Source: Escherichia phage vB_EcoP-101114UKE3. From it: 64,000 nucleotides of DNA. Positions 1 through 64,000 of the stretch are shown one piece after another. Positions within the stretch are counted from its first letter, which is position 1. The number at the start of each line of letters is the position of its first letter. Location: sequence record NC_070982.1; one strand, 5' to 3'. The notes under the pieces were generated by a model. That model was not told the DNA's origin and did not search any database. It worked only from the letters and a program-made list of their open reading frames with translations. A program made the translations under genes and the position numbers.

Positions 1-676
1 AAGACCTGACGGCGCTCTTGTTTTTGATACTACTTCACAAGACCAACTTCTTGCTGGACTTGACACTTATGGGCTGTGTGTGTTTAGGAATAACCAACAA
101 ATAGCAGCACCTTGGGACATATGGAACTACTCCTCAAACCTTTTCTTTAGGGCGGGTGACACATATAGTATGATAAGTATTCCGTTTGAGTCTGCCGGTA
201 AGATAAAAGTTTTTGGTGGTGCATCAGGCAGTGGGTGGAAAACCTCAAGGACGGTATATGATACTGTAAATACAACTGTTGACGTCAATGGCTTTATCAA
301 AGCAGCGTCACCAATAGTTAAGGTATTCCATGACGGAAGTTTTGAAACAAACGAACAATCTGATGGAGTTAGTGTTAAGAAAATCTCCACCGGGGTTTAT
401 TTAATTTCAGGGTGTCTTGGTCTTAATTCTGATGCAGGGTGGGGTGGGGTAGATGGAGGTTTTGAAATCCCAATAGACCGAAACAAACAACCTAGAGTTT
501 GGCTTGACTATGAGGTTAAAGAGGATGGTTCTCTTTTAATTAAAACTTATCATAGAACCCATTCAACATCCCCAGCTTTTGCTAGAAACGAGTTGGAAGG
601 TTTTTCTGACGGAGACCCTGTTGACATTCCTAAGGATGCGTTCATTTCGGTTCGTGTTGAAATGCCTTCTAAGTAA
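1..676 (+). CDS. virion structural protein, C-terminal part (5' end outside window)
   Basis: Frame open from nt 2 to stop 674-676; track Met at 80 is an internal GTG; Gly/Ser/Thr-rich; directly precedes tail fibre gene. Confidence 0.45.
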   Translation, partial: RPDGALVFDTTSQDQLLAGLDTYGLCVFRNNQQIAAPWDIWNYSSNLFFRAGDTYSMISIPFESAGKIKVFGGASGSGWKTSRTVYDTVNTTVDVNGFIKAASPIVKVFHDGSFETNEQSDGVSVKKISTGVYLISGCLGLNSDAGWGGVDGGFEIPIDRNKQPRVWLDYEVKEDGSLLIKTYHRTHSTSPAFARNELEGFSDGDPVDIPKDAFISVRVEMPSK

Positions 677-685
677 ATTAACAAT

Positions 686-705
686 GCTCCCTTCGGGGAG
701 CTTTA
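686..705 (+). terminator. GC hairpin with TTCG loop plus T-run
   Basis: gctccc-ttcg-gggagc followed by ttt; sits between stop 676 and SD/ATG 717. Confidence 0.45.
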
Positions 706-716
706 AGGAGATTTTA

Positions 717-2864
717 ATGTCTAGAGAACTAATGCCCAAATCTGGCATAATGATGCCTCATGTAGTTGTAACCAGAGATGCGGCTGTTGTTGGCGTTTCT
801 ACTGTAGATGGGGCCGCTGGTGCTATCAACTTAACAGAAAAATACCTTCAGAAATCTGACGCTGAAGCAACCTATCAAACGAAAGCAGAAGGGGCTACTA
901 AGCAATATGTAACCGACGCTATCAACCCCATTATGACAAATGCTCTTTTTAAAGATGACCCCTTTGTTAATAATGACACACCTATTCGCTCTGGCGGTGG
1001 TAATGGTGTTGAATCGGTAGATATGATTAAAGTCACCCCTGAGAACACCATCAAACTAGGGAGCTATGCTTCTTCTGTTCAGGGGGTTGAGATTCATTCT
1101 GCTGGTCGTCTTCAGGTTGTTGATCAGAATGATAGTGGTGTAGAAACTAAATACCCTGTGTATTCTAAGCGCTATCGTCCTGAGATTGAAGATTTACCTT
1201 TTGCTGCAATCGGTTCTTATGTTAAGGATTCAAAAGGTCGTACTGTTGGTGTAACCCGTACCGGTATCAACTCTGATATCAAACAACTTACACAGAAAGT
1301 CACTTTTACTCAACCTGTAACCGTAGCCGATGCTGTAGGCGATTATGATGCAGTGACACTGAGACAGCTTCGTAACAGTGGTGGTGGTTCTGGAGGTCCT
1401 ACCATGAGTGGTATCTCGAACTTTGGTATCGGTGATTTCCACTTACGCGATAGTCGTGCTTTTATCCCAGCTTTTGAAGTAGTGTCTGATGGTCAGCTTT
1501 TGAATCGTGCTGATTATCCAGATTTGTGGGCTTATGCTCAACTGCTATCTCCAATCGAGGATTCTCTTTGGTTATCTAACATCTACCAGAGGGGTAAATA
1601 CTCTACGGGTAACGGTACAACGACTTTCCGTGTTCCTGACCGAAATGGTATTCAAGAAGGGTCTCTGAAAGCTCTGTATGGTCGTGGTGATGGTGGAGCT
1701 TCGGCTGCTAATGGTCAAATATTTGATTCTGCTGCTCCTAACATTTATGGAGATATTGGTGGTGTTGTTGCTTATGGCCAGACTGGAGCTATTCTACGAG
1801 GTCAAGAGGAACAACCTCTCGCCCCTCAACCTTCAACTGGAAATGGTGTCTTGAGAGTTAGTTTAGACGCCTCAAAAGCAAGTCCTGTATATGGTCGTTC
1901 CACCGATGAAATCCTAACCCGTAACTTTGTTGGTGTTTGGACTATTCGTGCTCATGGTGGTTTTACTGCTGCTAATACTTCTTGGTCTGTTGTTAACAGT
2001 GACACAAATCGTCCTCCTAAAGGAACTAAAGCTTCTAGCGGTTCTGTTGTTGCTGAATATAAAATTGGTTCAGAAGTAGAGGCTTCTACTACGCTCCAAA
2101 CTGATGCTTATATCGACGGAGCTTATTATGGGATTATCAATGTTTATAATAAAACCAAAGGAGTTACCAAGCAATTAGCTTTTGACGATTCTGGAACCCT
2201 GAACTCTGATAGATATGTTGCTCGGTTTGGGACATTGATGTCTTGGAGTGAAACAGGAAGTCGCAGAGGGACGTTTTCTACAGACAACCAAGGGATCGGT
2301 GCTAACTACTCTTTTAACTCTATACTGAGTGCTTCCCAAGCATCCCAAGGTGGATACAAAACTACTACCCATGTAGGGATGATTCACAATGATGCTGGAA
2401 CTTTTGCTGATTCTTGTTGGCACGTAGCTGGGGATGAAGATAACAAGTATGGTTGTCGTTTAACTCTTCGACCAAACAGAAATGAGATTTATTACTACAC
2501 TTGGCAGCCAAGTTCAACCGGAACTTATACTCTTGCTATGAATCCTGTATCTGATGAAAAGTTGAAACATAACATCCAAGATATCTCTCCTGATGAAGCA
2601 ATTCGTGCGATAAAAGGTTTGGATTTCAAATCGTTTGTGTACAACAATGATAATCAAGGAAGAACTCGTCGTGGTATCATTGCACAGCAGGCAGAGAAAG
2701 TTGAACCTCTTTATGTTAAAACTCGTAAATTCCATGACAACGATGGGGTAGAGCAGGAACAGAAAGAGTTGGATGCAACTCCAATGCTTTTAGATACCAT
2801 GCAGGTTGTTCAAGATCTGCTGAAGCGTATTGAAGTTCTAGAAGCGAAGTTAGCAGAGAAGTGA
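717..2864 (+). CDS. tail fibre/tailspike with C-terminal intramolecular chaperone (peptidase S74-like) domain
   Basis: ATG 717 with AAGGAG SD (track start 579 lies upstream of hairpin); C-terminus VSDEKLKHNIQDISPDEAIRAIKGLDFKSF matches the S-D-x-x-L-K-x-N-I autocleavage motif of endosialidase/L-shaped fibre chaperone domains. Confidence 0.8.
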   Translation: MSRELMPKSGIMMPHVVVTRDAAVVGVSTVDGAAGAINLTEKYLQKSDAEATYQTKAEGATKQYVTDAINPIMTNALFKDDPFVNNDTPIRSGGGNGVESVDMIKVTPENTIKLGSYASSVQGVEIHSAGRLQVVDQNDSGVETKYPVYSKRYRPEIEDLPFAAIGSYVKDSKGRTVGVTRTGINSDIKQLTQKVTFTQPVTVADAVGDYDAVTLRQLRNSGGGSGGPTMSGISNFGIGDFHLRDSRAFIPAFEVVSDGQLLNRADYPDLWAYAQLLSPIEDSLWLSNIYQRGKYSTGNGTTTFRVPDRNGIQEGSLKALYGRGDGGASAANGQIFDSAAPNIYGDIGGVVAYGQTGAILRGQEEQPLAPQPSTGNGVLRVSLDASKASPVYGRSTDEILTRNFVGVWTIRAHGGFTAANTSWSVVNSDTNRPPKGTKASSGSVVAEYKIGSEVEASTTLQTDAYIDGAYYGIINVYNKTKGVTKQLAFDDSGTLNSDRYVARFGTLMSWSETGSRRGTFSTDNQGIGANYSFNSILSASQASQGGYKTTTHVGMIHNDAGTFADSCWHVAGDEDNKYGCRLTLRPNRNEIYYYTWQPSSTGTYTLAMNPVSDEKLKHNIQDISPDEAIRAIKGLDFKSFVYNNDNQGRTRRGIIAQQAEKVEPLYVKTRKFHDNDGVEQEQKELDATPMLLDTMQVVQDLLKRIEVLEAKLAEK

Positions 2865-2869
2865 GATAA

Positions 2870-2887
2870 GCCCCTTCGGGGGCTTTT
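2870..2887 (+). terminator. GC hairpin with TTCG loop plus T-run
   Basis: gcccc-ttcg-ggggc then tttt immediately after fibre stop. Confidence 0.45.
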
Positions 2888-2953
2888 AGGAGTGAAACTG
2901 GTGAATAAGTAATGAAACTACTATATCCAAAAGGAAAATGAAAGGAGAAGAAA

Positions 2954-3172
2954 ATGAAAATGATGAAACAGGTAACTTATGGTCTAGCTTGCTTAGGGAC
3001 AGGTTTTGTGATTTCCACAGCAGTACCTGTAAATGCAGTAGGCTCTCATTCTATTATAGAAGCTCCTGTAGAGAAGCTTAGTTCTCAATGTAAACAAAGG
3101 ACCATTCAAAATAATTTGGTTGTTATTTGCCCAGACGCTCAATCTTCAGCTCTGAGAAAAATTCTTCCTTAA
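2954..3172 (+). CDS. small membrane/secreted protein (holin candidate)
   Basis: SD aaaggag; N-terminal hydrophobic segment VTYGLACLGTGFVISTAVPV; immediately upstream of lysozyme. Confidence 0.35.
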   Translation: MKMMKQVTYGLACLGTGFVISTAVPVNAVGSHSIIEAPVEKLSSQCKQRTIQNNLVVICPDAQSSALRKILP

Positions 3173-3205
3173 TTGACCTAAAATAACAACAAAAGGAGGT
3201 CAAAG

Positions 3206-3697
3206 ATGGACGCTATCGCATTGCCGCCTATACAGATGAGCCTAAGTCCGGCTGGTATGGAGTTTATCATGAAGCATGAAGGCATGAGAACTAAAGCCTA
3301 TAAAGACTCCGCTGGAATCTGGACTATATGTGTAGGGGCTACGCGCGATATGAATGGGTATCCAGTAAGACAAGGATTAACGTATTCTATAGAGGATTGT
3401 CTAGCTCTGCTAGATAGAGACACACAAGACTCTGTTCGTGCTACTCAGAAAAACATAAGAGTTCCTATGCTAGCTCATGAATTTGATGCTGTCACTTCTT
3501 TCAACTTTAATGTTGGTGGTGGTGCTTTGTCAGCTTCAAAACTTAGGAAAGTGATCAACGGAGATGTGAAGGGTGATGTTTACTCAGAGTTCTTACGTTG
3601 GGATAAGATAACTGTTAAAGGTGTAAAGCAGCGGAGTCCGGGACTTCACAATCGCAGGGTTGCAGAAGCAAATCTATACACTACAGGAAAATATTAA
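3206..3697 (+). CDS. lysozyme (GH24 muramidase, endolysin)
   Basis: HEGMRTKAYKDSAGIWTICVGAT motif typical of T4/lambda-type lysozymes; SD aaggagg. Confidence 0.8.
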   Translation: MDAIALPPIQMSLSPAGMEFIMKHEGMRTKAYKDSAGIWTICVGATRDMNGYPVRQGLTYSIEDCLALLDRDTQDSVRATQKNIRVPMLAHEFDAVTSFNFNVGGGALSASKLRKVINGDVKGDVYSEFLRWDKITVKGVKQRSPGLHNRRVAEANLYTTGKY

Positions 3698-3709
3698 TGG
3701 AGGTGCCTT

Positions 3710-4513
3710 TTGGCTATCGAAACAACTGCGGTAGTTACTACCGATTTAAACCCCCTATACCCACGGGACAGGGATTATCTTTATGAAGGGGCTGCCCAGA
3801 TACGACTGGTCAAACAAGTATTAATTAACACCTTTCCTAACATCACAGAGCCAGTTCAACTTGACTCAGATTCTTTCAACATCTTAGCAAACAAGGTTTC
3901 CTTTACTGGAGATTCTATGGATGTTGGAGGTTTGATGATCAAAAACTTAACTCCGGGAACTGGTGATAAAGATGCTGTAACCAAAGGTCAGATGGAAGCT
4001 TTCATGTTAAACTGGATGCAGAATAAACTCTATCGTATTGGGGCTTACTATATCACTGAAGAAGATATCAACCCCGGAGATTCTAGCTCTCTTGGTTTTG
4101 GTTCTTGGGCTAAAGTAACTGGTGTTGTTATGGGTACTGGTGTTGTTAACCCTGATGGCTCTGTTCCTAATGCTCAGCGTGTAGAGTTCCAAGCAGGTGG
4201 TACTGGTGGTCGTGTATTTAACACAATTCGTGCTGACAACATGCCTCTGACTACAATCAATGGTTCTAGTTTTCAAGTTAGTTCTTATTCTCACTCACAT
4301 AATATCACAATGGGTCGTGGAGATGCTAGTGGTCACAACAGCAGTCCTAATTGGTATAGTCCGGGTGGTGGTTATACTCAGGTAACTGACACTAACACCC
4401 ACTCTCACTCAATTACAGGTTCTGTTAGTTTTGGACGTGATGATGTATCGAGACAACCCATCAACACTTTGCCGCCTTTCAGAGCAGCGCATATCTGGAG
4501 ACGTATTAGCTAA
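3710..4513 (+). CDS. tail fibre protein with HxH repeats; probable TTG start
   Basis: In-frame stop at 3695-3697 leaves TTG 3710 as only start, GGAGG SD 6 nt upstream; SHSHNIT and THSHSIT motifs resemble metal-binding HxH repeats of fibre tips. Confidence 0.5.
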   Translation: MAIETTAVVTTDLNPLYPRDRDYLYEGAAQIRLVKQVLINTFPNITEPVQLDSDSFNILANKVSFTGDSMDVGGLMIKNLTPGTGDKDAVTKGQMEAFMLNWMQNKLYRIGAYYITEEDINPGDSSSLGFGSWAKVTGVVMGTGVVNPDGSVPNAQRVEFQAGGTGGRVFNTIRADNMPLTTINGSSFQVSSYSHSHNITMGRGDASGHNSSPNWYSPGGGYTQVTDTNTHSHSITGSVSFGRDDVSRQPINTLPPFRAAHIWRRIS

Positions 4514-4522
4514 GGAGGAACT

Positions 4523-7500
4523 ATGGCGCTTTATCCAATAAAATCTTTAGGGGCTGTAGGGGTTATTGCTGACCAAGCTCCGACTGATTTAGCACCTAAT
4601 GCTTTCACTAATGCTATCAATGCCCGCTTTGTAGAGCAAAGAGTTTTTAAGACGGGGGGCAATGCCCCTCTTTCTTATGTAGAAGAAGATAAAGAGATTA
4701 CACCACTTTCTTTTATATCAATGCCTTTTGACTACTATAGTGCAGGTAATAGCTTTCTGATTGTTGGTACAGACAAAAAGCTATACAAGCTAACAGATGA
4801 AAGTTTGACAGATATTAGCCGAAAGGTTGCTACTGTCACAAAAAGAGCTTCCGCTTCTATTAAGATATATCCGGTTGTTTCTCAGATTGTTCCTAAAGAA
4901 ACTTCTATTTCAATGAATTTCAATCAAACTAAAACCTTGGAAGTTTCTATTCTTCCTGAAGATGCTAATAACACAGCTTTAGTTTGGGAGGTTAGTAATT
5001 CTTCTTATGGTAAAGTAGAAGCTGACACCGAGAACCCTAAAACTGCAACCTTGACGTCTTATGAAAAAGAAGGGAATTTAGTAGTTACTGTATCAACAGC
5101 TGATAAATCTATTAGTGCTCAGATTGCAGTAAACATCATAGATGGTGATTCTGGTATCTTCTTAAGTCAGGATACAATAACTGTCCGCAAAGGTGGTAAC
5201 ACAACACTAACTGCTGTTACTGGAAAAACTCCTGTAACTTGGGTCTCTAGTAATGCTTCTGTTGTGTCTGTAACACCTAATGCTAATACACTGACAGCTA
5301 CTTTGTCTGCTAATGGTGAGGGTACTGTAACAATAACTGCTGATAACGGAACTAAGAGTGCTTCTTGTCAAATTACTGTTATACCTCAGATAGACAGTAT
5401 CACTCTGAGTCAGACAAGCGTTCAAATGAGCAGGGGTACTCAGTATGTTTTAACTGCTACGGTTAATCCTTCAGATGCTCCCAATAAAAGCATAACTTGG
5501 ACTTCCTCTAATCCTGCCATTGCCACAGTTTCTGGAAATAGTACAGAAGCGGTAATAACAGGGTTACTAGCTGGGTTTACTGAAATCACAGCTGTTACTC
5601 AAGAGGGTGATAGATCAGCAACCTGTACAGTGAGAGTTGATTTAGCTGGGAGAATGATGCGAACTTCTGCAATGGCTTTATCAGAACCTGTTGTAGATTC
5701 TATACAAGAAGAAGAAACCAATAATACTCCTATCGAATCAGAAGAGGTTTTATATTTTGTTAATGAGCCATCTGGAGTTGATACCTCAGGGATGTATGAA
5801 GGTAACAACTTCTATGATTACTCAAACGTCAATGATATGGAAGGTTTTGCACGAGCTGCACTTATGTCCAGCGATACTCCGTTGCAATCTTTATCACTAG
5901 ATATCATCGATGCCTCTCTTGATGTTGGGGAAGATATTGTAATTACAGCCAATGCTTTGCCTGAGGGAGAGTATTTCTATCAGTGGACAGTGGACAAAGC
6001 AGGATATGTTTCAACCACATCTACTACCGGGAAATCTCTAAAACTGACAGCTATTCGTAAAGGTGAGATCAAAGTTACTTGTACTGCTAGTCAAATGACT
6101 CAGAAAGATTATGATGCTTTTGACGACTATCCTTGGTATCACACCATAATCTCTAACTGTGCAGTGGCTACCACTCACTATGAAACACCACAGGTCAAAG
6201 AATTTGAATCTGAGTATTTCGTAGATCTTCCGGGATGGGGTGAGCAAACAGTCGTTGATAATGATGGCAACCCTTCTGTTAAGAAATTTAACTGGAAGTG
6301 TGAGCGTATTCGTGCATTCAACAACAGACTTTTTGCTCTGAATATGAGGGAATCTAATGCATCTGGTGTAACTACTCACTACCCTCTAAGACTTCGGTGG
6401 TCGAATTTCGCTAACGAAAACAAAGCTCCATCTCTTTGGGATGATTATGCTTATGATCGTTTAACAACTTCAGACCTATCAGCAAACATTGTTGGTCAAA
6501 CTGAGGCTTTGGAAAATGGGTACGCTGGGTATATAGATTTAGCAGATTCTAACGGAAGCTTGATTGATGTACTTCCTCTGAAAGATTACCTTTTTGTTTA
6601 CACGGAGTTCGAAACCTACATTGGTTCTCCAACCAATAACACATATCAGCCTCTTATGTTTAAGAAGCTGTTTAATGACTCTGGCATACTTGCTCCTGAG
6701 TGTGCAGTTGAAGTCGAAGGTGGACACTTCGTAGTAACTCAAAATGATGTGATCTTACACAATGGTGCATCTAAAAAATCTATAGCATCTAACCGAGTCA
6801 AGAATCTTCTCATTAATGAGATCTGTCTAGTAAACCCTCTAGCTACTAGAGTTCACCTACACCAAGACAAGAAAGAGGTTTGGGTTTTATATGTAGGTCC
6901 GGGAGAGCCTAAAGAGAGTTTTGCTTGTAATAAAGCCGCTGTTTGGAATTATGAGTTTGACACTTGGTCTTTCCGTACAATACCATATGCTCAGTGTATT
7001 GGGTTAGTCGATCCACCAGTTCTTGAGAGAGGTCCAATCTGGGCAGATTTTCAAGAGATCACTTGGGATGATCCCTCTATTAACCAATTAGTCTGGAGAA
7101 AGGATGCTAATAACTTCCGTCAAAGGATTACAATAGTTGGCTCTTTCCTGAAAGGATTCTATCAAGTGGATGTTGGTGCTCTGGATTACATCTATGATAG
7201 AACCAACGATAGGATTATAGAAAAACCTTTAGAAATGAGGCTAGAAAGAACTGGTATTGATTTTGATAGTGTCACTAACGAGTGGAATCAAAAACATATT
7301 AATAGATTTAGACCTCAAGTCACTGGTACGGGTACCTATACTTTTGAAGTCGGTGGAAGTCAATTCTCAAACGAGTATGGACATAATCACTCAACTAAAG
7401 AGTTTAGGGTAGGCTCAGATCGTCATGTATCCGTGAGACTGAACCATCCATACCTATTCTATAATGTTATAGATAATGATGTTAACAGTAATGCTTCTAT

Positions 7501-7543
7501 GAATGGTTTAACTATAGAGTTTAGTGTTGGCGGTCGAAGATAA
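4523..7543 (+). CDS. large structural protein with tandem bacterial Ig-like (Big_2-type) repeats
   Basis: 1006 aa; repeated approx 80-aa T/S/V-rich segments (TLTA..TVTITA..) in N-terminal third; SD aaggagg. Confidence 0.6.
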   Translation: MALYPIKSLGAVGVIADQAPTDLAPNAFTNAINARFVEQRVFKTGGNAPLSYVEEDKEITPLSFISMPFDYYSAGNSFLIVGTDKKLYKLTDESLTDISRKVATVTKRASASIKIYPVVSQIVPKETSISMNFNQTKTLEVSILPEDANNTALVWEVSNSSYGKVEADTENPKTATLTSYEKEGNLVVTVSTADKSISAQIAVNIIDGDSGIFLSQDTITVRKGGNTTLTAVTGKTPVTWVSSNASVVSVTPNANTLTATLSANGEGTVTITADNGTKSASCQITVIPQIDSITLSQTSVQMSRGTQYVLTATVNPSDAPNKSITWTSSNPAIATVSGNSTEAVITGLLAGFTEITAVTQEGDRSATCTVRVDLAGRMMRTSAMALSEPVVDSIQEEETNNTPIESEEVLYFVNEPSGVDTSGMYEGNNFYDYSNVNDMEGFARAALMSSDTPLQSLSLDIIDASLDVGEDIVITANALPEGEYFYQWTVDKAGYVSTTSTTGKSLKLTAIRKGEIKVTCTASQMTQKDYDAFDDYPWYHTIISNCAVATTHYETPQVKEFESEYFVDLPGWGEQTVVDNDGNPSVKKFNWKCERIRAFNNRLFALNMRESNASGVTTHYPLRLRWSNFANENKAPSLWDDYAYDRLTTSDLSANIVGQTEALENGYAGYIDLADSNGSLIDVLPLKDYLFVYTEFETYIGSPTNNTYQPLMFKKLFNDSGILAPECAVEVEGGHFVVTQNDVILHNGASKKSIASNRVKNLLINEICLVNPLATRVHLHQDKKEVWVLYVGPGEPKESFACNKAAVWNYEFDTWSFRTIPYAQCIGLVDPPVLERGPIWADFQEITWDDPSINQLVWRKDANNFRQRITIVGSFLKGFYQVDVGALDYIYDRTNDRIIEKPLEMRLERTGIDFDSVTNEWNQKHINRFRPQVTGTGTYTFEVGGSQFSNEYGHNHSTKEFRVGSDRHVSVRLNHPYLFYNVIDNDVNSNASMNGLTIEFSVGGRR

Positions 7544-7549
7544 CAAATA

Positions 7550-7575
7550 GGGGCTTCGGCCCCTTTTATTGTTTT
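7550..7575 (+). terminator. GC hairpin with TTCG loop plus T-run
   Basis: ggggc-ttcg-gcccc then ttttattgttttt. Confidence 0.5.
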
Positions 7576-7590
7576 TAATTGGAGGTACTT

Positions 7591-8559
7591 ATGGGTGCTG
7601 GAGGTTTTCGAAAGAATACTGGTAGAAACAACACCACACTTCCGTACAATGTTGGTTTTCTAAACAATGTGCAGGATACAGAAACTTACAACGTTGCCGT
7701 CTATGATGAACTACAAAAAGTTAGTACAGCAACTAATCAGATGTTTCAAGCCATTGATGAAATACATGAAGAAATTGATGTTAGGATTAAAGCTCTTAAT
7801 GCAATGAATCTTCAATTTGATGAACTTGAAAACAGAATTACTACAGAGATCGAAACAGCTATTGCTGATATTCAAACACAGATGGGCAATCTGTCCACTG
7901 AAGATATTTGGGATAATTCAGTACAACCGCCAGTTAAGCTAGAAAGTTCTATGGCAGGGTTTAAAACTTCTATAGAAGGTAATGAGGTTAAGATACAATC
8001 TGTTGAGGGAATCGTAAACCAGCAGGGAGAGGAAATTGGCTTAGTTCAAACAGAGATCTCTAATATCAATAGCAGCCTATCTTCTTATATGAAGCTATCT
8101 GACTACGAGGCTACGTGGGGGGTTAACTCAAATGTCAACGGTAGGTATGCTGGTGTCAAACTAACTAACAATGGCACGAACAGTCAGTTCCAAGTTACGG
8201 CTGATAAGTTTGTTGTGGGTGACGGTAACTCAGGTAATACACCTTTTGTGTTTGAAGGAGGTCGAGCTAAGATAGAGTTTGCTGATATTAAGAATGTCAA
8301 TATCACAACTGCTCAGATTGCTAATGCTCGTATCCAGTTTGCTCAGATAGATAACGTGTGGATTACTGATGGTCAGATTGCCAATCTTACAGCTAACAAG
8401 ATCACTGCTGGCTCTATGTCCGGTTCTAACTGGAGACTTACAGTAGGTGGAGATTTTGTAATGGGTGGTACAGGCGGTTCTCAGTTATGGATGAACGGTA
8501 ATAGAATAGATTTTTATGATGGGAGTGGAACTCTTCGCATAAGAATAGGGAGTTGGTAA
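7591..8559 (+). CDS. tail fibre-like structural protein
   Basis: ATG 7591 with GGAGG SD (track start 7579 is TTG); coiled-coil N-terminus, Gly-rich beta C-terminus. Confidence 0.5.
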   Translation: MGAGGFRKNTGRNNTTLPYNVGFLNNVQDTETYNVAVYDELQKVSTATNQMFQAIDEIHEEIDVRIKALNAMNLQFDELENRITTEIETAIADIQTQMGNLSTEDIWDNSVQPPVKLESSMAGFKTSIEGNEVKIQSVEGIVNQQGEEIGLVQTEISNINSSLSSYMKLSDYEATWGVNSNVNGRYAGVKLTNNGTNSQFQVTADKFVVGDGNSGNTPFVFEGGRAKIEFADIKNVNITTAQIANARIQFAQIDNVWITDGQIANLTANKITAGSMSGSNWRLTVGGDFVMGGTGGSQLWMNGNRIDFYDGSGTLRIRIGSW

Positions 8560-8560
8560 T

Positions 8561-9595
8561 ATGGCATATGGAATATGGACAAGACCTGTTGGTCCGGGTC
8601 CGGCGGCACCTGCTGACATTTACATTGATAGTGGTAGCACGTTTCCTCAACTCAAGAATAGAGTTAGCGGTAACTTTGCATTTAGTGGAAACATTTGTGA
8701 CCTCCCTATAAACGGGTGGGATGGAAGTGGTCAAATAGTTATTGTCCCAACAGGCTCTGTGGTATGGGAAAGATACATACCGCCTAATGTGACCTCTGAC
8801 GTATACTGGATAAATAACATCTCAGTTATTAATAACTCTACTTTTCGAGTTACTATGGATTATAATGTTAATGGGTGGATATTTGATATGGCTTTTAATG
8901 TGTATCAGATATGGCCTAGAGCTAATAGAAACTACGGAATTACTTTTTCTAACACAGCTGATTACTTCTCTATTTCTGACTCTGGTACTGTTGGTCAGTG
9001 TATCTGGGCTTGGGAAGGTGACATAAACGGCTCTCTTCAGATACCAGATATTGGAGGTTTTGATATGAGCCGGGCAACTGTTTATGCAAACTGGAGTCAC
9101 GGAGGGGCTGGGTTGTTATATAACCCGTCTAACAGGGTTGTTTATGTGTACCAAAACAGGTCTCACGATAACAGTAACACAAACCAAACAGGATATATTG
9201 GTGGTGTTAGGATTGCTGTTTTCTGCGATGGTTCTGTGGTACCAACTCACAACGGTGGCCTAAATATCTTTTCCCCAAATGGGTCTCAGTGCGTATTCTC
9301 TACCTACAGAACCCCTTTTAGTGTTGAGGGGTTTATGCCTATGAGTGGAGGTAATACATCTCTGGCCTATCCAATGATACCACTGTCTTATGGGGCTGGG
9401 GCTATACGAGGAAGTGCTAGTGGTTGGTACTTTCAACACACAAGATCTCATATGATGAATGGATCTTCTTTTGGGACAGGGTATGGAAGAATGATATACT
9501 CTTGGTCAAATCAGTATGATCTCGGTGGTGGGGGTGCTCTAGGATTAAGTATTCCGGTATTAGACGCCAAGAAGATTTTTAGAAGCATACAATAA
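8561..9595 (+). CDS. virion structural protein
   Basis: 344 aa, N/G/S/Y-rich, start overlaps upstream stop, in late operon. Confidence 0.4.
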   Translation: MAYGIWTRPVGPGPAAPADIYIDSGSTFPQLKNRVSGNFAFSGNICDLPINGWDGSGQIVIVPTGSVVWERYIPPNVTSDVYWINNISVINNSTFRVTMDYNVNGWIFDMAFNVYQIWPRANRNYGITFSNTADYFSISDSGTVGQCIWAWEGDINGSLQIPDIGGFDMSRATVYANWSHGGAGLLYNPSNRVVYVYQNRSHDNSNTNQTGYIGGVRIAVFCDGSVVPTHNGGLNIFSPNGSQCVFSTYRTPFSVEGFMPMSGGNTSLAYPMIPLSYGAGAIRGSASGWYFQHTRSHMMNGSSFGTGYGRMIYSWSNQYDLGGGGALGLSIPVLDAKKIFRSIQ

Positions 9596-9604
9596 GGAGA
9601 GGAT

Positions 9605-10402
9605 ATGGATAGGATTTTAGGAGTTTCAGAACTAGACCCACTGGTTCAACAAGCTGCTAAGAAGTATGGTATTCCTGCTGCTCTTGTTCATGCGGTGATT
9701 CAGAGGGAGTCTAGTGGTAAACCCTCTGCCGCTTCAGGAACAGGGCCAGTAGGATTGATGCAGATTAGTAAAGGCTTGGCTAAAGATTATGGATATAAAC
9801 TTGAAGATAGGTTAGACCCTGCAAAGAATATTGACATGGGTGCTAGATATTTAAGAGATAACCTGAAAGCTTTTGACGGCGATGTGAGGAAGGCTTTGGT
9901 GGGGTATTCAGAAGGGACTGGTGGTGCTAAGCAAATGTTTGCTGGTAAGAAAGGGTTTACACCTCAAGCTTTAGATTCAATGAATAATAAGCTGTTCCTA
10001 CCATTCTTTGATAAGAACACAGCAGCGGCACAAGTGGCTAATCCTGTAGGTGCTTTGAAAGCAGTACAGCCTGTGGACCAGTTTGATTCTAATACGCTGA
10101 CTAGAGAAGGTGCTGCAAATGCTCCCACTCAAGCAGAGATGGCTGCAAGCAAGGCTGGGGCTTTGGGTGGTCGTCCTGTAGAGTTTTACTCTGATGAACA
10201 ACAGTCTGGAGAAGATCAAAAACCTCAACAGAACTTTGGTAATGCTGTGTTGGCAGCTGCTTCTATGCTTGCAGGAAAACAGCCTAACTCTCAAACTGTA
10301 CAGAGAGCACACGCCCCTACTCAAGCAGGTTCTCGATATAGTCCACAAACACAAGCTGTGCTGAGACGTCTGTCTAGCATAGGTACTGACATTTACAGAT
10401 AA
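9605..10402 (+). CDS. virion-associated lytic transglycosylase (SLT domain)
   Basis: IQRESSGKPSAASGTGPVGLMQI matches SLT catalytic E-S...GLMQ motif. Confidence 0.75.
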   Translation: MDRILGVSELDPLVQQAAKKYGIPAALVHAVIQRESSGKPSAASGTGPVGLMQISKGLAKDYGYKLEDRLDPAKNIDMGARYLRDNLKAFDGDVRKALVGYSEGTGGAKQMFAGKKGFTPQALDSMNNKLFLPFFDKNTAAAQVANPVGALKAVQPVDQFDSNTLTREGAANAPTQAEMAASKAGALGGRPVEFYSDEQQSGEDQKPQQNFGNAVLAAASMLAGKQPNSQTVQRAHAPTQAGSRYSPQTQAVLRRLSSIGTDIYR

Positions 10403-10411
10403 GGAGGACTT

Positions 10412-11464
10412 ATGTCTCTTTTCGGTTCTGCTCCTAAATCTAAGACTACGGTAGCTCCGTCTTCTCAGGTTGATGCTCTTCTGAAACAGATTGTAGCAAA
10501 TGCTCAGGCTATGAATCAAAACGATCAAGGTTTTATTAATCGTAACATAGCAGGTTTTAATGAAAATCAAACAGCAGCTCTTTCTAATTTAGCAAATTCT
10601 AACACACTCAACCAACTCAGTCAGATGTACACCCCTAGAACTCAACAAGGGTTGGACCAGATGAATGAGTTGGCTCAGAAATATCAAAACCTAGTTAATA
10701 AGGGTGGTATCTCCGCTCAAGATGTTAATAATTTTAGCTCTGGACTGAATAACTCTGCACTAGCTAAGTCTACAGGTAAAGCTGCTGCTAATATATCTCT
10801 TGGTAATGGCTCTGATTCAGGTTCTCTGAGACGTGCTGCTGCTCAAGGTGCTGCTCTCTCTTCAGCGAATACAAATCTTTCTCGTTCTATTCAAGGTAAG
10901 AATATGGGTGTTAACACTCTTCTGAATAACAACTCCTATCAGCAAGGTTTGCTCAATGCTCAGTCTGGTTTAGCAAATCAGAACCTGAATCTAGGAGCTG
11001 CTGGGGTACAAGCTGGTCAACAGGCAATACATAATCAGCTCACTGCCGGGAATCTTCAACAGCAGCAAGATCAACTCCAAGCTAACAACAATTGGGAGAA
11101 TGCTATTGGCAATCAGCAGTATGGTTGGAATCAGCTTAACAATCAGCTTAATGTATTAAACTCAGTAAGTCCAATGGCTGGGTACACTATTACTAATAGA
11201 GGTGCTGCCCCTAATGCTTCACAACAAATCCTTGGTGCTGGGGTTACTGGTCTTGGTATTGCTGGTCGTCTAGGTGCTTTTACCCCTAACCAGCAAACTA
11301 CTAATGCTTGGAATTCGTACAATGCTTCTGGAGGTCAAGCTGGGATGGCTGGTCCTATGATTGGTGGCTCAAACCTGTCTCAACAGAACGGTCAGAGCAA
11401 CTGGTTATCTACCGCAGGGAGTAATATCTTAGGTGGTGTTCTAGGAGCCTTTGGAGCAAATTAA
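10412..11464 (+). CDS. internal virion protein, Q/N/S-rich
   Basis: low-complexity Q/N/G/S composition typical of podovirus internal core proteins; SD aaggagg. Confidence 0.45.
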   Translation: MSLFGSAPKSKTTVAPSSQVDALLKQIVANAQAMNQNDQGFINRNIAGFNENQTAALSNLANSNTLNQLSQMYTPRTQQGLDQMNELAQKYQNLVNKGGISAQDVNNFSSGLNNSALAKSTGKAAANISLGNGSDSGSLRRAAAQGAALSSANTNLSRSIQGKNMGVNTLLNNNSYQQGLLNAQSGLANQNLNLGAAGVQAGQQAIHNQLTAGNLQQQQDQLQANNNWENAIGNQQYGWNQLNNQLNVLNSVSPMAGYTITNRGAAPNASQQILGAGVTGLGIAGRLGAFTPNQQTTNAWNSYNASGGQAGMAGPMIGGSNLSQQNGQSNWLSTAGSNILGGVLGAFGAN

Positions 11465-11473
11465 GGAGGAGCT

Positions 11474-12442
11474 ATGGCTTTATTTGGTGGTGGGAGTAGC
11501 AAGACTACTTCTAAAATGACAAGACCTGACTACATTCAATCCTATATTGATCAGTTGGTCAATCAGGTTAATAACACTAGTTCAGGCGATTATGTGTATC
11601 GAGAAAATGTTGGACTTAATCAAAACCAGCAAGAAGCTCTGAATAATCTATCACAATCTGGTGCATTAGGTGCACTTTCTTCTCAGTATATGGATGCTGC
11701 TCAATCTGGCTTAGGTTATCTAGATAATGCATACTCTGGATATAACAACCTGTCTAACTCTGGTCAAATCACTGGGGAACAGATTGGTGCTCTTGCAGGC
11801 CAGCTCTATGACGATGAGGCTGTGCAAGCAGCTATTGCAGCGAATAATGAACAAACCCAACAGAGTTTGGCTAGGAATGCACTTCCTCAAATCTCTCAGC
11901 AGTTTGCTGGTCAGCAAGGTTCTGGTGCACGTATGGCTAAATCTTTTGCTCAGGGTGATGCTCTGAACCAGATGCAGAACACAGCAACTAATATTACTAA
12001 TAGTGCCTATGACTCCGCTCTAACTCAAGCACAGAACATTCTTTCTGGTAATAGACAAACACAAGCATCTGCTTTAGGTGGTTTATCTAACATTGGCTCC
12101 AATCTTGCTAATCTAGGAAACCAAGCTGGTCAGTTATCACAACAGCAAATGATGAATCAGTGGAATGCAGGACTGCAACAGCAGCAACAACAGCAGTCTG
12201 ATTTGAACAATGCTTATGAGAATGCTCAGAATGCTGCTAATTGGGGTTGGCAGGATATTAACAATCAACTAGGTGCTGCCGGGGTTCTTAATGGAGCTTT
12301 AGGGACAACCACAACTACTAAAACATCTGGTGGTAGTGGAGGCTTCCTAGGTGGTGCTGCGAGTGGTGCTGCTGCTGGTTCAGCTTTTGGCCCTTGGGGT
12401 GCTTTAGCTGGCGGTGTTATCGGTGGATTAGCTAGCTCTTAA
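11474..12442 (+). CDS. internal virion protein, Q/N-rich with Gly-rich C-terminus
   Basis: composition and operon position. Confidence 0.45.
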   Translation: MALFGGGSSKTTSKMTRPDYIQSYIDQLVNQVNNTSSGDYVYRENVGLNQNQQEALNNLSQSGALGALSSQYMDAAQSGLGYLDNAYSGYNNLSNSGQITGEQIGALAGQLYDDEAVQAAIAANNEQTQQSLARNALPQISQQFAGQQGSGARMAKSFAQGDALNQMQNTATNITNSAYDSALTQAQNILSGNRQTQASALGGLSNIGSNLANLGNQAGQLSQQQMMNQWNAGLQQQQQQQSDLNNAYENAQNAANWGWQDINNQLGAAGVLNGALGTTTTTKTSGGSGGFLGGAASGAAAGSAFGPWGALAGGVIGGLASS

Positions 12443-12456
12443 TTAGGAGAATAATT

Positions 12457-14124
12457 ATGCAACAAACTTCTTATGCGTATCTTCGCAGTCAAGACCCAAG
12501 AAATCAGATTTATGGTGTTAAACAAGGGGCCGCTTCGGCCTCTCCATACATGGCAAGACCTGCTTATCCAGCTGCTGATGTTTCTATGTATAACCGGAGA
12601 CCTCCTGCTTCTCCTGTAGGTTTGTCTTCTCTTGTTGCCAATGCTCAAGAAGACCAAGAAGCTATGTTAAATCCGGGATTTAGACAGCGCCTTATGGAAG
12701 CAGAGAATCAAGGAACTCCTACAAGCCTTCAGGGTATTGATATTGGTGAACCAGCTCCTGCTATGAATAACCCAGATCTATCCTCTGATGAGGGTCTACA
12801 AGCTGCTGGGTTGATGCCTAGTGACCCACTTCCTGTTACTCCTCCTCGTAAACCTCTGGAAGAAACAGATAAAGAGTTCTCTCCAGTTCAGGTGGAACAG
12901 GCTCAGAATGTTATTAACACTTTAGCTAATAGTAATCCAGCTCCTGAAGGTATGGCTGGTGCAACTCGTGCTAAAGATCAAGAACGTATTAATAATGATA
13001 TTATGGAAGTAGCTAAAGCTAAAGACCCAGCACAAGCTTGGAATGAGCTTCAGAAGCAACCGTTCTATCAGAAGTCTAGTTTCTACACTGGCTTAATGGG
13101 TGTTGGTCTTTCTATCATGTCAGGTAAATCCCCTATTGAAGCTTTCCAGATTGGTTCTGGCTTAGCTGCTCAGGATGAAACTAAACAACAACTAGAAGCC
13201 AATCGCGATGCTCTGTTAGAACAAGGCTACTCTCAAGATTCAGTTGCTGCTGCAATTGCTTCGGGAGATCCTTCTCTTCTCAAGATGCGTCAGATGAGTC
13301 CTCAGGAGAAAATGGCTCTTGCTGCTCAGGATGAAGAACGTGCCAATCGTGAGTGGGATAGACGTCAACAGATTCAAGAGAATTCGATGCGGGAACGTGC
13401 TGCTGAAACTCGTCGTGCTGCTGAAGAACGTGCTAATGCTCAGTTCGAGAAACAGAAAGAACTTATTGGATATCGTGATCAAGTTAAAGCAGAGCGTGCA
13501 GAGAAAGCTGCTCAGAGCTTTACTTTCAACCCTAAAGAAGTTCGTCTGGCTCAGAATACAGCAGAAGGTACTGTTGCTAAACAGTGGGCAGAAAAAGCAG
13601 GTCTGTTTAATCAGTCTCACAAAGACTTGGATTTAGCTGACAAAGCTATTAAAGATAAGGATTATCAAACTGCTCGTTCTGCTTACATGCAGGCTATCAT
13701 GAACTCCGCAAGGGCAGAAATTGGTGCTAACCGCTCTCTCCAAGCTGATGACTTGGCTCACTTTGCAGAAGACCCGTCAATCTTTGTTAAGGTTGGTAAT
13801 ACTTGGTCCCTTAAAGCAGGCTATCGTCCTTCTGATGCTGCTCTGTCATATGCTCGTAAGCAGGCAACTGTTGGTGCTACTTCCGCTGAGAAAGGTGTGA
13901 AGGATGCTAAGAAAGCAACAATTGAGGCATATATCGGTTCTGGTATGGATAAGAAACGAGCGACAGCTCTTGTCAACCGTGCTATTCCTTCTGCTGGTTT
14001 CTATGACCCATTCGGTACGTTTGAGAGTGAAGCTGAAGCAGCTGTTGGTGGAGATGCTACAAATCCTCGATTAACAGGTGCTCTTTCTTCTTCAGCGGCA
14101 GATACGAGTTGGATGTTCCAGTAA
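12457..14124 (+). CDS. internal virion/ejection protein
   Basis: 555 aa, Pro/Ala-rich N-terminus, E/K/R-rich helical centre; SD aggag. Confidence 0.45.
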   Translation: MQQTSYAYLRSQDPRNQIYGVKQGAASASPYMARPAYPAADVSMYNRRPPASPVGLSSLVANAQEDQEAMLNPGFRQRLMEAENQGTPTSLQGIDIGEPAPAMNNPDLSSDEGLQAAGLMPSDPLPVTPPRKPLEETDKEFSPVQVEQAQNVINTLANSNPAPEGMAGATRAKDQERINNDIMEVAKAKDPAQAWNELQKQPFYQKSSFYTGLMGVGLSIMSGKSPIEAFQIGSGLAAQDETKQQLEANRDALLEQGYSQDSVAAAIASGDPSLLKMRQMSPQEKMALAAQDEERANREWDRRQQIQENSMRERAAETRRAAEERANAQFEKQKELIGYRDQVKAERAEKAAQSFTFNPKEVRLAQNTAEGTVAKQWAEKAGLFNQSHKDLDLADKAIKDKDYQTARSAYMQAIMNSARAEIGANRSLQADDLAHFAEDPSIFVKVGNTWSLKAGYRPSDAALSYARKQATVGATSAEKGVKDAKKATIEAYIGSGMDKKRATALVNRAIPSAGFYDPFGTFESEAEAAVGGDATNPRLTGALSSSAADTSWMFQ

Positions 14125-14148
14125 TCTAAGACCTAAGTCCTATCTCTT

Positions 14149-14159
14149 ATAATGTATAT
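14149..14159 (+). promoter_or_regulatory. phage-specific promoter-like motif TAATGTATATA
   Basis: motif 36 nt upstream of ATG 14195; near-identical copies upstream of three minus-strand genes. Confidence 0.5.
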
Positions 14160-14194
14160 AGGAGGTAGGACATTTTTATTTATAAGGAGACGTT

Positions 14195-17100
14195 ATGGCT
14201 AATTTAAAATCGTGGGAAGAAGCTTCCAAAGCTCCTGCGTATCTGAACGCCTCTCCAGAGCAACAGGCTCAAATGAGAGAACAATACAAGGCAGCAGGGG
14301 GCACTATTCCTGAGACTCAACCACAAGAGCAACCACAACAAGAAGAACGAGGTGCTATTGGGGAGTTTGCTCAAGGTGTGTCTAACGCTCTTCAATCAGG
14401 TGGTGCTAACATTGCAGCTAGTGCTGCTAAAGGTTTAGGTGGGCTGGTAGAGATTGGTGAAAACTTAACTGGTTCGGAAACAAGCTATGGTAAGCGCATT
14501 CAAGAGAACTCTAAACAGTTGCTGGAAGAACGCTTATCTAAGATAGAAGATGGTTTTGGTAAAACAGCTGGTCAGTATGCTGGTGTTGCTGCTGATATTG
14601 GTTTGACAGTTGCAAACCCTGCTGTTGCTGCTGCTGTTATCGCAGCTCGTGAAACAGGTCGTGCTTATGCTGATCAAACTCCTAAAGAAGATGAAGATAA
14701 ATCAGTCTTAGATGCTGCTCTTGTTGGTGGTGCTAACTACGCTGCTCAGAAGATCCTTCCGGGCATGACTGGTACAGCTTCTACTACTCTTGGTCGTGTA
14801 GGACAAAGCGTAGCCTCTAACGCAGTTGCTGGTGCTAAGGGTGGTGCTATTGTTGGTGCTGCTGAAGCTCAGAACAAATATGGGGATGACACTACTCTAG
14901 CTAACGTATTAGAAGGGGCTATTGAAGAGGGTGCACTCGGTGCTGCTTATGGTGGGGCGATTGGTGGGGTTCATGGGTTAATAAGCCGTCCTAGCCCTCA
15001 AGTGTTTGATCGTACTCCTGAGCATGTTAAGACTGACATTGCTGCTGAAGATGAGGCTATTCGTAAAGCTGCTAACGCTGATGAACTTCGTGAAGCCTAT
15101 GCTAAAGCTGAGAATGCTAATGCTGCCTCTGCTTTAAACCTTCTGGATGAAAATGGTTTCCGAATCACAGATGCAGTTGCTATGGACTCTCCTGCTGTTC
15201 AGCGTATATTAAATACAGACCAAAGTCGTGCAGAGAAAGCTGCTACGGTTCAGAAAGATAGCTCTAATGTTCCCGGTCTCAATCCTCTCGCTTCTCCTAA
15301 GAAGACTCAAGGTAAAGCTTTTGCTGACAATGAGTACAACCAGAAACAAGCTGTGGCAATGAAAGATGCAATGGCTGACTACACTAAAGATAACACCAAA
15401 GCCCTTACTGATGTTCTAGACAACCTAGACCGAGAGTTAGTAGCTCTGAGAGCAAGTGGTGATTTTACTGGTAGTGCTATTGACATTAAAAACCGTACTC
15501 AAGCTGATCGTGATTTTATTGATGCTTATAAAACTTTTTACAGTGAAGCTAATCGTTTCAAAGCTCGTGATGGTGAAGACCTAAACAACTTCATTGATAA
15601 AGCTACTCAGTTGCAGAAGCTATCTGAAAATGTTTCTCCAGAAATGAAGAAGGCCATTGGTGGATTAAAGAAACTAAAAGGTATGCCTGAAGGTTTTAAC
15701 CCTATCCAAGATGCTTTCACTCTGAATAATACAGCTAAGTTCATGAGTAACCAAGACCGTGGTTGGACCTCTCTGACTGATGACGGTTTTCGTGAAGCTC
15801 CGGCTCCTGTGTTAGTTAAGAATCCTCTCGGTGCAGCCAAGTATGTACTTAACCGCTTTACTTCCGATCGTGCTCGTGCTCAACGTGAGAAGCAACAGTC
15901 AGCTAATAGTGAAGCTATCCGCTCTTTGGCTAGGGCTGATTTAGAAGTACAACGAGCTAGGACTCAGGCTGAAGAAGCAAGAGCAAAAATGGAAGAAGAA
16001 CCAACCACAGAAGACATCAAATTCCGTACTCAAAATGATGCACCTTCCGAACCGGTTCGTGAGGAGCCTTCTGCTACTACTGTGACGGAAGAAATTCCGT
16101 CCTCTCCAGCTCCAACTGAAACACCTCTTACTGCGAGGGATTTGGTTGCTCAAAGACGTGCTCTCCAACAAGCAGAGCTTAGACGTCAAGAAGCTGAAGC
16201 TGCTCAGGCTCAAGAAAGTGCTACACCAGAACCTGAACCACAGCAAGAAGCTCTTACAGCTAGAGAATTAGTAGCTCAGCGTAGGGCTGTAGCAGAGGCT
16301 AAGAAACGTCAAGAGGCAGAAGAAGCAGAACGTGCTAAAGAAGCTCCTGAGGAAGCCGTAGAAGAGCCTAAAGAGAAACCTGAGCCATTACCTGCTCGTG
16401 CTCCTAAAGCTCCTGAGAAGGCTCCTGAGCCTGTTAAACCGTCACTTGGTGTAGAGCGTCTAGCTTCTATGTCAACTGCTGCTCGTCAAGCAACGAAAGA
16501 CCGTGCTGATCGATTTGCTCGTTCTTTGTATTCGGCTGCTGCTAAAGCTAAAGCCACTGCGGAAAATTTCCTTTCTTACAAGGGAGATCCTAAAGAGCTT
16601 ATGCGTCGTATCCGTCAGGAAGACCAAGCAAACAACACACAGCGTCATGAAGAGATGGCTAGAAACCAACTAGCTTCACAGCAAGGCATTGCTTCTGCTA
16701 AATCTCAACATGTTCGTGCTTCTTTTGCTGATTGGGTGAAAGAACGTGGGTTGCCTTCTGATATTGCTACTAAGGCTTTACGGGCTGAAGAGAAAGGTTT
16801 AGGTGGGAACGTCACAAGTCTAGATTCACTGAAGCGAAGAGCTGAGCGTTTATATCAGAAACAAAGAGATGATGAGTTTGACCGTCTCTATCGAGAGGCT
16901 CTGGAAGAGAATAAAGCTTTTGATAAGAGAGATGCTCCTAAACTGGTAGACCAGAAGAAAGAGCTTCAGGATGAAATTGGTGCGTTGCTTGATGCTGAAC
17001 CGTTACGTCCTGCTCAGAAAGATGCTATGCGTAGGATTATGGAAGACTTCGTGGAGAGTAAGTTTAAATCTTCAGAGAAAGCTGGAAGGGTTGAGGCTTT

Positions 17101-18640
17101 GGAAGTTGGTCAGATGAAGGATGTGTGGGATGGGTTTATTAATACCTATAACCGAGAAGTTAACATGTTCAACAAGGCTAACAAGAATTCTCAATACGAA
17201 GCAGCAGCTAAACACTTGCAAGCACGTCAAGAACGTCTTGAGACGCTCCGTAACAGAGCTAAAGCTCGCAGTGATGCTAAGGCAGCCATGGAGGCTGAGA
17301 AGCAGTCCTTGGAGGCTATAGCGGCTCAGAAATCAGAGATAGAGAAGATGTTCAAAGAATTGCCTGAAAGTGTCAGAGAGGCTCAGGAAGGGCGTACTTT
17401 GAAACAGCTTGCTGCTCACCATGATAAGAACTCTCCAGTACCACCAGAGCGTTTCCGTAGTATCATTGAACGTATTCACAACGCTGAGAGTGATTACCTC
17501 GATCGCAAACGTCGTTTGACCGAAGCAGAGGAAGATGCTCGTGAAGCTAAGTGGAATAGGATGTATGAACAGGCTGAGGAAATGAACCGTAAGTTTGATA
17601 TCGATGCTAGAGTGAAGAGAGATAAGGCTCTGAAGGAAGCTCAAGAACGAGAGAATGACTTAATGGCAGTTCAACGTCAGCGTGACGACATTCATAAGCG
17701 TTTGGTCAATACTCTGGAAGAGAAGGGAGTTTCTAGAGAAGATGCTGAAGCATATGCTGGGTCTTATATGGATAATCGGTATGCTTTGTTAGAGAAACCA
17801 ATGACTCCAGTGGAACATCAGAATGCTCGTGCTCGTATCGAATCTGACGTAGAGAAGTTTGTTAAGAAATACGAAACAGCTACTCCAATCGAAAGAGAGA
17901 TTGCTAAAGCAACTGGTGATGCAGATGGGAAACCTTCTGACTTAGATGCAGAAACATTAAAAGCTATCGAAGATGCTCGTAAAGTTGATTCCGATTTTAA
18001 GAAACTCTTAGATGAAGAGAAGGAAATGGAGAAGATTCGTTCAGCTCTACCTGAAGATGAAAGATCTCAGGCGAACTCTGATATTCTGGAAAGTATTAAG
18101 AAACAGGAAGATGATTTTGCTAGCAAAGCAGAGAAAGCTTTTATTGAAGGGAAGGACTTGCAGGAGTTAGCGAGTGTTGCAGAAGTTCTAGATAGGGTTC
18201 ATGGTGCAGACAAGGCTGGTAACAACCGTCGATTTGTACGTGCTCTACAGACTGCTGCCGAGAACAAGAAACGTTATGGGGATAATCCAGTGGCTTGGTT
18301 TAGTGCTGATGATTACTCTGCTATTGCGAAACTTGGTGCTGCTTCGGCAGGTGGTAACAAATCTCGAGCACTTGAGAAAATCTTTGGTTCTACAGCAGAA
18401 CAAGCTAAAGGGAAACTTTTAGGGCGGGATGATGTAGCTAAGATTAGACGTGTGATTGAAGCGAATCCCAATGTTAAGATTCCTTCTTACAAGACAACTA
18501 CTCGACAAGAGTACATGCAGTTCTTGGAGAAGTATAATGACGAGGGAGAGTTGAAAGTCAAACGTGGTTCTCTGTCTGACAAGTTGGAGAGAGGTAAGCG
18601 TCAAGCTAAACTCCGTGTTAGAGTTCGAGCTAAGGAGTAA
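14195..18640 (+). CDS. very large internal virion/DNA-ejection protein (1481 aa)
   Basis: A/E/K/R-rich with long predicted coiled coils and repeated QRRA..EA segments; last gene of late operon. Confidence 0.55.
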   Translation: MANLKSWEEASKAPAYLNASPEQQAQMREQYKAAGGTIPETQPQEQPQQEERGAIGEFAQGVSNALQSGGANIAASAAKGLGGLVEIGENLTGSETSYGKRIQENSKQLLEERLSKIEDGFGKTAGQYAGVAADIGLTVANPAVAAAVIAARETGRAYADQTPKEDEDKSVLDAALVGGANYAAQKILPGMTGTASTTLGRVGQSVASNAVAGAKGGAIVGAAEAQNKYGDDTTLANVLEGAIEEGALGAAYGGAIGGVHGLISRPSPQVFDRTPEHVKTDIAAEDEAIRKAANADELREAYAKAENANAASALNLLDENGFRITDAVAMDSPAVQRILNTDQSRAEKAATVQKDSSNVPGLNPLASPKKTQGKAFADNEYNQKQAVAMKDAMADYTKDNTKALTDVLDNLDRELVALRASGDFTGSAIDIKNRTQADRDFIDAYKTFYSEANRFKARDGEDLNNFIDKATQLQKLSENVSPEMKKAIGGLKKLKGMPEGFNPIQDAFTLNNTAKFMSNQDRGWTSLTDDGFREAPAPVLVKNPLGAAKYVLNRFTSDRARAQREKQQSANSEAIRSLARADLEVQRARTQAEEARAKMEEEPTTEDIKFRTQNDAPSEPVREEPSATTVTEEIPSSPAPTETPLTARDLVAQRRALQQAELRRQEAEAAQAQESATPEPEPQQEALTARELVAQRRAVAEAKKRQEAEEAERAKEAPEEAVEEPKEKPEPLPARAPKAPEKAPEPVKPSLGVERLASMSTAARQATKDRADRFARSLYSAAAKAKATAENFLSYKGDPKELMRRIRQEDQANNTQRHEEMARNQLASQQGIASAKSQHVRASFADWVKERGLPSDIATKALRAEEKGLGGNVTSLDSLKRRAERLYQKQRDDEFDRLYREALEENKAFDKRDAPKLVDQKKELQDEIGALLDAEPLRPAQKDAMRRIMEDFVESKFKSSEKAGRVEALEVGQMKDVWDGFINTYNREVNMFNKANKNSQYEAAAKHLQARQERLETLRNRAKARSDAKAAMEAEKQSLEAIAAQKSEIEKMFKELPESVREAQEGRTLKQLAAHHDKNSPVPPERFRSIIERIHNAESDYLDRKRRLTEAEEDAREAKWNRMYEQAEEMNRKFDIDARVKRDKALKEAQERENDLMAVQRQRDDIHKRLVNTLEEKGVSREDAEAYAGSYMDNRYALLEKPMTPVEHQNARARIESDVEKFVKKYETATPIEREIAKATGDADGKPSDLDAETLKAIEDARKVDSDFKKLLDEEKEMEKIRSALPEDERSQANSDILESIKKQEDDFASKAEKAFIEGKDLQELASVAEVLDRVHGADKAGNNRRFVRALQTAAENKKRYGDNPVAWFSADDYSAIAKLGAASAGGNKSRALEKIFGSTAEQAKGKLLGRDDVAKIRRVIEANPNVKIPSYKTTTRQEYMQFLEKYNDEGELKVKRGSLSDKLERGKRQAKLRVRVRAKE

Positions 18641-18648
18641 ACAAGAAA

Positions 18649-18690
18649 AGCCCCCAACCTGTAAAAAGGAAGGGGGCTTCTTTATTTCTA
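18649..18690. terminator. bidirectional terminator at convergence of plus and minus transcription
   Basis: gccccc...gggggc hairpin flanked by T-run on plus strand and gcttttcttg on minus strand. Confidence 0.5.
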
Positions 18691-18757
18691 GATGTTAGAA
18701 TCCATCAAATTCATCATACATCCCAATTTTCTTCTTCAAAGTCAATCATAAAACCTC

Positions 18758-19057
18758 CTAGATTAAATCGTAATACTTAATAATATCAGAGAGCTTAAAC
18801 TCTCTAATGTCATTCTTGTCATTATCCCAAGCAGTCATTATCCAACAAGGTTTGCCCCCATTATGATAAGGGGAAGAAGCAACTGAGGTTCGTATAGGAA
18901 TAACGGAGCGGTCTGCAATCTCGCCTCTCCAATTACGATAGCTAAAGCGAAGAATTTGTTTCGTAGATACTTGATCATTTGTGCTTTCCTTGTTCATTGA
19001 TTCAAAGACTTCTTTTTCTTCAGGAGTCTCTAGATTTTTTAAATTCACGTCTTGCAT
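18758..19057 (-). CDS. hypothetical protein
   Basis: ATG 19057 (MQDVNL) with AGAGGA SD; track start 19180 would overlap HNH gene by 160 nt. Confidence 0.4.
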   Translation of the reverse strand: MQDVNLKNLETPEEKEVFESMNKESTNDQVSTKQILRFSYRNWRGEIADRSVIPIRTSVASSPYHNGGKPCWIMTAWDNDKNDIREFKLSDIIKYYDLI

Positions 19058-19424
19058 CGTTTTCCTCTTTAGTTTTAATCTTATGGCATGGTTCTTTACA
19101 TAAGACCTGAAAGCCATCTTTCTCAACCAAAGCTCTCTCAATAATCTCATCCCAAGTAGCTTCATGGTCCACTGGAACAATAGGCTCGATGTGGTCGACA
19201 GCCACCTCTTTCAGAGGAGAGTCATTACCGCACATGGCACACTTGTAGTGCATTGCCAGCTTGCCAGTCTTAGGATTGATTTTACGTTCTGTCTGAGCTT
19301 CTTTGAGAGCATCAAACATAGGCTTCCACTTTCTAGTCAGAGAACGAATCCCTGACTTAATGAAGGAGTTGTAACGTGCTTCAGTCCACTGATTTGAACA
19401 TCTTGTCTTCTCAGCCTTCGCCAT
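19020..19424 (-). CDS. HNH endonuclease
   Basis: CAMCG...VDHIEPI...CKEPCH zinc/HNH motifs. Confidence 0.6.
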   Translation of the reverse strand: MAKAEKTRCSNQWTEARYNSFIKSGIRSLTRKWKPMFDALKEAQTERKINPKTGKLAMHYKCAMCGNDSPLKEVAVDHIEPIVPVDHEATWDEIIERALVEKDGFQVLCKEPCHKIKTKEENDARREFKKSRDS

Positions 19425-19602
19425 AACCTACATCCATATCAGCGTCTTCCCAAATGCGTTTATTGACTCGGTGTGATTCTTTATCAGCACGAGGGATACG
19501 ACCTGTGCGACGATCAAATGCTTGGTGCTTAATCTTTTGATCTTTACGAGATTCACGAGTAGAGAAGTTTTCATCATACGAACGATAGTCAAATTTACCC
19601 AT
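19411..19602 (-). CDS. hypothetical basic protein
   Basis: ORF with coupled start/stop. Confidence 0.3.
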   Translation of the reverse strand: MGKFDYRSYDENFSTRESRKDQKIKHQAFDRRTGRIPRADKESHRVNKRIWEDADMDVGYGEG

Positions 19603-19612
19603 TATAATATCC

Positions 19613-20461
19613 TTATTCCCAAGTTTTATCTAACCATGACCAATCAAAGAGGTCACCTTCAGCTTGTCCAACGAAGAGCAATCGAGCGTTTTCTAACATC
19701 TTATCTTCTGCTTCTTCCTCGAACCTCTTATAGTATTCCATTCGTATAATATGATAAAGAGTCCACTTATCGAATACCTTCTCAATAAGTTTGATTGCAG
19801 CCTTGCTACCAATGCCTTTACGGCGCATAACCAAGTTGCCACCCCACATCATTTCAACCTTCTCACCACAACCGGGAATATTATCTGTATTATCCCCAAT
19901 CAACATTTGGTAGAAGAAATTCTGCCATGCTACTTCTTCTGATACATAATGAGGAGGTACTTCTTTCTGTCTTTCTCCACAAGCCCAACGATAATGCCAT
20001 CCGGGAGTGATTAACAAATCTTTATCACGAGTACAGATAATCGTATTCTTATCTCGTCTCTGTCTTTCAGCTAGGGCATCATCTGCCTCTCTCCCAAAGA
20101 CTTCTACATACTCGTAATTTTCTTTAATATAATCACTAACGTTCTGCCAGTGGTGGGGTCTTTCTCCCGGTGGGCGATTAGCTTTGTAGCCTTGCTGTTT
20201 AGCAATGTTAAATCGAAAGTTACCACCTTCACTGAAGTAAAAGATTGTTTTCTCACAACCTGACCTTGCAATGATTACATCAATTTTGTGTTGAAGTCGT
20301 TCAATCAAGAATCCATAATCAACTGGAACACGACCTGTGTCTAGAAAAGGATGCTCTTGTGTAAGAGCACCGACTTCATATCGCAGAACATCTGCATCCA
20401 CAATTGCTACTTCAGGATAGATTACATCAGACATAGAGTTCTCTCCGTGTCCGTACAACAA
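19613..20461 (-). CDS. 5'-3' exonuclease/flap endonuclease
   Basis: N-terminal VAIVDADVL and H3TH-like GIGSKAAIKLIEKV motifs. Confidence 0.7.
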   Translation of the reverse strand: MLYGHGENSMSDVIYPEVAIVDADVLRYEVGALTQEHPFLDTGRVPVDYGFLIERLQHKIDVIIARSGCEKTIFYFSEGGNFRFNIAKQQGYKANRPPGERPHHWQNVSDYIKENYEYVEVFGREADDALAERQRRDKNTIICTRDKDLLITPGWHYRWACGERQKEVPPHYVSEEVAWQNFFYQMLIGDNTDNIPGCGEKVEMMWGGNLVMRRKGIGSKAAIKLIEKVFDKWTLYHIIRMEYYKRFEEEAEDKMLENARLLFVGQAEGDLFDWSWLDKTWE

Positions 20462-21023
20462 TCCAGTTTAAATAATCTACTGCATCTTCTACAGTAGAAT
20501 TATTCGCTAGGTAGTATGTATTTCTCTGACTACCTTCAATGTAGGAACGAGAATCTCCTTTAAAATCACAACCTTCACGAATCACCTGAATTACCTGAAC
20601 ATGGAAATGTTTCTCTAGTTCTTCAACTTCGGCTTTGAACCCACCATCAGAGAAGACGATAACATCATTCTGTGATGGGATACGTTGTTGAATACTGCTA
20701 ACAGCAAGTTTACCCATGCAGGTCTCACCAAACATAGGCTTCAGGTAATTCTCGCTAGTTGCAATCATCAAGTCTCGAACTGACTTACCGTCCCATTCAG
20801 GACGGCTATGTTCTTTCCACTCACGATCGTTGTACAGCTCCATGAACTCATAAAGAGGTAGACCTAATGCAGCAGCAGCCACTCGATACATAGGCTCCTT
20901 AAAAGCCTTTACATGAGGCCTAAACTCGGTGTTACCAAGTGTTTTCTCTAACCAAGAATTAGCGATTGTATCTTTACCACAACCCGGTGGTCCATTCAGA
21001 ATTACTACTAATGGTTTACTCAT
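20427..21023 (-). CDS. P-loop deoxynucleoside monophosphate kinase
   Basis: Walker A GPPGCGKDT; size and context. Confidence 0.55.
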   Translation of the reverse strand: MSKPLVVILNGPPGCGKDTIANSWLEKTLGNTEFRPHVKAFKEPMYRVAAAALGLPLYEFMELYNDREWKEHSRPEWDGKSVRDLMIATSENYLKPMFGETCMGKLAVSSIQQRIPSQNDVIVFSDGGFKAEVEELEKHFHVQVIQVIREGCDFKGDSRSYIEGSQRNTYYLANNSTVEDAVDYLNWIVVRTRRELYV

Positions 21024-21673
21024 TATTGAATCATCCCTTGAAGATCTTCTTTATCAAAGTGCTTCTCTACTACCGCTTCATACAGATCACGATTCTCTGA
21101 ATAACGACGATAGAAGGTTCCGTGTGAAATTCCCAACTCTTGCTGGATGTGATCATGTGGGATGCCGAGAAAGAGCATTGAGAACATGCTTGCCATCTTA
21201 CGGTTTTCCATAATGTCACTCAGGTCTTGGAAGAAGAAAAAGATTCTAGATTCCAAGAACGGGTCTCCAGTAGAATCATGCTTATCCATCGCAATCTCTA
21301 AAGGACTTTCCCATGAATTCATCTCAGGAGGTCTAAACATATCAGCCTCTGGAATAGAGTAGATACGTCGGTCTCCAACTGTCTGGCGATTAGAACGAAT
21401 CGACCAGATGATATTCTTGACACGATAAGTCATGTGCTCAATATCTTTTTCATCAGTGAGCAGAAGTTCTTCTTGCTTTGCAAACACAAAACGCCAAGCG
21501 TTCAGTAATACTTCCTGAGCAACATCCTCTGCCTCGTGATAGTCTTTAATGTCATACATAAAATACTTATGCACAACTTTCCAATTCTCTCGATAGAATT
21601 CATCGAAGGTTGGGTAGTACTTAATAGGTATGCCATGAATACGATAGCGTGTGGGTGTTGTCTTTTTCTTCAT
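21023..21673 (-). CDS. phage ECF-like sigma factor
   Basis: region-2-like [16 protein letters not shown] and C-terminal [24 protein letters not shown]. Confidence 0.65.
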
Positions 21674-21697
21674 AAGTCATCCTTAACTTACTTTACA

Positions 21698-21922
21698 TTA
21701 AACTACACAGAATAAATACATTGCTGTTTCAGGGGAAGGTATGTGGTCACTAGGATATCTAACCCTAATCCACTCATCATCTTCTGCTACATAATAAGCC
21801 CAATAAGACCCATTTTCATTAATAAAGAACTTGAAGGTACAACCAAAGATTTGGTTATTGTGTTCCCATACTGCATGAAACTGAGTAACACCTTCTGGTA
21901 TTGTAAGTTCCGCTCTGATCAT
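21698..21922 (-). CDS. hypothetical protein
   Basis: 74-aa ORF coupled to sigma gene. Confidence 0.35.
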   Translation of the reverse strand: MIRAELTIPEGVTQFHAVWEHNNQIFGCTFKFFINENGSYWAYYVAEDDEWIRVRYPSDHIPSPETAMYLFCVV

Positions 21923-22179
21923 TGTATTCCTCTCTCCTTTAGAGCTTTAAGCAAACCGTTGTGGTTAGCGGCACAGGTTGTATAAGTGTCCTGATACCAC
22001 TCGAGTGTTGTTGCAAGTGCTACTCCCTGTCCACTCTGAAGTAAAGGGAGGTCTACATCACATTCAGCTTTTAGGTTTGTTGGTAAGGGCATTAGCTGCC
22101 TGCTGTTGTCGCTCGTTGAACAAGCTGACATACTCATCACTAGCACACACATTGTAAAAAACTGGCTTAGTCTTTTCAT
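21919..22179 (-). CDS. o-spanin candidate (secreted/lipoprotein, Rz1-like)
   Basis: signal peptide ending SMSACS; overlaps 3' end of i-spanin gene in another frame. Confidence 0.55.
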   Translation of the reverse strand: MKRLSQFFTMCVLVMSMSACSTSDNSRQLMPLPTNLKAECDVDLPLLQSGQGVALATTLEWYQDTYTTCAANHNGLLKALKERGIQ

Positions 22180-22411
22180 AATGCATCTCTTTGTAAATAG
22201 TTTCCGTGTTCTTCTTCCAGTTAGATAAACCAGTCAGAACTTTCTGAGCCACTTCATCAGCAGCCTTAGCTCTCTCAACCTCAATCTCTTGCTGTTTCTT
22301 CTCATGGTCAAGAGCATTACTATCACTTCTGTATTGCTCAAACTTGACACCACCAAAGAAAATAATAGCTGTGAAAATAAGAAAGCCTATATTGTTTTGA
22401 AGCTTTTCCAT
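22064..22411 (-). CDS. i-spanin candidate (Rz-like)
   Basis: start MEKLQ at 22411 after terminator hairpin; N-terminal TM IGFLIFTAIIFFGGV then coiled coil. Confidence 0.55.
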   Translation of the reverse strand: MEKLQNNIGFLIFTAIIFFGGVKFEQYRSDSNALDHEKKQQEIEVERAKAADEVAQKVLTGLSNWKKNTETIYKEMHYEKTKPVFYNVCASDEYVSLFNERQQQAANALTNKPKS

Positions 22412-22423
22412 TTTAACTCCAAC

Positions 22424-22446
22424 GAAAAAAGCCACCCGAAGGTGGC
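22424..22446 (-). terminator. intrinsic terminator (TTCG hairpin plus U-run)
   Basis: minus-strand gccacc-ttcg-ggtggc followed by tttttt. Confidence 0.5.
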
Positions 22447-22470
22447 TAAGCTATTACAAGGAGAGATTCA

Positions 22471-23211
22471 TTAGAAAGGGCTGTCATCTTCTTCAAAGGT
22501 AGACTGCGGCTCTTCGTTAATAGTAGGGATACTTGGAGTAGCATCTTTCTGTTCAGTATCAGAAGCTTTAGTAACTTCACGACCAGCCAGAGGGATGTTC
22601 TTAGCATCATTAGCTTGGGTCAGAAGATTACGTTGGAATGGGAAGATTGCTTGATAAGCAGCCAAGTTAGCATCAGTCTCAGCATACGGTTCGAAGAAGA
22701 TCAACTCACTACGAGGGGCACCTACAGCATCACGATATTTGGTAGGGATTGGAGTGATACTCTTAATGGAGTTTTTCTTCTCACCAGCTTTGTTTACATA
22801 GGAATTAACCAGAATGTTAACAGGCTGACCTAGCAGCATATCTTTAAACCAACCCAAATCACCTTTCAGTGCTTGAACACTTGGGTCGATCATTTTAATC
22901 AGATTCAGAATACCAGAGTTCTTAGCTCGTGGGTTTACGTCGAAAGTTTTAAACTGGCAAGCAGGACGAGGGTCCAGAGGTTTGCCTTCATTATCAGTCC
23001 CTGTTGCATCTACGCCAATCAGCTCAAAAGCTAAGTCCATACGGAAAGCTGGGTTCTTAGGGGTAACTGCTTTGGTCTTAGGGTCAATCCAAGGGTCACG
23101 ATTGTGAACACCTAAACCTACAACACGAACAATACGTGCTTCGTACTCACCATCAGGGATTACATCGTAGTTGGATTTACGGGATACAGACAGTTCAGGG
23201 ATCATAGACAT
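22471..23211 (-). CDS. ssDNA-binding protein candidate
   Basis: acidic C-terminal tail ending EEDDSPF, as in SSB and T7 gp2.5. Confidence 0.5.
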   Translation of the reverse strand: MSMIPELSVSRKSNYDVIPDGEYEARIVRVVGLGVHNRDPWIDPKTKAVTPKNPAFRMDLAFELIGVDATGTDNEGKPLDPRPACQFKTFDVNPRAKNSGILNLIKMIDPSVQALKGDLGWFKDMLLGQPVNILVNSYVNKAGEKKNSIKSITPIPTKYRDAVGAPRSELIFFEPYAETDANLAAYQAIFPFQRNLLTQANDAKNIPLAGREVTKASDTEQKDATPSIPTINEEPQSTFEEDDSPF

Positions 23212-23268
23212 ATTAATATTTCCTTATATAAATTTAAGATTGTTGCTCTCTTTGAGCGGTTTGTATAC

Positions 23269-23279
23269 TATATACATTA
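23269..23279 (-). promoter_or_regulatory. promoter-like motif TAATGTATATA (minus)
   Basis: about 60 nt upstream of SSB start. Confidence 0.45.
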
Positions 23280-23341
23280 CACTTATACAGATAAGGTTCT
23301 ATTATACTATAACCTTTTTGGTAGTAGATAATGACAAGTAG

Positions 23342-23352
23342 TAATGTATATA
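23342..23352 (+). promoter_or_regulatory. promoter-like motif TAATGTATATA (plus, divergent)
   Basis: exact motif on plus strand in 410-bp ORF-free region; no downstream plus-strand gene. Confidence 0.35.
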
Positions 23353-23625
23353 TGGTATAGCTAGTAAAGCTATTGCAGGCTTGTATATTGGGCAATCATT
23401 GTAACCCTTGCAAGTACCGAAGGGCAGGAGACACCTGCGAGATAAAATAGAGAATTAAGGAAATCCTTGATTTAGGTTGTAGGGACTCCTAGGGACTTTG
23501 ATTCTCTATTTAAAAGAATATTAATTACTTACTACCTAAATAATTAACTAACTTACTTAAACCAAACTCAAGAATAATAGATAAAAAGATTATTCCTAAG
23601 AAAGCTAAAAAGTAAAGGATATAAG

Positions 23626-24246
23626 TTACCATTCAAGTAAACCTTTAAAGTTAGTTTGTTCTACTATCCTCTGATAAGGTAAGTTAGATTCTGCTTGTTT
23701 GCTTAACACCTCTTGTACTTTATCAGTAATTGAATAATCTTTTTGTAATAAAGAAGCTACCCACTCTTTCCTACTTTCCAGTTCTTTTCTAATCTCTTGC
23801 AGAGACACAGCTCTGTAATCAATTTGTTCCATAGAAGTACAGAAGTATCTCCAATCTCTGATAGTAGAATTATGAGTATGAGCATAGATATTATACTTTC
23901 CTCTCATTTCATCAGAGTGAATAGGAATATGAGTTACCCAAAACTCTTTGTACTTATAATCACCACTGATGTGTCTAAAGACTTTCATCATATCAGGGAG
24001 AAGTTCTAATCTGTCATGGTTTCCTAAGACAAGATGTTTCTCTCCTTTTACTTCAGCGATAATATCAAGTGCATATTTCTCAAACACCCAATCACCTGTA
24101 AAGAAAGTTTTATCACGTTTAGTAACATGGTCAAACGCTGCTAAGATAGCTTTGTCGTGTTCTTCAATACTACTAAACTTCTTCCTAAAGTTACAGATGT
24201 TACGATGGCCTAGGTGACCATCACCTGCAAAATAAACTTCAGCCAT
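23626..24246 (-). CDS. calcineurin-like metallophosphoesterase
   Basis: GDGHLGH ... GNHD motifs. Confidence 0.65.
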   Translation of the reverse strand: MAEVYFAGDGHLGHRNICNFRKKFSSIEEHDKAILAAFDHVTKRDKTFFTGDWVFEKYALDIIAEVKGEKHLVLGNHDRLELLPDMMKVFRHISGDYKYKEFWVTHIPIHSDEMRGKYNIYAHTHNSTIRDWRYFCTSMEQIDYRAVSLQEIRKELESRKEWVASLLQKDYSITDKVQEVLSKQAESNLPYQRIVEQTNFKGLLEW

Positions 24247-24457
24247 TCTCGTATGTGTCCTCGTAATATGAGTAGTTGAAGGATTCAGCTTTCGTTTCAG
24301 CCTCCTCCCTATCGTCTGTTTCTAAAATAACTCTCCAGCCAAAACCCTCAGGATACTCAGCCCCTTCGTCTAGCCAGACTTTATATCGTTTAGATAGTGC
24401 AACCATCGCAGATGTAATCTCCACTGAGTGACTCTTGTAGGAGGCGAGATTGTTCAT
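24239..24457 (-). CDS. small hypothetical protein (paralog of 24974..25153)
   Basis: shared KRYKVWLDEG...GWRVILETDD pattern; start uncertain. Confidence 0.35.
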   Translation of the reverse strand: MNNLASYKSHSVEITSAMVALSKRYKVWLDEGAEYPEGFGWRVILETDDREEAETKAESFNYSYYEDTYENG

Positions 24458-24593
24458 CTGACACCAGTTTGTCAACCTCCTCTTTCAGAGCCATAAGGTC
24501 AACAAAGGTTAGTAGCTCATGCCGGTCAGCAATTATTTGGTATTTGTAATCACTGATGTGCCCTACGGTTTGTGCGACGTAAATATTAGACAT
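24390..24593 (-). CDS. small hypothetical protein
   Basis: 67-aa ORF. Confidence 0.35.
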   Translation of the reverse strand: MSNIYVAQTVGHISDYKYQIIADRHELLTFVDLMALKEEVDKLVSDEQSRLLQESLSGDYICDGCTI

Positions 24594-24817
24594 TATAAGA
24601 TCTCCCTTTGTTTAGCGTTAATGACTGACATTGCTGTGATTGGATTATTTGTTCCGAGATACTCTAGAACAGGTGGACTGCTAACTGGTTTATCAGCCTC
24701 CACATAATTCTTAACCTTGCCACCAAGAACCGCTAGAGAAGCCTGAGCTTCCGCTTCATCATAGTGAATTCGGTCAACTGTTTTCTTTCCAATCCTATAA
24801 GTGTGAACGTAAATCAT
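24593..24817 (-). CDS. small hypothetical protein
   Basis: 74-aa ORF with coupled start/stop. Confidence 0.35.
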   Translation of the reverse strand: MIYVHTYRIGKKTVDRIHYDEAEAQASLAVLGGKVKNYVEADKPVSSPPVLEYLGTNNPITAMSVINAKQREIL

Positions 24818-25020
24818 TTAACTTCCTCAATATCAACTAATTCAAAACTTCCTATTTCTTCAAGCTTAATAATCTCTTTAACTTTCTCAACAGCTTTAAT
24901 AGGGTTTTCTTCTTCTACAACTTTACACCCTGATACTTCAAGACTGCCTGTTCCACGAAGGTATAAATTCAACTTATAAACTACTTTGTAGTATCTCATC
25001 GTGCTCCCAATTTCTTTCAT
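24814..25020 (-). CDS. small hypothetical protein
   Basis: 68-aa ORF. Confidence 0.35.
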   Translation of the reverse strand: MKEIGSTMRYYKVVYKLNLYLRGTGSLEVSGCKVVEEENPIKAVEKVKEIIKLEEIGSFELVDIEEVK

Positions 25021-25153
25021 AATATCCAGAGTTGTAGTTTAGGGCGCATTTCTCGGCCTCTTCTATGTCGTCTGTGTTTAGGATATTAACCCAACCACCA
25101 ACTTCATCAAAACCCTCTTCTACCTCATTGAACCACACGCTGTATTTCTTCAT
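24974..25153 (-). CDS. small hypothetical protein (paralog of 24239..24457)
   Basis: start MKKYSVW at 25153 overlaps upstream stop (ATGA). Confidence 0.4.
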   Translation of the reverse strand: MKKYSVWFNEVEEGFDEVGGWVNILNTDDIEEAEKCALNYNSGYYERNWEHDEILQSSL

Positions 25154-25329
25154 CTTGATAAGACCCTTCCCCAATCCTTGATGTAACATCGACCATCAAC
25201 CCACTTGGTCTCTGATTTAAACTTTTGAGAGATTCTTGTTTCACAGTCTTCTTTACTGTAATCACCAAGAGCATCCATCACCCAAAGAAACAGAGCAATT
25301 ACAATAGACCAGATTAGAAACTTCTTCAT
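25150..25329 (-). CDS. small membrane protein (59 aa), not in ORF track
   Basis: MKKFLIWSIVIALFLWV...; ATGA overlaps with both neighbours. Confidence 0.35.
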   Translation of the reverse strand: MKKFLIWSIVIALFLWVMDALGDYSKEDCETRISQKFKSETKWVDGRCYIKDWGRVLSR

Positions 25330-25718
25330 CGTATCACCAGAGGCTCTTCAGAGTACACAGGAGAGGTTATTTCTACCGGAGGTGCTGCTCTAAGGTCATT
25401 AAGCCTTACGCCCTTCAGCATACCATCTAGGTGGTCCATTTTAGGGATACCTACAGGGAAGTCATCAATCCAAACATCCACAAAGAAACCCAAGCTCTGA
25501 GTGACGGAATCCTTCTGAACACCATTGCAAAAGATAACAGGAATATCTAGACTTGCTGCATCTGCTAGAAGCTCCTCATTTGAATACCCATTAGGTTGAG
25601 CAAAACGATAGGTGACAATACGTACATCATGTCCACGAGATTTCATAAGACCTACAATGTGGGTCCACATCTCTTTGTCCACTGTAAAAGTGTCATCATA
25701 ATCTAAACCAATATTCAT
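25326..25718 (-). CDS. HAD-superfamily phosphatase (5'-nucleotidase-like)
   Basis: N-terminal DYDDT (DxDxT) motif. Confidence 0.5.
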   Translation of the reverse strand: MNIGLDYDDTFTVDKEMWTHIVGLMKSRGHDVRIVTYRFAQPNGYSNEELLADAASLDIPVIFCNGVQKDSVTQSLGFFVDVWIDDFPVGIPKMDHLDGMLKGVRLNDLRAAPPVEITSPVYSEEPLVIR

Positions 25719-25734
25719 ATTAGCCTCTTAGACA

Positions 25735-25756
25735 AGAAAAGCCACCCGAAGGTAGC
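25735..25756 (-). terminator. intrinsic terminator (TTCG hairpin plus U-run)
   Basis: minus-strand gcuacc-uucg-gguggc with G-U pair only on this strand, then uuuucuug. Confidence 0.45.
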
Positions 25757-26002
25757 TTATTTATTCTGTGTTTCCAGTTCGCTGATACGAACTTTCAAAC
25801 CGTTAATCTCAGCCTGAGCAGCTTCTAGTTTAATTAGAGCTTCTTCAGCGTCAGCTTCTGTTTGAAGAACCGCAGTGGTTAGTTCGTATAAAGCTTGGCG
25901 GAGAGAATCTTTTCCCATAGCATGAATCTGTGCAACAAAGAATTGCTTACCTTCCGTGGTTTCCAAAGTCTCTTTTAATTCTTTAGATGTTAAAGTCATC
26001 AT
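25757..26002 (-). CDS. hypothetical coiled-coil protein
   Basis: 81-aa helical ORF. Confidence 0.4.
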   Translation of the reverse strand: MMTLTSKELKETLETTEGKQFFVAQIHAMGKDSLRQALYELTTAVLQTEADAEEALIKLEAAQAEINGLKVRISELETQNK

Positions 26003-26381
26003 TACTCCCTTTCATAAATTTTAAGAACTGTACCGCCATCTGCTTCAATCTGAGCAACTACTTCATCGCGCTCTTCATCAGAATAAACCAGTTGGTTGTG
26101 AAATTTGCCTGTACTATCTTGGAAATACACATTCCATTTTGGAGCAGGTTTACGAATCAAATCCATCATTGATCTTTCTCCTCTCGTTCAACCCATGTAT
26201 GGAAAAGCTCCCCATACACTTTGGCATCATCAAAACGTCCTTCTTCCTGTGCGAGTTTTTGTTGCTTCAAGCACCATTCAGAACTTTTTACTTCTTCCAC
26301 TTCCTTGTCTCCTTAAAAAGAACTAATCAATAAGACTAGTTCATTTCATAATACGATTCAGCTCTTCCACTGAACTAATCA

Positions 26382-26693
26382 CTACTTCTCCACCACAAAG
26401 AGGTTAACTTCAATGAAAGTTTCGTATTGTGTTGACTCCTGCTTACGGGTGTAGTAGAAATGACGACCTTCTAATGCACCTCCGTACTGAGTGGCACATC
26501 TTTTAACCATCTCTTTTATCACATCTACAACTGATTCGCCTTTCCACGGACGTAACCCCTGAGTTGGGACTTTTGCTGTACAGGTTACTTGTGTGTAACC
26601 TACATCTTGTAGAGATATCTCAAGAATCAGCTTTGCCCAAGCATCAAAATTAAGCTTGGGGTTATATTTAACTTCAGTTTTGATATCAATCAT
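26382..26693 (-). CDS. hypothetical protein
   Basis: 103-aa ORF coupled downstream of DNA polymerase. Confidence 0.4.
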   Translation of the reverse strand: MIDIKTEVKYNPKLNFDAWAKLILEISLQDVGYTQVTCTAKVPTQGLRPWKGESVVDVIKEMVKRCATQYGGALEGRHFYYTRKQESTQYETFIEVNLFVVEK

Positions 26694-28537
26694 TAGTGAG
26701 TATGATTCCAGTTTAATCCAATCTTACAATCTGATGCAAGAGGACATTCCATCTTGAGGTATTCCCCTGCTTTACGAACACATTCTTCAGTGAGGGTACG
26801 AAGTTTGTTAACATCATCACGATGTACAGTGAACTGTCCTTCATCATGCATGTCAATAACCTTCGCACAACGAACACCATCCCGCTCAATCCATTTATTG
26901 AGGAATAGCATTGCATACTTCATAACAATCGCCCCAGCGCTCTGTAAGAGTGTATTTAAGGCTTTATGGACCATAACCTTTCCAGTTGCATCTCTTCTCA
27001 TTGTAATACGACGTCCATCCACACCGTAGATATATCCACTTTGCGCTTTCTCTGTCATACGTTCAATAAGGATTGCAATACAAGGGTTCTCTGCTAAGAA
27101 TCTTGCTCTCATGATAGCCCCTTCGTCAGAGCCACCACCTACAATACTTCCTAACTTAGCGTCACCTGCCCCATAGTTAAAGGCATAGATAAACGTTTTA
27201 GCATTATCACGAGTAGGAAGGCCAGCAAGTTTTTGGTTATGTGAGTGAATATCTCCTTCTAAAAGAATATCTCTATACATAACAGCAGAAGCTAGACCAC
27301 GTTCAGCTTCTCGTTTCTTAGCCGGGTTGTTTTCTCGCTCTGCTTCAGCGAGCATCTCACGACATTCTTTAATAAGGTAGTGAGCTAGCATCCTCAGCTC
27401 AAGACCAGAGCCATCGTAACCTAAGAAGATTTCACGACCAGCAGGAACATAGAACTTATAGGCACCTACGGGTTTGTCTTTCTTGCCCGGTTTTCCCACT
27501 TCGTAGATAATGTTAGTACCCTTTCGTACGTAACACCCATCAGGGATATGGTTGGTAATGATGAAAGGATGGTTATGACTATCGTCTGAGGAATAGTCAG
27601 ATTGAAAAAGACTGCGGCACTCGTGACCAAACAAACCGCGAGAAGGAATATTAACAACAATGCGATGTTTAAAACGAAATGTCGGAGTAGCGCAGCTATT
27701 AGCTTCGGCGGACAACTTACCATCTTTACGTTCCTTGTCGATAAGCCCGCTAATCAAACCTAGCCTGTGAGCCGCTACAACGCGTCTCTTAAGCAAACTT
27801 CCTACACCCCCTAGCTCACCCCCAAGCCCCTCTTCAAGAGTCTCCTCAAGGTTTGTAGGGGCTGTGGGCCACTTGTTTGATGTAGCCAAAGCTTTTTTGA
27901 TTTCATCAAAGGTTACAGGTTTCTTCCTATTCGGATTAAGACCTAAACCACTGACGTAGGCTTTCATGTAGTTGACAGTGTGATAACGGAAATGTTTATC
28001 CAAAAATCTTCGGATATCAGCATCTATCATCTCCGCTGTCTGTTTCTCTTTAGCATTACCTCGAATCCAAGCAGAATACCATGCAGAGTATGTACCATAC
28101 TTCTTCATAGCTCTACGGATTTCAAATGTATTCCAAGGTTTCTTAGAATAATTCCACTCTGGAGGTATGAAGCCCTCATCCATCAAGGCTTCTTTAATAC
28201 GTGCATCTTTCGATGGGTCGAAGTCTACATACTCAACGCAAGTAAACGCCCCACCGATATCTTCTCTTTTAAGACCAACCCTATCGCAATAGAGCTGAGG
28301 CCACTTCTGTAAAGCACCTGATTTCTTAAAAGGCTTAGCATAAGTTGAACCATCCACCCGCATTTTAGGGAGGAGAGGAATCAGTTCTTTATCAATATTG
28401 ACAATAATCTCTTTGAGAAGGTGAACAAACCACCGAGCGTTTCTTCTGTTGAAGTTGACTCCATGCTTCGCTTGTTTTGAGATTATATCAGCGACTGTCA
28501 TCTCCGTTATGAAAGGTAACTTATCAGGGTTATCCAT
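26693..28537 (-). CDS. DNA polymerase, family A (polymerase domain only)
   Basis: motif A FLGYDGSGLELRMLAHY, motif B RDNAKTFIYAFNYGAG, motif C VHDE; ATG 28537 with AAGGAG SD (track start 28540 is GTG). Confidence 0.85.
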   Translation of the reverse strand: MDNPDKLPFITEMTVADIISKQAKHGVNFNRRNARWFVHLLKEIIVNIDKELIPLLPKMRVDGSTYAKPFKKSGALQKWPQLYCDRVGLKREDIGGAFTCVEYVDFDPSKDARIKEALMDEGFIPPEWNYSKKPWNTFEIRRAMKKYGTYSAWYSAWIRGNAKEKQTAEMIDADIRRFLDKHFRYHTVNYMKAYVSGLGLNPNRKKPVTFDEIKKALATSNKWPTAPTNLEETLEEGLGGELGGVGSLLKRRVVAAHRLGLISGLIDKERKDGKLSAEANSCATPTFRFKHRIVVNIPSRGLFGHECRSLFQSDYSSDDSHNHPFIITNHIPDGCYVRKGTNIIYEVGKPGKKDKPVGAYKFYVPAGREIFLGYDGSGLELRMLAHYLIKECREMLAEAERENNPAKKREAERGLASAVMYRDILLEGDIHSHNQKLAGLPTRDNAKTFIYAFNYGAGDAKLGSIVGGGSDEGAIMRARFLAENPCIAILIERMTEKAQSGYIYGVDGRRITMRRDATGKVMVHKALNTLLQSAGAIVMKYAMLFLNKWIERDGVRCAKVIDMHDEGQFTVHRDDVNKLRTLTEECVRKAGEYLKMECPLASDCKIGLNWNHTH

Positions 28538-28553
28538 CACCCACTCCTTATAG

Positions 28554-28907
28554 TTATTGGTATATTAAGTCTGTGAATGCTTGGTTGTCTTCAACAATAT
28601 CTAAAGCTTCATATGAATCAGACAATTCATCCACATAAAAGACTGCTGGAATATCTTCTGCTCGCTGTCTACGAGATTCCCTTTGTTCATTGATATTTCT
28701 TTGAACCTGTGCAAGTTTCATACCCCACACCTGCTCATACAACTCTGGATATTTGTCACTAACCACTACATAATTTCGAGCTGGTTGGTTTCTATTAATC
28801 TTCGCTGTCAACTCAATAAACTGGCGAAACTCTTGAATAGAGAGGTTGTCATGAATATTATCCCATTTGAGAACGCAGTGACGTTCTAGGCATTGAGGTA
28901 CTGGCAT
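28554..28907 (-). CDS. hypothetical protein
   Basis: 117-aa ORF. Confidence 0.4.
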   Translation of the reverse strand: MPVPQCLERHCVLKWDNIHDNLSIQEFRQFIELTAKINRNQPARNYVVVSDKYPELYEQVWGMKLAQVQRNINEQRESRRQRAEDIPAVFYVDELSDSYEALDIVEDNQAFTDLIYQ

Positions 28908-28910
28908 AAC

Positions 28911-29180
28911 TTACTCCACTGTCGGGAATGGTTTTAGGTTGTTCATGGCTGTACGAACATCAGCACAGATTTCAGGATCACGATAAGAGAGGAATTTACC
29001 ATCCTTACCACGAATCATTACATTAGTCCGTGATGTTTTATTAGGCAATAAAGAAATCCCTCCAATAAGATGGTTGGTAGGGTGTTGTCCTTGATTAACC
29101 TTGTAGTCATGAGTCTGAGCGTCACCATTAAAGAGATGATCACGAATTTGGATTAAGCTAATCTTCATATTATGCACCAA
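28911..29180 (-). CDS. small protein, tandem paralog
   Basis: shares TxRTNVxxRGxDGKFxSxRD...NLKPFP with next gene. Confidence 0.4.
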   Translation of the reverse strand: MVHNMKISLIQIRDHLFNGDAQTHDYKVNQGQHPTNHLIGGISLLPNKTSRTNVMIRGKDGKFLSYRDPEICADVRTAMNNLKPFPTVE

Positions 29181-29421
29181 AGTTAGGGAAAGGTTTCAGA
29201 TTTTCAATAGACTTAGCAATACGCTTAGGAACAGCCTTATCACGGAAGGAGATGAACTTTCCATCAGGACCACGAAGGGCTACATTAGTACGAGCTGTTG
29301 TTTTGTTAAACTGAATCATCTCAACAGAGCTTGTAACATTTTCTACAGGAAAAGTATAGCTCTCAGTTGTGTTCAGAGAAGGGAGGAAATCAGTTACAGT
29401 GATGTAAGTTACTTTAGACAT
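29170..29421 (-). CDS. small protein, tandem paralog
   Basis: start MSKVTYI at 29421 after terminator hairpin. Confidence 0.4.
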   Translation of the reverse strand: MSKVTYITVTDFLPSLNTTESYTFPVENVTSSVEMIQFNKTTARTNVALRGPDGKFISFRDKAVPKRIAKSIENLKPFPNFGA

Positions 29422-29442
29422 ATTTATTACCTTAGGTTCTAT

Positions 29443-29472
29443 AAAAGAAAAGGCCACCCGAAATGGGTAGCC
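29443..29472 (-). terminator. intrinsic terminator
   Basis: minus-strand ggcuaccc-auuuc-ggguggcc (G-U on this strand) then uuuucuuuu. Confidence 0.5.
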
Positions 29473-29477
29473 TTATA

Positions 29478-29792
29478 TCAACTTGAGCTTAAAGCTCCTT
29501 TGCGACCGCCTGCTGATTTTCCAGCACGATCTCCACTTTTGCCGCCGTTCGAGCGATTTCGAGAGACTGATTCAACACGTAAGTTACTTGACGCATTAGA
29601 ACCTCCCGACTTGATTGATCGTTTGTGTCCAACATCTTTACCTCGGACAGCAGCTTTTCCATCGCGCTTTTCAACGATGCGACGTGCACGGTGGCGCTGA
29701 GCATCTCCGCTCTTGCTACCAACGCCGGTCTCACCCCTTGCGATTGCAGTTCTTCGTTCTTGTGCATAATCACGTTTCGCCTTATCGGTCAT
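29478..29792 (-). CDS. basic low-complexity protein
   Basis: strong AAGGAG SD before MTDKAK; K/R/G/S-rich; overlapping alternative frame 29489..29773 has weak start context. Confidence 0.3.
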   Translation of the reverse strand: MTDKAKRDYAQERRTAIARGETGVGSKSGDAQRHRARRIVEKRDGKAAVRGKDVGHKRSIKSGGSNASSNLRVESVSRNRSNGGKSGDRAGKSAGGRKGALSSS

Positions 29793-29826
29793 CATAACTC
29801 CTTAATATATCAGTGTACACTAAGGA

Positions 29827-29836
29827 GTATACATTA
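29827..29836 (-). promoter_or_regulatory. promoter-like motif TAATGTATAC
   Basis: variant of TAATGTATATA about 35 nt upstream of start at 29792. Confidence 0.35.
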
Positions 29837-29839
29837 TGT

Positions 29840-30577
29840 TTATGATTTTTCAGATTCCATTGCTTTAACAATAGCTTTACAGAAACCTGAACGAACAATA
29901 TCATCCGATTCGCCATCTACTAGAGCGGCAAATTCAAATAACTGGTGACGGTAGATGAAATCAGTAGCCCAATCAAGACCGCTCTCACCACGCATGTCGT
30001 GCTGGTTAGTGTCCCCCATGCAGAACATCTGAGAGGTTTCACCAAGACGTGTCATGATTGAATATGCTTCATCAGGAGTAGTGTTCTGGAACTCATCAAC
30101 AATCACGATAGCATCGTTGAACGAGCGACCACGTAGATATTCCAGAGGTACGAACTCAATATTACCATTACCTACTTGACATTCGTAGAAACCTTTACCG
30201 TAGCGCTGAGTAATAACATCAACGATTGGCATTAGGTATGGTTCAAACTTCTCACGAAGCCCACCGGGAAGTAATCCAAGACTATTACCCATACCAACAG
30301 CAGGTCGGCTTAGGATAATCTTCTCAATCTTCCCACTCTTCAGAGCATCAATCACTGTAGAAGTGATTACGAAGGTCTTACCACAACCAGCAGGAGCATC
30401 TGTGAATACAACCTGTTTGGTTTTAATTGCATCAAGCAGCTCACTCTGGAATTGGTTCTGAGGTACTACCGGCTTAGCAAGAACTACTTCTTCAAATTCC
30501 CGCTTTCCTTTCTTGGTGACGAGAGCTTCACGACGTAATTCTCTCCGTGATGCTTTCCGAGATTCTCTACGACTCAT
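29840..30577 (-). CDS. phoH: PhoH-like ATPase
   Basis: Walker A APAGCGKT and PhoH-like core. Confidence 0.8.
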   Translation of the reverse strand: MSRRESRKASRRELRREALVTKKGKREFEEVVLAKPVVPQNQFQSELLDAIKTKQVVFTDAPAGCGKTFVITSTVIDALKSGKIEKIILSRPAVGMGNSLGLLPGGLREKFEPYLMPIVDVITQRYGKGFYECQVGNGNIEFVPLEYLRGRSFNDAIVIVDEFQNTTPDEAYSIMTRLGETSQMFCMGDTNQHDMRGESGLDWATDFIYRHQLFEFAALVDGESDDIVRSGFCKAIVKAMESEKS

Positions 30578-30755
30578 TTCCTACCTCCGTGTTCTTCATA
30601 TAAGAAGCTACAGGATTTACACTCTGAGCAATGGATACCTATAACCTTAATTTCGACAAACTTCTTATTCTTCCCTTTAGTCGGGGAGCCTTTGGCAAGC
30701 TCCCGTATTACTTTCGAGTCCAAATGGAGAAGAGTTGATTCACATTTAAAACATT

Positions 30756-31076
30756 TCAGATTGATTTGTCCTTATGTAAACGGTATACTTCAGTAGCCAT
30801 ACAAGCTATACGCTCGTCATGTGGGAGATGCATACCAGTAGAGCCGTTCCATCCTTCGAACTCTGAATCAAAGAATCCAATAGGCTCGGGATACATCTCT
30901 TGCAAGGTGGTTAAGTCATCAGCCACTTGTTGCCACTTATCGTCAGACCAGATTGGGTCATCCAACCAATAATACAAATAGGAGTGGATAAGCATCTGTG
31001 TTCTATGTCGTTTAATCACTTCAGCAGGACTGATTTCATTTCCGTTACCAGTCCTAAATGTATTATTGTTGATCAT
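30756..31076 (-). CDS. NAD-dependent DNA ligase domain-Ia-like small protein
   Basis: HSYLYYWLDDPIWSDDKWQQVADDLTTLQEMYPE matches LigA N-terminal H-x-YLY-x-D-P-x-I-D-EYD-L-LE-HPE pattern; no adenylation domain. Confidence 0.45.
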   Translation of the reverse strand: MINNNTFRTGNGNEISPAEVIKRHRTQMLIHSYLYYWLDDPIWSDDKWQQVADDLTTLQEMYPEPIGFFDSEFEGWNGSTGMHLPHDERIACMATEVYRLHKDKSI

Positions 31077-31552
31077 TCCAAAACCCTTTCTTCTAAATCA
31101 TAAAAGATTTGATTTGTCCCATTATTCTCAACAAGCACTGTTCCATTATCTAGCAGGGTAGCAACTTGGGAATAAGGAATGTTCTTTAACATCAGAGCAT
31201 TAATGGTCGGCTTGTTTTTGAAGTAAGCGACAGGCTCAACATAGAAGGAAATCCCACGACTTCCTTTAATTGGGGTGCTTGAAGATAGAACCCAAATTGT
31301 TTCTGGCTTGTCTATTTCCTTTTCAACACCAACCTCAACAAGAGAGTCAGCAGCGAAACCTACAGGACGCCTAGAAGAACCAAGCAACCGAACATATCCC
31401 GGTAATTTTGACATATTAGACCAACTACCAGTGTTTTCATTAAACACAGGTCTTACATCACCATATGCCCAAACCAGATTATCATAGTCACGGGCTATGT
31501 ATTTAACCCAATCAGGAACATCATACTCCCTTCCTTCAAAAATAGCTTTCAT
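31073..31552 (-). CDS. hypothetical protein
   Basis: 159-aa ORF. Confidence 0.4.
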   Translation of the reverse strand: MKAIFEGREYDVPDWVKYIARDYDNLVWAYGDVRPVFNENTGSWSNMSKLPGYVRLLGSSRRPVGFAADSLVEVGVEKEIDKPETIWVLSSSTPIKGSRGISFYVEPVAYFKNKPTINALMLKNIPYSQVATLLDNGTVLVENNGTNQIFYDLEERVLE

Positions 31553-31747
31553 TTAGATAACCTTGTGCTTATAGATGTTAGGGTTGTAGTAATGCAACCA
31601 GTTTATGTATTGTTTCTGTTCAAGGTAGTGTCTGCAATCATGACAAAAAGCATGACCCAAACCTGTTTCCTCGTTCAGCTTGAAGTTGATAAGAAGCTTC
31701 TGCTTTTGACAGAAGCTACATGCTTTAGTGGGCTTCACGTAATGCAT
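31553..31747 (-). CDS. small zinc-ribbon protein
   Basis: CSFC...CHDC cysteine pairs; start chosen to minimise overlap with ThyX. Confidence 0.35.
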   Translation of the reverse strand: MHYVKPTKACSFCQKQKLLINFKLNEETGLGHAFCHDCRHYLEQKQYINWLHYYNPNIYKHKVI

Positions 31748-32375
31748 CCCATGAGATTGGGAAAAGTTTACGAAGCTCTTCATCAACAGTTGATGCGAAC
31801 ACTCGTACTTCATACTGAGCATGGTCGGACAGTCGCTGACGACATAACTCTGACCAGCCATATAAAGAACCTGTCCACACCCACTCAGTGATCATACCTT
31901 GAGGTAGAACGAATCGGGCTTGCTCTGGAGCAATAAACTTAATCAACTCATCATATGACTCAAGAGCTGTTTCATATGCCCGATTAATCAGAACTAGTGC
32001 AGAGTTTTGCGCTCCCGTGGTGAGGAGATTCCCCGCACCTGCATGGAGGTCCGAAGGTCTTTCAAAAATCTCTTTAGGGATGAAGAGTTCAACTGCTCCA
32101 TCTTTATACCGCCGGGACATTTCGTTCCACGAGAATCCAACTTGATGCTTGCCCAGCTGTCTCGCAATTGCGATTGGCGCTTTGCATCGGAAGCTAATTG
32201 TCGGATGGCGGAATGGTGTGACATGCTTTTCTCTGGCAAGGAACTTGATAAGGCGTTCATCTCGTTCATTTAACTCTCCTTCACGAGTAACCCCAAAGGA
32301 AACTCGAGCTGCATTAACAACAGATTTATCAGAACCCATTGCTTCAATTAGTGTTGCTTGTAATTGTTCGTTCAT
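31725..32375 (-). CDS. thyX: flavin-dependent thymidylate synthase-like (ThyX)
   Basis: PFRHPTISFRCKAPIAIARQLGKHQVGFSWNEMSRRY aligns to ThyX signature region, with K-H-Q in place of R-H-R. Confidence 0.7.
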   Translation of the reverse strand: MNEQLQATLIEAMGSDKSVVNAARVSFGVTREGELNERDERLIKFLAREKHVTPFRHPTISFRCKAPIAIARQLGKHQVGFSWNEMSRRYKDGAVELFIPKEIFERPSDLHAGAGNLLTTGAQNSALVLINRAYETALESYDELIKFIAPEQARFVLPQGMITEWVWTGSLYGWSELCRQRLSDHAQYEVRVFASTVDEELRKLFPISWDALREAH

Positions 32376-32389
32376 CCTTGAATTCTTCC

Positions 32390-32605
32390 TTAGTAATGAA
32401 TCTTTTTATAAATCAGGTTGCTTCCACTTTCTGTTTCAATCCCTTTCTGGATTGTAATCTTAGAAGCACCGGTATTAGCAATTTTTAAAGCTCGTTTAAA
32501 GCGGCGAGCCTCTCTCCGTGTTGTGTATGAGGAGAAGCTAGGGATTGTACTATCAAAATTAAACCACTTAACTACCCAAAAAGTAATCCAAGGTTTCTTT
32601 TCCAT
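32390..32605 (-). CDS. small protein, TR(Q/R)EAR family paralog
   Basis: TRREARRFKRAL ... KKIHY shared with 34470..34685 and 34685..34897. Confidence 0.4.
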   Translation of the reverse strand: MEKKPWITFWVVKWFNFDSTIPSFSSYTTRREARRFKRALKIANTGASKITIQKGIETESGSNLIYKKIHY

Positions 32606-32606
32606 A

Positions 32607-32882
32607 TTAAATACCTTTCAGAGCTGTATCTAAAAACGCACGGAGGTTTGATTCAGTTTGCATACCGGACAAGCTGTAGTGAGCACCACTGTTCATGTTA
32701 GGAACCACAAAGGCTGGGATACTGCGAACACCATATTCAATGGCTCGCTCTCGACCATTACCTTCAGAGATATTTACTTCTTCAACTTCTACGTTGTAAT
32801 CAGCTACAACTTTCTTAAACACAGGAGCCATAGCTGCACACGGAGCACAGGAATTACTATAAAACTTAATTACTTTACTCAT
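32607..32882 (-). CDS. thioredoxin/glutaredoxin-like protein
   Basis: start MSKVIKF; CAPC active-site motif. Confidence 0.65.
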   Translation of the reverse strand: MSKVIKFYSNSCAPCAAMAPVFKKVVADYNVEVEEVNISEGNGRERAIEYGVRSIPAFVVPNMNSGAHYSLSGMQTESNLRAFLDTALKGI

Positions 32883-33072
32883 TTTATTCCTTGTTAATAA
32901 ACAGATTGATATGACGTTGGGTAGCAGGAACAACAATAAAAGATTTATACTGACCTTTTGCTAAGTCATGAGCAATCTTCTTTGTCTGACTAAGACCCAT
33001 TACACAGCCACTAACAATAATAGCATGTGCTTGTAGCTCTTCAGGTAGGTTTAGTTTCACTCTTTGGGTTCC

Positions 33073-33258
33073 TTATAGCATACAAAGAATAATAACAAGA
33101 GGTAGTGTTATAGCAAAATGTACCAGAACAACACTACCTAGCTTGATAGCTTTAACATCCTCTTCTGCTGGGTTTTCTTTAATTGCTAAATTTCGAGCTT
33201 TATATATAACAGTACCAACTATTAACGACCACACGGCCCACACAATCAGTGAAATCAT
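33073..33258 (-). CDS. small membrane protein (tandem paralog)
   Basis: two TM segments; similar to 33268..33489. Confidence 0.45.
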   Translation of the reverse strand: MISLIVWAVWSLIVGTVIYKARNLAIKENPAEEDVKAIKLGSVVLVHFAITLPLVIILCML

Positions 33259-33267
33259 ATCAAACCC

Positions 33268-33489
33268 TTATGCAGTCAACAGGTGGAGAAGGAAAGGAAT
33301 GACAACAGAGAAGACTACCAGAGCAATGCTGCCATGTTTAATGGGTTTAGCGTCATTCGGGTTCTCTTTAAGCATCTGTTTCTGAGCTACATAAACGATA
33401 CCGCCAACAAAAATTGCCCATACAGACCATACGATTGCTGAAAACATACTCATATCCTTATAAAGAAGTTCGCCCCACCTCTTGAACAA
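33268..33489 (-). CDS. small membrane protein (tandem paralog)
   Basis: two TM segments. Confidence 0.45.
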   Translation of the reverse strand: MFKRWGELLYKDMSMFSAIVWSVWAIFVGGIVYVAQKQMLKENPNDAKPIKHGSIALVVFSVVIPFLLHLLTA

Positions 33490-33510
33490 AGAGACAGGGC
33501 GGAGGTTTGA

Positions 33511-34086
33511 TTAGTAAGACACATCACCACTGGAGTGGGACATGTTGCTCTTGACGAAGTAACAGAACTTGCCAAGACCTTCATTAATTTCTTGAAGCAT
33601 ACTCTGGTCCACTGGATAGGTGCACAAGTCTGAATCAAACTCATCCATCTTCTCAATGATACACATAAGAGTCATGCACATGTCGGAAAGCATACCGTCC
33701 ATGTCAAGATCAGCGTTACCTTCTCGGAACCAAGCATGACCTAAATAATTACTAGCAGTAGCATCCACTTTAACACAATGAAAGCGCATACGCTCTGCTA
33801 TTCGGTCGCCTGCCTCACGAGCATAATCTTCTAGTTCATCGAACATACCATGAACACCTTGGAAACCAGCTCCAGAGACGTTCCAGTGGTAGTTCTTTGC
33901 TTTGATGTGTAGAAGTTCAAGGTTAGCTTGCACACCACACAAGATGTGTTCTAAGCTGTTACCGCTAATCAGTTTATTCATTCCCTCAAGACGAGAGATA
34001 GAAGAGTCAGTAGCAGAGAATGGGTTGCTAGAACCCACTCGTGTTAGTTCTGGTAAGTCGAAGACATTATTATGCATTAGGTGCAT
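33511..34086 (-). CDS. Dps/ferritin-like protein
   Basis: YHWNVSGAGFQGVHGMFDELEDYAREAGDRIAER matches Dps ferroxidase-site region. Confidence 0.55.
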   Translation of the reverse strand: MHLMHNNVFDLPELTRVGSSNPFSATDSSISRLEGMNKLISGNSLEHILCGVQANLELLHIKAKNYHWNVSGAGFQGVHGMFDELEDYAREAGDRIAERMRFHCVKVDATASNYLGHAWFREGNADLDMDGMLSDMCMTLMCIIEKMDEFDSDLCTYPVDQSMLQEINEGLGKFCYFVKSNMSHSSGDVSY

Positions 34087-34399
34087 CCCCTTCTAAGTTA
34101 GTTGAATTAGCTACATTACGAGCAATGTTATCCATGACCTGCTGTGTAATAACAATGCAATTCTGAGGGTCTACTGATTTAGAACGCCCCATCTCAGGGT
34201 CATAGACTTTGACTCGCTTGGCTGTTGAGCCAGTAACTTGCAACACTTTGAGAAGATAGCCTTGGTTTCCAATAGACCATGCAACAACATCACGATTCTT
34301 GATATAACGACCAAGCATGTCACGATGATAGAACTGCTGCATAACTTTAGCTTTGCTAATCTCTTCAGATGGCGGGGCCACTTTACTCAAATCTAACAT
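34070..34399 (-). CDS. hypothetical protein
   Basis: second ATG (MLDLSKV, 34399) has AGGAG SD; promoter motif just upstream. Confidence 0.4.
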   Translation of the reverse strand: MLDLSKVAPPSEEISKAKVMQQFYHRDMLGRYIKNRDVVAWSIGNQGYLLKVLQVTGSTAKRVKVYDPEMGRSKSVDPQNCIVITQQVMDNIARNVANSTNLEGDAPNA

Positions 34400-34435
34400 A
34401 ACTCTCTCCTGTTTCATACAATATTCTTATACTGT

Positions 34436-34446
34436 ATATACATTTG
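34436..34446 (-). promoter_or_regulatory. promoter-like motif AAATGTATATA
   Basis: about 37 nt upstream of start at 34399. Confidence 0.45.
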
Positions 34447-34469
34447 AGAGTTATCATATCTACTACCAA

Positions 34470-34685
34470 CTAGTAATAAACCTTGCTGGATATGAATCCA
34501 GCACTGTTATGGATATTTTCAATCCAACGATGAATCTCCACCTTTTCAGCGATTCCTAAAGCTTTTGTAGCTTTTATAGTTTTCTTAGCAAGACGAGCCT
34601 CTTGTCTTGTGTTGAATAATTGAATACAATCACCACCAAGAGCTTTGTTAGCCCATTTAGTACGAACTGCCCATAATTTATCCAT
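34470..34685 (-). CDS. small protein, TR(Q/R)EAR family paralog
   Basis: NTRQEARLAKK. Confidence 0.4.
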   Translation of the reverse strand: MDKLWAVRTKWANKALGGDCIQLFNTRQEARLAKKTIKATKALGIAEKVEIHRWIENIHNSAGFISSKVYY

Positions 34686-34897
34686 TAGTAATGTACCTTT
34701 CCGCTGATATAGAAACGACCTGATTTAAAGTCTTGAGCTTTGTGGATAGTGATCTTATTAATTGTGCTTTCACAACTTAATAAGAACTTCTTATGAGCGC
34801 GAGCTTCTTGACGGGTATTCCTAATACCCATTGACTCTGTACCACTGCTCCAGTGAATACGAACTACCCAACGTCTTTTCATTGTTCCAAACTCCAC
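34685..34897 (-). CDS. small protein, TR(Q/R)EAR family paralog
   Basis: NTRQEARAHKK. Confidence 0.4.
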   Translation of the reverse strand: MEFGTMKRRWVVRIHWSSGTESMGIRNTRQEARAHKKFLLSCESTINKITIHKAQDFKSGRFYISGKVHY

Positions 34898-35088
34898 TAT
34901 CTGTCAACCGATTTAGGGACAAACTGCATTACACAGACCTGACTACGAGGGAGATTTATTTCACAAGCGGCTCTTCTCGTCTCAATCTTAACGCTAGAAT
35001 CTGGACCAACGTTAGATATAAATACTCCCATAGCAAATGCCCCAACTACAAAACCTATAGCTAAGTAAGTAGCTTTTTCTTCTTTCAT
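34897..35088 (-). CDS. small membrane protein
   Basis: TM segment LAIGFVVGAFAMGVFI. Confidence 0.35.
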   Translation of the reverse strand: MKEEKATYLAIGFVVGAFAMGVFISNVGPDSSVKIETRRAACEINLPRSQVCVMQFVPKSVDR

Positions 35089-35093
35089 CTTGG

Positions 35094-35627
35094 TTATACA
35101 CCCTTAGATGCAACTACACCATTACTGCCGTTGTATCGACCCTTCACTGCATAAGAGTCATCACCAGCGTGAGAGTGTTCGAACATAACCATTTGACCAA
35201 CACGCATCCCAGCACGAACTCGTAAGCTATGATTATGGGTAACGTTATGAAATTCAAAGGTTAGTTTACTGCTGTTAAACCCTGCATCAGCCCAACCAGC
35301 ATGGAGGTGGTTTAAACCACAACGAGCCATTGAGGAGCGAAGTACAAACAGGCTTGAGATGTTATCTGGAAGGTTAAACTCTTCCATTGAGTGCGCTAAG
35401 AAGAATTGCCCCGGAGTGATAACAATACCATCTTCAGGGATTTTTACTTCTTTCCACTTGAGGTTTTCTTTAGCATCAATGTCAACAATTCCGTCAGCCT
35501 GTTCTTCAACAAGGATAGTATCACCAATACGGATATCCACGCTAGCAGCGTTAACATATTTATGCTCCGCATCTAAAAAGCCATTATCAATAACGCTGTG
35601 TAATTCTTGAGAACCTAAAAGACTCAT
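35094..35627 (-). CDS. dcd: dCTP deaminase (dUTPase-fold)
   Basis: HAGWADAGFNSSKLTFEFHN motif. Confidence 0.7.
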   Translation of the reverse strand: MSLLGSQELHSVIDNGFLDAEHKYVNAASVDIRIGDTILVEEQADGIVDIDAKENLKWKEVKIPEDGIVITPGQFFLAHSMEEFNLPDNISSLFVLRSSMARCGLNHLHAGWADAGFNSSKLTFEFHNVTHNHSLRVRAGMRVGQMVMFEHSHAGDDSYAVKGRYNGSNGVVASKGV

Positions 35628-37087
35628 GAGTTTCTGTTTCCTTGTACAGATGATGCCAAATTATTAATCATGTTACGAGCTGTTTCACGAGATAGTGTAA
35701 CACCTGCTAAGTTGTTATGAAGCTCACCAGATAGCTCACGAGCAGCAGCTCGAAGTTCTGTACCAAGTGTAGTATCGGAGTGAGCCAAACCATTACGACG
35801 ACTATAAGGTCGAGGAGCTTCGTTAGCGTCATTAGCCAATGATGCAAAACCAATATGAGCAGCTTCACGAGACGCTATAGTTGACACTCGATCTTCCGTA
35901 GGGGTTGGCAAATCACCAACTTCTACACGTTCTATATCACCAGCACGTAGACCCTGAACGACTGAGCTTACTGTTTCCCATGAACGACGAGAACGCTGTA
36001 AATCACCCATTGACGGAGAAGAAGCAGGTCGAACAGTTACTCCACCTGTATCATGAGTGACATGCCATGTACGAGTATCCATTCCAGAAGAGCGTGCACT
36101 ACCAAAACTGCCAGTGAAAGTGTCACGAGGTGCCATTGTAGGAGGAACTGCGAATCTTTCCTGTTGCCAAGAATCGCGTCTGTTAGTTCCCGGAGTCCAA
36201 GGCTGCGTGATTGCTTCAGCACCTATAGTGGTTAATCCGCTAGACCATTCTGTCTGTAGGTTAACTTCCTCGTCCAGATAACTACGACCCCTTTCCTGAG
36301 GAATGTTTAATATAGTTTCCATCATCTTCAGGGTATAATGACGACGCTGATTCTGATATAAATTTACACCAGCCATAGGTCCAACTAAATCACTAATCAG
36401 GTGAACTTCTGGCTCACCGAAAGCTCCCATTGCAAGGTGCATATATTCGGTAGAACTGCTATAAACTGCAACAGTTGCTTCAGGCCACTTCTTGTGAACA
36501 TACTTCATTTCACGACCAGATACCACAGGAATGTCACGAGTGTATGACATTGCAAACAAACCTTCGTTTGACACATACATGTCATCAAGAGACATGAACC
36601 CCTGACAGATCATAGGAAAGCGACGGCTTAAAGTATCCATATCCAAAGGTAGATTAATCATCATCTGGATTTTAACTTGATCAATCTCAATTTCCAGAAT
36701 CTCTTGGAAAGTGAAAAGTGCTTCAGCGTAAGTTGTCCCACTAACAGGCTGAACTAGGCGAGATGTAGTTTGAAGCCCTTTACTCTCTGTCCAAGACAAG
36801 AAGTTGTCAAGGAACAGTGCAGCATTCATCACGTTAGCAGGGTTGTTTTCCTGACGGGTGTTCCAACGAAACCCTCCTTGGACTAGGAAGATATCCACAT
36901 CATTCGGAGTTCGGTTCTGGAAGAACGTATCACGGATAGCACCACCTGCAATAACAGGGTAGATACCATCAGGAACTACGTTGTCTCTGATCAGATTGCG
37001 AATCAGATCAAGCCCTACGCTGAGGGCTTCTCCTTCTTGAAGGTTTAATTCAGACAATGGAATCTTAATCATTTCTACATTTTCCAA
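35624..37087 (-). CDS. nucleotidyltransferase (CCA-adding/poly(A)-polymerase-type head) with low-complexity C-terminal half
   Basis: [10 protein letters not shown]...DVDIFLV polymerase-beta-type NTase motifs; C-terminal 230 aa S/T/R/A-rich. Confidence 0.5.
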
Positions 37088-37623
37088 TTTAGAGATGGGG
37101 GATTCTTATAATCAAATCCAGCCATTTGGCAAAGACACATGTAAACCTTAACTGTCAAGTTAACGTCTTGCTCACAATACGTGAACATGTCTTCAGTGAA
37201 TGCATCCCATGCTTCTTCCTGTTCACCATAATCACCCTTCAGCTCTCCCAGAAATTCGCCCCATTGCTTGAGGCCATGACCGCGAGGGCCATGTCTAGGG
37301 TCGCCTTTGGGGTATTCTGGACTATCACCAATACGGTCAGGCTTGAGATATCTACTCAGGCACAAAGTATCGAAGACGTTAAAGCGAAAAGGTATCACAT
37401 GAGAATAAAACTTAAACAAAGCAGGAAGGTCAAAATCAATAATATTGTGACCTATTACTACATCAGCTTCTTTCAGTTTGTGTAGTGCTTCTTCAATTTG
37501 GTGAGGGCGATACCCCCACCGCTCTCCAGATAATACATCAAATATCCAGATACACCAGACATTCTGAATACCATCATAGAGATTATCACCCTCGATATCA
37601 AACGCATACAGTTTCTTTACCAC
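37075..37623 (-). CDS. DnaQ-like 3'-5' exonuclease (stand-alone)
   Basis: Exo I YAFDIEGD, Exo II HNIIDFD, Exo III YCEQD. Confidence 0.6.
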
Positions 37624-39407
37624 GGACGTGCCTCCCCTTCCTGTGCAAGTAAGGAAGCTGCATCCTCTCCATTGGTAACGGTAAAAGGATGCTCTTCATC
37701 AACTTCATGATCTTCTCGTTCTACAAGACGACCTGTTTCGTTAATGTATTTGGTATAGCAAACCCCTGTCTGTCCATAGTTACGCTCTTTGAGCAGTCGT
37801 ATGATTGACAAGTTTTTACCTAACCCATCCGCTTGTTTGTTACGTTCAAAACCAATAATACACTGACACCAGCGCATCAATGAACGTGAACCAGTAAACT
37901 GTACTTCTTTAACCTGACCACCTTCTTCGTGAGGTGCACCACCTGCCGGAGCGTTCAAGTGAGATAATACAAAAGCAGTGAAGTCTAATTCCTTACACAT
38001 ACCAGCAAGCTCTGAAGCAATCTTGCTGATTTCTGTGTTTACCTCAGATGGGGTTAAGTGAGATACCAATGCAGTGATGTTATCAAGAATGATAAATTTA
38101 CACTGATTCTCAACTACCCAAAAGCGAATACACTGCTTAATGTCTTCCCACTCGTTCTGCCCAAAGTTGTCATACAAGAAAAACTTATCAGCGTATCGAA
38201 GTGCTTCATCTCGTAGCTGGCTTTCTTCGTACTCAACATCTGGTCGGTGGAATGGAATAGATGCAGATTTACCTGCAATGTTCTTAACAGACATGCCTAC
38301 CTTCTCTTCCAAGAAGAAGCCACCACCATTAAAACCATGCTCAAGGCAAAGCCATGCTACTAGTTCGTGTGCGATTAAGGTTTTACCTGAACCAACACCA
38401 CCGCCGATTGCAACCATCTCTCCCCAACGAATACCAAAGGTCATGTCGTTAAGAGTTTTCCACGGATAAGGAATACCCCATTCCGCTTTCTTCAGAGCAT
38501 CTTCGAGGCAATCAAAAACTGTAACAGCTCCAGCAGGAGATTCCCGCTTAGCTGAATATTTCAGATTGTTGAAAAGCTCTTGACCTCTCCCTGCAAGTAA
38601 CATGTCGTTTGCATCTTTGATTTCCTTTTCTTGTCCGTTATAAGTGAACGTACCTTTTGGAATCCTTGCAAACTTAACATGCGGGTACAGAGAACGACCC
38701 TTAGTTAAAGCAATCTCACCTGCATCATCATTGTCCATGCAGAGTACAATCTCCTCGAAACCATTAATAAAATCACGGTTTCTTGATAATACAGAAGAGA
38801 TTGAACCTGCACCGAACGGAAGAGAGACGCAAGCAGGTTTGATGTTAGTTGCGTTTGTAAACGCGGTAAGTACGTGGAACCCAGACATACAAGAGAGAGG
38901 ATCTTCAAAGATGAAGAGTTTCTTGTTGTATACGTCACCACGTTGTGCTTGAGCCATACCAAACAAGTCGGCTTCTTTCACATTACCTACATAATAGAAC
39001 TTCTTGCTGTCTAGAAGTTTTACTTCATATCCAACAATGTTCCCATCACGTTCACGAGGGAAGAAGTAGCTGTCAGGAGTTTGACCATCTGTTTGGCTTA
39101 AACCGATACGGCATCCATAACGTTCAGATACAGCTTTAGGAATTAAGCGACGAGTCAACTCTCCCTGAGGAAGCTCTAAGCAATCGTCTAAGACTTCTCG
39201 GAGTTCTTCAGGGGACAGCTCTTTCTTTTCATTAGGAGTGGGCGTCGTTCCTTTCTCGAAGATTTCATACGCACCACATCTGTTACATGAACCCCACTCC
39301 TCACCGGACTCTTCATTTCGGAAGAGAATCATGTGATTGCGGGTCTTATCACGACCATGAGAGATACACTCTTTACAGCCTGTGTCTCCCAAAATGATCT
39401 TTGACAT
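37617..39407 (-). CDS. primase-helicase
   Basis: N-terminal Cys4 zinc ribbon, [13 protein letters not shown], Walker [10 protein letters not shown]. Confidence 0.85.
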
Positions 39408-39442
39408 GCTCTATCCTCCTTGGAATTCCTTGAGCAATCTTC

Positions 39443-39650
39443 TTAGTAAAACGATCGTATTTCTTCCCACACATCATCTTGCAAGTTTCTAAAACCCTGC
39501 AAGGTTTGCTTTGTTCTGTGAATAAATTCTTCAGAGTGCTTATCAGGTGTGAGCATACTGACAAACTTTTCATAGCGATTAATCTTCCACCGCATCTTCA
39601 AGTAGTCAGATTCCAGCTTTCTTAACTTCTGCCTGTCAGTTACTGTCATC
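39443..39650 (-). CDS. hypothetical protein
   Basis: start MTVTDRQ at 39650; track start 39745 would overlap GGCT gene. Confidence 0.3.
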
Positions 39651-40067
39651 CTTCTCACCTGCCAGATATGCTGTCCAGTCACCAGATTCAACCAGAACAT
39701 CTTGTTCTTCGTCGATGTGATAAATCCACGCTTCCACAGTTTCACCGCTGTCCAATAATACTGGAATCAGTGTACGCTTGTAAAAGGTGTATGGGTTATC
39801 ATTACCACGATGACCTTCCAGACCGTCATACGGACCTTCCAGACCAGCTTGGGTTGTTTCAAAGACTTCTACACGAACAGGCTTACCATTGCTGTCATGC
39901 TCCAAAGATACACTTGGGAAGTATGCTGTGCAATACTGATACAGGTTACAGTTGTTTACTGTCCACCCTTCACCAATAGACACACCACCTGCACGAGCAT
40001 TGATAGCGTGGTTGTGTTGACCTTTACGAAGAGAACCATACGTTGCAACTAATACTTTATCAGACAT
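39636..40067 (-). CDS. gamma-glutamyl cyclotransferase-like (AIG2/GGCT fold)
   Basis: N-terminal VATYGSLRKG motif. Confidence 0.6.
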   Translation of the reverse strand: MSDKVLVATYGSLRKGQHNHAINARAGGVSIGEGWTVNNCNLYQYCTAYFPSVSLEHDSNGKPVRVEVFETTQAGLEGPYDGLEGHRGNDNPYTFYKRTLIPVLLDSGETVEAWIYHIDEEQDVLVESGDWTAYLAGEKDDSN

Positions 40068-40071
40068 TACA

Positions 40072-40269
40072 TTACCTTTTGTTTAAAATTTCTTTTGTAC
40101 AAGAAGTCCCGTTACACACGAGAACTGTTTGAGTTATAGAATCGACAACTGTTACATGGCTGCCGCATTGAGTTATGATTTGACCTCTCCCTGAATCTTT
40201 AGAGATGCATTCATCAGCGGCGATCGCTGACACACTGAATAAGGAGAGGAAAAATAGAATCTTTTTCAT
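40072..40269 (-). CDS. small secreted Cys-rich protein
   Basis: signal peptide MKKILFFLSLFSVSAIAA; 6 Cys in mature part. Confidence 0.4.
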   Translation of the reverse strand: MKKILFFLSLFSVSAIAADECISKDSGRGQIITQCGSHVTVVDSITQTVLVCNGTSCTKEILNKR

Positions 40270-40275
40270 GGCTGC

Positions 40276-40692
40276 TTACCAATCATGTTGGAAACCAGAA
40301 TATCCAGAGAAGATGATTGATCGGATTGGCTTTTCAGGGAATCCTTCAAAACATCCCTTAATGGCTTTCTTGGTTTCATCAGAAATTGACTCTTTTTCAC
40401 CAAACCAATATTCTTCAAAAATATCAGAGAAGATATAAGTTCGGTATCTTTCCAAGTCATAAAAACCTTCCACTGCACTTGTAACAGCTCTACTAATTAC
40501 ACTTGAAGCTACAGGAAATAAGTCACCGTGTTCCAGAAACAAGCACCAACGATCAAAGAGAGGAATCTCTTCATCTTTCAGAAGACTTTCTAACTCTTCC
40601 TTTGCCTCTTTCTTGTGCTTCTCAAAGAGGTTTTTGGAATACTCTACATCTAAGATACGACTTTTAAACATATCCAGTTTATTATTAACCAT
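40276..40692 (-). CDS. hypothetical protein
   Basis: 138-aa ORF. Confidence 0.4.
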   Translation of the reverse strand: MVNNKLDMFKSRILDVEYSKNLFEKHKKEAKEELESLLKDEEIPLFDRWCLFLEHGDLFPVASSVISRAVTSAVEGFYDLERYRTYIFSDIFEEYWFGEKESISDETKKAIKGCFEGFPEKPIRSIIFSGYSGFQHDW

Positions 40693-40718
40693 TTTACAAC
40701 CTCTAGTTAAATTCGAAC

Positions 40719-40742
40719 TAGCCTCCTCTTTCGAAGAGGCTA
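40719..40742 (-). promoter_or_regulatory. intergenic RNA hairpin with GAAA tetraloop
   Basis: perfect 10-bp stem on minus strand (C-A mismatch on plus strand); no U-run. Confidence 0.35.
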
Positions 40743-40749
40743 AAGCAAA

Positions 40750-40935
40750 TTATTCTACTTCGAAGTGTTTGATCACACCAGTCAGTACATCAGATTGGAA
40801 TGTACCCACTAGCTCTGTACCTCGGAAAAAGTTAACACTTGTTCCAAGTGATTCAAAGCGATCTGCTTGAATGTCCAGAGATTGAATATTTCCTTCTGCT
40901 GACATTGTACGAAACATGATTGTGTATTTATTCAC
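40750..40935 (-). CDS. small hypothetical protein
   Basis: 61-aa ORF. Confidence 0.35.
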   Translation of the reverse strand: MNKYTIMFRTMSAEGNIQSLDIQADRFESLGTSVNFFRGTELVGTFQSDVLTGVIKHFEVE

Positions 40936-41174
40936 AGACTCGTTACTCCCTTATCTGCTTGTGCAATTGCGATGATACGCTCAGCACATTCCATTGAATA
41001 CTTATCACCTCGTTTGAGGAAGGTGATGATTGCAGAGAACTGATTACCAATCATTCTCTTATTTGTGATACCAAACTCTTCACAGAGTTGGTTGATAGCT
41101 TTACGAGAGCCTACAATCAGAGGCTCTTTTTCTTCGGTCATTCCACGGCTGATCAAATCTTCGATAGACAACAT
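40932..41174 (-). CDS. small hypothetical protein
   Basis: 80-aa ORF. Confidence 0.35.
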   Translation of the reverse strand: MLSIEDLISRGMTEEKEPLIVGSRKAINQLCEEFGITNKRMIGNQFSAIITFLKRGDKYSMECAERIIAIAQADKGVTSL

Positions 41175-41200
41175 TACAAATTCCTTTTTGTTTAATTTAA

Positions 41201-42436
41201 TTACAGAGTTACTGCTACTTCGCTACCTTCAACATTGACAGACTCTAACTTGCGAGGGTTATGAATCTGGACTGGATTGACCGGAACGTTCCAACCACTG
41301 CGGTAGAAGTTACGACCATCACAGAACAAAATGACATTGGCAGACATTGCATTCGGTTGAAGGTTGTTGTGGACGTGACGGATATCTGCAATCCAGTAAC
41401 CACGAGACAAAGTGTAACCAGTAGGTGCATTACGAATAGTTTGAGTATTCATCTGACCTTCTAGCTGCATTTCTTCAGGAACTACATCTACCGAATCAAC
41501 CGGCTGTGCTACTTGTCCTTCCAGTGCAAAGTTTTCATCATCAGCACTTTCAATATCATCCACTAACTCACCGTCTCCATCTTCAATCGGAGTCTGGTAA
41601 ACCACTTTATACTGAGGAGTATAGAGAGGGTTCTGAGCTTTAACAAACTCAAGAATGTTATGACGGTAGGTATCCAGAGTTGTACCAGTCAGGCCCGGTG
41701 CTGTATTAACTTCCAGTACCCACGCTTCTTGACCTTTGGTGATAATATCAACTGCACCGAAATCCAGACCCATTGATTCAACAGCTTTCACTGCATTGAT
41801 CAGAGAGGCGTCATTCGGAGCATCTGTGAAGGAGCTTGAGTAAACCCAGCCAGTGTGGTGATTACGAATATCTTCACGATAGTTAGGGTCTTCGCGATAA
41901 CCATTGCGACGAATCTTCTTCTGAACATAGGTGATTACACCTTTGAACACATGGACACGCCACTCACGACGTGGGCCTTGAATGCCTTTAGTGTACAGTT
42001 CAGCTCGACCAAGACCATCACCCGGTTCTACAACAACAATGCCCGAACCAGAGTGACCAGTCAGCTCATGGCGCTCATACACAATATTACCAGTGTTTGA
42101 CCACTCTTGAGCAGTCTCTTGAACATCTGTGTATTCCACAGTTTTAACACCTGCTTGGTCCATCACGCTGAAAGCACGACGTTTGTTCGCTGCCATATGT
42201 AAGGCTGCGGTACGGTTAAGGACGGTTGCAGAACCAAAGAATGATTCAGGATAGCGACGGTTCCCGTAGTTAACAACCACATCACCTTCACGAGAACGCC
42301 AGCGGCTATTCTCTGAAAGAAGACCCATCACGTTAGCATTGATGCGTTCATCACGGATAGTATCACTGATAGCAGATACTAGAGCGTTAACAGAATCAGA
42401 CGGGCCATACGGAAGAACACGGATACGAGTAGTCAT
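41201..42436 (-). CDS. ATP-grasp amidoligase
   Basis: C-terminal WVLEVNTAPGLTG ATP-grasp signature. Confidence 0.75.
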   Translation of the reverse strand: MTTRIRVLPYGPSDSVNALVSAISDTIRDERINANVMGLLSENSRWRSREGDVVVNYGNRRYPESFFGSATVLNRTAALHMAANKRRAFSVMDQAGVKTVEYTDVQETAQEWSNTGNIVYERHELTGHSGSGIVVVEPGDGLGRAELYTKGIQGPRREWRVHVFKGVITYVQKKIRRNGYREDPNYREDIRNHHTGWVYSSSFTDAPNDASLINAVKAVESMGLDFGAVDIITKGQEAWVLEVNTAPGLTGTTLDTYRHNILEFVKAQNPLYTPQYKVVYQTPIEDGDGELVDDIESADDENFALEGQVAQPVDSVDVVPEEMQLEGQMNTQTIRNAPTGYTLSRGYWIADIRHVHNNLQPNAMSANVILFCDGRNFYRSGWNVPVNPVQIHNPRKLESVNVEGSEVAVTL

Positions 42437-42438
42437 TT

Positions 42439-42669
42439 TTAGATACCTTTTAGTTTAAGAATTTCGTTACGACAGGATTGAATTTTAGCTTCGATTGCCC
42501 AATACTCAGCGAACATTTCGTCTTCTTGGGCATCGCTTGGAGAGTCGATTAAGTTAAAAGCAAACGGATACAGCTTTCGCTGCTCCGTTACCAGTTGTTG
42601 AAGTCGGAGTTGTTGATACTCCAGCATTGTCAGGTGAGGCTTAGCTCCCTTGCTTGACATGAGGCTCAA
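42439..42669 (-). CDS. small hypothetical protein
   Basis: 76-aa ORF. Confidence 0.35.
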   Translation of the reverse strand: MSLMSSKGAKPHLTMLEYQQLRLQQLVTEQRKLYPFAFNLIDSPSDAQEDEMFAEYWAIEAKIQSCRNEILKLKGI

Positions 42670-42874
42670 CTTTAATCCCCTTCATTTTAACATAGTCAGC
42701 CAACACGTTATTGATAACGGTTGGAAAAGGGATTTCTACTGGAGAGTCAACCAGCTTCCCAATACCTTCTTGCATCCACTTCTGGATTGCTCGGAGGTTA
42801 TCACATCCTGTGCTTGTCATCGGAATACGGCGGGTAGTTACCACGTTATCCAACATCAGTTTACGAACTTCCAT
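42641..42874 (-). CDS. small hypothetical protein
   Basis: 77-aa ORF overlapping previous by 29 nt. Confidence 0.35.
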   Translation of the reverse strand: MEVRKLMLDNVVTTRRIPMTSTGCDNLRAIQKWMQEGIGKLVDSPVEIPFPTVINNVLADYVKMKGIKVEPHVKQGS

Positions 42875-42885
42875 AACTATACCTC

Positions 42886-44919
42886 TTAGTGTTTACCTTT
42901 ACAGTAATCTGAATTACAGATCACCCTGTTTTCTTTGTTCAGTGAGCAAGTTTCTGCATCACGCCACGGAATTTGTTTATAACAGACTGCACAAAACCCA
43001 ATTGAAGTCCAGAGGGCTTTTGTAAACTCAGCTGTTCGTTGTCCATCGTAACTGACAACTGTTTTTCGGAGAGAGGTTGACTTTTCTGGAAATGTCTCCG
43101 CTTTCTCAGCGGGTACCTCCTTTGGGGCATTCTTTGGACCATAAACAGAGATGGCATAAGTATCACCACCACGTTTTTCCAAATACGAATTAGGAACATC
43201 TGCAAGTGTGATGTCCCCTGAACGTTTTGCTGAGCTGACCATTACAATCATACGGCTAAGCATACGTTCATCAACACGAACAGCTACTTCAGGACGACGT
43301 GGGTTGGTTGTGTCTACTGCTTTAGTCCAAATATAACCTTCAGATAGAGTAACATTCTTTACTTTATCTTTGATTTCTTTGGAGCAGATATAACAAACGT
43401 CTTCACCACGAAGTTTACTCATTTCGTTGTCAAACTCGAAATCAGTCTTGACTTCACCACAGATAGCACATACACCCAAAGGCACATCTTCTTCCTCTTC
43501 AGAGGTTTTAGATAACGCTTCGAAGCATTCTGGATGCCAGTATGCCTGATAAGCAAACACAGCCTTACGAGCATCTTTCCAGTCAATGTGCTTATCACAA
43601 CCACCACAGTCACCATGAGAGTGAGATTCCCAGAACTTACGAGTGACTTCTACACCATTCTTAGTGATGAAGGAGTCCTCTGCATCAAAAGGGATATCAT
43701 CATCAAAATCAGCAGTAGTGCTTTGAGGCTCCTTATCTGTAGCATCAACAAACAGCCCTGAAGTTAGTACGAGGCGAATCATACTGTCCACTTCGGAGAT
43801 ACAAGCAATCGTCCCGCGATATACTACCTTTGGGTTTTCAAGAGCCTTAAGATATTCATCTTTGGCTACGTTGTGAACATCCCCTTCGACATACTCTTGA
43901 GCTTTATCATCGTAGATGTAACCAACCATCTTACCACGATCTGTGTTGTTATAAGCATGGAACTCGTGAGGAATAATATCCACACGACCATCACGACGAT
44001 AAGGAAGACCGCGATCGGCAGCCAGTTTGTTCTGGTCTTCAATCGCTTTACGACGACGAATGTCTCCGCTTGTCACGCCGGGCTTGTCGTCTTTGTTTCC
44101 GTAAATGTCGCTTGTGCTGCTGCTTGATTTGTTTGTCTGTTGGTTCTGATAAAGAGAGGAGTTCGAGTAATAGCCGCCCCAGCGACTCGTTACCGTAAAA
44201 ACCGGAAGCGTGTGCTCCACCTCTTGAACCAGAGTCATACGACTGTTAGACACATCAAAGATATACTCAGTTCCCACTTTACATTCGAAGTGGTCATTGA
44301 TATGGTTCTTATGGGACTTAGAACGCTCTAAAATCCACATAAGCATAGCTTCTTCAGAAGCTCCAAACCAATCCAAACCACAGCGGGCTAGGTGGAAAGG
44401 ACGCTCATCATTACGGATAATGTGAAGTGTGTTGTCTTTAGCATCATGCCAAATCAAAGTGAATGCACCATCCAGTTTTTGGATAGTCTCTGCTGCTCCA
44501 ATGGTGTTAATTGAGTGGCAGATGTTTTCACTATCAACTTCGAAACGCTTACTGTCAGGAAGGAGATCTTGATCTAACAGGGTTCCATTATGAACCAGAG
44601 TAATATCCCCGTGAGTAAATGGGTGAGCATTTCGAGCATTGACAGCCCCACGAGTGGCATGTCGGCTGTGACCAACAATCCACGAAGGAGGAACTACGTA
44701 GTTCGTAAGCCCTTTGGTAATATTTGTATATTCTGTCTGGAGCATAAAAGCATAAGAAGGAAGAGCTTCTTTATAAGAGAAGACTTGCTTTTCACCTTTA
44801 CGCTGACCAAACACACCAGTTGAGTGCTGTCCACGGAAAACACCAGCATACAGAAGTTGGTTGAAAATGTCCAAATCTGCTGAGGTCATGTTGCCGCCAG
44901 CTAATACGATACCACAAAT
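42886..44919 (-). CDS. class-II (Ntn) glutamine amidotransferase fused to Cys-rich Zn-ribbon region; proposed AUU start
   Basis: CGIVLAGGN...YAGVFRGQHSTGVFG and HSRHATRGAVNARNAHPF...LVHNGTL match PurF/AsnB-type domain; catalytic Cys lies 9 codons upstream of track ATG (44889), preceded only by ATT then AAA then TAG, with AGGTGG SD 8 nt before ATT. Confidence 0.65.
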   Translation of the reverse strand: MCGIVLAGGNMTSADLDIFNQLLYAGVFRGQHSTGVFGQRKGEKQVFSYKEALPSYAFMLQTEYTNITKGLTNYVVPPSWIVGHSRHATRGAVNARNAHPFTHGDITLVHNGTLLDQDLLPDSKRFEVDSENICHSINTIGAAETIQKLDGAFTLIWHDAKDNTLHIIRNDERPFHLARCGLDWFGASEEAMLMWILERSKSHKNHINDHFECKVGTEYIFDVSNSRMTLVQEVEHTLPVFTVTSRWGGYYSNSSLYQNQQTNKSSSSTSDIYGNKDDKPGVTSGDIRRRKAIEDQNKLAADRGLPYRRDGRVDIIPHEFHAYNNTDRGKMVGYIYDDKAQEYVEGDVHNVAKDEYLKALENPKVVYRGTIACISEVDSMIRLVLTSGLFVDATDKEPQSTTADFDDDIPFDAEDSFITKNGVEVTRKFWESHSHGDCGGCDKHIDWKDARKAVFAYQAYWHPECFEALSKTSEEEEDVPLGVCAICGEVKTDFEFDNEMSKLRGEDVCYICSKEIKDKVKNVTLSEGYIWTKAVDTTNPRRPEVAVRVDERMLSRMIVMVSSAKRSGDITLADVPNSYLEKRGGDTYAISVYGPKNAPKEVPAEKAETFPEKSTSLRKTVVSYDGQRTAEFTKALWTSIGFCAVCYKQIPWRDAETCSLNKENRVICNSDYCKGKH

Positions 44920-44996
44920 TTTCTAATCCACCTGAAGGGTAAACCCTTTCATCTAATTAACCTTTAAATGCGCCCTGTATAAGAGCGCCCGTTGTG

Positions 44997-46097
44997 TTAC
45001 AGCAGTCGTTCTAATTGCATTTCCAGATGGTCTGGAATATAACCAGTGACGTTATCATCACTGCTACCTGATTCACGCATCAATGCAAACATGTGACGAA
45101 TTTCACGAACCGTTGCGATTCGAGTGCTTTCAATCTGAGGGGTGTAGTAGGTCATGATCTCTTCGTAGACACTGTTGGCATTACCGCGCACATATCCCAA
45201 GAAACCATAGAAGTCATTCATATCACGTAAGTTGATAAGGACTTCACCATCAGGGCCAGTCTGTTGCACACGAACACGACCAACCAAAGTTACAGATTGC
45301 TCACGACAGAAGAGAATATCACGAGCAAGACGATACCCTTCAGTGAGATCACTGTCTCTTGGAGTATAGTCTAGGGGTAGATGTTGAATCATAGGAGCGA
45401 AGCGCAGCTCATTCAACTTCTCAACATAAGCTTCATTGTCTAAATCTGCATATTCAACAGCCAGTTTCTTGAGAACCAAGAAGCGGTTGACCAGATTCAG
45501 AAGTTGGCTCTTTTTCCACTTCGGCTCTGAGATACGGAACTCAACAGAACCAAATTGAGATAGAGGCAAAAGATTAAGGGAGGTGTATTTATCCCAGCTA
45601 TTAACAAGAGAGTGGAAGAAAGCTTCCCCGTCTCGGTTGAACGCTGACGAAGCATTCATAACTTGTGCTTGAACGACAGCAAAAGCTGGACAGAAGTTGC
45701 TACGATAGCGATGGTATCCAGAACATTTGAACATCATCTTTTCATAGAACGTCCATCCAAGAATAACTTTCTTAAGGATATTACTATCAGCGTCACGCAT
45801 ATCCATATGAACGTGAGTGGAGCAGCGCCAAGTTCCCTCGGCTCCAGAATCCTGTACTGCTTCACTCAGATTGTTAATAGCACGAAGTAATTCTTCACCG
45901 TTGTAAGGTCGTGCACATACTAATTCACAACCATCACGAAGAGAGCCATCTTCAGTACAAACCCACATATCAGCGTCAATGTCAGTTGTACCTTCGACTT
46001 CTAACTCAATACCAACACCACACTGAAAAGCAATACTTGGATGCGGTTCAGATAAGCGAGGGTTACGGTATCCAAAAACTTGTGCTACGGTTGTCAT
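44997..46097 (-). CDS. amidoligase (glutamine synthetase/GCS-like fold)
   Basis: GIELEVEG ... CSTHVH motif pattern. Confidence 0.5.
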   Translation of the reverse strand: MTTVAQVFGYRNPRLSEPHPSIAFQCGVGIELEVEGTTDIDADMWVCTEDGSLRDGCELVCARPYNGEELLRAINNLSEAVQDSGAEGTWRCSTHVHMDMRDADSNILKKVILGWTFYEKMMFKCSGYHRYRSNFCPAFAVVQAQVMNASSAFNRDGEAFFHSLVNSWDKYTSLNLLPLSQFGSVEFRISEPKWKKSQLLNLVNRFLVLKKLAVEYADLDNEAYVEKLNELRFAPMIQHLPLDYTPRDSDLTEGYRLARDILFCREQSVTLVGRVRVQQTGPDGEVLINLRDMNDFYGFLGYVRGNANSVYEEIMTYYTPQIESTRIATVREIRHMFALMRESGSSDDNVTGYIPDHLEMQLERLL

Positions 46098-46720
46098 AAT
46101 GATTCCACCAACTCTACATTATATGATGACAGGTCTGAAGAAATATGCTTGAACTTCTCCAGAAGGTTTAAAGATTGACGACCATTGTCGCCATAACCAG
46201 CTTCAAGAAGCACGTTTCCAACGTAAGCCCCTTTGTAATAAACTTTTCCATCGACAGGATTGATATAGATGAAACGAGTAACCAACCCTTCAAACTCTGG
46301 ATTAAACAGGTTATACACCAAATCACCCGGAATCGAACGTCCGAGAGAAGGTGGAGTACCACGAAGTTTATTCCCCATCAAGCCTTTAGCTCGCTGACGA
46401 ACAGGGTTGATATGGGTCCAGCTCACCACGTTATTACCATGCTGAAGGTATCCTACATCTGGAGACTCCAGAATGAGGCTGTGATCAAACACTGGGATAT
46501 TACTAACAATCTGACGTTCAAACTGACCTTCGGAGTTTTTAGTCCAGCGTTCCGCCTCAAACACTAAAGACATTTCAGCGTCGTGTGAGTAGTCGTCGAT
46601 ATCAAAGTTACCTTGCTGACGAACATCAAGCACATATAGAGGGAGGTTTTTACCATCAGGTGATCGCTGAGCAATCCATGTTCCACAATAATAGTGTTGA
46701 AAATCTCTTAACAAGCTCAC
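46094..46720 (-). CDS. hypothetical protein (cassette member)
   Basis: 208-aa ORF translationally coupled within cassette. Confidence 0.4.
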   Translation of the reverse strand: MSLLRDFQHYYCGTWIAQRSPDGKNLPLYVLDVRQQGNFDIDDYSHDAEMSLVFEAERWTKNSEGQFERQIVSNIPVFDHSLILESPDVGYLQHGNNVVSWTHINPVRQRAKGLMGNKLRGTPPSLGRSIPGDLVYNLFNPEFEGLVTRFIYINPVDGKVYYKGAYVGNVLLEAGYGDNGRQSLNLLEKFKHISSDLSSYNVELVESL

Positions 46721-46729
46721 AATATCACC

Positions 46730-47536
46730 TTATACAATCTGGAGTTTAGAGGAGAATTTATCTGCTTCTTTAACATCGTTACTGTTGATGATGTTGTGAA
46801 GCTTTTCAATTGGAAGGCGAGAGTGAAGTGACATCAATACTTCCATATCACAGCCTTGAACAACCTTATCAACTTGCTCATAAACAAACTTGCGGGTTGA
46901 CTTCTCGCCAATCCAGAAGTTAGAAAGAGAACGATATTCAATACCGTAATCCTTGTAACGAATGGCAGAAGCCTTTCCGTATAACTCTTTACGACGAGTG
47001 TCTTTATCCATGATTACAGCTGGCAAGGACAGGAAATAATCACACAACACACCCAACATCATTTGAGTTTGTCGAGTAATCTCTAAAGTCCCGGAGACAC
47101 CAAGGTGCACATGACCCCCAGCAGTACGCAAACCCTTATTAGTTGCGACCGGTGAAGGGTTCTTTTGTCCAGTGAAGGCATTGAAATCAGGAGTACAACC
47201 AAATACAAAGGCTGACGGATGGAAAGATTCAAGCTCTTCTGAAGTGAACACATGAGAGCTAATCCCAAGTGCTGCCTCCATGCCACGTTCATTGAGAACT
47301 TTGTTAGTCAGATCAATACCACGCTGAATGTTATCATCAAACGCTTCAAACCCTTCCTGTGGGTTAATATCAAACTCGGCCAGAACGTTGTCTTCTTGAA
47401 GACGAACATCAGGAGCCAGATCAATTTTATTGTCTTTAGAACAGCCCAGCTTACCAGCCACAGAGGTGATAATACCGGAAGCAGTACGAACAAACATTTC
47501 AGGGTCAGAGCCAATAAGGAAAGCGCGCTTAGTCAT
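46730..47536 (-). CDS. COOH-NH2 ligase-like protein (second amidoligase)
   Basis: start MTKRAF at 47536 with GGAG SD; GSDPEMF ... GCTPDF ... GGHVHLG motifs. Confidence 0.5.
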   Translation of the reverse strand: MTKRAFLIGSDPEMFVRTASGIITSVAGKLGCSKDNKIDLAPDVRLQEDNVLAEFDINPQEGFEAFDDNIQRGIDLTNKVLNERGMEAALGISSHVFTSEELESFHPSAFVFGCTPDFNAFTGQKNPSPVATNKGLRTAGGHVHLGVSGTLEITRQTQMMLGVLCDYFLSLPAVIMDKDTRRKELYGKASAIRYKDYGIEYRSLSNFWIGEKSTRKFVYEQVDKVVQGCDMEVLMSLHSRLPIEKLHNIINSNDVKEADKFSSKLQIV

Positions 47537-48479
47537 TGTAATACTCCACGAGTTCATCAAAAAGGGAAACAACACGAGCACCAGCTTCTTCTGGTGTCAT
47601 TGAGGAAGGTACTGCTTGCATCAGACGTTCGATAAAACTTTGAACAGTAATTCTGTCCATACGCTGATCTAATACTTCTCGCTTGTGACCTGCACAAGTT
47701 GACCAGAGACGTAACCACTCACTCATACTCTCATAATGGTCAGGGTCTTGGTCACGACGACGTGCCATACGACGGAGAACTCCATCATTATGGTTTCGTA
47801 CATAACCATCTCGGTTGTCATCAACACCGAATACATTCTGAACCCATACGTTTTCAGAAAATTCATCAGTGGTGCAAATTAATGGCAGAAATGCAATTGC
47901 ACTCATGTCGCCATCAAAATAAGTCGCTGCTGACTCATCGGTTGAGTCTACGTCATTACTATAACACCAGCGACCAAAGAAGTTACGACTTAAACCAGCT
48001 AAGCGTAGAGCTAAACCGATTCGTTGTCGCTTAAGCAACTCTTCCTTGTCTTGTACGCCTTCCTGAAGGAACTCCATTCCATTAAAATCACCATCCAAAT
48101 AGCTACGGATGGTCATTAGTCCAGTAAACACCTTGTCTGCTGGATGGTTTCGAAGGTTCACGGCAATAGAGTTCACCGAAGTGACAGAGAACATATCTTT
48201 ATAGCAAGACATTGAGTTAAAAATGTCTGTTGCTTCAACTAAAGCTCTTTCGATATCTTTAGCTGGTACGCCATAAAAATTGTGAGGCCAGAAGTTAATA
48301 ACTTCAATTTCTGAAGTTCTGTCACGAAGGCTTGTTCGGTTACGACTTTCACCGTTAATGTCTGTAACAGAATACATGTGCATACAGTTAAAAGTACCAA
48401 AGCAAGCTCTTCCTTTGAACACTGACTCACCGAAATCCTCTGCCGGTGTTACCGGAGCAATCGATGCGGAGATTGACAT
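47529..48479 (-). CDS. hypothetical protein (cassette member)
   Basis: 316-aa ORF. Confidence 0.45.
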   Translation of the reverse strand: MSISASIAPVTPAEDFGESVFKGRACFGTFNCMHMYSVTDINGESRNRTSLRDRTSEIEVINFWPHNFYGVPAKDIERALVEATDIFNSMSCYKDMFSVTSVNSIAVNLRNHPADKVFTGLMTIRSYLDGDFNGMEFLQEGVQDKEELLKRQRIGLALRLAGLSRNFFGRWCYSNDVDSTDESAATYFDGDMSAIAFLPLICTTDEFSENVWVQNVFGVDDNRDGYVRNHNDGVLRRMARRRDQDPDHYESMSEWLRLWSTCAGHKREVLDQRMDRITVQSFIERLMQAVPSSMTPEEAGARVVSLFDELVEYYND

Positions 48480-48487
48480 ATTCGCCT

Positions 48488-49705
48488 CTATTTATTAAAG
48501 AATAATTTTTCCATAATGGTTTCCCACTCTTCTGAGGGGAGGGTTGAGAACCCGTTTCCGTGAAGCCTGTTTGTCATGCAACTAATAATATTGTACATGT
48601 TGTAGCTTCGGGTGGATTCTGTTCCATTGTTCCAGTTATAACCGAAAACAATTTTATCGAAGGAGGTTTTATCCGTAGTTACTTCTCGGATGAACTCAAC
48701 CAAGAGCGATTTCTCTGTGATGACCGCACGTTCACCATCTGGCAGATTACAATACTGAGGAAGAAGAATTGGTAAGAACATCGAATTGTTCACTCGACAA
48801 TCACGAACATCTTCACTGCGATAGATTAGGCTTGAGAAGTCTTCATCACGCAGGTGTCCTTCACCTTCAGTGTATTCACACTGTCGCCATTTGGTCTGAC
48901 GAGGTTCAATCATTGTACTACCAACGCCTACTGTATACAGAGACGCTTGGAAGATACACGAGTCGTAATCATTCCCTGTTAAAGCAACTTGCTCATTGCC
49001 GAACACATCCACTGAAGAGTTAATCAGTCGGCTGAATGCAAGAGAGGCTAGTGGAGACCAACCTTTCTTATACATCTTGTTCAGCATTTCATACACAGCA
49101 GATTTTTCATCATCTGTATAGAATGTACGATTCAGCATCAGATAGAACAGAGCGCGATCAGCAGGACAACCATCAGTACAAACACCCATGAATCCTACTT
49201 CATGCCATACCAGACATGAGTCAGAATCTTTATCCATGAATGCTTCAAAGGCTTCCATTACAGCCCTGTCAGTAACATCAGGACGGTTGTTTTCTTCTGC
49301 CCATGTTTCTACATGAGAAGGAGGACGAGGGTCTCCATTCTCCACCCCTTCGCGGAAATATTGAGTGGTAATAGGCTTTTTATCACCATAACGTTTTACA
49401 CCATAAGCGGGAAGGTGTGTACCAGAGTTCCAGATGTACTTAATTTCGGACATAGGCATCATGTTTTCGAGAACGTTCTCTTCAGCAGTGCCTTGACGAA
49501 CCATCATATTTTCACTCCACACCTTAATGCGGATATTCCAGCCGTAGTTGCTGTCATACGTGTTATAATAATCAGGATCACCATCTTCATCTTCATCATA
49601 ATCACCACCCTGATAGTAACCTGCTTTCAGGAAACCATAACAAGGAGGCCAGACGGTTACAACATCATCTGATTCTTTCCAGCTTTGAAGTGTTACAGGG
49701 AACAT
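48488..49705 (-). CDS. hypothetical protein (cassette member)
   Basis: 405-aa ORF, acidic N-terminus. Confidence 0.45.
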   Translation of the reverse strand: MFPVTLQSWKESDDVVTVWPPCYGFLKAGYYQGGDYDEDEDGDPDYYNTYDSNYGWNIRIKVWSENMMVRQGTAEENVLENMMPMSEIKYIWNSGTHLPAYGVKRYGDKKPITTQYFREGVENGDPRPPSHVETWAEENNRPDVTDRAVMEAFEAFMDKDSDSCLVWHEVGFMGVCTDGCPADRALFYLMLNRTFYTDDEKSAVYEMLNKMYKKGWSPLASLAFSRLINSSVDVFGNEQVALTGNDYDSCIFQASLYTVGVGSTMIEPRQTKWRQCEYTEGEGHLRDEDFSSLIYRSEDVRDCRVNNSMFLPILLPQYCNLPDGERAVITEKSLLVEFIREVTTDKTSFDKIVFGYNWNNGTESTRSYNMYNIISCMTNRLHGNGFSTLPSEEWETIMEKLFFNK

Positions 49706-49716
49706 CTTTTACCTCT

Positions 49717-50079
49717 TTACTCTGCTACCAAAAGGCTCAGAGATTTGCGAATGTAGTCAATACTACGGAAGTTTCGATAGTTCTCTTGGAAGCGCATTTT
49801 TTCAAACTCTGCTTCCTGAAGCTCTACCTCTGCTGCTTTATATCCTGATAAAGCTAAACTTACCACATCCTGAGGTAAGGTATTACGACGGCGAATAAGA
49901 TATTTATTCGCTTTTAGTTTACCTTGTGCACGAGCCATTTTGGCCTTTGCCGCCTTGATACCATGAGAAATCCAAAGCAGTTGCTGTTTCAGATCTTCCT
50001 CATCCATACCACCTAAATCATTTGCTACTTTATGCAGCGTAGACAGGTTCACATGGCCTTTAATGGGGCGTAGGTTCAT
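49717..50079 (-). CDS. hypothetical protein
   Basis: 120-aa basic helical ORF. Confidence 0.4.
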   Translation of the reverse strand: MNLRPIKGHVNLSTLHKVANDLGGMDEEDLKQQLLWISHGIKAAKAKMARAQGKLKANKYLIRRRNTLPQDVVSLALSGYKAAEVELQEAEFEKMRFQENYRNFRSIDYIRKSLSLLVAE

Positions 50080-50243
50080 AACTTCTCCTGTTTGTCACAT
50101 TGATTGGTTAGCCAGTTGTAAGACCCACTGTTGTTCTTGCTTAACTCGCAAGATGCAAAAGAGTACATCCTGACAAACCCCACAGTGGCTAAGCAAATAA
50201 AGATTGCTGCCAATAAGAATTTAGCTTTCAACTTATTATCCAT
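50076..50243 (-). CDS. small membrane/secreted protein (55 aa), not in ORF track
   Basis: MDNKLKAKFLLAAIFICLATVGFV...; GAGG SD; stop overlaps next ATG. Confidence 0.35.
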   Translation of the reverse strand: MDNKLKAKFLLAAIFICLATVGFVRMYSFASCELSKNNSGSYNWLTNQCDKQEKL

Positions 50244-50446
50244 ACAACCTCTTCTTTGAGCTTAAAAAAGGACTCTCCTAAGAGAGCCAAGCTTTAAGGC
50301 CAATTAAATAGATATCACCCAATATCTGTGGATAACCTGCTCTTAAAATATTCTATCCGACGGATGTTCGAGGATTATTCCTCTCCCTAGCATCGGCCCC
50401 ATACGGGAAAGATTAAATTAAGTTTAGGTTAGTTGAGCCAGAATAG

Positions 50447-50489
50447 CTCACATAGCCCTCTGATACTCACAAGGGCTATAGATGTTACT
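50447..50489 (-). repeat. conserved hairpin element, copy A
   Basis: CACATAGCCCTCTGATACTCACAAGGGCTATAG directly after stop codon; 8-bp stem, 12-nt loop; near-identical copy at 56084-56130. Confidence 0.5.
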
Positions 50490-50733
50490 CTGTGGCTCCG
50501 TCGAATCGGAGGATTGCTGCTGGAACAGGGTATGCTTCCAGATCTTCATCCAGTCGGTATAGATGCCCTGTACTTAAATTTACAGCTGTTACTGGCTTAG
50601 AGTGGCCTCCAGCCTGTATGGAAGGAACTCTGATAAAGAACTCTTCTGGATATTCAACAGAGTGGAACACACTTCCTGAATAAAGATCTTTTATTTTAGA
50701 AGTTTGTTTAGGAGTTTTATCAGCAATTTTCAT
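50485..50733 (-). CDS. small protein, five-member paralog family
   Basis: L-x-x-G-[DS]-x-F ... V-x-L-S-x-G pattern shared with 51854, 52124, 54939, 56130 ORFs. Confidence 0.45.
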   Translation of the reverse strand: MKIADKTPKQTSKIKDLYSGSVFHSVEYPEEFFIRVPSIQAGGHSKPVTAVNLSTGHLYRLDEDLEAYPVPAAILRFDGATE

Positions 50734-50966
50734 TACAGACCTTTCTTAGCACGATCTTTGGCAGTTTTGCCAGTGCGGATACGATGGGAAACATTAACCA
50801 GCTCGCCACCTTCGACGATGGTTACGCTTTTGTTTTTCGCAATATCAAACACAGTTTTCTCTGTGCCGCCCAGACGAATCTGTTTAGGCTCACTGTGGGT
50901 CTGAGTTGATTTAGACTGGAACTGGAACGGCTGACGGATGGCATCAATTGCGCTAACTTTAGACAT
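50733..50966 (-). CDS. small hypothetical protein
   Basis: 77-aa ORF. Confidence 0.4.
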   Translation of the reverse strand: MSKVSAIDAIRQPFQFQSKSTQTHSEPKQIRLGGTEKTVFDIAKNKSVTIVEGGELVNVSHRIRTGKTAKDRAKKGL

Positions 50967-50994
50967 GTTTTTATTACCTTACATTAAAGAGAGA

Positions 50995-51408
50995 TTAAAC
51001 AACGAATTGGAACGCTTCGTATCCAAACTTGTATAAGAAATCGTGTTTGAACTTTACTACACGACCACGATCGCGGAAAGCTTTCAGGCGACTGCTGAAC
51101 CCAACCATTGGCTCAGGGTCAATAGGGCTACGAATCTTCATAGCTACAGAGTGCAGCTTGAAGCGTTTACCAGTGCTACAGGCCATCATCACATACTCCA
51201 TACGAGTAGTCCAGATGTTGAGCACCATGCTTGTTTTCTCCGCTGACCAACCAGTCTTGCGGGCGATTTCTTTATGGACATTAAGCTCCAAAGGAAGAGG
51301 GAATTGCTTGTTGAATGAAGCCGGATATAGCTTGACCAGAAGGTCAATGTTTTCTTTATACGTTAAGTAAGCCAATTTCTTGCTTACGTTAGGGAATTTC
51401 CCAGACAT
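50995..51408 (-). CDS. ProQ/FinO-domain-like RNA-binding protein
   Basis: KENIDLLVKLYPASF..PLPLELNVHKEIARKTGWSAEKTSMVLNIWTTRMEYV...GKRFKLHS aligns by pattern to E. coli ProQ N-terminal domain. Confidence 0.45.
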   Translation of the reverse strand: MSGKFPNVSKKLAYLTYKENIDLLVKLYPASFNKQFPLPLELNVHKEIARKTGWSAEKTSMVLNIWTTRMEYVMMACSTGKRFKLHSVAMKIRSPIDPEPMVGFSSRLKAFRDRGRVVKFKHDFLYKFGYEAFQFVV

Positions 51409-51606
51409 TTTTGAAGCTCCAAAACAGCGCCGAAAAGAGAGGCGTCATAGTAGCTAAAAGGAGGAGAGAAGAGGGCTTATTTACTTGCCTTTTTCTGTCC
51501 GTTAATGTACCAGATAACTGAACCGTCAGGCTGTCGTTGACCGAAGCCTTTCAAGTTAACCATTTCTTCTTCAGAGTAGGCACGTTTTCTCACTGATTTT
51601 CTCCTG

Positions 51607-51864
51607 TCAGTAGAAGGTGTGTGTAGAGTCGTCGTTCATAGATAACCAAACGAAGAAGACAATCACACAGAAAGCAATAATACCGAGAGTTGCAAGGATT
51701 ATAGTGTTAGCTAATGTGATATCTAACACGCTTTGCAGATATATAAAGAACTGTACGACACCACATACCATCAGCACAACCCCAACGACAATGAGGAGCC
51801 AATATGTGCAGAGAAGGACTGCATCTAATAGTGATACATACTTTGGATGATCTTTATGTCTCAC
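51607..51864 (-). CDS. small membrane protein
   Basis: two or three TM segments. Confidence 0.4.
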   Translation of the reverse strand: MRHKDHPKYVSLLDAVLLCTYWLLIVVGVVLMVCGVVQFFIYLQSVLDITLANTIILATLGIIAFCVIVFFVWLSMNDDSTHTFY

Positions 51865-52120
51865 TGATCTTTTCCACTAAATCCAGAGTTGCTGATTCAA
51901 ATACAACACCAACTACCATATTAGGTGCCATATTACGAACGTATCCGCTCTGCATAGACACGGCCCGAGAGTATTCAGAACCGTTAGAACTTTTGTTTAC
52001 CTTCATGTAAAGGGTTTGCTCTTTATCTTCTTTCAGAGTAAAGAAAGAGCCGGGAAGAAGCCTCTGAACAGTCAGAGGGATATCTGCAACATGAGTCTTA
52101 TTGATAGTAAGAACTGTCAT
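51854..52120 (-). CDS. small protein, five-member paralog family
   Basis: LLPGSFFTLKEDKEQTLYMKV. Confidence 0.45.
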   Translation of the reverse strand: MTVLTINKTHVADIPLTVQRLLPGSFFTLKEDKEQTLYMKVNKSSNGSEYSRAVSMQSGYVRNMAPNMVVGVVFESATLDLVEKISET

Positions 52121-52123
52121 TGC

Positions 52124-52378
52124 TTATTCCTTAATAGTTGCTTCAGCTTTAATAGGAATAACAGCAACATCTTTACGAGGTGCTGTCGCTCGACCTGTGT
52201 TAAGGCAGGCTACAAGTCTATGCTCGTCCGCACCCTTGATGCAGAGTCGAGTTGAGAACTCAGTAGACAGCAAGATGTACAAATCATCATCTTCACTGTT
52301 AGGGTACATGAAGCAATCCCCAAGTCGTAAAGCACTGAGAGGTATTGCACTCTTACCTGCTGGTTTATTAACTTTCAT
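52124..52378 (-). CDS. small protein, five-member paralog family
   Basis: LRLGDCFMYPNSEDDDLYILLS. Confidence 0.45.
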   Translation of the reverse strand: MKVNKPAGKSAIPLSALRLGDCFMYPNSEDDDLYILLSTEFSTRLCIKGADEHRLVACLNTGRATAPRKDVAVIPIKAEATIKE

Positions 52379-52654
52379 TTTACCACCTTTAGTTATGGAC
52401 CAATTTATGAGAGAACTCTCGGAAGAATGCTTTCATAAATAGGGGGAGGGGACGAATCCTCCCATATCCTATTAATTAATATTGCATGTAAGATCTAACA
52501 ATTCGATGCTGTAGTGGATAGCGTAAAACGCTTACCGGCATTAAACCCAGCCCATGAGGGGCTTATGTGAATAAAATGCTCAACATTGAGCGGTTAGTTG
52601 ATAGGAGATCTGAAGTCCTATCTCAAAGGACTCTCGTAAGAATCCTTCACGATA

Positions 52655-52909
52655 TCACTTAGTAAGAAAGATTATCAACTTATCCGCTACCCAGCCTATT
52701 AACATAAGGACAGGTAAGAAGAAGATAAAGATCAGCATAAAAGGCCAGAAGAATATCACCGTCCAAATAGAAAGTATATCAGGCTGACCACTCCATGAGC
52801 AGTGGAAGAAGTTGTAGAGTGTATTGGTTTTGAAGCACCATTTAACTACAATGGCTGCTAACCACCAACCAATAACATAAATCAGGAGGACATACGCTGC
52901 TGTAACCAT
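52655..52909 (-). CDS. small membrane protein
   Basis: multiple TM segments. Confidence 0.4.
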   Translation of the reverse strand: MVTAAYVLLIYVIGWWLAAIVVKWCFKTNTLYNFFHCSWSGQPDILSIWTVIFFWPFMLIFIFFLPVLMLIGWVADKLIIFLTK

Positions 52910-53136
52910 TCACCGTTCCATTGATAGTTGCGAGTTACCACGTTTCCGTGGATAAGGAAGTGCTGGCGGCGAAGGATATCTTTAACGTTGTAGTAGGCAG
53001 CGTTACCGAGATGACCTTCTTTAATAAGCCAACGAAGATTACGGATATCAACCAACAGCATTTTTACTTGCTGTTGGCATGAAGTTTGAGCTGCTGTTTC
53101 AAGTAGAGCTTTCGTATCAGAATAATGACCGGACAT
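52882..53136 (-). CDS. hypothetical protein
   Basis: 84-aa ORF. Confidence 0.35.
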   Translation of the reverse strand: MSGHYSDTKALLETAAQTSCQQQVKMLLVDIRNLRWLIKEGHLGNAAYYNVKDILRRQHFLIHGNVVTRNYQWNGEWLQQRMSS

Positions 53137-53137
53137 A

Positions 53138-53464
53138 TCACCACTCCTTACCCTTTGTTGTTACAGAGCCACTACACTGTACACCACGGGAGATAAAGTC
53201 ATAACGCGACCAATCACCTTGTGTCTCCATATCACGCCCTACATAAGCCTTCTCATCAACAGCACCGCCGTTGGAACAAGAAGCACCAGCATAACGCATA
53301 TCAATTTCACCACTAGGAATCTTCTCCCCGCTGTGCCAACGGGAAACACAGACACCTTCTACCGATAATGCACACCATCCATCAGGACGATGCTGTACGC
53401 AGCCTGTAAGAGCTACACAGGCGATAAAGATACAGGTTAAGGTAATTACACCACCCCAGCTCAT
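53138..53464 (-). CDS. secreted protein/lipoprotein candidate
   Basis: signal peptide with LTGC lipobox-like motif. Confidence 0.5.
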   Translation of the reverse strand: MSWGGVITLTCIFIACVALTGCVQHRPDGWCALSVEGVCVSRWHSGEKIPSGEIDMRYAGASCSNGGAVDEKAYVGRDMETQGDWSRYDFISRGVQCSGSVTTKGKEW

Positions 53465-53601
53465 AATCCCTCCTGAAGCGCCTTACGGCGGCTATCTCGC
53501 CAAGCCATCCATAGGTAGGTTTTAAGTTCTTCTCTTTCTTCTTCGCTGAACAAAGGAGAAGTAAAGATATCATCGAACCACTCATTAAACTCAGGGGTCA
53601 T
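53461..53601 (-). CDS. small acidic protein (46 aa), replaces track ORF 53382..53585
   Basis: AGGAGG SD 4 nt before ATG 53601; TGA overlaps ATG of downstream gene. Confidence 0.35.
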   Translation of the reverse strand: MTPEFNEWFDDIFTSPLFSEEEREELKTYLWMAWRDSRRKALQEGL

Positions 53602-53740
53602 AAACCCTCCTATTTGATTTGGTGGACTATCTGGAATCGAACCAGAAGCTCACTAAGAAAGCAATTCCCACTGTTATAAAAGCACTTGCCTCAACAGGGA
53701 TACACTAACTTTGGTGCCGCACCCATACTAGCCCTAAATG

Positions 53741-53816
53741 TGGTGCGCCCTACAGGACTCGAACCTGTAACCAATAGCTTAGAAGGCTACTGCTCTATCC
53801 GTTGAGCTAAGAGCGC
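53741..53816 (-). tRNA. tRNA-Arg(UCU): tRNA-Arg (anticodon UCU), CCA encoded
   Basis: hand-folded cloverleaf: 7-bp acceptor, D arm GCTC/GAGC, anticodon loop CTTCTAA, T arm ACAGG-TTCGAGT-CCTGT, discriminator A plus CCA. Confidence 0.85.
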
Positions 53817-53824
53817 GGAATTGT

Positions 53825-54034
53825 TTAACTGAAGATACGCAAGGCCACATCATGACCAATATGACCGGGAACTTTATGCTGCTCTATTTTCAAGCAGCGC
53901 TTACAGATACGAGATACACGAGACTCTTTTCTCTCTACTGGAGTGTCTTTAGCGTGAGTGATGTGTAGGTTTTCAGTGATCACCCACTCGTGTTTACATC
54001 CAGAATCTTCGGGCTTTTTCTTACGAAAGAACAT
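53825..54034 (-). CDS. small zinc-ribbon protein (triplet member)
   Basis: start MFFRKKK; CKHEW ... CKRC. Confidence 0.4.
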   Translation of the reverse strand: MFFRKKKPEDSGCKHEWVITENLHITHAKDTPVERKESRVSRICKRCLKIEQHKVPGHIGHDVALRIFS

Positions 54035-54042
54035 AACACCTC

Positions 54043-54207
54043 TTAGATCAGATCTGTTTTCTTGTGCAGACCACACACTTTACAGCGAGAGTAGATACGC
54101 AACCCTTGTCGCTCTCTGTCAGTAAGTTTATTTGTGATCGTCAGTTCATAAGTATGAAGATCTTCCCACTCATGGAAATGAAATAGACGTTTGAACCATT
54201 TGATCAT
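54043..54207 (-). CDS. small zinc-ribbon protein (triplet member), not in ORF track
   Basis: 54 aa MIKWFKRLFHFHEW...CKVCG; near-duplicate N-terminus of 54217..54402. Confidence 0.4.
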   Translation of the reverse strand: MIKWFKRLFHFHEWEDLHTYELTITNKLTDRERQGLRIYSRCKVCGLHKKTDLI

Positions 54208-54216
54208 AATGATTCC

Positions 54217-54402
54217 TTAGATTACATCACGATGACTAATATCACCACACACCTTACACTGAATAATGTAACGTGTGCCCTTGTCATTGTTCCCATCTGA
54301 ATCCGTATAGACCAGAGGACGGGTGTTAATAATCTTCCAATCATGACAATGGAAGACACGCTTTAGCCACTTAATCATATTAAGCACACGCCGGTAATTC
54401 AA
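54217..54402 (-). CDS. small zinc-ribbon protein (triplet member)
   Basis: MIKWLKRVFHCHDW...CKVCG. Confidence 0.4.
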   Translation of the reverse strand: MNYRRVLNMIKWLKRVFHCHDWKIINTRPLVYTDSDGNNDKGTRYIIQCKVCGDISHRDVI

Positions 54403-54637
54403 TTAACTGAGGAGTACGACAAGGGCCATCCTCATACACACCTACCAGTGTTGGCATGTAAGGCCCAGCGCACTGGTATTCATCGAACAGTTCATTGTAA
54501 GTAGGCTTCCACTTCCAAGCCCACACATAACCCATTCGATCAATGGCAATGTAACGAGTGTTCAGAGGAACCTGCATCATCACATCACCAACTGCTATTA
54601 CTTTCGTAATAACTGCTGCTCGGAAGTTTGTCTTCAT
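54380..54637 (-). CDS. hypothetical protein
   Basis: 85-aa ORF. Confidence 0.35.
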   Translation of the reverse strand: MKTNFRAAVITKVIAVGDVMMQVPLNTRYIAIDRMGYVWAWKWKPTYNELFDEYQCAGPYMPTLVGVYEDGPCRTPQLIELPACA

Positions 54638-54942
54638 GACTTTGCAGCCTCCATCATTTTATTCATTTTAGCCACACCTTTACGGATAAGAGGCATAAAT
54701 TCATCAGCCAGTTCAGTGGATAAAAGTTTAAGCCCGCCTGATTTAATACCGTTCACCGCCTTCTCAACTTCATCCGACAGCAATGTCATTGTTAACCACG
54801 GGGATTTTATTACCACAGTAAAGCCCGGTTCATACCGCGAGTGACTGTAGGTGAACTCTAAATGAGTAACACCGGGCATCTTAGACATTTGAGCACGGAT
54901 ATCTACATTAGGGTTGCAGCGAGTTGAAGATGAAATTGTCAT
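54634..54942 (-). CDS. hypothetical protein
   Basis: 102-aa ORF. Confidence 0.35.
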   Translation of the reverse strand: MTISSSTRCNPNVDIRAQMSKMPGVTHLEFTYSHSRYEPGFTVVIKSPWLTMTLLSDEVEKAVNGIKSGGLKLLSTELADEFMPLIRKGVAKMNKMMEAAKS

Positions 54943-55190
54943 GGCGCTTTAATCTCAATCTGAACGTTGACGACGAATACAGTATGGTTTGCACTGTACA
55001 CTGAAGTGCCTATGATTGGCTTATCATCACTGAGGATTTCAACAGCGTGCTCAAGGTTAATCTTCAGATGAAGACGCCCTGATTCCATGAAGAAATCACC
55101 AGCACGTATCTCACCGAACTTAGCTGGCACACCGATAGAGGGTATCAGTATGTCAGTGCGACCTTTACGGTCAAATAAACGATTGAACAT
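54939..55190 (-). CDS. small protein, five-member paralog family
   Basis: IRAGDFFMESGRLHLKIN. Confidence 0.45.
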   Translation of the reverse strand: MFNRLFDRKGRTDILIPSIGVPAKFGEIRAGDFFMESGRLHLKINLEHAVEILSDDKPIIGTSVYSANHTVFVVNVQIEIKAP

Positions 55191-55199
55191 ATCACCCCC

Positions 55200-55409
55200 T
55201 TATGTAATATCAACCTCAAACCAACAGGTAAGAGCTTTTTCATTGTTGCGTTTTGGCTCAAAGGATTTAACAACCGATAACACTCGGCGCTGTTCTCCAT
55301 CAAACCAGATAGTTTCATCTTTTTCAGGGAGTAGGTTGTGTGCAGCACAAACAATCTCACCTAGTACAACCTGTCTGCCATCTTGCTTACGAACTAAACG
55401 AATGTTCAT
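55200..55409 (-). CDS. small hypothetical protein
   Basis: start MNIRLV after terminator hairpin. Confidence 0.35.
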   Translation of the reverse strand: MNIRLVRKQDGRQVVLGEIVCAAHNLLPEKDETIWFDGEQRRVLSVVKSFEPKRNNEKALTCWFEVDIT

Positions 55410-55452
55410 AACAACCTCTCTTGTTAGTTTAAGTAAGAGTTGTCCCTTAATT

Positions 55453-55483
55453 AAAACAACAAAGGCCACCCCTAAGGGCAGCC
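55453..55483 (-). terminator. intrinsic terminator
   Basis: minus-strand ggcugccc-uuag-ggguggcc with two G-U pairs (C-A on plus strand), then U-rich run. Confidence 0.5.
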
Positions 55484-55489
55484 TCTTAT

Positions 55490-55693
55490 TTAAGCGCAAG
55501 CACTACGCAGTTTGTTATTCAAGAAGCGATCTTCTGCATTATACAGGAATGCATAGAACAACTCTTTTGCTACATCCCGATCGCAATTGAGACATTTAGA
55601 GATCTGTAACAACAAACCATCACGACTATTAGGATGGTCAATTATCGCAAGACGAATAATCTCACGAATACCAATGTCATGCTCAGCCGCCAT
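55490..55693 (-). CDS. small hypothetical protein
   Basis: 67-aa ORF. Confidence 0.35.
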   Translation of the reverse strand: MAAEHDIGIREIIRLAIIDHPNSRDGLLLQISKCLNCDRDVAKELFYAFLYNAEDRFLNNKLRSACA

Positions 55694-56083
55694 AGAACCA
55701 ATCACCCTGACGTTTACGAATGTTAGTTGTCAGACGAAGCATGGCAGACTCAATCTTCAGAGCACCATTTGCTACTGCATCCATACGTTCAGGACGGTTC
55801 ATACGTTTGGTTGTCTTTTTCATAATGTTCTCTCTTTATTGATGGAGGCAGGATTGCCAGTTAATATAAAGGGAAGCCCTACACGTTAAGACTTCCGCTT
55901 GTACAAACTGTCGAGAACTCTCTACCCCTAGATTGTTCTCTATCCCAAACCGATACATACCCCTACATATCGGAAAGCTGTTCGAAAATTAACAGGTTTT
56001 AGTCTATCACCGGATGTTTGAGACAAGTCTCGCCCTAGCGGTGAGCCATATGGCGTTGAGATTATAGTTAATTGAGGAACACC

Positions 56084-56130
56084 CTCACATAGCCCTCTGA
56101 TAAACACAAGGGCTATAAGTCGATGTTACT
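56084..56130 (-). repeat. conserved hairpin element, copy B
   Basis: CACATAGCCCTCTGATAAACACAAGGGCTATAAG directly after stop of 56130..56360. Confidence 0.5.
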
Positions 56131-56360
56131 TAACCATTAATATGAGTTACTTGAACATCAGGTACAGGGATAACTTCATGGTCTTCCTGTAATTGGAACA
56201 GTGTCCCCTGACTAAGACCAACCACACGATGCATATCGTTAAGTCTAGTGTCTGTCTTTAGGTAGACATTTTCAGAGTTAGTTGGTAAACGGAACACATC
56301 GCCCGGACGTAACTCACTGAGCTTTTTAGTAACAACTACAGAGAAGAGATTAATTTTCAT
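56130..56360 (-). CDS. small protein, five-member paralog family
   Basis: LRPGDVFRLPTNSENVYLKT ... VVGLSQGTLFQLQED. Confidence 0.45.
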   Translation of the reverse strand: MKINLFSVVVTKKLSELRPGDVFRLPTNSENVYLKTDTRLNDMHRVVGLSQGTLFQLQEDHEVIPVPDVQVTHING

Positions 56361-56533
56361 TTGATTAACACCAAATCAGTACGACGTTCGAAGGAAGGGG
56401 AGGATTCACCATTCCACTGAACAAGATAACAGAGAACACCATCAATCGTTGTTCTCCGACGAATAACACCTGTAACAGTTCCACCAACAAGACGAACGGT
56501 GTCGCCAACGGTAAATTTAACCTTTGAGCGCAT
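56357..56533 (-). CDS. small hypothetical protein
   Basis: start MRSKVKF with AGGAG SD. Confidence 0.35.
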   Translation of the reverse strand: MRSKVKFTVGDTVRLVGGTVTGVIRRRTTIDGVLCYLVQWNGESSPSFERRTDLVLIK

Positions 56534-56822
56534 CTCCTGTTTCCTCATTCTGGCGTTTAATTTCTTCAGTGAGTTGCTTATTAAGATCTTGAATACGCTT
56601 AATCTCCCAACCCAAAGAAGCCAAACGATCGTTACGTGCTTCGATTTGTTCCTGCATTTTAAGTAATTTGGAACGAACATCAGCATTAAAAACTTCTTCT
56701 TGCTTAAGAAGGAACTCGTAACGACGCTTCCAGCTTGCTGATTTATTTCTTAAAATAATAAACCCTAGAGTAGAAACCGTTACAGTGAGTACGAAAAGGA
56801 ACTTATAAACCTCTAAAGACAT
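56517..56822 (-). CDS. membrane-anchored coiled-coil protein
   Basis: N-terminal TM then helical E/K-rich region. Confidence 0.4.
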   Translation of the reverse strand: MSLEVYKFLFVLTVTVSTLGFIILRNKSASWKRRYEFLLKQEEVFNADVRSKLLKMQEQIEARNDRLASLGWEIKRIQDLNKQLTEEIKRQNEETGDALKG

Positions 56823-57023
56823 ATCTTTATCCTCTTAAAGTAAGATATTATAAGAAATATTATTTAGAATTTATTATTTCTAAACTTAATTCCTATCAAT
56901 AATTTTCAGAGGTCTATATACAGTCATTACCTCTGGTCCCAAATCACTTCCACTTTTTACAGAGAAAATCATAAGTGTGTGATTTATAAGGAAATTTAGT
57001 TTGTCAATATTGGCACTTATGAA

Positions 57024-57410
57024 TCAGTCACGGGAGCTGTTATTGAACACTAAATCACCACAATACATCGGATTGGTATACCACTTTGGCACCCCTTCGC
57101 TCTTACTCTGAAAGTATGTACCGCTGTACAAAGGCACATAACCTTTCTTCAGTGCACGCCTTGCAAGCCGCTCGCTCTCTCTGATTGATTTCTTTATCAG
57201 AGGGTTATCATCACGAATTAGCTTTACATAACGCTTAAAAGGTTTCTCCTTCTTTAATAGGACGGGTATCCACTCGAACTGGTTTCGTTGATTTATAACC
57301 TGCTCGGCAGTCAGTTTTCGTTGTGACATTCTGTTTATTACGGTATCCGCTACTAATGCTTTGCAAGCGGTTGGCTGATTCCCTGCCTCATAATAAATAG
57401 TCAATGTCAA
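57024..57410 (-). CDS. SleB/CwlJ-like cell-wall hydrolase domain protein
   Basis: IYYEAGNQPTACKALVADTVINR matches IYAEARGEP..AV..V.NR core motif. Confidence 0.5.
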   Translation of the reverse strand: MTLTIYYEAGNQPTACKALVADTVINRMSQRKLTAEQVINQRNQFEWIPVLLKKEKPFKRYVKLIRDDNPLIKKSIRESERLARRALKKGYVPLYSGTYFQSKSEGVPKWYTNPMYCGDLVFNNSSRD

Positions 57411-57462
57411 AAGTAGCTGGGCTGTCGTTATCAGAACTTACTACCCCCTTGTTTTACGGGCA

Positions 57463-57489
57463 TAAAAAAGCCCCATCCGAAGACGGGGC
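57463..57489 (-). terminator. intrinsic terminator (TTCG hairpin plus U6)
   Basis: minus-strand gccccguc-uucg-gauggggc (G-U only on this strand) then uuuuuu. Confidence 0.55.
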
Positions 57490-57727
57490 GACCTGAAAGA
57501 GTGAACATGACCTCACTCATTTAAGAATCCTCGTAAAGACTCTTAAAAAAGAGGCCTCGTTAAAGGCCCGGTCAAATGACCATCCAATAGGGATTGAACC
57601 ATGCCAATGATTCACAAAGGGAGTTCCCTTTAGGTATCACTAGCTACGCAAAAAGCCGCACAAAGGCGGCAGACAAAGACGCTCAAGAAGAGCGTCATAG
57701 TAGTTGACCACTGGTCCAGAAGAGGGC

Positions 57728-58171
57728 TTACTTAACTCTTGCTGTTTTGAGTGGGTCAATATATTTTTCAACTCCCCACTTATGTTTACTATCAGCGTAG
57801 AAAACATCTGGTGCACATTGGCTAGTAGTAGGAAATGCTTTCGGTGGCTTAGTGCTACCTTTATTCTTCTGCTTACCTTTAGTGCGACCATTACAAAAGA
57901 TTTCTAAACGTTTTTCTTGTTCTGTTTTTGCTGCACCATTGGTTAACAGAGAACGCTTGTGATCAGCAAGAAGAAGCGCATCAGCACGATGAACACGACG
58001 ACCTAACACCTTCGCTACGGTAGAAGGTTTATGTTCTTGAGCGGCTTGTTTGATAGCTCTTCGTTTAAGGCTACGTTTGCTAATATGGTTAACAGCGGCT
58101 GGCTTTTCTTTTTCCAGCTCATTCATAGAGAACACTCGTCCGCCTTTCATGCTGATTTTAGATTTAGCCAT
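57728..58171 (-). CDS. hypothetical basic protein
   Basis: 147-aa K/R-rich ORF. Confidence 0.4.
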   Translation of the reverse strand: MAKSKISMKGGRVFSMNELEKEKPAAVNHISKRSLKRRAIKQAAQEHKPSTVAKVLGRRVHRADALLLADHKRSLLTNGAAKTEQEKRLEIFCNGRTKGKQKNKGSTKPPKAFPTTSQCAPDVFYADSKHKWGVEKYIDPLKTARVK

Positions 58172-58241
58172 TGTTTTATTCCTTTCGCTGATAAATTATA
58201 TCATGCAAGCCTTACCACATAGCAAGGCTTAACCAAATAAC

Positions 58242-58451
58242 TTAATCAATTAAACTAAACGATTTCCAACTACGTGTAATTGCTACCTTTTCGCCATCAA
58301 AGAGAACACTTACAGAGATCAGTTTACCGCGACAACTGGATACCGTGGTAATACGTCCGGTTAATGCCTTACCTTTATTCAGGTAGTGATAGCGGACACG
58401 ACGTCCTAACAAACGAGTAGCTTTCTTCTCTAACGTGCTTAAGCTGGTCAT
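58242..58451 (-). CDS. small hypothetical protein
   Basis: 69-aa ORF. Confidence 0.35.
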   Translation of the reverse strand: MTSLSTLEKKATRLLGRRVRYHYLNKGKALTGRITTVSSCRGKLISVSVLFDGEKVAITRSWKSFSLID

Positions 58452-58672
58452 TAAATAGCCCCTTTATGTTGGAGTGATCTTACACGACGATACATAACAG
58501 TTGATGCACTAATCGCCGCTTGTTTTCTTTCGTGCTCATGCTGATTCTTTCGAATCTTATCCATCTCGGCATCATTACGACGACGTTGTAAGATTCTGCT
58601 ACATTTGCGATGGTTGTTATTAGCACGTGCTTTCTTACAGATAGGGCAAAGGTGGGATTGAGTTAAAATCAT
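58451..58672 (-). CDS. small basic zinc-finger protein
   Basis: CPIC...C motif. Confidence 0.35.
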   Translation of the reverse strand: MILTQSHLCPICKKARANNNHRKCSRILQRRRNDAEMDKIRKNQHEHERKQAAISASTVMYRRVRSLQHKGAI

Positions 58673-58893
58673 TTGCGAAGCCCTAACTTACGAAGGAATC
58701 GGCCTAGCTTAGTTTCCTGCGTGATAGTGTAAGTAACAGAGTTTTCAATCAATGCTTGTTCTTGAATCGGCGACGGATACCACTCGCCAGTAAGAATGCA
58801 TTTGCATTCGATTCCGTATTTATCGGTTTTACGATATGTCATGTTGTTGAGAATGTTACGATACATCTTAACTTCTGTTTTCAGTTTTGGCAT
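58669..58893 (-). CDS. small hypothetical protein
   Basis: 74-aa ORF. Confidence 0.35.
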   Translation of the reverse strand: MPKLKTEVKMYRNILNNMTYRKTDKYGIECKCILTGEWYPSPIQEQALIENSVTYTITQETKLGRFLRKLGLRK

Positions 58894-59001
58894 GGTGTTT
58901 ATCTCTTTTTAGTTTCTTTGATTAGTACACTGAATCAATGCACTAGTAAAAGAAAAGGCGCTACCCTTTCGAATAGCGCCTTATGTGTTCTTTATTGTTG
59001 G

Positions 59002-59904
59002 TTATGCTGCCTGTTGGCGTGCTGCCATGATTTCGGCAGCTTTGCGCAACACTTCTTCTTCTTCCTGCGCAGCTTTCTCGTTCGCTTTGATAGTTGAAGC
59101 ATTTGAGATGCGACCACGAAGGTTAGACAATTTTTCAGTCATTTCGTTGATCGCTTTTTCCATTTCATCAGCGTATGAGTCCAGAGATTCAAGCTCTTTA
59201 GTCGAGGCATTAATCAGGTAGTCGTCGCTGATAGATACAGTTGATGCGGTCACTTTCTTAAGGAGTGAATCGAAAGTTTTCTTAACTTTGCCTACTTCTT
59301 CACTCAATGCGATAGTATTGTCAGAAGATGCGCCGTTGCGTTCATCTGCCAGTAGTGCCGCTTCAATACGGATTGCAGCCAGACGGTCAACCAGTGCATA
59401 AATATCCTGATTAAAGTTTTCGTTAACCTTCTGGTTGATTTGATTTGCTACCGGAACATTGTCGTTGCAACCTTTGTAGAATGCTGGGTTATCAACCTGC
59501 ACGTCTTCACCTTTAGCAAAGCGTTCAAAGGAATTAGACCAGCGGGCGCGGTTTTGTTCCATTTTGGCCTTAACTTGTTCCGGTTTAGCATCCTCTTTCG
59601 CTTTCGCTTCACCTTCCAGATTAATCCATTTCTTTTTACCGTTCGCCCCGTCAGTGTTATATTTGATAGGAGTAAGGAAAGAGATTGCAACCGAAATTAC
59701 ATCTAAATCACGATAACGCTCAGTTAACAAGAAATCAACCGCCGCCTGCAATACATCCAGTTTCTTACCGTTGGTGCGGAAGTGCTGCAAATGGCCTAAC
59801 AGGAAGTTAGAAACATCTTGTTTGATTGCCGCGTTGTTGCTACGAATGTTGTTAGCCAGTGCATTAAAGCCGGATTCGTTAACCAGATTAAAAACTTTAG
59901 CCAT
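59002..59904 (-). CDS. hypothetical early protein
   Basis: ATG 59904 (MAKVFNL) with AAGGTG SD; helical with E/K-rich C-terminus. Confidence 0.45.
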   Translation of the reverse strand: MAKVFNLVNESGFNALANNIRSNNAAIKQDVSNFLLGHLQHFRTNGKKLDVLQAAVDFLLTERYRDLDVISVAISFLTPIKYNTDGANGKKKWINLEGEAKAKEDAKPEQVKAKMEQNRARWSNSFERFAKGEDVQVDNPAFYKGCNDNVPVANQINQKVNENFNQDIYALVDRLAAIRIEAALLADERNGASSDNTIALSEEVGKVKKTFDSLLKKVTASTVSISDDYLINASTKELESLDSYADEMEKAINEMTEKLSNLRGRISNASTIKANEKAAQEEEEVLRKAAEIMAARQQAA

Positions 59905-59971
59905 GATATTCACCTTTCAATTGTAAGGGCACTATGCCCCGCTCTCTATGAGCTTTTTAAGTCACTATTGA

Positions 59972-60007
59972 CTTATCAATAATCACTCAATATCAAGTAA
60001 TTATTGA
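59972..60007. promoter_or_regulatory. perfect 11-bp inverted repeat TTATCAATAAT / ATTATTGATAA
   Basis: arms separated by about 15 bp, 70 nt upstream of first early gene. Confidence 0.4.
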
Positions 60008-60720
60008 TAAGCGAGGCGGTCTTATCAGGAGTTAACCTTGCCGCCTCCTTATCCGTGATGTTTCATCTGGTATCTTTAATTAGTCGCTATAAATAAAGCC
60101 GACCTGATAGCGATGATCAATCATCACAATAAGGCAGTGCGTCCGACTCTATTTAATTACTTTATCGTAACCGTCGGCAATATCGTCTACTTTGCTTTCG
60201 CTCCCGCCTATCCTTTTGTACTAACTCTCAATCGCTAACCATCGCCCACTACGGGAGGTTATTGCGAAAGAGTCATTAGCCGTCTAATACATTGACGTTT
60301 TATATCTTTCAGCAGGTTTACTACATAAACTGATTATGTACGCCATCAATAGTGGCCTCAAATCATTCACATCGTAAACGTTCACACTAAACCTTATTGT
60401 TAAATAGCAATTTGCCACTTTTTAACCATTCACCGCCGCCCCCAATTGGGCGTTAATTCGTCGGATTTGCCTACCCTGATAAACTTCTTTCACTGTAGCA
60501 CCTTGTTAGCGATGGCCGCCGCTACCCTTTAACCGTGGGCGATTAGTTTAGGCCGTTGCGTGTACTCAATGAATCCGTTTTATCAGTGGTGACGTTTCCA
60601 GTTAAGGGATTGTAAAAACTGTTTACCCTGATAATTTAGGGAGTCTTACGCCGTTTTATCTGGTATGTTTTCCGATGGTTATTATCATCCAACATATTCA
60701 ACCGATATAGGAGAATGTTT

Positions 60721-60737
60721 AAATTGTTAAAGAGCGG
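60721..60737. repeat. 17-bp repeat AAATTGTTAAAGAGCGG (copy 1)
   Basis: exact copy at 61088-61104; core TTAAAGAGCGG also near 60958 and partial near 61498. Confidence 0.5.
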
Positions 60738-60823
60738 TAAATCTATCAGTGTGCTTTCTCACACTATGCAACTGTTAGCCGTTGTTACGCTTTTCTTAAG
60801 CGGTGAATTGCTTAAGTGTGCTC

Positions 60824-60852
60824 ATTATGAATCATGCTGTTTTAGCTGTCAA
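60824..60852 (-). promoter_or_regulatory. sigma70-type early promoter P1
   Basis: minus-strand TTGACA, 17-nt spacer, CATAAT. Confidence 0.5.
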
Positions 60853-60990
60853 CCGCTTTTTTAATCTTTTTCGTCGTTCCCTTTATTGGGAGGATATATC
60901 AATCAGCTATATTTGATTGAAGATTAAGCGGTAAGGCTTAACTCACGATTCATATTTTTAAAGAGCGGTGTTTCTTACTGCTTGGTGAAC

Positions 60991-61018
60991 ATTCTATCAG
61001 AGTATTTCACCTTGTCAA
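60991..61018 (-). promoter_or_regulatory. sigma70-type early promoter P2
   Basis: minus-strand TTGACA, 16-nt spacer, extended -10 TGATAGAAT. Confidence 0.5.
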
Positions 61019-61087
61019 CTCTTTTTATCATCTTCTTTTATTCTATTCCCTTATCTCGCTTGAATCTATGCGAAAGGGCAAGATGAT

Positions 61088-61104
61088 AAATTGTTAAAGA
61101 GCGG
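61088..61104. repeat. 17-bp repeat AAATTGTTAAAGAGCGG (copy 2)
   Basis: exact repeat of 60721-60737. Confidence 0.5.
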
Positions 61105-61149
61105 GGCACTAAGTGCCGGATGTTTCAAGTCATCGCTGACCGTGTGAAC

Positions 61150-61177
61150 ATCTTATCATAATGATTCGATGTGTCAA
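61150..61177 (-). promoter_or_regulatory. sigma70-type early promoter P3
   Basis: minus-strand TTGACA, 16-nt spacer, extended -10 TGATAAGAT. Confidence 0.45.
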
Positions 61178-61239
61178 CAACTATTTTTCGATTAATGCAT
61201 CTTGATAAACTAGCGACCGTTAAGGCCGCTAACCTTACC

Positions 61240-61440
61240 TTAGTTCATACGTTTAAAGGTTAAATCTTTATCTGTACTTACCAGCGATAACACCGCAATA
61301 GCTTTGCCTTTATCGGCATCGGCTACCATCTCTTTTGCCTGCTGTAATGTACTACCGACTATTCTCATAATCATGTTAGTAACGTTAATGCTAGTGCAAG
61401 TGATTTGCGTGTCTTTGCTTGAGAAGGTGTAGATGTTCAT
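61240..61440 (-). CDS. small hypothetical protein
   Basis: start MNIYTF with GAGGA SD. Confidence 0.35.
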   Translation of the reverse strand: MNIYTFSSKDTQITCTSINVTNMIMRIVGSTLQQAKEMVADADKGKAIAVLSLVSTDKDLTFKRMN

Positions 61441-61799
61441 TGATAAATCCTCGTTATGGCATGGTTGAGAGTTTATCAAGATACACTAATCGAATTATTA
61501 AAGAGCAAGGCTAAACATCTAGCCTATCAGGAGGTAACTTACTGCATCACGTCCTGATAAGATTCAATATACACTATCCTAAAACCGTTGCAAGTCTTTT
61601 TCTAAAATAATTTCACTTTCTTTTAGGCATAAAGGAACGAACACACGAATAACATCAAGGGAGGAAGAAAACAAGCTCTATAATCGAAATCTAGGCACAT
61701 AGGAAGCATCCTAGCGAGCTAAACAGGGGCAAGATGTGCAATCACCTTAGAAATGAAAAAAGCGCCTCAAAAGGGCGCTTAGAGAGTCTTACGGATTGG

Positions 61800-62126
61800 T
61801 TACGGATTGGTGCAAGTGCCGTTACCGGATGATATTTCGTTCATCGACTCATCGAACAACGTCATGCTAGACCGCATCATGTGATCTATAGTGATTTGCT
61901 TTCCGGTAATTTCGTTAACAAGCATTGCAGACTTACTATCAACTATCTTGCTGTCGTAGTCGTTCAGGTCAATCAATACTACCTTGCTGGACTTCTTGCC
62001 AGTGTCGTAGTTTTCCATAAGATAGGTGCATTGCAGACCATCTAAACTAGCCTCGTTGAATACGGCAGCATAGGACACGGAAGAAATAGCGAACAAAGCA
62101 GAACATACAGCTAATTTAATTTTCAT
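61800..62126 (-). CDS. small secreted protein
   Basis: signal peptide MKIKLAVCSALFAISSVSYAA. Confidence 0.45.
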   Translation of the reverse strand: MKIKLAVCSALFAISSVSYAAVFNEASLDGLQCTYLMENYDTGKKSSKVVLIDLNDYDSKIVDSKSAMLVNEITGKQITIDHMMRSSMTLFDESMNEISSGNGTCTNP

Positions 62127-62218
62127 GATCCAACCCTTAAGCGGAACGTGCAACAAAGAAAAACAAGTCATAGATAAATGCTATGATACAGAGAACTAAC
62201 AGACAATGCAAAAAATAC

Positions 62219-62491
62219 TTATGTAACATTACTCACCACTTTATCTAGATGATCATCGAACGTTTCACAAATGGATTGCACTTCGTCAATATCTAGTAAC
62301 AGACCGTGACGGGCAAAGAATTGAGCTAACTCAAGATAATCCGCACCAATAAGCATGACACCATTGAAAGGGGCGATCTTAACATCTTGAGATGTTACCA
62401 ATAATAAATTACCAATATCAGCAATAGCGTCATAATTCAGCGTAACGCCTACACCGTAATTGTGTGTTTCAATAATGGCAATAGTTTCCAT
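62219..62491 (-). CDS. hypothetical acidic protein
   Basis: 90-aa ORF coupled to upstream gene. Confidence 0.4.
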   Translation of the reverse strand: METIAIIETHNYGVGVTLNYDAIADIGNLLLVTSQDVKIAPFNGVMLIGADYLELAQFFARHGLLLDIDEVQSICETFDDHLDKVVSNVT

Positions 62492-62493
62492 CG

Positions 62494-62742
62494 TTAATTA
62501 TCCTCGACGGTTAGTAGTTCTTCCAGTGACAAACCGGATTTAACCAGCAAATCACGATATTCGTTAGCATCCATCGGATCGAGGCCGGATAATCGGGCAA
62601 CGGTCATGCGTGCATGTGCTGAAGACAAGGAAGCTAAAGCACGGATAGGGATCAATACAAGCCCATATTTACCGCTGATAACTAAATCACCGTGCTGGAT
62701 GCACATATGAGCATTTACTACGATTGCAAATGATTCATTCAC
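62494..62742 (-). CDS. hypothetical protein
   Basis: 82-aa ORF, start overlaps upstream stop. Confidence 0.4.
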   Translation of the reverse strand: MNESFAIVVNAHMCIQHGDLVISGKYGLVLIPIRALASLSSAHARMTVARLSGLDPMDANEYRDLLVKSGLSLEELLTVEDN

Positions 62743-63239
62743 TGGATAGCCTCACAATTAGCAAAGTTAATAAAGGTTGTATAAACTGCTACACCGTCAT
62801 GATATGCAGTCGTAGCGAGTATGGTTTCACTTACATCACCATAGCTAACGAGATTAGTTACAAACTGTAATTTCTCTTTCTCAACCTTCTGATACAGAGA
62901 ATACGTCACCATATCGTGATCACTATCAGCACGTTTCAATTTAATGACTGACTGAGTGCCGGATTTCTCGCCCAATGGGGTAAGAGTGACACGCACATTA
63001 GCGGTAGTGACTTCATTGAAGTGAACACGCCAGAATGCATCATTGCCATCACTTCCAACGTCACGGCAAGCCATATCAGGAGCGTTCTTAAATGTGCTAA
63101 CAAAAGATTGCAGACCAGTAGGAGCGGATAACCTCTTATCATCTTTAGCCTGCACATTGGTAGCGATAGCACTAACACCGATAGCTGCAACCAGTGCATA
63201 AGACGCTAGATTGATAGCCTGCATTGCTTTGATAGCCAT
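62739..63239 (-). CDS. secreted/periplasmic protein
   Basis: start MAIKAMQ with AGGAG SD; signal peptide ending ATNVQA. Confidence 0.45.
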   Translation of the reverse strand: MAIKAMQAINLASYALVAAIGVSAIATNVQAKDDKRLSAPTGLQSFVSTFKNAPDMACRDVGSDGNDAFWRVHFNEVTTANVRVTLTPLGEKSGTQSVIKLKRADSDHDMVTYSLYQKVEKEKLQFVTNLVSYGDVSETILATTAYHDGVAVYTTFINFANCEAIQ

Positions 63240-63520
63240 TATTACTACTCCTGATAGATGAAAGATTGTTTGTCGTGTGTAGTTACTTAGGCTGATCAAC
63301 CTTCACTACTCACTATCACCGCTAACTACTTTACATCACTGCTTCATTAACGATAATTCAAACTACGATTGCAACTATATATTAAAGGAAAAACATGTCA
63401 ACCACTTATTTTCAAACTCTTTCATAACTCACTGAATATAAAAGGAATTTAATTTACTAAACTTTCTTACTCAGAGATACAGCTTACCAAATAGATGTTA
63501 TTTTATAACACTTACAGAAC

Positions 63521-63615
63521 GGGTAGCAGACCAACGGGATAGATAGATGGGTAAGACGTGCCGCATAGGTTAGCCAATGGGTAAGAAGCCTAACGAGGAA
63601 GGGGAAACGGGTAGG
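63521..63615. repeat. cluster of five GGGTA(A/G)G-type short repeats
   Basis: GGGTAG, GGGATAG, GGGTAAG, GGGTAAG, GGGTAGG at 13-30 bp spacing in ORF-free DNA. Confidence 0.45.
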
Positions 63616-63688
63616 ATATAATGTAAGTTAGTTACAGGTAACAGGTCAGACCATGCGGTAATAAATTACCAGTCAAATTCCTACTCAT

Positions 63689-63760
63689 CAAAAGAAAAAA
63701 GAAACGCTGAAAAAAGAAAAGAATAAAAGAAAGAATAAAAATAATAACTAAAGTAAACAA
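63689..63760. repeat. 70-bp purine (A/G) tract on plus strand
   Basis: aaaagaaaaaagaaacgctgaaaaaagaaaagaataaaagaaagaataaaaataataa. Confidence 0.5.
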
Positions 63761-63848
63761 CTACCAGTCTAATGATACATACATCAATAATCCACTCATG
63801 AAACATTAACATAGGTTATTACTATTAAACTTGGGGTAGTGTGAGGAT

Positions 63849-63857
63849 TGTTATAAT
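63849..63857 (+). promoter_or_regulatory. extended -10 element TGtTATAAT (rightward)
   Basis: perfect TGnTATAAT; weak -35; target lies beyond window. Confidence 0.3.
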
Positions 63858-64000
63858 TGCATGGTGTTACCATTACTAACCTCACTATGATAGCCCTTAC
63901 TATTAGCCCTCTTATTATCACCCCTTAACAGTACATCAGAGTCTAGCCTTTCATCCTTCCTTAACATGAGTAGAAGAAATACGGGTGGGATATTACTGGT

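What the first reader, a model, noticed from the sequence alone, without database searches (positions are those of the whole stretch)
61240..63239. Block of secreted and acidic small proteins at the far end
Two of five minus-strand ORFs have clear Sec signal peptides, and there are no recognisable phage structural or replication motifs. Phage-encoded periplasmic proteins in early regions often act in superinfection exclusion or receptor masking. Being bounded by ORF-free repeat DNA on both sides, the block could also be a horizontally acquired moron.
Basis: inference. Interest (0 to 1): 0.35.

Follow-up and report, generated by a model that had tools for sequence, protein, structure and literature searches.

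The report
Kuravirus early cassette of exported proteins
The block is the first, self-contained early operon at the right end of a phiEco32-like coliphage genome; it encodes two exported beta-rich proteins and small acidic cytoplasmic proteins of unknown function, is conserved in nearly all relatives, and lies next to copies of the host's ribosomal-RNA antitermination signal.

Summary
The window is Escherichia phage vB_EcoP-101114BS3 (Kuravirus, phiEco32-like), and all five minus-strand ORFs are real genes (dN/dS 0.08-0.16). B has a canonical Sec signal peptide. E has a signal peptide or signal-anchor. Each has two invariant cysteines. AlphaFold models show an 8-stranded calycin-like barrel (E) and a 7-strand beta domain (B). 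C is strongly acidic, D mildly acidic, A basic.

E-D-C-B is the right-terminal early operon already described for phiEco32 (genes 128-125) and SU10: a sigma70 promoter, the genes, then a terminator. E and B occur in 92 and 85 of about 97 related phage records, so this is no recent acquisition. The cassette does move with its promoter: in EcoN5 it sits about 5 kb further in. No homologue of known function exists, and the database label "terminase" on B is wrong. Superinfection exclusion or envelope takeover remains an untested best guess.

Gene A belongs to a second transcription unit. The "ORF-free repeat DNA" contains four modules of promoter, hairpin (three of four) and boxA. The best boxA copy matches an E. 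coli rrn leader at 21 of 21 bases. An approximately 0.8 kb covariation-supported structured RNA follows, with no Rfam family.

The parts
63737..64000 (.). Region homologous to the genome's direct terminal repeat; the window ends roughly 10-25 bp short of the physical right end
   Evidence: PAS59 record positions 1-275 are annotated repeat_region, and position 12 aligns to window 64000. The SU7 genome end extrapolates to about window 63987. Boundaries are approximate.
63374..63401 (-). P_E, sigma70-type promoter of the cassette (TTGACA-16-TATAGT, 11 of 12 consensus positions), with no boxA downstream
   Evidence: GGTTGACA-N16-TATAGT is conserved in nine relatives including phiEco32; Bas87 has AGTTGACA and the metagenomic contig has TTGTCA. 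The SU10 paper reports 'one promoter upstream of CDS125'.
63240..63373 (-). 134-nt leader, specific to the short-E phages; it replaces the short leader and N-terminal domain coding of the long-E relatives
   Evidence: Homology to MLP3 and phiEco32 stops about 14 nt after the -10 hexamer and resumes at about codon 6 of E.
62739..63239 (-). Gene E (166 aa): N-terminal signal peptide or signal-anchor (codons 1-31, 63147-63239), then an 8-stranded up-and-down beta barrel with invariant Cys58 and Cys162; counterpart of the C-terminal part of phiEco32 gp128
62494..62742 (-). Gene D (82 aa, GTG start overlapping E's stop; pI 5.1), found only in the SU7-like clade (15 records); weakly related to an unannotated phiEco32 ORF and to gp127
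62219..62491 (-). Gene C (90 aa, pI 4.1, net -11), cytoplasmic; counterpart of phiEco32 gp126 (40% identity); absent in Bas88 and TH42
61800..62126 (-). Gene B (108 aa): canonical Sec signal peptide (codons 1-20), then an 88-aa seven-strand beta domain with invariant Cys33 and Cys105; counterpart of phiEco32 gp125, mislabelled 'terminase'
61760..61780 (-). Intrinsic terminator ending the E-D-C-B unit (GCGCC-CTTTTGA-GGCGC followed by T6)
   Evidence: Invariant in nine SU7-like relatives. phiEco32 has a different hairpin plus T-run at the same place. The SU10 paper reports a 'putative terminator downstream of CDS121'.
61566..61593 (-). P_A, first promoter of the second unit (TTGCAA-16-TATATT here; TTGACA-17-TAATAT in phiEco32 and Bas87)
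61495..61525 (-). Hairpin (61508-61525) followed by a boxA-like GCTCTTTAATAA (61495-61506): a leader resembling the rrn boxB-boxA antiterminator
61463..61494 (-). 5' arm of a 32-bp stem that encloses gene A (pairs with 61187-61218)
   Evidence: 84% complementary. The minimum-free-energy fold forms it, z = -6.3. The arms are invariant in 8 relatives apart from one G.U to A-U change.
61240..61440 (-). Gene A (66 aa, basic, no export signal), present in only 11 records and absent from Bas87, phiEco32 and EcoN5
61187..61218 (-). 3' arm of the stem that encloses gene A
60720..61177 (-). Three further modules, outside the finding. P1 61150-61177, hairpin, boxA 61091-61102. P2 60991-61018, boxA-like 60955-60966. 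P3 60824-60852, hairpin, boxA 60724-60735.
   Evidence: The P1 module matches an E. coli rrn leader at 21 of 21 bases.
59914..60720 (-). Adjacent conserved structured RNA of about 0.8 kb (outside the finding), lying between the last boxA and the 303-aa gene

Best explanation
ANATOMY (shown; about 0.9 confidence). The block is the right-terminal early region of a Kuravirus genome and consists of two transcription units.

Unit 1 starts about 0.6 kb from the physical right end, just inside the terminal repeat. It is a strong sigma70 promoter without boxA (63374-63401), genes E, D, C and B, and an intrinsic terminator (61760-61780). It corresponds to phiEco32 genes 128-125. It is a self-contained cassette that has moved together with its promoter in some relatives.

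E is sent across the inner membrane by a hydrophobic segment that is invariant in the family. In many relatives that segment is an internal transmembrane helix behind a cytoplasmic domain of about 125 aa. E's periplasmic part is an 8-stranded calycin-like barrel. B is a classical Sec-secreted 88-aa beta domain. Each keeps two invariant cysteines, which fits a periplasmic disulfide. C and D are small acidic cytoplasmic proteins.

Unit 2 starts at promoter P_A. It carries a hairpin plus boxA leader resembling the rrn antiterminator, and it contains gene A inside a conserved 32-bp stem. It runs into three more promoter/boxA modules and then the remaining early genes.

MECHANISM (inferred; about 0.35 confidence). 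Host RNA polymerase transcribes unit 1 as soon as the right end enters the cell. That RNA polymerase has not been made termination-resistant, so it stops at the terminator, giving a brief immediate-early pulse. E (membrane-tethered or released) and B act in the periplasm or at the inner membrane to remodel the envelope of the infected cell. The most likely effect is to block DNA delivery by later-arriving phages, that is, superinfection exclusion in the manner of T4 Imm/Sp, or otherwise to protect the envelope. C and D act in the cytoplasm as host-takeover or anti-defence factors.
For: Identity and position: 100% match to MZ234015.1; relatives place the block 0.8-2.8 kb from the right end.

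Real genes: dN/dS 0.08-0.16.

Unit architecture: promoter and terminator found and conserved, and described for SU10 and phiEco32 in PMC4281155. Early genes of this group are transcribed by sigma70 RNA polymerase (PMC12276001).

Export: N-terminal features and hydropathy. In the long E forms, 5-6 Lys/Arg precede the hydrophobic segment, which predicts an N-in, C-out topology. Two different N-termini in the B family are both hydrophobic. Cysteine pairs are invariant.

Folds: E residues 40-166 have block-mean pLDDT 76-94 and eight strands; B residues 30-108 have pLDDT 90-97.

The hydrophobic segment NLASYALVAAIG-S is invariant (position 22 is Val or Ile) even between homologues whose periplasmic part is only 41-45% identical. 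Synonymous codon changes there, including a serine TCT/AGT switch, show selection at the protein level. That argues for a working membrane helix rather than a disposable signal.

E and B are the most widely kept cassette members: 92 and 85 records, against 63 (C), 15 (D) and 11 (A).

The cassette moves as a unit with its promoter.
Against: No sequence or fold similarity to any characterised exclusion, receptor-masking or anti-defence protein, so the functional part rests only on location, timing and analogy.

SignalP and a transmembrane-topology predictor such as DeepTMHMM could not be run. Cleavage of E is uncertain because its uncharged stretch is 27 residues long.

Early timing of this particular operon is taken from promoter type and from statements about phiEco32 and SU10. 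The primary phiEco32 papers were not available.

C is hydrophobic overall (GRAVY +0.41), unlike classical DNA-mimic anti-restriction proteins.

Nothing shows which genome end enters the cell first.
Confidence: 0.4

Rival explanations
1. The cassette is a moron in the strict sense: a recently and horizontally acquired extra transcription unit that benefits the host or phage but is not part of the lineage's own programme.
For: It has its own sigma70 promoter and terminator. It sits at two alternative genome positions, and the EcoN5-type insertion is flanked by a duplicated GGAGGTAnnAAGT. Content varies inside it: A is absent in Bas87, C is absent in Bas88 and TH42, D is clade-specific, and E has long and short forms.
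Against: E is in 92 and B in 85 of about 97 related records, including the type phage phiEco32. No homologue exists outside kuravirus-like phages among 5.8 billion clustered proteins or 1.84 billion representatives. GC content of 0.39-0.44 matches the neighbouring sequence. No plasmid match.
Confidence: 0.15
2. E and B serve the phage's own infection rather than exclusion. They might help complete genome entry, as T5 pre-early proteins do, or protect the cell wall from the virion's own wall-degrading activity and from lysis-from-without.
For: It is the first operon at the genome end, ahead of all other early promoters. The proteins are directed to the envelope. E and B are near-universal in the group, as expected for a needed function.
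Against: No similarity to lysozyme inhibitors or to entry proteins. In EcoN5-type genomes the cassette lies about 5 kb further inside, which argues against a role that depends on being first to enter.
Confidence: 0.2
3. E and B are lipid- or LPS-binding periplasmic barrels that interfere with lipoprotein or LPS traffic and so mask the O-antigen/LPS receptor used by kuraviruses.
For: Both models draw weak Foldseek matches to open beta barrels that bind hydrophobic ligands: lipocalins and LolA for E, LolA for B. Kuraviruses depend on O-antigen and probably the LPS core (PMC11990801).
Against: TM-scores are low (0.26-0.58) and E-values marginal. The best matches for E are de novo designed barrels, which means the topology is generic. 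LPS on the surface turns over slowly compared with a lytic cycle.
Confidence: 0.1
4. B is a terminase subunit, as databases label it (PHROG 13168, phiEco32 gp125, and the Bas86, Bas87, Bas88 and MLP3 annotations).
For: PHROG 13168 match at E = 1e-41, annotated 'terminase'; the same label appears in several records.
Against: No Pfam terminase domain. It is an 88-aa all-beta secreted domain in the early leftward region. The real large terminase is annotated elsewhere in the same record and carries Terminase_6N and Terminase_6C in a relative. The label is most likely copied from the phiEco32 RefSeq entry.
Confidence: 0.01

Closest known systems
phiEco32 genes 125-128 / SU10 CDS121-125 (right-end early operon of Kuravirus)
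   Same: Same position, order and wiring (promoter, genes, terminator, then a spacer with sigma70 promoters). E corresponds to the C-terminal part of gp128 (41% identity), C to gp126 (40%) and B to gp125 (63%).
   Different: In this phage E lacks the 125-aa N-terminal domain. gp127 is replaced by D, which is related to an unannotated phiEco32 ORF. Gene A is added after the terminator. None of these proteins has a described function.
Early envelope-directed superinfection-exclusion proteins of lytic phages (T4 Imm and Sp, T5 Llp)
   Same: Small early proteins sent to the inner membrane or periplasm of the infected cell (from my own knowledge of those systems); the predicted location and timing match.
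   Different: No sequence or fold similarity. B is not a lipoprotein, unlike Llp. E's fold is a beta barrel. Function untested.
Morons of lambdoid phages (autonomous promoter-gene-terminator units)
   Same: Own promoter and terminator; found at alternative positions in related genomes.
   Different: Near-universal in the lineage, no foreign homologues, normal base composition, in a virulent phage.
E. coli rrn leader antiterminator (boxB hairpin plus boxA) and lambda nut sites
   Same: A 21-base identity (CCGCTCTTTAACAATTTATCA) to the leader upstream of a 16S gene in E. coli IAI39. Preceded by a hairpin and placed 18-93 nt downstream of the predicted transcription starts of strong sigma70 promoters.
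   Different: Present in four tandem modules in a virulent phage. No N-like protein is evident. Binding of NusB/NusE and any antitermination are untested.
Calycin/lipocalin-type 8-stranded beta barrels
   Same: The E model is an 8-stranded up-and-down barrel preceded by a short helix. Foldseek retrieves designed barrels, lipocalins, avidins and LolA.
   Different: TM-scores are only 0.3-0.58 and identity 6-17%. No sequence-level relation. Ligand unknown.
T7 early region (promoters A1-A3, gene 0.3, RNase III sites)
   Same: A cluster of strong host-type promoters at the genome end, small acidic early proteins, and a long stem flanking an early gene that could be an RNase III site (from my own knowledge of T7).
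   Different: No homology to Ocr. T7 has no boxA elements. RNase III processing here is conjecture.

Membership tests
Sec/SPase I signal peptide (protein B) | Positively charged n-region, 7-15-residue hydrophobic core, small uncharged residues at -3 and -1 | tested here: met
   MKIK (+2), LAVCSALFAISSV, then S-Y-A|A. Hydropathy is in the range of E. coli control signal peptides. The other B clade has a different but also hydrophobic N-terminus ending V-K-A|A.
Sec/SPase I signal peptide (protein B) | Prediction by a trained method (SignalP) or experimental cleavage and export | not testable with these tools
   No SignalP or topology predictor was available.
Sec signal peptide versus signal-anchor (protein E) | An N-terminal hydrophobic segment that is cleaved and therefore free to vary | tested here: inconclusive
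   A V-Q-A|K site is present, but the uncharged run is 27 residues. NLASYALVAAIG-S is invariant at 41% overall identity. The same segment is internal in the 286-290-aa forms, preceded by 5-6 Lys/Arg. Export of the barrel is well supported; cleavage is not.
Bacterial lipoprotein (SPase II) | Lipobox [LVI][ASTVI][GAS]C with a conserved Cys at +1 | tested here: not met
   B has L-A-V-C at residues 5-8 with Val at -1, too close to the N-terminus, and the Cys is Gly in the other clade. E has no Cys in its N-terminal segment.
Moron | Autonomous unit with its own promoter and terminator | tested here: met
   Promoter at 63374-63401 and terminator at 61760-61780, both conserved.
Moron | Present in some close relatives and absent from others; signs of foreign origin | tested here: not met
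   E is in 92 and B in 85 of about 97 records. No homologues outside the lineage. GC content is normal. The criterion is met only for the add-on genes A (11 records) and D (15 records).
Known superinfection-exclusion or receptor-blocking proteins (T4 Imm/Sp, T5 Llp, Cor, SieA) | Sequence or structural homology to a characterised member | tested here: not met
   No such PHROG or Pfam match. No such Foldseek match in PDB or BFVD.
Known superinfection-exclusion or receptor-blocking proteins | Expression reduces infection by a second phage | not testable with these tools
   Requires experiments.
Terminase (database label on B) | Terminase ATPase/nuclease domains or a small-subunit DNA-binding fold, located in the packaging module | tested here: not met
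   No Pfam terminase hit. B is a secreted all-beta 88-aa domain in the early region. The true large terminase is elsewhere.
Calycin/lipocalin fold (E) | 8-stranded antiparallel up-and-down barrel | tested here: met
   The AF2 model has strands at residues 56-62, 67-77, 81-88, 97-103, 111-119, 124-132, 139-147 and 150-158, with barrel pLDDT 76-94. Foldseek top hits are 8-stranded barrels. This is a predicted structure only.
Calycin/lipocalin fold (E) | Lipocalin sequence signatures or sequence homology to the family | tested here: not met
   No Pfam or PDB sequence match; identity to structural hits is 6-17%.
DNA-mimic anti-restriction proteins (Ocr, ArdA) for C and D | Homology, or an extremely acidic hydrophilic surface | tested here: not met
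   No homology. C has net charge -11 but only 16% Asp+Glu and GRAVY +0.41; D has net charge -4.
rrn-type Nus antitermination site (leaders of unit 2 and the spacer) | boxA sequence in the transcribed leader, preceded by a boxB-like hairpin | tested here: met
   GCTCTTTAAYAA occurs 3 times in 64 kb, all in this region, against 0.03 expected. One copy matches an E. coli rrn leader at 21 of 21 bases. Hairpins precede three of the four copies. Each relative has 3-5 copies of the motif, all but at most one of them in its spacer.
rrn-type Nus antitermination site | NusB/NusE binding and boxA-dependent read-through | not testable with these tools
   Requires biochemistry, or nusB/boxA mutants.

The most novel reading that the evidence does not exclude
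The right end of kuravirus genomes imitates a host ribosomal-RNA operon. Four strong sigma70 promoters are each followed by an rrn-type boxA, three of them preceded by a hairpin. One module encloses protein gene A in a 32-bp leader-trailer-like stem. The array then drives a covariation-supported structured RNA of about 0.8 kb that matches no Rfam family, before reaching the early genes. The exported-protein cassette E-D-C-B is the one unit deliberately left outside this termination-resistant regime, so E and B are made only as a short immediate-early pulse. E and B would then be a new, lineage-specific pair of periplasmic exclusion or envelope-takeover proteins: a membrane-anchored calycin-like barrel plus a secreted beta domain.
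Probability: 0.35. Interest if true: 0.75.

Novelty: new member of a known kind. Interest (0 to 1): 0.42.

Why it matters
Kuraviruses are common coliphages used as therapy candidates, yet their early biology is largely unknown. The BASEL study notes that they resist restriction-modification systems without any known inhibitor (PMC11990801).

This work does four things for that early region:
- It shows that the first operon to be transcribed encodes two envelope-directed orphan proteins that nearly every relative keeps.
- It corrects a "terminase" label that has spread through databases.
- It defines a compact cassette whose function (exclusion, envelope protection or anti-defence) can be tested directly in the K-12-infecting BASEL isolate Bas86.
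- It shows that the flanking "ORF-free repeat DNA" carries copies of the host rrn antitermination signal and a large conserved structured RNA.

If the last point is confirmed, it would explain how long early transcripts escape termination in these phages and would add a new large phage RNA.

Tried and rejected
Database searches with nothing informative for the five proteins:
- Pfam and PADLOC. PHROGs gave only families of unknown function and the wrong "terminase" label.
- PDB sequence search.
- Foldseek of the E model against PDB and BFVD, and of the B model against PDB. Only generic barrels or no significant hit came back.
- Large protein searches found only kuravirus-like proteins. The exhaustive profile search of E added one 2168-aa Ig-repeat protein that I judge a compositional artefact.
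- No match in plasmids.

Relationships tested:
- E versus B as paralogues: rejected (hhalign E = 0.39).
- No paralogues of any block gene elsewhere in the window.
- C, D, A and gp127 as one family: only D with gp127 and with the unannotated phiEco32 ORF has weak support (E = 5e-4 and 9e-6). C and A are not supported.
- The N-terminal domain of long E, gp127 and the unannotated phiEco32 ORF have no Pfam match.

Other checks:
- No tRNA gene and no Rfam family in 59800-64000.
- Salmonella phage 7-11 has no boxA at its right end, so boxA use does not extend to that distant relative.
- The primary phiEco32 papers (PMC2587145, PMC3275717) are not held.
- A paper on a prophage sRNA that mentions kuraviruses was irrelevant.
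- Alternative longer starts for E (TTG at 63299) and B (ATG at 62171) were rejected. They lack a Shine-Dalgarno sequence, and the shorter starts have one.
Full report
**What the window is.** The last 4.1 kb of the window is 100% identical to Escherichia phage vB_EcoP-101114BS3 (MZ234015.1), a Kuravirus of the Gordonclarkvirinae, the phiEco32-like C3 podoviruses. It is 81-96% alignable at 84-96% identity to about 15 close relatives, including SU7, PAS59, MLP3, TH43 and the BASEL phages Bas86-88. In all, 97 phage records match; no plasmid does. In SU7, which is deposited as a linear genome, the block lies 0.8-2.8 kb from the right end. In PAS59 the first 275 bp are annotated as the terminal repeat, and position 12 of that record aligns to window 64000. 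The window therefore ends roughly 10-25 bp short of the physical right end, and about 63737-64000 corresponds to the terminal repeat.

**Checking the observation.** Five minus-strand ORFs sit at the given coordinates:

| Gene | Coordinates | Length | Charge |
|---|---|---|---|
| A | 61240-61440 | 66 aa | pI 8.9 (basic) |
| B | 61800-62126 | 108 aa | mature pI 4.4 |
| C | 62219-62491 | 90 aa | pI 4.1, net -11 |
| D | 62494-62742 | 82 aa (GTG start) | pI 5.1 |
| E | 62739-63239 | 166 aa | mature pI 5.5 |

Codon alignments against 7-11 relatives give median dN/dS of 0.08 (A), 0.12 (B), 0.11 (C), 0.08 (D) and 0.16 (E), with dS of 0.25-0.52. All five are genuine genes.

B begins MKIKLAVCSALFAISSVSYA|AVFNE, a textbook Sec signal. 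E begins MAIKAMQAINLASYALVAAIGVSAIATNVQA|KDD. Both N-termini have the hydropathy of E. coli signal peptides that I used as controls from memory. The other clade of B homologues has an unrelated N-terminus that is again hydrophobic (MWFIKF...LLSAMGSVKA|ATF), attached to a mature domain that is 63-67% identical. That is what selection for export predicts. B's Cys8 is not a lipobox cysteine: the residue at -1 is Val, the position is too early, and the other clade has Gly there. SignalP itself was not available.

**What the proteins look like.** AlphaFold2 models were built with family alignments.
- E has an unstructured or helical N-terminus of 38 residues. After it come a short helix and eight strands, with block-mean pLDDT of 76-94. 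Foldseek finds only generic 8-stranded up-and-down barrels: designed barrels, lipocalins, avidins and LolA, at TM-scores of 0.3-0.58. Among viral models it finds only its own family.
- B forms a seven-strand beta domain with pLDDT of 90-97 and has no significant PDB match.
- Each family has exactly two invariant cysteines in the exported part, one near its start and one 3-4 residues from the C-terminus. That fits a periplasmic disulfide.
- E and B are not detectably related to each other.
- None of the five proteins matches Pfam, PADLOC or any PDB sequence.
- All families are confined to kuravirus-like phages, even in an exhaustive profile search of 1.84 billion representatives.
- The PHROG label "terminase" on B, also carried by phiEco32 gp125 and several other records, is a misannotation. 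B is a secreted 88-aa beta domain with no terminase domain, and the true large terminase lies elsewhere.

**An unusual feature of E.** The hydrophobic segment NLASYALVAAIG-S is invariant (one position is Val or Ile) even in homologues whose periplasmic part is only 41-45% identical. Codon comparison shows synonymous differences inside it, including a serine TCT/AGT switch, so the constraint acts on the protein. In phiEco32 gp128, TH43, MLP3, Bas87, Bas88 and many metagenomic relatives the protein is 286-290 aa long. A cytoplasmic-looking domain of about 125 aa and a run of 5-6 Lys/Arg precede the same segment, which is then an internal transmembrane helix with N-in, C-out topology. In this window, and in SU7, PAS59, Bas86 and EcoN5-like phages, the N-domain is missing. 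Here an unrelated 134-nt leader replaces it. I conclude that export of the barrel is well supported. Whether the segment is cleaved off or kept as an anchor is open, and its invariance favours a working membrane helix.

**Transcription units.** A strong sigma70 promoter (TTGACA-16-TATAGT, 63374-63401) precedes E. An intrinsic terminator (GCGCC-CTTTTGA-GGCGC followed by T6, 61760-61780) follows B. The promoter is conserved in every relative examined, including phiEco32. The terminator is invariant in nine SU7-like phages, and phiEco32 has a different hairpin plus T-run at the same place. [quoted passage not shown] By similarity, E corresponds to the C-terminal part of gp128 (41%), C to gp126 (40%) and B to gp125 (63%). 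D resembles an unannotated ORF between phiEco32 genes 126 and 127 (33%, E = 9e-6) and, weakly, gp127. Gene A lies after the terminator, behind its own promoter (61566-61593), so it is not part of the E-B operon.

**Is it a moron?** Partly.
- Against: E occurs in 92 records, B in 85 and C in 63 of about 97 related records. Base composition is ordinary. No foreign homologues exist.
- For: only D (15 records) and A (11 records) are clade-specific additions, and C is missing in Bas88 and TH42. The cassette is also mobile. In EcoN5 (NC_070986) and in a 76.7-kb metagenomic contig, the promoter together with E, an 88-aa gp127-like gene, C and B lies between the 147-aa gene and the Hydrolase_2 gene. 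That corresponds to window position 57436/57449, about 5 kb further inside the genome. The insertion is flanked by a duplicated GGAGGTAnnAAGT, and the genome end runs straight into the promoter spacer.

So the unit is autonomous and movable, but it is an old and nearly universal component of the lineage.

**The "ORF-free repeat DNA".** On the minus strand, P_A and the three spacer promoters P1-P3 (61150-61177, 60991-61018, 60824-60852) are each followed 18-93 nt downstream by the motif (C/T)GCTCTTTAA(C/T/A)AA. In three of the four cases a hairpin precedes the motif. GCTCTTTAAYAA occurs three times in the 64-kb window, all in this region, against 0.03 expected by chance. The P1 copy, CCGCTCTTTAACAATTTATCA, is identical over 21 bases to the leader between the P2 promoter and the 16S gene of an E. 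coli rrn operon. In that leader the sequence follows the boxB hairpin. From my own knowledge this sequence is rrn boxA, the NusB/NusE loading site. Each relative carries 3-5 copies of the motif, nearly all in its spacer. Salmonella phage 7-11 has none at its right end. I found no paper linking boxA or Nus factors to these phages, and the 7-11 study states that an antitermination strategy "remains to be defined". The cassette promoter P_E has no boxA, which fits termination at 61760-61780.

Gene A is enclosed by a 32-bp stem with arms at 61463-61494 and 61187-61218. The minimum-free-energy fold forms it (z = -6.3). Its arms are invariant in eight relatives except for one G.U to A-U change. It could be an RNase III site, by analogy with rRNA leader-trailer helices and T7 early mRNAs. 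That is conjecture.

**A further side result.** The 807 nt between the last boxA and the 303-aa gene (59914-60720) has no conserved ORF. Yet it is 88-91% identical to phiEco32 and EcoN5, far more conserved than the cassette proteins. RNAalifold on nine relatives predicts 232 pairs in 37 helices. Of these, 61 pairs show compensatory double changes, and 98.9% of cells are paired. Sliding the pairing partners by 1-3 columns leaves only 2-6 such pairs, and shuffling gives 30 +/- 3.5, with none of 500 shuffles reaching 61. No Rfam family matches. An 18-nt conserved motif from this RNA is found in only three IMG/VR contigs, all about 77 kb long. This is a large structured RNA that strong promoters with rrn-type antiterminators would transcribe. 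Untranslated RNA of that length is the kind of transcript that needs protection from Rho, which gives the boxA elements a rationale. That last point is inference.

**How the block most likely works.**
- Shown: gene reality, operon boundaries, export signals, predicted folds, distribution among relatives, and mobility of the cassette.
- Inferred: host RNA polymerase transcribes E-D-C-B immediately after entry and stops at the terminator. E and B act at the inner membrane or in the periplasm. C and D act in the cytoplasm.
- Best guess: superinfection exclusion or envelope protection. This rests on analogy with early exported proteins of T4 and T5, at roughly 35% confidence. The rivals are a role in the phage's own entry or wall protection (20%), a strict moron (15%) and lipid/LPS binding that masks the receptor (10%). 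The remainder is unassigned.

The BASEL observation that these phages resist restriction-modification systems without a known inhibitor (PMC11990801) makes C and D worth testing, but nothing here links them to that trait.

**Verdict.** The block itself is a known, conserved early operon of unknown function, now characterised as encoding two exported orphan proteins. Its interest is moderate. The flanking boxA modules and the 0.8-kb structured RNA are the more surprising items and deserve their own follow-up.

Noticed in passing
window 60720-61600, minus strand (boxA at 61495-61506, 61091-61102, 60955-60966, 60724-60735): Four tandem modules of a sigma70 promoter followed by boxA, three of them with a hairpin before the boxA. 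The P1 copy is identical over 21 bases to the boxA region of an E. coli rrn leader. Each relative has 3-5 copies of the motif, nearly all in its spacer, but Salmonella phage 7-11 has none at its right end. This suggests the phage uses the host's Nus-factor (rrn-type) antitermination for early transcripts. I found no paper describing it.
   Followed up: partly
window 59914-60720, minus strand: An ORF-free stretch of about 0.8 kb that is 88-91% identical to phiEco32 and EcoN5. It has 232 predicted base pairs in 37 helices, 61 of them with compensatory double changes (2-6 in slid controls; 0 of 500 shuffles reach 61). No Rfam family matches. It is a large conserved structured RNA downstream of the boxA promoters.
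   Followed up: partly
window 61187-61218 and 61463-61494: A 32-bp stem encloses gene A. It forms in the minimum-free-energy fold (z = -6.3), and its arms are invariant in 8 relatives apart from one G.U to A-U change. It may be an RNase III processing stem, reminiscent of rRNA leader-trailer helices.
   Followed up: partly
L013 (EcoN5, NC_070986.1) 3608-5118; L012 9861-11482; window 57436-57449: In EcoN5 and one metagenomic kuravirus, the whole cassette with its promoter lies between the 147-aa gene and the Hydrolase_2 gene instead of at the genome end. The insertion is flanked by a duplicated GGAGGTAnnAAGT (ribosome-binding-site region).
   Followed up: yes
L004 (phiEco32) 3979-4155, minus strand: An unannotated ORF of about 60-70 aa between phiEco32 genes 126 and 127 is 33% identical to gene D. 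gp127, an 87-aa protein, is labelled 'polymerase' in RefSeq, which looks as unfounded as 'terminase' for gp125.
   Followed up: partly
window 62739-63373; L008 4328-5191; L004 4445-5317: Protein E exists in a short form (162-167 aa) and a long form (286-290 aa, with a cytoplasmic N-domain of about 125 aa containing four Cys). The two forms are scattered across clades. Here a 134-nt leader replaces the N-domain coding sequence. The N-domain has no Pfam match.
   Followed up: partly
window 59002-59913, minus strand: The first gene after the spacer encodes a conserved 303-aa protein (PHROG 13018, unknown function; 80% identical in the metagenomic relative). It has a weak PADLOC LmuB-like match (E = 5e-4) over a helical C-terminal region.
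   Followed up: no
window 60004-61674, both strands: The source GenBank record annotates about ten ORFs of 30-49 aa in the promoter/boxA spacer and structured-RNA region. Better-curated relatives (SU7, Bas86) do not call them, and they overlap the RNA elements, so they are probably spurious.
   Followed up: partly
window 63690-63741 and 63894-63927: Short purine-rich tandem repeats (AAAAGAAAAGAAT-like; T-rich on the transcribed strand) and a 15-nt repeat lie near the inner edge of, and inside, the terminal-repeat homologue. Their function is unknown; they may relate to the genome terminus or packaging.
   Followed up: no
L012 14599-14880: The metagenomic kuravirus relative encodes a 93-aa early protein with a Pfam Phage_lipoprotein (PF24052) hit a few kb downstream. 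This is another candidate envelope-directed early protein in the group. I did not check for it in this window.
   Followed up: no

Follow-up and report, generated by a model that had tools for sequence, protein, structure and literature searches.

The non-coding right end of the genome of Escherichia phage vB_EcoP-101114UKE3 carries an array of short direct repeats that is real and highly constrained, shows specificity for one strand and for the end of the genome, and has a motif type that changes among related phages together with that of the copies inside the direct terminal repeat (DTR). This array, at positions 63519-63616 of the window (the whole stretch of 64,000 nucleotides that was analysed), appears to be the inner, right-unique member of a set of A[CT]GGG[GT]A arrays that flank and partly fill the DTR. 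The explanation that we favour, tentatively and with somewhat less than even confidence, is that these arrays constitute a T7-like, end-specific binding platform that would serve the maturation and packaging of concatemers. Both the identity of the binder and a role in packaging are putative. The sequence by itself does not separate such a role from one in replication or transcription.

Sequences and comparisons

The window derives from a phiEco32-like coliphage (Kuravirus/Suseptimavirus type, Gordonclarkvirinae) and has the orientation of the phiEco32 record, which places the repeat cluster at the genome's right end. Its last 1.2 kb show 100% identity to Escherichia phage vB_EcoP-101114BS3 (MZ234015) and 84-92% identity to a set of Kuravirus/Suseptimavirus coliphages. 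A more sensitive search matched 73 records, phiEco32 included, and a search of IMG/VR with an 18-mer conserved in the DTR returned just three loci, two of which are phiEco32 itself.

The sequence was extended with positions 50000-57200 of MZ234015 (locus L003), reaching 3 kb past the window end. Position x of this locus corresponds to window position x + 59799, and coordinates above 64000 refer to the extended sequence. Conservation figures were taken from an alignment of 11 phages, all close relatives (82-92% identity over the region), and array geometry and motif type were compared in nine phages representing four clades.

An ordered and highly constrained motif array

Five copies of a GGGTA(A/G)G-like motif, exact and degenerate ones taken together, lie within 63519-63616, every one on the plus strand. 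GGGTARG occurs exactly at 63549, 63579 and 63609, with a spacing of exactly 30 bp, as part of A(C/T)GGGTA(A/G)G at 63547, 63577 and 63607; with both flanks included, the unit reads A[CT]GGGTA[AG]GA. The three copies are ATGGGTAAGA at 63547..63556, the same ATGGGTAAGA 30 bp further on at 63577..63586, and ACGGGTAGGA another 30 bp further at 63607..63616. Two weaker copies are found in front of them, namely GGGTAGC at 63521 and GGGATAG at 63536. The former belongs to ACGGGTAGCA (63519..63528), located 123 bp from the -35 element of an early promoter, and is the sole copy whose sequence context can also be aligned to phiEco32. The latter belongs to ACGGGATAGA (63534..63543), in place of which phages TH43 and TH34 carry ACGGCAACGA.

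The total number of GGGTARG sites in the whole window is ordinary (7 observed vs 8.9 expected), and it is their clustering that goes beyond chance. The occurrence of four GGGTA within 95 bp has a Poisson probability of 4e-7, or about 3e-4 after correction for scanning, and 300 Markov-1 simulations of the window produced at most three GGGTA in 95 bp and never four. An earlier note on this DNA had reported five such copies in 95 bp, and this cluster (63521-63615) is borne out. We also agree with its statement that the cluster is not a CRISPR array: about 10 bp are shared per 30-bp period, and the array displays no repeat/spacer structure of the kind in which repeats of 23-55 bp alternate with regular spacers of similar length.

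Among the 11 aligned phages, the array block (63519-63636) is the most constrained piece of the region, with a mean pairwise identity of 96.8% and 106 of 118 columns invariant, vs 94% for the early promoter, 90% for the DTR and 62-66% for the flanks. Array and early promoter are the two most conserved non-coding segments of the alignment. As the whole 118-bp block is near-invariant in these close relatives, and not just the motif copies, more than one factor or function may be encoded in it.

The early promoter in question is a leftward sigma-70 promoter on the minus strand (TTGACA-16-TATAGT, 63374..63401) that matches the consensus at 11 of 12 positions. It is annotated at the homologous place in SU7 and 4E8, drives the minus-strand early genes and forms the inner edge of the non-coding end region. 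The array lies 112-235 bp upstream of it.

Position relative to the terminal repeat

Kuravirus-like phages package their DNA T7-style from concatemers with short DTRs (PMC9965538, PMC4281155). According to one report, the repeat of phiEco32 rests on experimental determination and that of YF01 on full-length nanopore reads (PMC9965538). In the sequence records, prefix and suffix are exactly identical over 193 bp in both phiEco32 and YF01, and over 250 bp in NC-B. The records of phiEco32, YF01, NC-B, SU7 and HC-25922 share their first homologous base, AGCCTTTC, and 4E8 has an annotated DTR with the same start base. This shared start in six records places the DTR start, by homology, at window position 63945. 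In the relatives the repeats end in ...GAG(A/C)GGCT, equivalent to position 64193, and the DTR of the window phage is accordingly predicted to span 63945-64193 (249 bp). Its first 56 bp (AGCCTTTCATCC..., 63945..64000, plus strand) are contained in the window and hold ACGGGTG at 63981, that is at offset +36.

One candidate boundary was rejected. A 275-bp 'repeat_region' in the PAS59 record, mapping to 63735-64011, first suggested that the purine tract described below marks the DTR boundary. Because the six other records agree on 63945, this boundary was discarded, and the PAS59 repeat, given by the sole discordant record, is treated as an assembly or annotation problem.

Packaging sites, terminal-repeat boundaries and replication origins had all been proposed for the cluster in the earlier note. 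That the array is part of the genome-end region is supported: the DTR starts at 63945 by homology, and the motif recurs within the DTR and beyond it, strand-specifically and enriched toward the end. The array is not itself the terminal-repeat boundary, as the region singled out in the note (63521-63760) lies 185-424 bp inward of the DTR start, and 338 bp separate the last copy from it. On balance, the observation of the note is half borne out, and its interpretation goes the right way.

Between array and DTR lies an A-rich, purine-rich tract of 71 bp (63690..63760, plus strand; 72% A, 84.5% purine, 81% AT). No other 70-bp window in the 64 kb is as rich in purines or in A, and the tract ranks among the three most AT-rich. 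The description of this tract as an uninterrupted 70-bp A/G run following the motifs needs correction: its longest unbroken purine runs measure 15, 15 and 11 bp, it contains 11 pyrimidine interruptions, and a gap of 74 bp separates its start from the last motif. With a mean pairwise identity of 66% and many indels in the 11-phage alignment, the tract is conserved in composition and in a CGCTGAAAAAGAAA core, which is also present in phiEco32, and not in length or sequence. As read from the sequence, its A-runs are irregularly spaced and do not follow a period of about 10.5 bp, so that a strong static bend is not predicted.

One motif in three arrays around the terminal repeat

Over 67 kb, 11 of the 50 plus-strand GGGTA occurrences fall within 63500-64520, where about 0.8 would be expected (an enrichment of about 14-fold), vs 1 of 33 on the minus strand. 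An unbiased k-mer test of the 1.3-kb end segment returned GGGTA, ATGGGT and ATGGGTA as its top words. GGGTA is found 12 times in this segment vs 38 times in the other 65.7 kb, and ATGGGTA six times vs five.

In the window phage, the DTR carries further copies at offsets +65, +93 and +108 in addition to the one at +36. Beyond the DTR, a left-unique array of units of about 15 bp, ATGGGTnnGCCTTTA, occupies extended coordinates 64405-64540. Three arrays of one short motif, all in the same direction, are thus present around the terminal repeat; the window itself contains the right-unique array and one DTR copy only.

The same k-mer test applied to phiEco32 identified ACGGGGA, which the 1.3-kb end segment carries six times and the rest of the genome (76 kb) not at all. 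These copies are placed in a right-unique array with 29-bp spacing and at DTR offsets +36, +65, +79 and +92. In all nine phages, which represent four clades, 112-130 bp separate the start of the right-unique array from the -35 element of the early promoter and the copies are spaced 27-30 bp apart, whereas the distance of the array to the DTR cut varies from 254 to 369 bp. DTR copies at +36 and +65 are found in the 193-bp and 249-bp repeat types alike. Within each phage, the right array and the DTR copies use the same variant: ATGGGTA/ACGGGTA in the window clade, and ACGGGGA in phiEco32, YF01, SGF2, Bas89 and 4E8. The copy number of the left-end array, for its part, varies among relatives. Position, spacing and orientation being kept while the motif changes in concert is what is expected of the sites of one co-evolving protein, and the concerted change argues against chance or a decaying duplication.

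No description of A[CT]GGG[GT]A arrays was encountered in the accessible literature on this phage group; the primary phiEco32 papers (Savalia 2008; Pavlova 2012) lay outside this scope, and an earlier mention in them is possible. Features already known for the group are the 193-bp repeat, with a conserved stretch at its positions 130-170, and CCCTTTTTT-type internal repeats (PMC9965538, PMC4281155).

A putative binding platform for maturation and packaging

Under the explanation that we favour, the three to five array copies would act together with those at DTR offsets +36 and +65 and with the array of 15-bp units in binding several subunits of one sequence-specific phage protein, for which the small terminase or its partner is the most plausible candidate. 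Binding would flag the concatemer junction as the place where the repeat is to be duplicated and where site-specific cuts are to be made at 63945 and 64193, and the easily melted A-rich tract between array and cut might aid bending or unwinding. A spacing of 29-30 bp, about three helical turns, would bring the copies onto one face of the helix, and the fixed DTR offsets together with the copies on the far flank suggest one nucleoprotein complex across the junction.

The evidence pointing to such a binding array consists of the clustering, the constraint, the end and strand specificity, the concerted motif change, the conserved geometry, the known T7-style packaging mode of the group and the outcome of a control analysis on T7 (see below). 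Moreover, a reading of the block as an RNA gene is disfavoured, given that it shows no RNA-structure signal, no Rfam family and no conserved ORF.

With regard to the candidate binder, gp3 of YF01 was assigned as a small terminase by profile similarity to PaP3 TerS (PMC9965538). Searches of PHROG and PDB sequences with the putative small terminase of the window phage, the phi32_6 homologue (L003 5731-6198), yielded no annotated match. Between the ATGGGTA and ACGGGGA clades this protein shows 91% identity, a value that is uninformative as to co-evolution, neither supporting nor refuting it.

In a bolder version, which we consider possible but doubtful, the A[CT]GGG[GT]A arrays would amount to an 'end code' that co-evolves across the whole family. 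The right-unique, DTR and left-unique copies would all be read by one phage protein, and specificity in packaging or maturation would depend on the motif of each clade (ATGGGTA vs ACGGGGA). A phage-sigma promoter firing toward the junction could in addition be coupled to this code in the window clade.

Alternative roles of the array

The geometry of the array also cuts against a purely cut-site-linked role, since its distance to the promoter is constant (112-130 bp) and that to the DTR variable (254-369 bp). This makes a role linked to the promoter or to DNA entry the main rival, although we consider it rather unlikely. The copies would then serve as upstream binding sites, at about -110 to -235 of the single right-end sigma-70 early promoter, for a protein of phage or host origin that would modulate early transcription or act on the leading DNA end after ejection, as a roadblock or in end protection. 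The right end is presumed to be the first to enter the cell, as is the left end of T7. The constant distance to the -35 element, seen in nine phages of four clades, agrees with such a role no less well than with one tied to the cut site. Further in its favour are the rank of array and promoter as the two most conserved non-coding segments and the location of the promoter, with the DTR start about 545 bp away and the physical end about 800 bp away, which is comparable to that of the T7 promoters A1-A3 (498-750). However, a regulator of the early promoter would have no need of copies in the DTR and on its far side, beside late-region genes, and the constant distance may merely reflect that there is no indel-prone sequence between promoter and array.

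Other readings centre on a promoter-like element. In phiEco32, promoters of the middle and late classes are made up of just one element, tAATGTAtA, in which the centre of AATGTA falls at -11.5 (PMC8948821, PMC12276001, PMC4281155). A candidate promoter of this type, TATAATGTAAG (63617..63627, plus strand), combines a perfect TATAAT with the full AATGTA core and faces the genome end; within it, TAATGTAAG at 63619 has the full gp36 core, overlaps the TATAAT and points toward the DTR. A promoter of this type would be expected to precede a middle or late gene and to be conserved across the group, but no plus-strand ORF comes after the element ahead of the DTR. The element could be a T7 phiOR-like promoter feeding a secondary origin or transcription-coupled maturation, but the evidence for this is thin, and these readings are ranked below those in which the array is bound by a protein.

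The first of these readings is that of a replication origin of the T7 secondary-origin type, in which a phage-sigma promoter at 63617 would prime replication or open the DNA by the A-rich tract, the motifs being iteron-like; we judge it unlikely. The full AATGTA core is invariant in the 11 relatives and also present in Bas89 and 4E8, and functional gp36 promoters of this genome also vary in sequence after TAATGTA, as the P68 equivalent does. Perfect TAATGTATATA elements are located in the window at 14150 (+), 23269 (-) and 23342 (+), and variants are found where the promoters P58 (29830, minus strand) and P68 (34112, minus strand; TAATGTAGC) are expected. In addition, the A-rich tract starts 63 bp downstream of the element (63690 vs 63627) and is one of the three most AT-rich 70-bp windows, and direct repeats beside an AT-rich region are the classical origin layout. 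On the other hand, the element is missing from phiEco32, YF01 and SGF2 despite their kept arrays and A-rich tract, and TAATGTA occurs 19 times in the window, which makes the core alone weak evidence. The repeats measure 7-10 bp and not the 17-22 bp of iterons, and no initiator gene is adjacent. A better T7-like candidate is available at 23210-23590, where two perfect divergent TAATGTATATA copies are flanked by AT-rich windows. Finally, an origin would leave the copies inside and beyond the DTR unexplained.

Transcription-coupled maturation, in our view improbable, would require host RNA polymerase with the phage sigma factor to start at 63617-63627, read into the DTR on concatemers and recruit the terminase, the array being accessory. 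Consistent with this, the element faces the DTR, and no plus-strand ORF of at least 30 aa is present between it and the window end. T7 offers a precedent, its maturation being initiated by RNA polymerase pausing at the concatemer junction (PMC3276506), with its phiOR situated about 550 bp ahead of the right terminal repeat. Nevertheless, conservation of the element does not extend to the phiEco32 clade, and neither a terminator-like signal nor a structured pause was detected, the conserved 3' portion of the DTR included. The published phiEco32 maps, as quoted in one paper, list six gp36 promoters, none of them at the right end (PMC8948821).

That the array has no dedicated function and is a remnant of local duplication in a recombination-prone end, conserved through close kinship only, seems to us very improbable: the 11 aligned phages are indeed close and the left-end array varies in copy number, but in the same alignment the array reaches 97% identity vs 62-66% for the flanks, and divergent clades keep its position, spacing and orientation while the motif changes.

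Comparison with T7 and other systems

As a positive control, the identical k-mer test was run on T7 (NC_001604). It recovered CCTAAAG, in one orientation, with 13 copies in the 1.16-kb end segment vs six elsewhere. The sites are located at 17, 41 and 60 in the terminal repeat (160 bp), between 175 and 332 in the left flank, and at 39671 and 39700, together with degenerate copies, on the right. We take these to be the SRL/SRR arrays, which were reportedly described by Dunn and Studier in 1983. To our knowledge, the role of these short-repeat arrays in T7 has never been firmly established.

The likeness to T7 and T3 extends to several properties. In both cases, a 7-bp motif in a single orientation is concentrated at the genome ends, copies occur inside a short exact terminal repeat as well as in both unique flanks, and one array separates the repeat from the inward early E. 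coli promoters at the end that is presumed to enter first. Packaging proceeds from concatemers with a short DTR, which in the window phage is placed by homology. The order of elements at the T7 left end is repeat, array, the phage promoter phiOL (405) and the inward early promoters A1-A3 (498-750). From the outside in, the right end of the window phage presents repeat, spacer, A-rich tract, promoter-like element, array and inward early promoter. This order makes the architecture closely parallel to that of the T7 left end.

There are also clear differences. The motifs are unrelated, A[CT]GGG[GT]A in the group of the window phage and CCTAAAG in T7, and the right-unique spacing is about 29-30 bp compared to about 13 bp in T7 SRL. 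The array does not adjoin the repeat as it does in T7, where SRL starts 15 bp past it: the gap amounts to 338 bp in the window phage and to 254-369 bp in the nine phages compared, and it holds the A-rich tract and the hypervariable spacer. Moreover, Gordonclarkvirinae and Autographiviridae are unrelated, and the window phage uses host RNA polymerase with a phage sigma factor.

Packaging sites of other phages offer a looser parallel. The pacL/pacR sites of SPP1 and the R-sites of lambda cosB combine iterated boxes with A-tracts and lie within or next to terS or the cos cut. The window phage likewise has several short direct repeats and A-rich, bendable DNA near a terminase cut site. In contrast to these systems, its putative terS is about 1.6 kb away, beyond the DTR, 185-424 bp separate the region of the array and tract from the closest cut (63945), and the genome ends are exact short DTRs instead of headful or cos ends.

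With iteron-containing and T7-type origins, the array shares a layout of direct repeats spaced roughly in helical phase, and it too has an AT-rich tract nearby, 74 bp away, as well as a promoter-like element. These origins differ in that the unit here is about 10 bp in 30-bp periods vs about 17-22 bp for iterons. The window phage moreover lacks an adjacent initiator gene, its promoter-like element is not family-wide, and copies of the motif are additionally present in the DTR and past it.

Phages with short exact DTRs are common, and outside T7 the cis signals that define their ends are poorly understood. Here, an unrelated podophage family is found to have a T7-like architecture with an end- and strand-specific motif that switches in concert between clades. 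This offers a comparative handle on an old question about T7-type arrays and not a new kind of biology; if the 'end code' were true, these phages would provide a tractable system for the role of T7-type short-repeat arrays at DTR ends. The motif could be of use in predicting the true termini of circularly permuted or mis-trimmed Kuravirus-like records, in designing swaps of packaging specificity, and in engineering therapeutic-candidate coliphages without loss of essential non-coding signals.

Other features of the non-coding right end

The statement of the earlier note that this DNA is free of ORFs is essentially right. The only exceptions are two ORFs of 42-43 aa on the T-rich minus strand, which were considered as small protein genes and rejected as low-complexity, T-rich readings. 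For the one at 63632-63760, MZ234015 lists a hypothetical protein; relatives differ in this stretch by 1-nt and larger indels, so that the frame is not conserved. Two ATGGGTAAG-initiated mini-ORFs on the plus strand (8 and 14 codons) were likewise set aside, as inspection of the sequence revealed no ribosome-binding site.

A structured RNA was also considered and rejected. Rfam, searched with permissive filters, gave just one chance match elsewhere, and the fold z-scores of 63504-63690 against shuffled sequences were -0.32 on the plus strand and +1.20 on the minus strand, no better than shuffled. Apart from the leftward early promoter, a search for sigma-70 promoters and terminators in the region found one rightward TTTACA-16-GATAAT at 63330-63357, no further promoters and no terminators. 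The genes neighbouring the array encode small early hypothetical proteins.

Three other segments complete the region. A palindrome, GGTAATAAATTACC (63657..63670), has an imperfect form, GGTAATAATATACC, in phiEco32. A second conserved non-coding block, ACCAGTCTAATGATACATACATCAATAATCCACTCATG... (63764..63830), reaches 85% mean pairwise identity, and is followed by a hypervariable spacer (63831..63944; 62% mean pairwise identity) that abuts the terminal repeat.

Terminal repeat and its annotation in related phages

The inferred direct terminal repeat (DTR) has its first 56 bp as the final bases of the window (63945-64000), and its length is 249-250 bp in the window clade versus 193 bp in the phiEco32 clade. 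For the related phage PAS59 (OQ921332; loci L002 and L004), a 275-bp terminal 'repeat_region' is annotated that corresponds to window positions 63735-64011. This placement conflicts with six other records, whose repeats begin at the base homologous to 63945, and the annotated 275-bp region probably stems from faulty assembly or trimming. The SU7 record (MZ342906; loci L001 and L005) begins at the canonical DTR start; its left end carries a complete homologue of the ~250-bp repeat, but only the first 53 bp of the repeat are present at the right end. The DTR published for SU7, 53 bp long, looks truncated. In the NC-B record (MK310183; loci L011 and L022), 250 bp are annotated at the left end but only 194 bp at the right, even though 250 bp are identical.

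Motif copies within and beyond the terminal repeat

Positions past 64000 were read from L003, a locus of MZ234015, the record to which the last 1.2 kb of the window is 100% identical. In the window clade's DTR, beyond the window itself, two neighbouring motif copies together form the sequence GGGTAGGGTATTTATGGGTAGGG (L003 4241-4263, extended window 64040-64062), a canonical G-quadruplex-forming pattern with four G3 runs and loops of 2, 7 and 2. Just past the DTR lies a left-end array of ~15-bp units, ATGGGTnnGCCTTTA (L003 4606-4740, extended window 64405-64539), whose copy number differs from one relative to another; the alignment shows large indels here.

Promoter and gene calls beside the array

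A rightward sigma-70-like promoter, TTTACA-16-GATAAT (10/12), is found at 63330-63357 (+), back-to-back with the leftward early promoter, and its sequence is identical in the four relatives having the same upstream sequence. Transcription from this putative promoter would cross the motif array in the direction of the genome end. The GenBank entry MZ234015 places small hypothetical proteins at window 63632-63760 (-) and L003 4052-4441, in the non-coding end region and opposite the conserved phi32_1-like gene on the other strand; they look like over-annotation.

Candidate replication origin elsewhere in the window

Two perfect copies of the phage-sigma promoter motif TAATGTATATA, at 23269 (-) and 23342 (+), form a divergent pair. 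On either side of the pair, at 23210 and 23517, are 70-bp windows that rank among the most AT-rich of the sequence. With this layout of promoters and AT-rich DNA, the region 23210-23590 makes a stronger candidate than the motif array for a replication origin of the T7 type. The top AT-rich 70-bp window of the entire sequence is located at 56837-56906 (87% AT).
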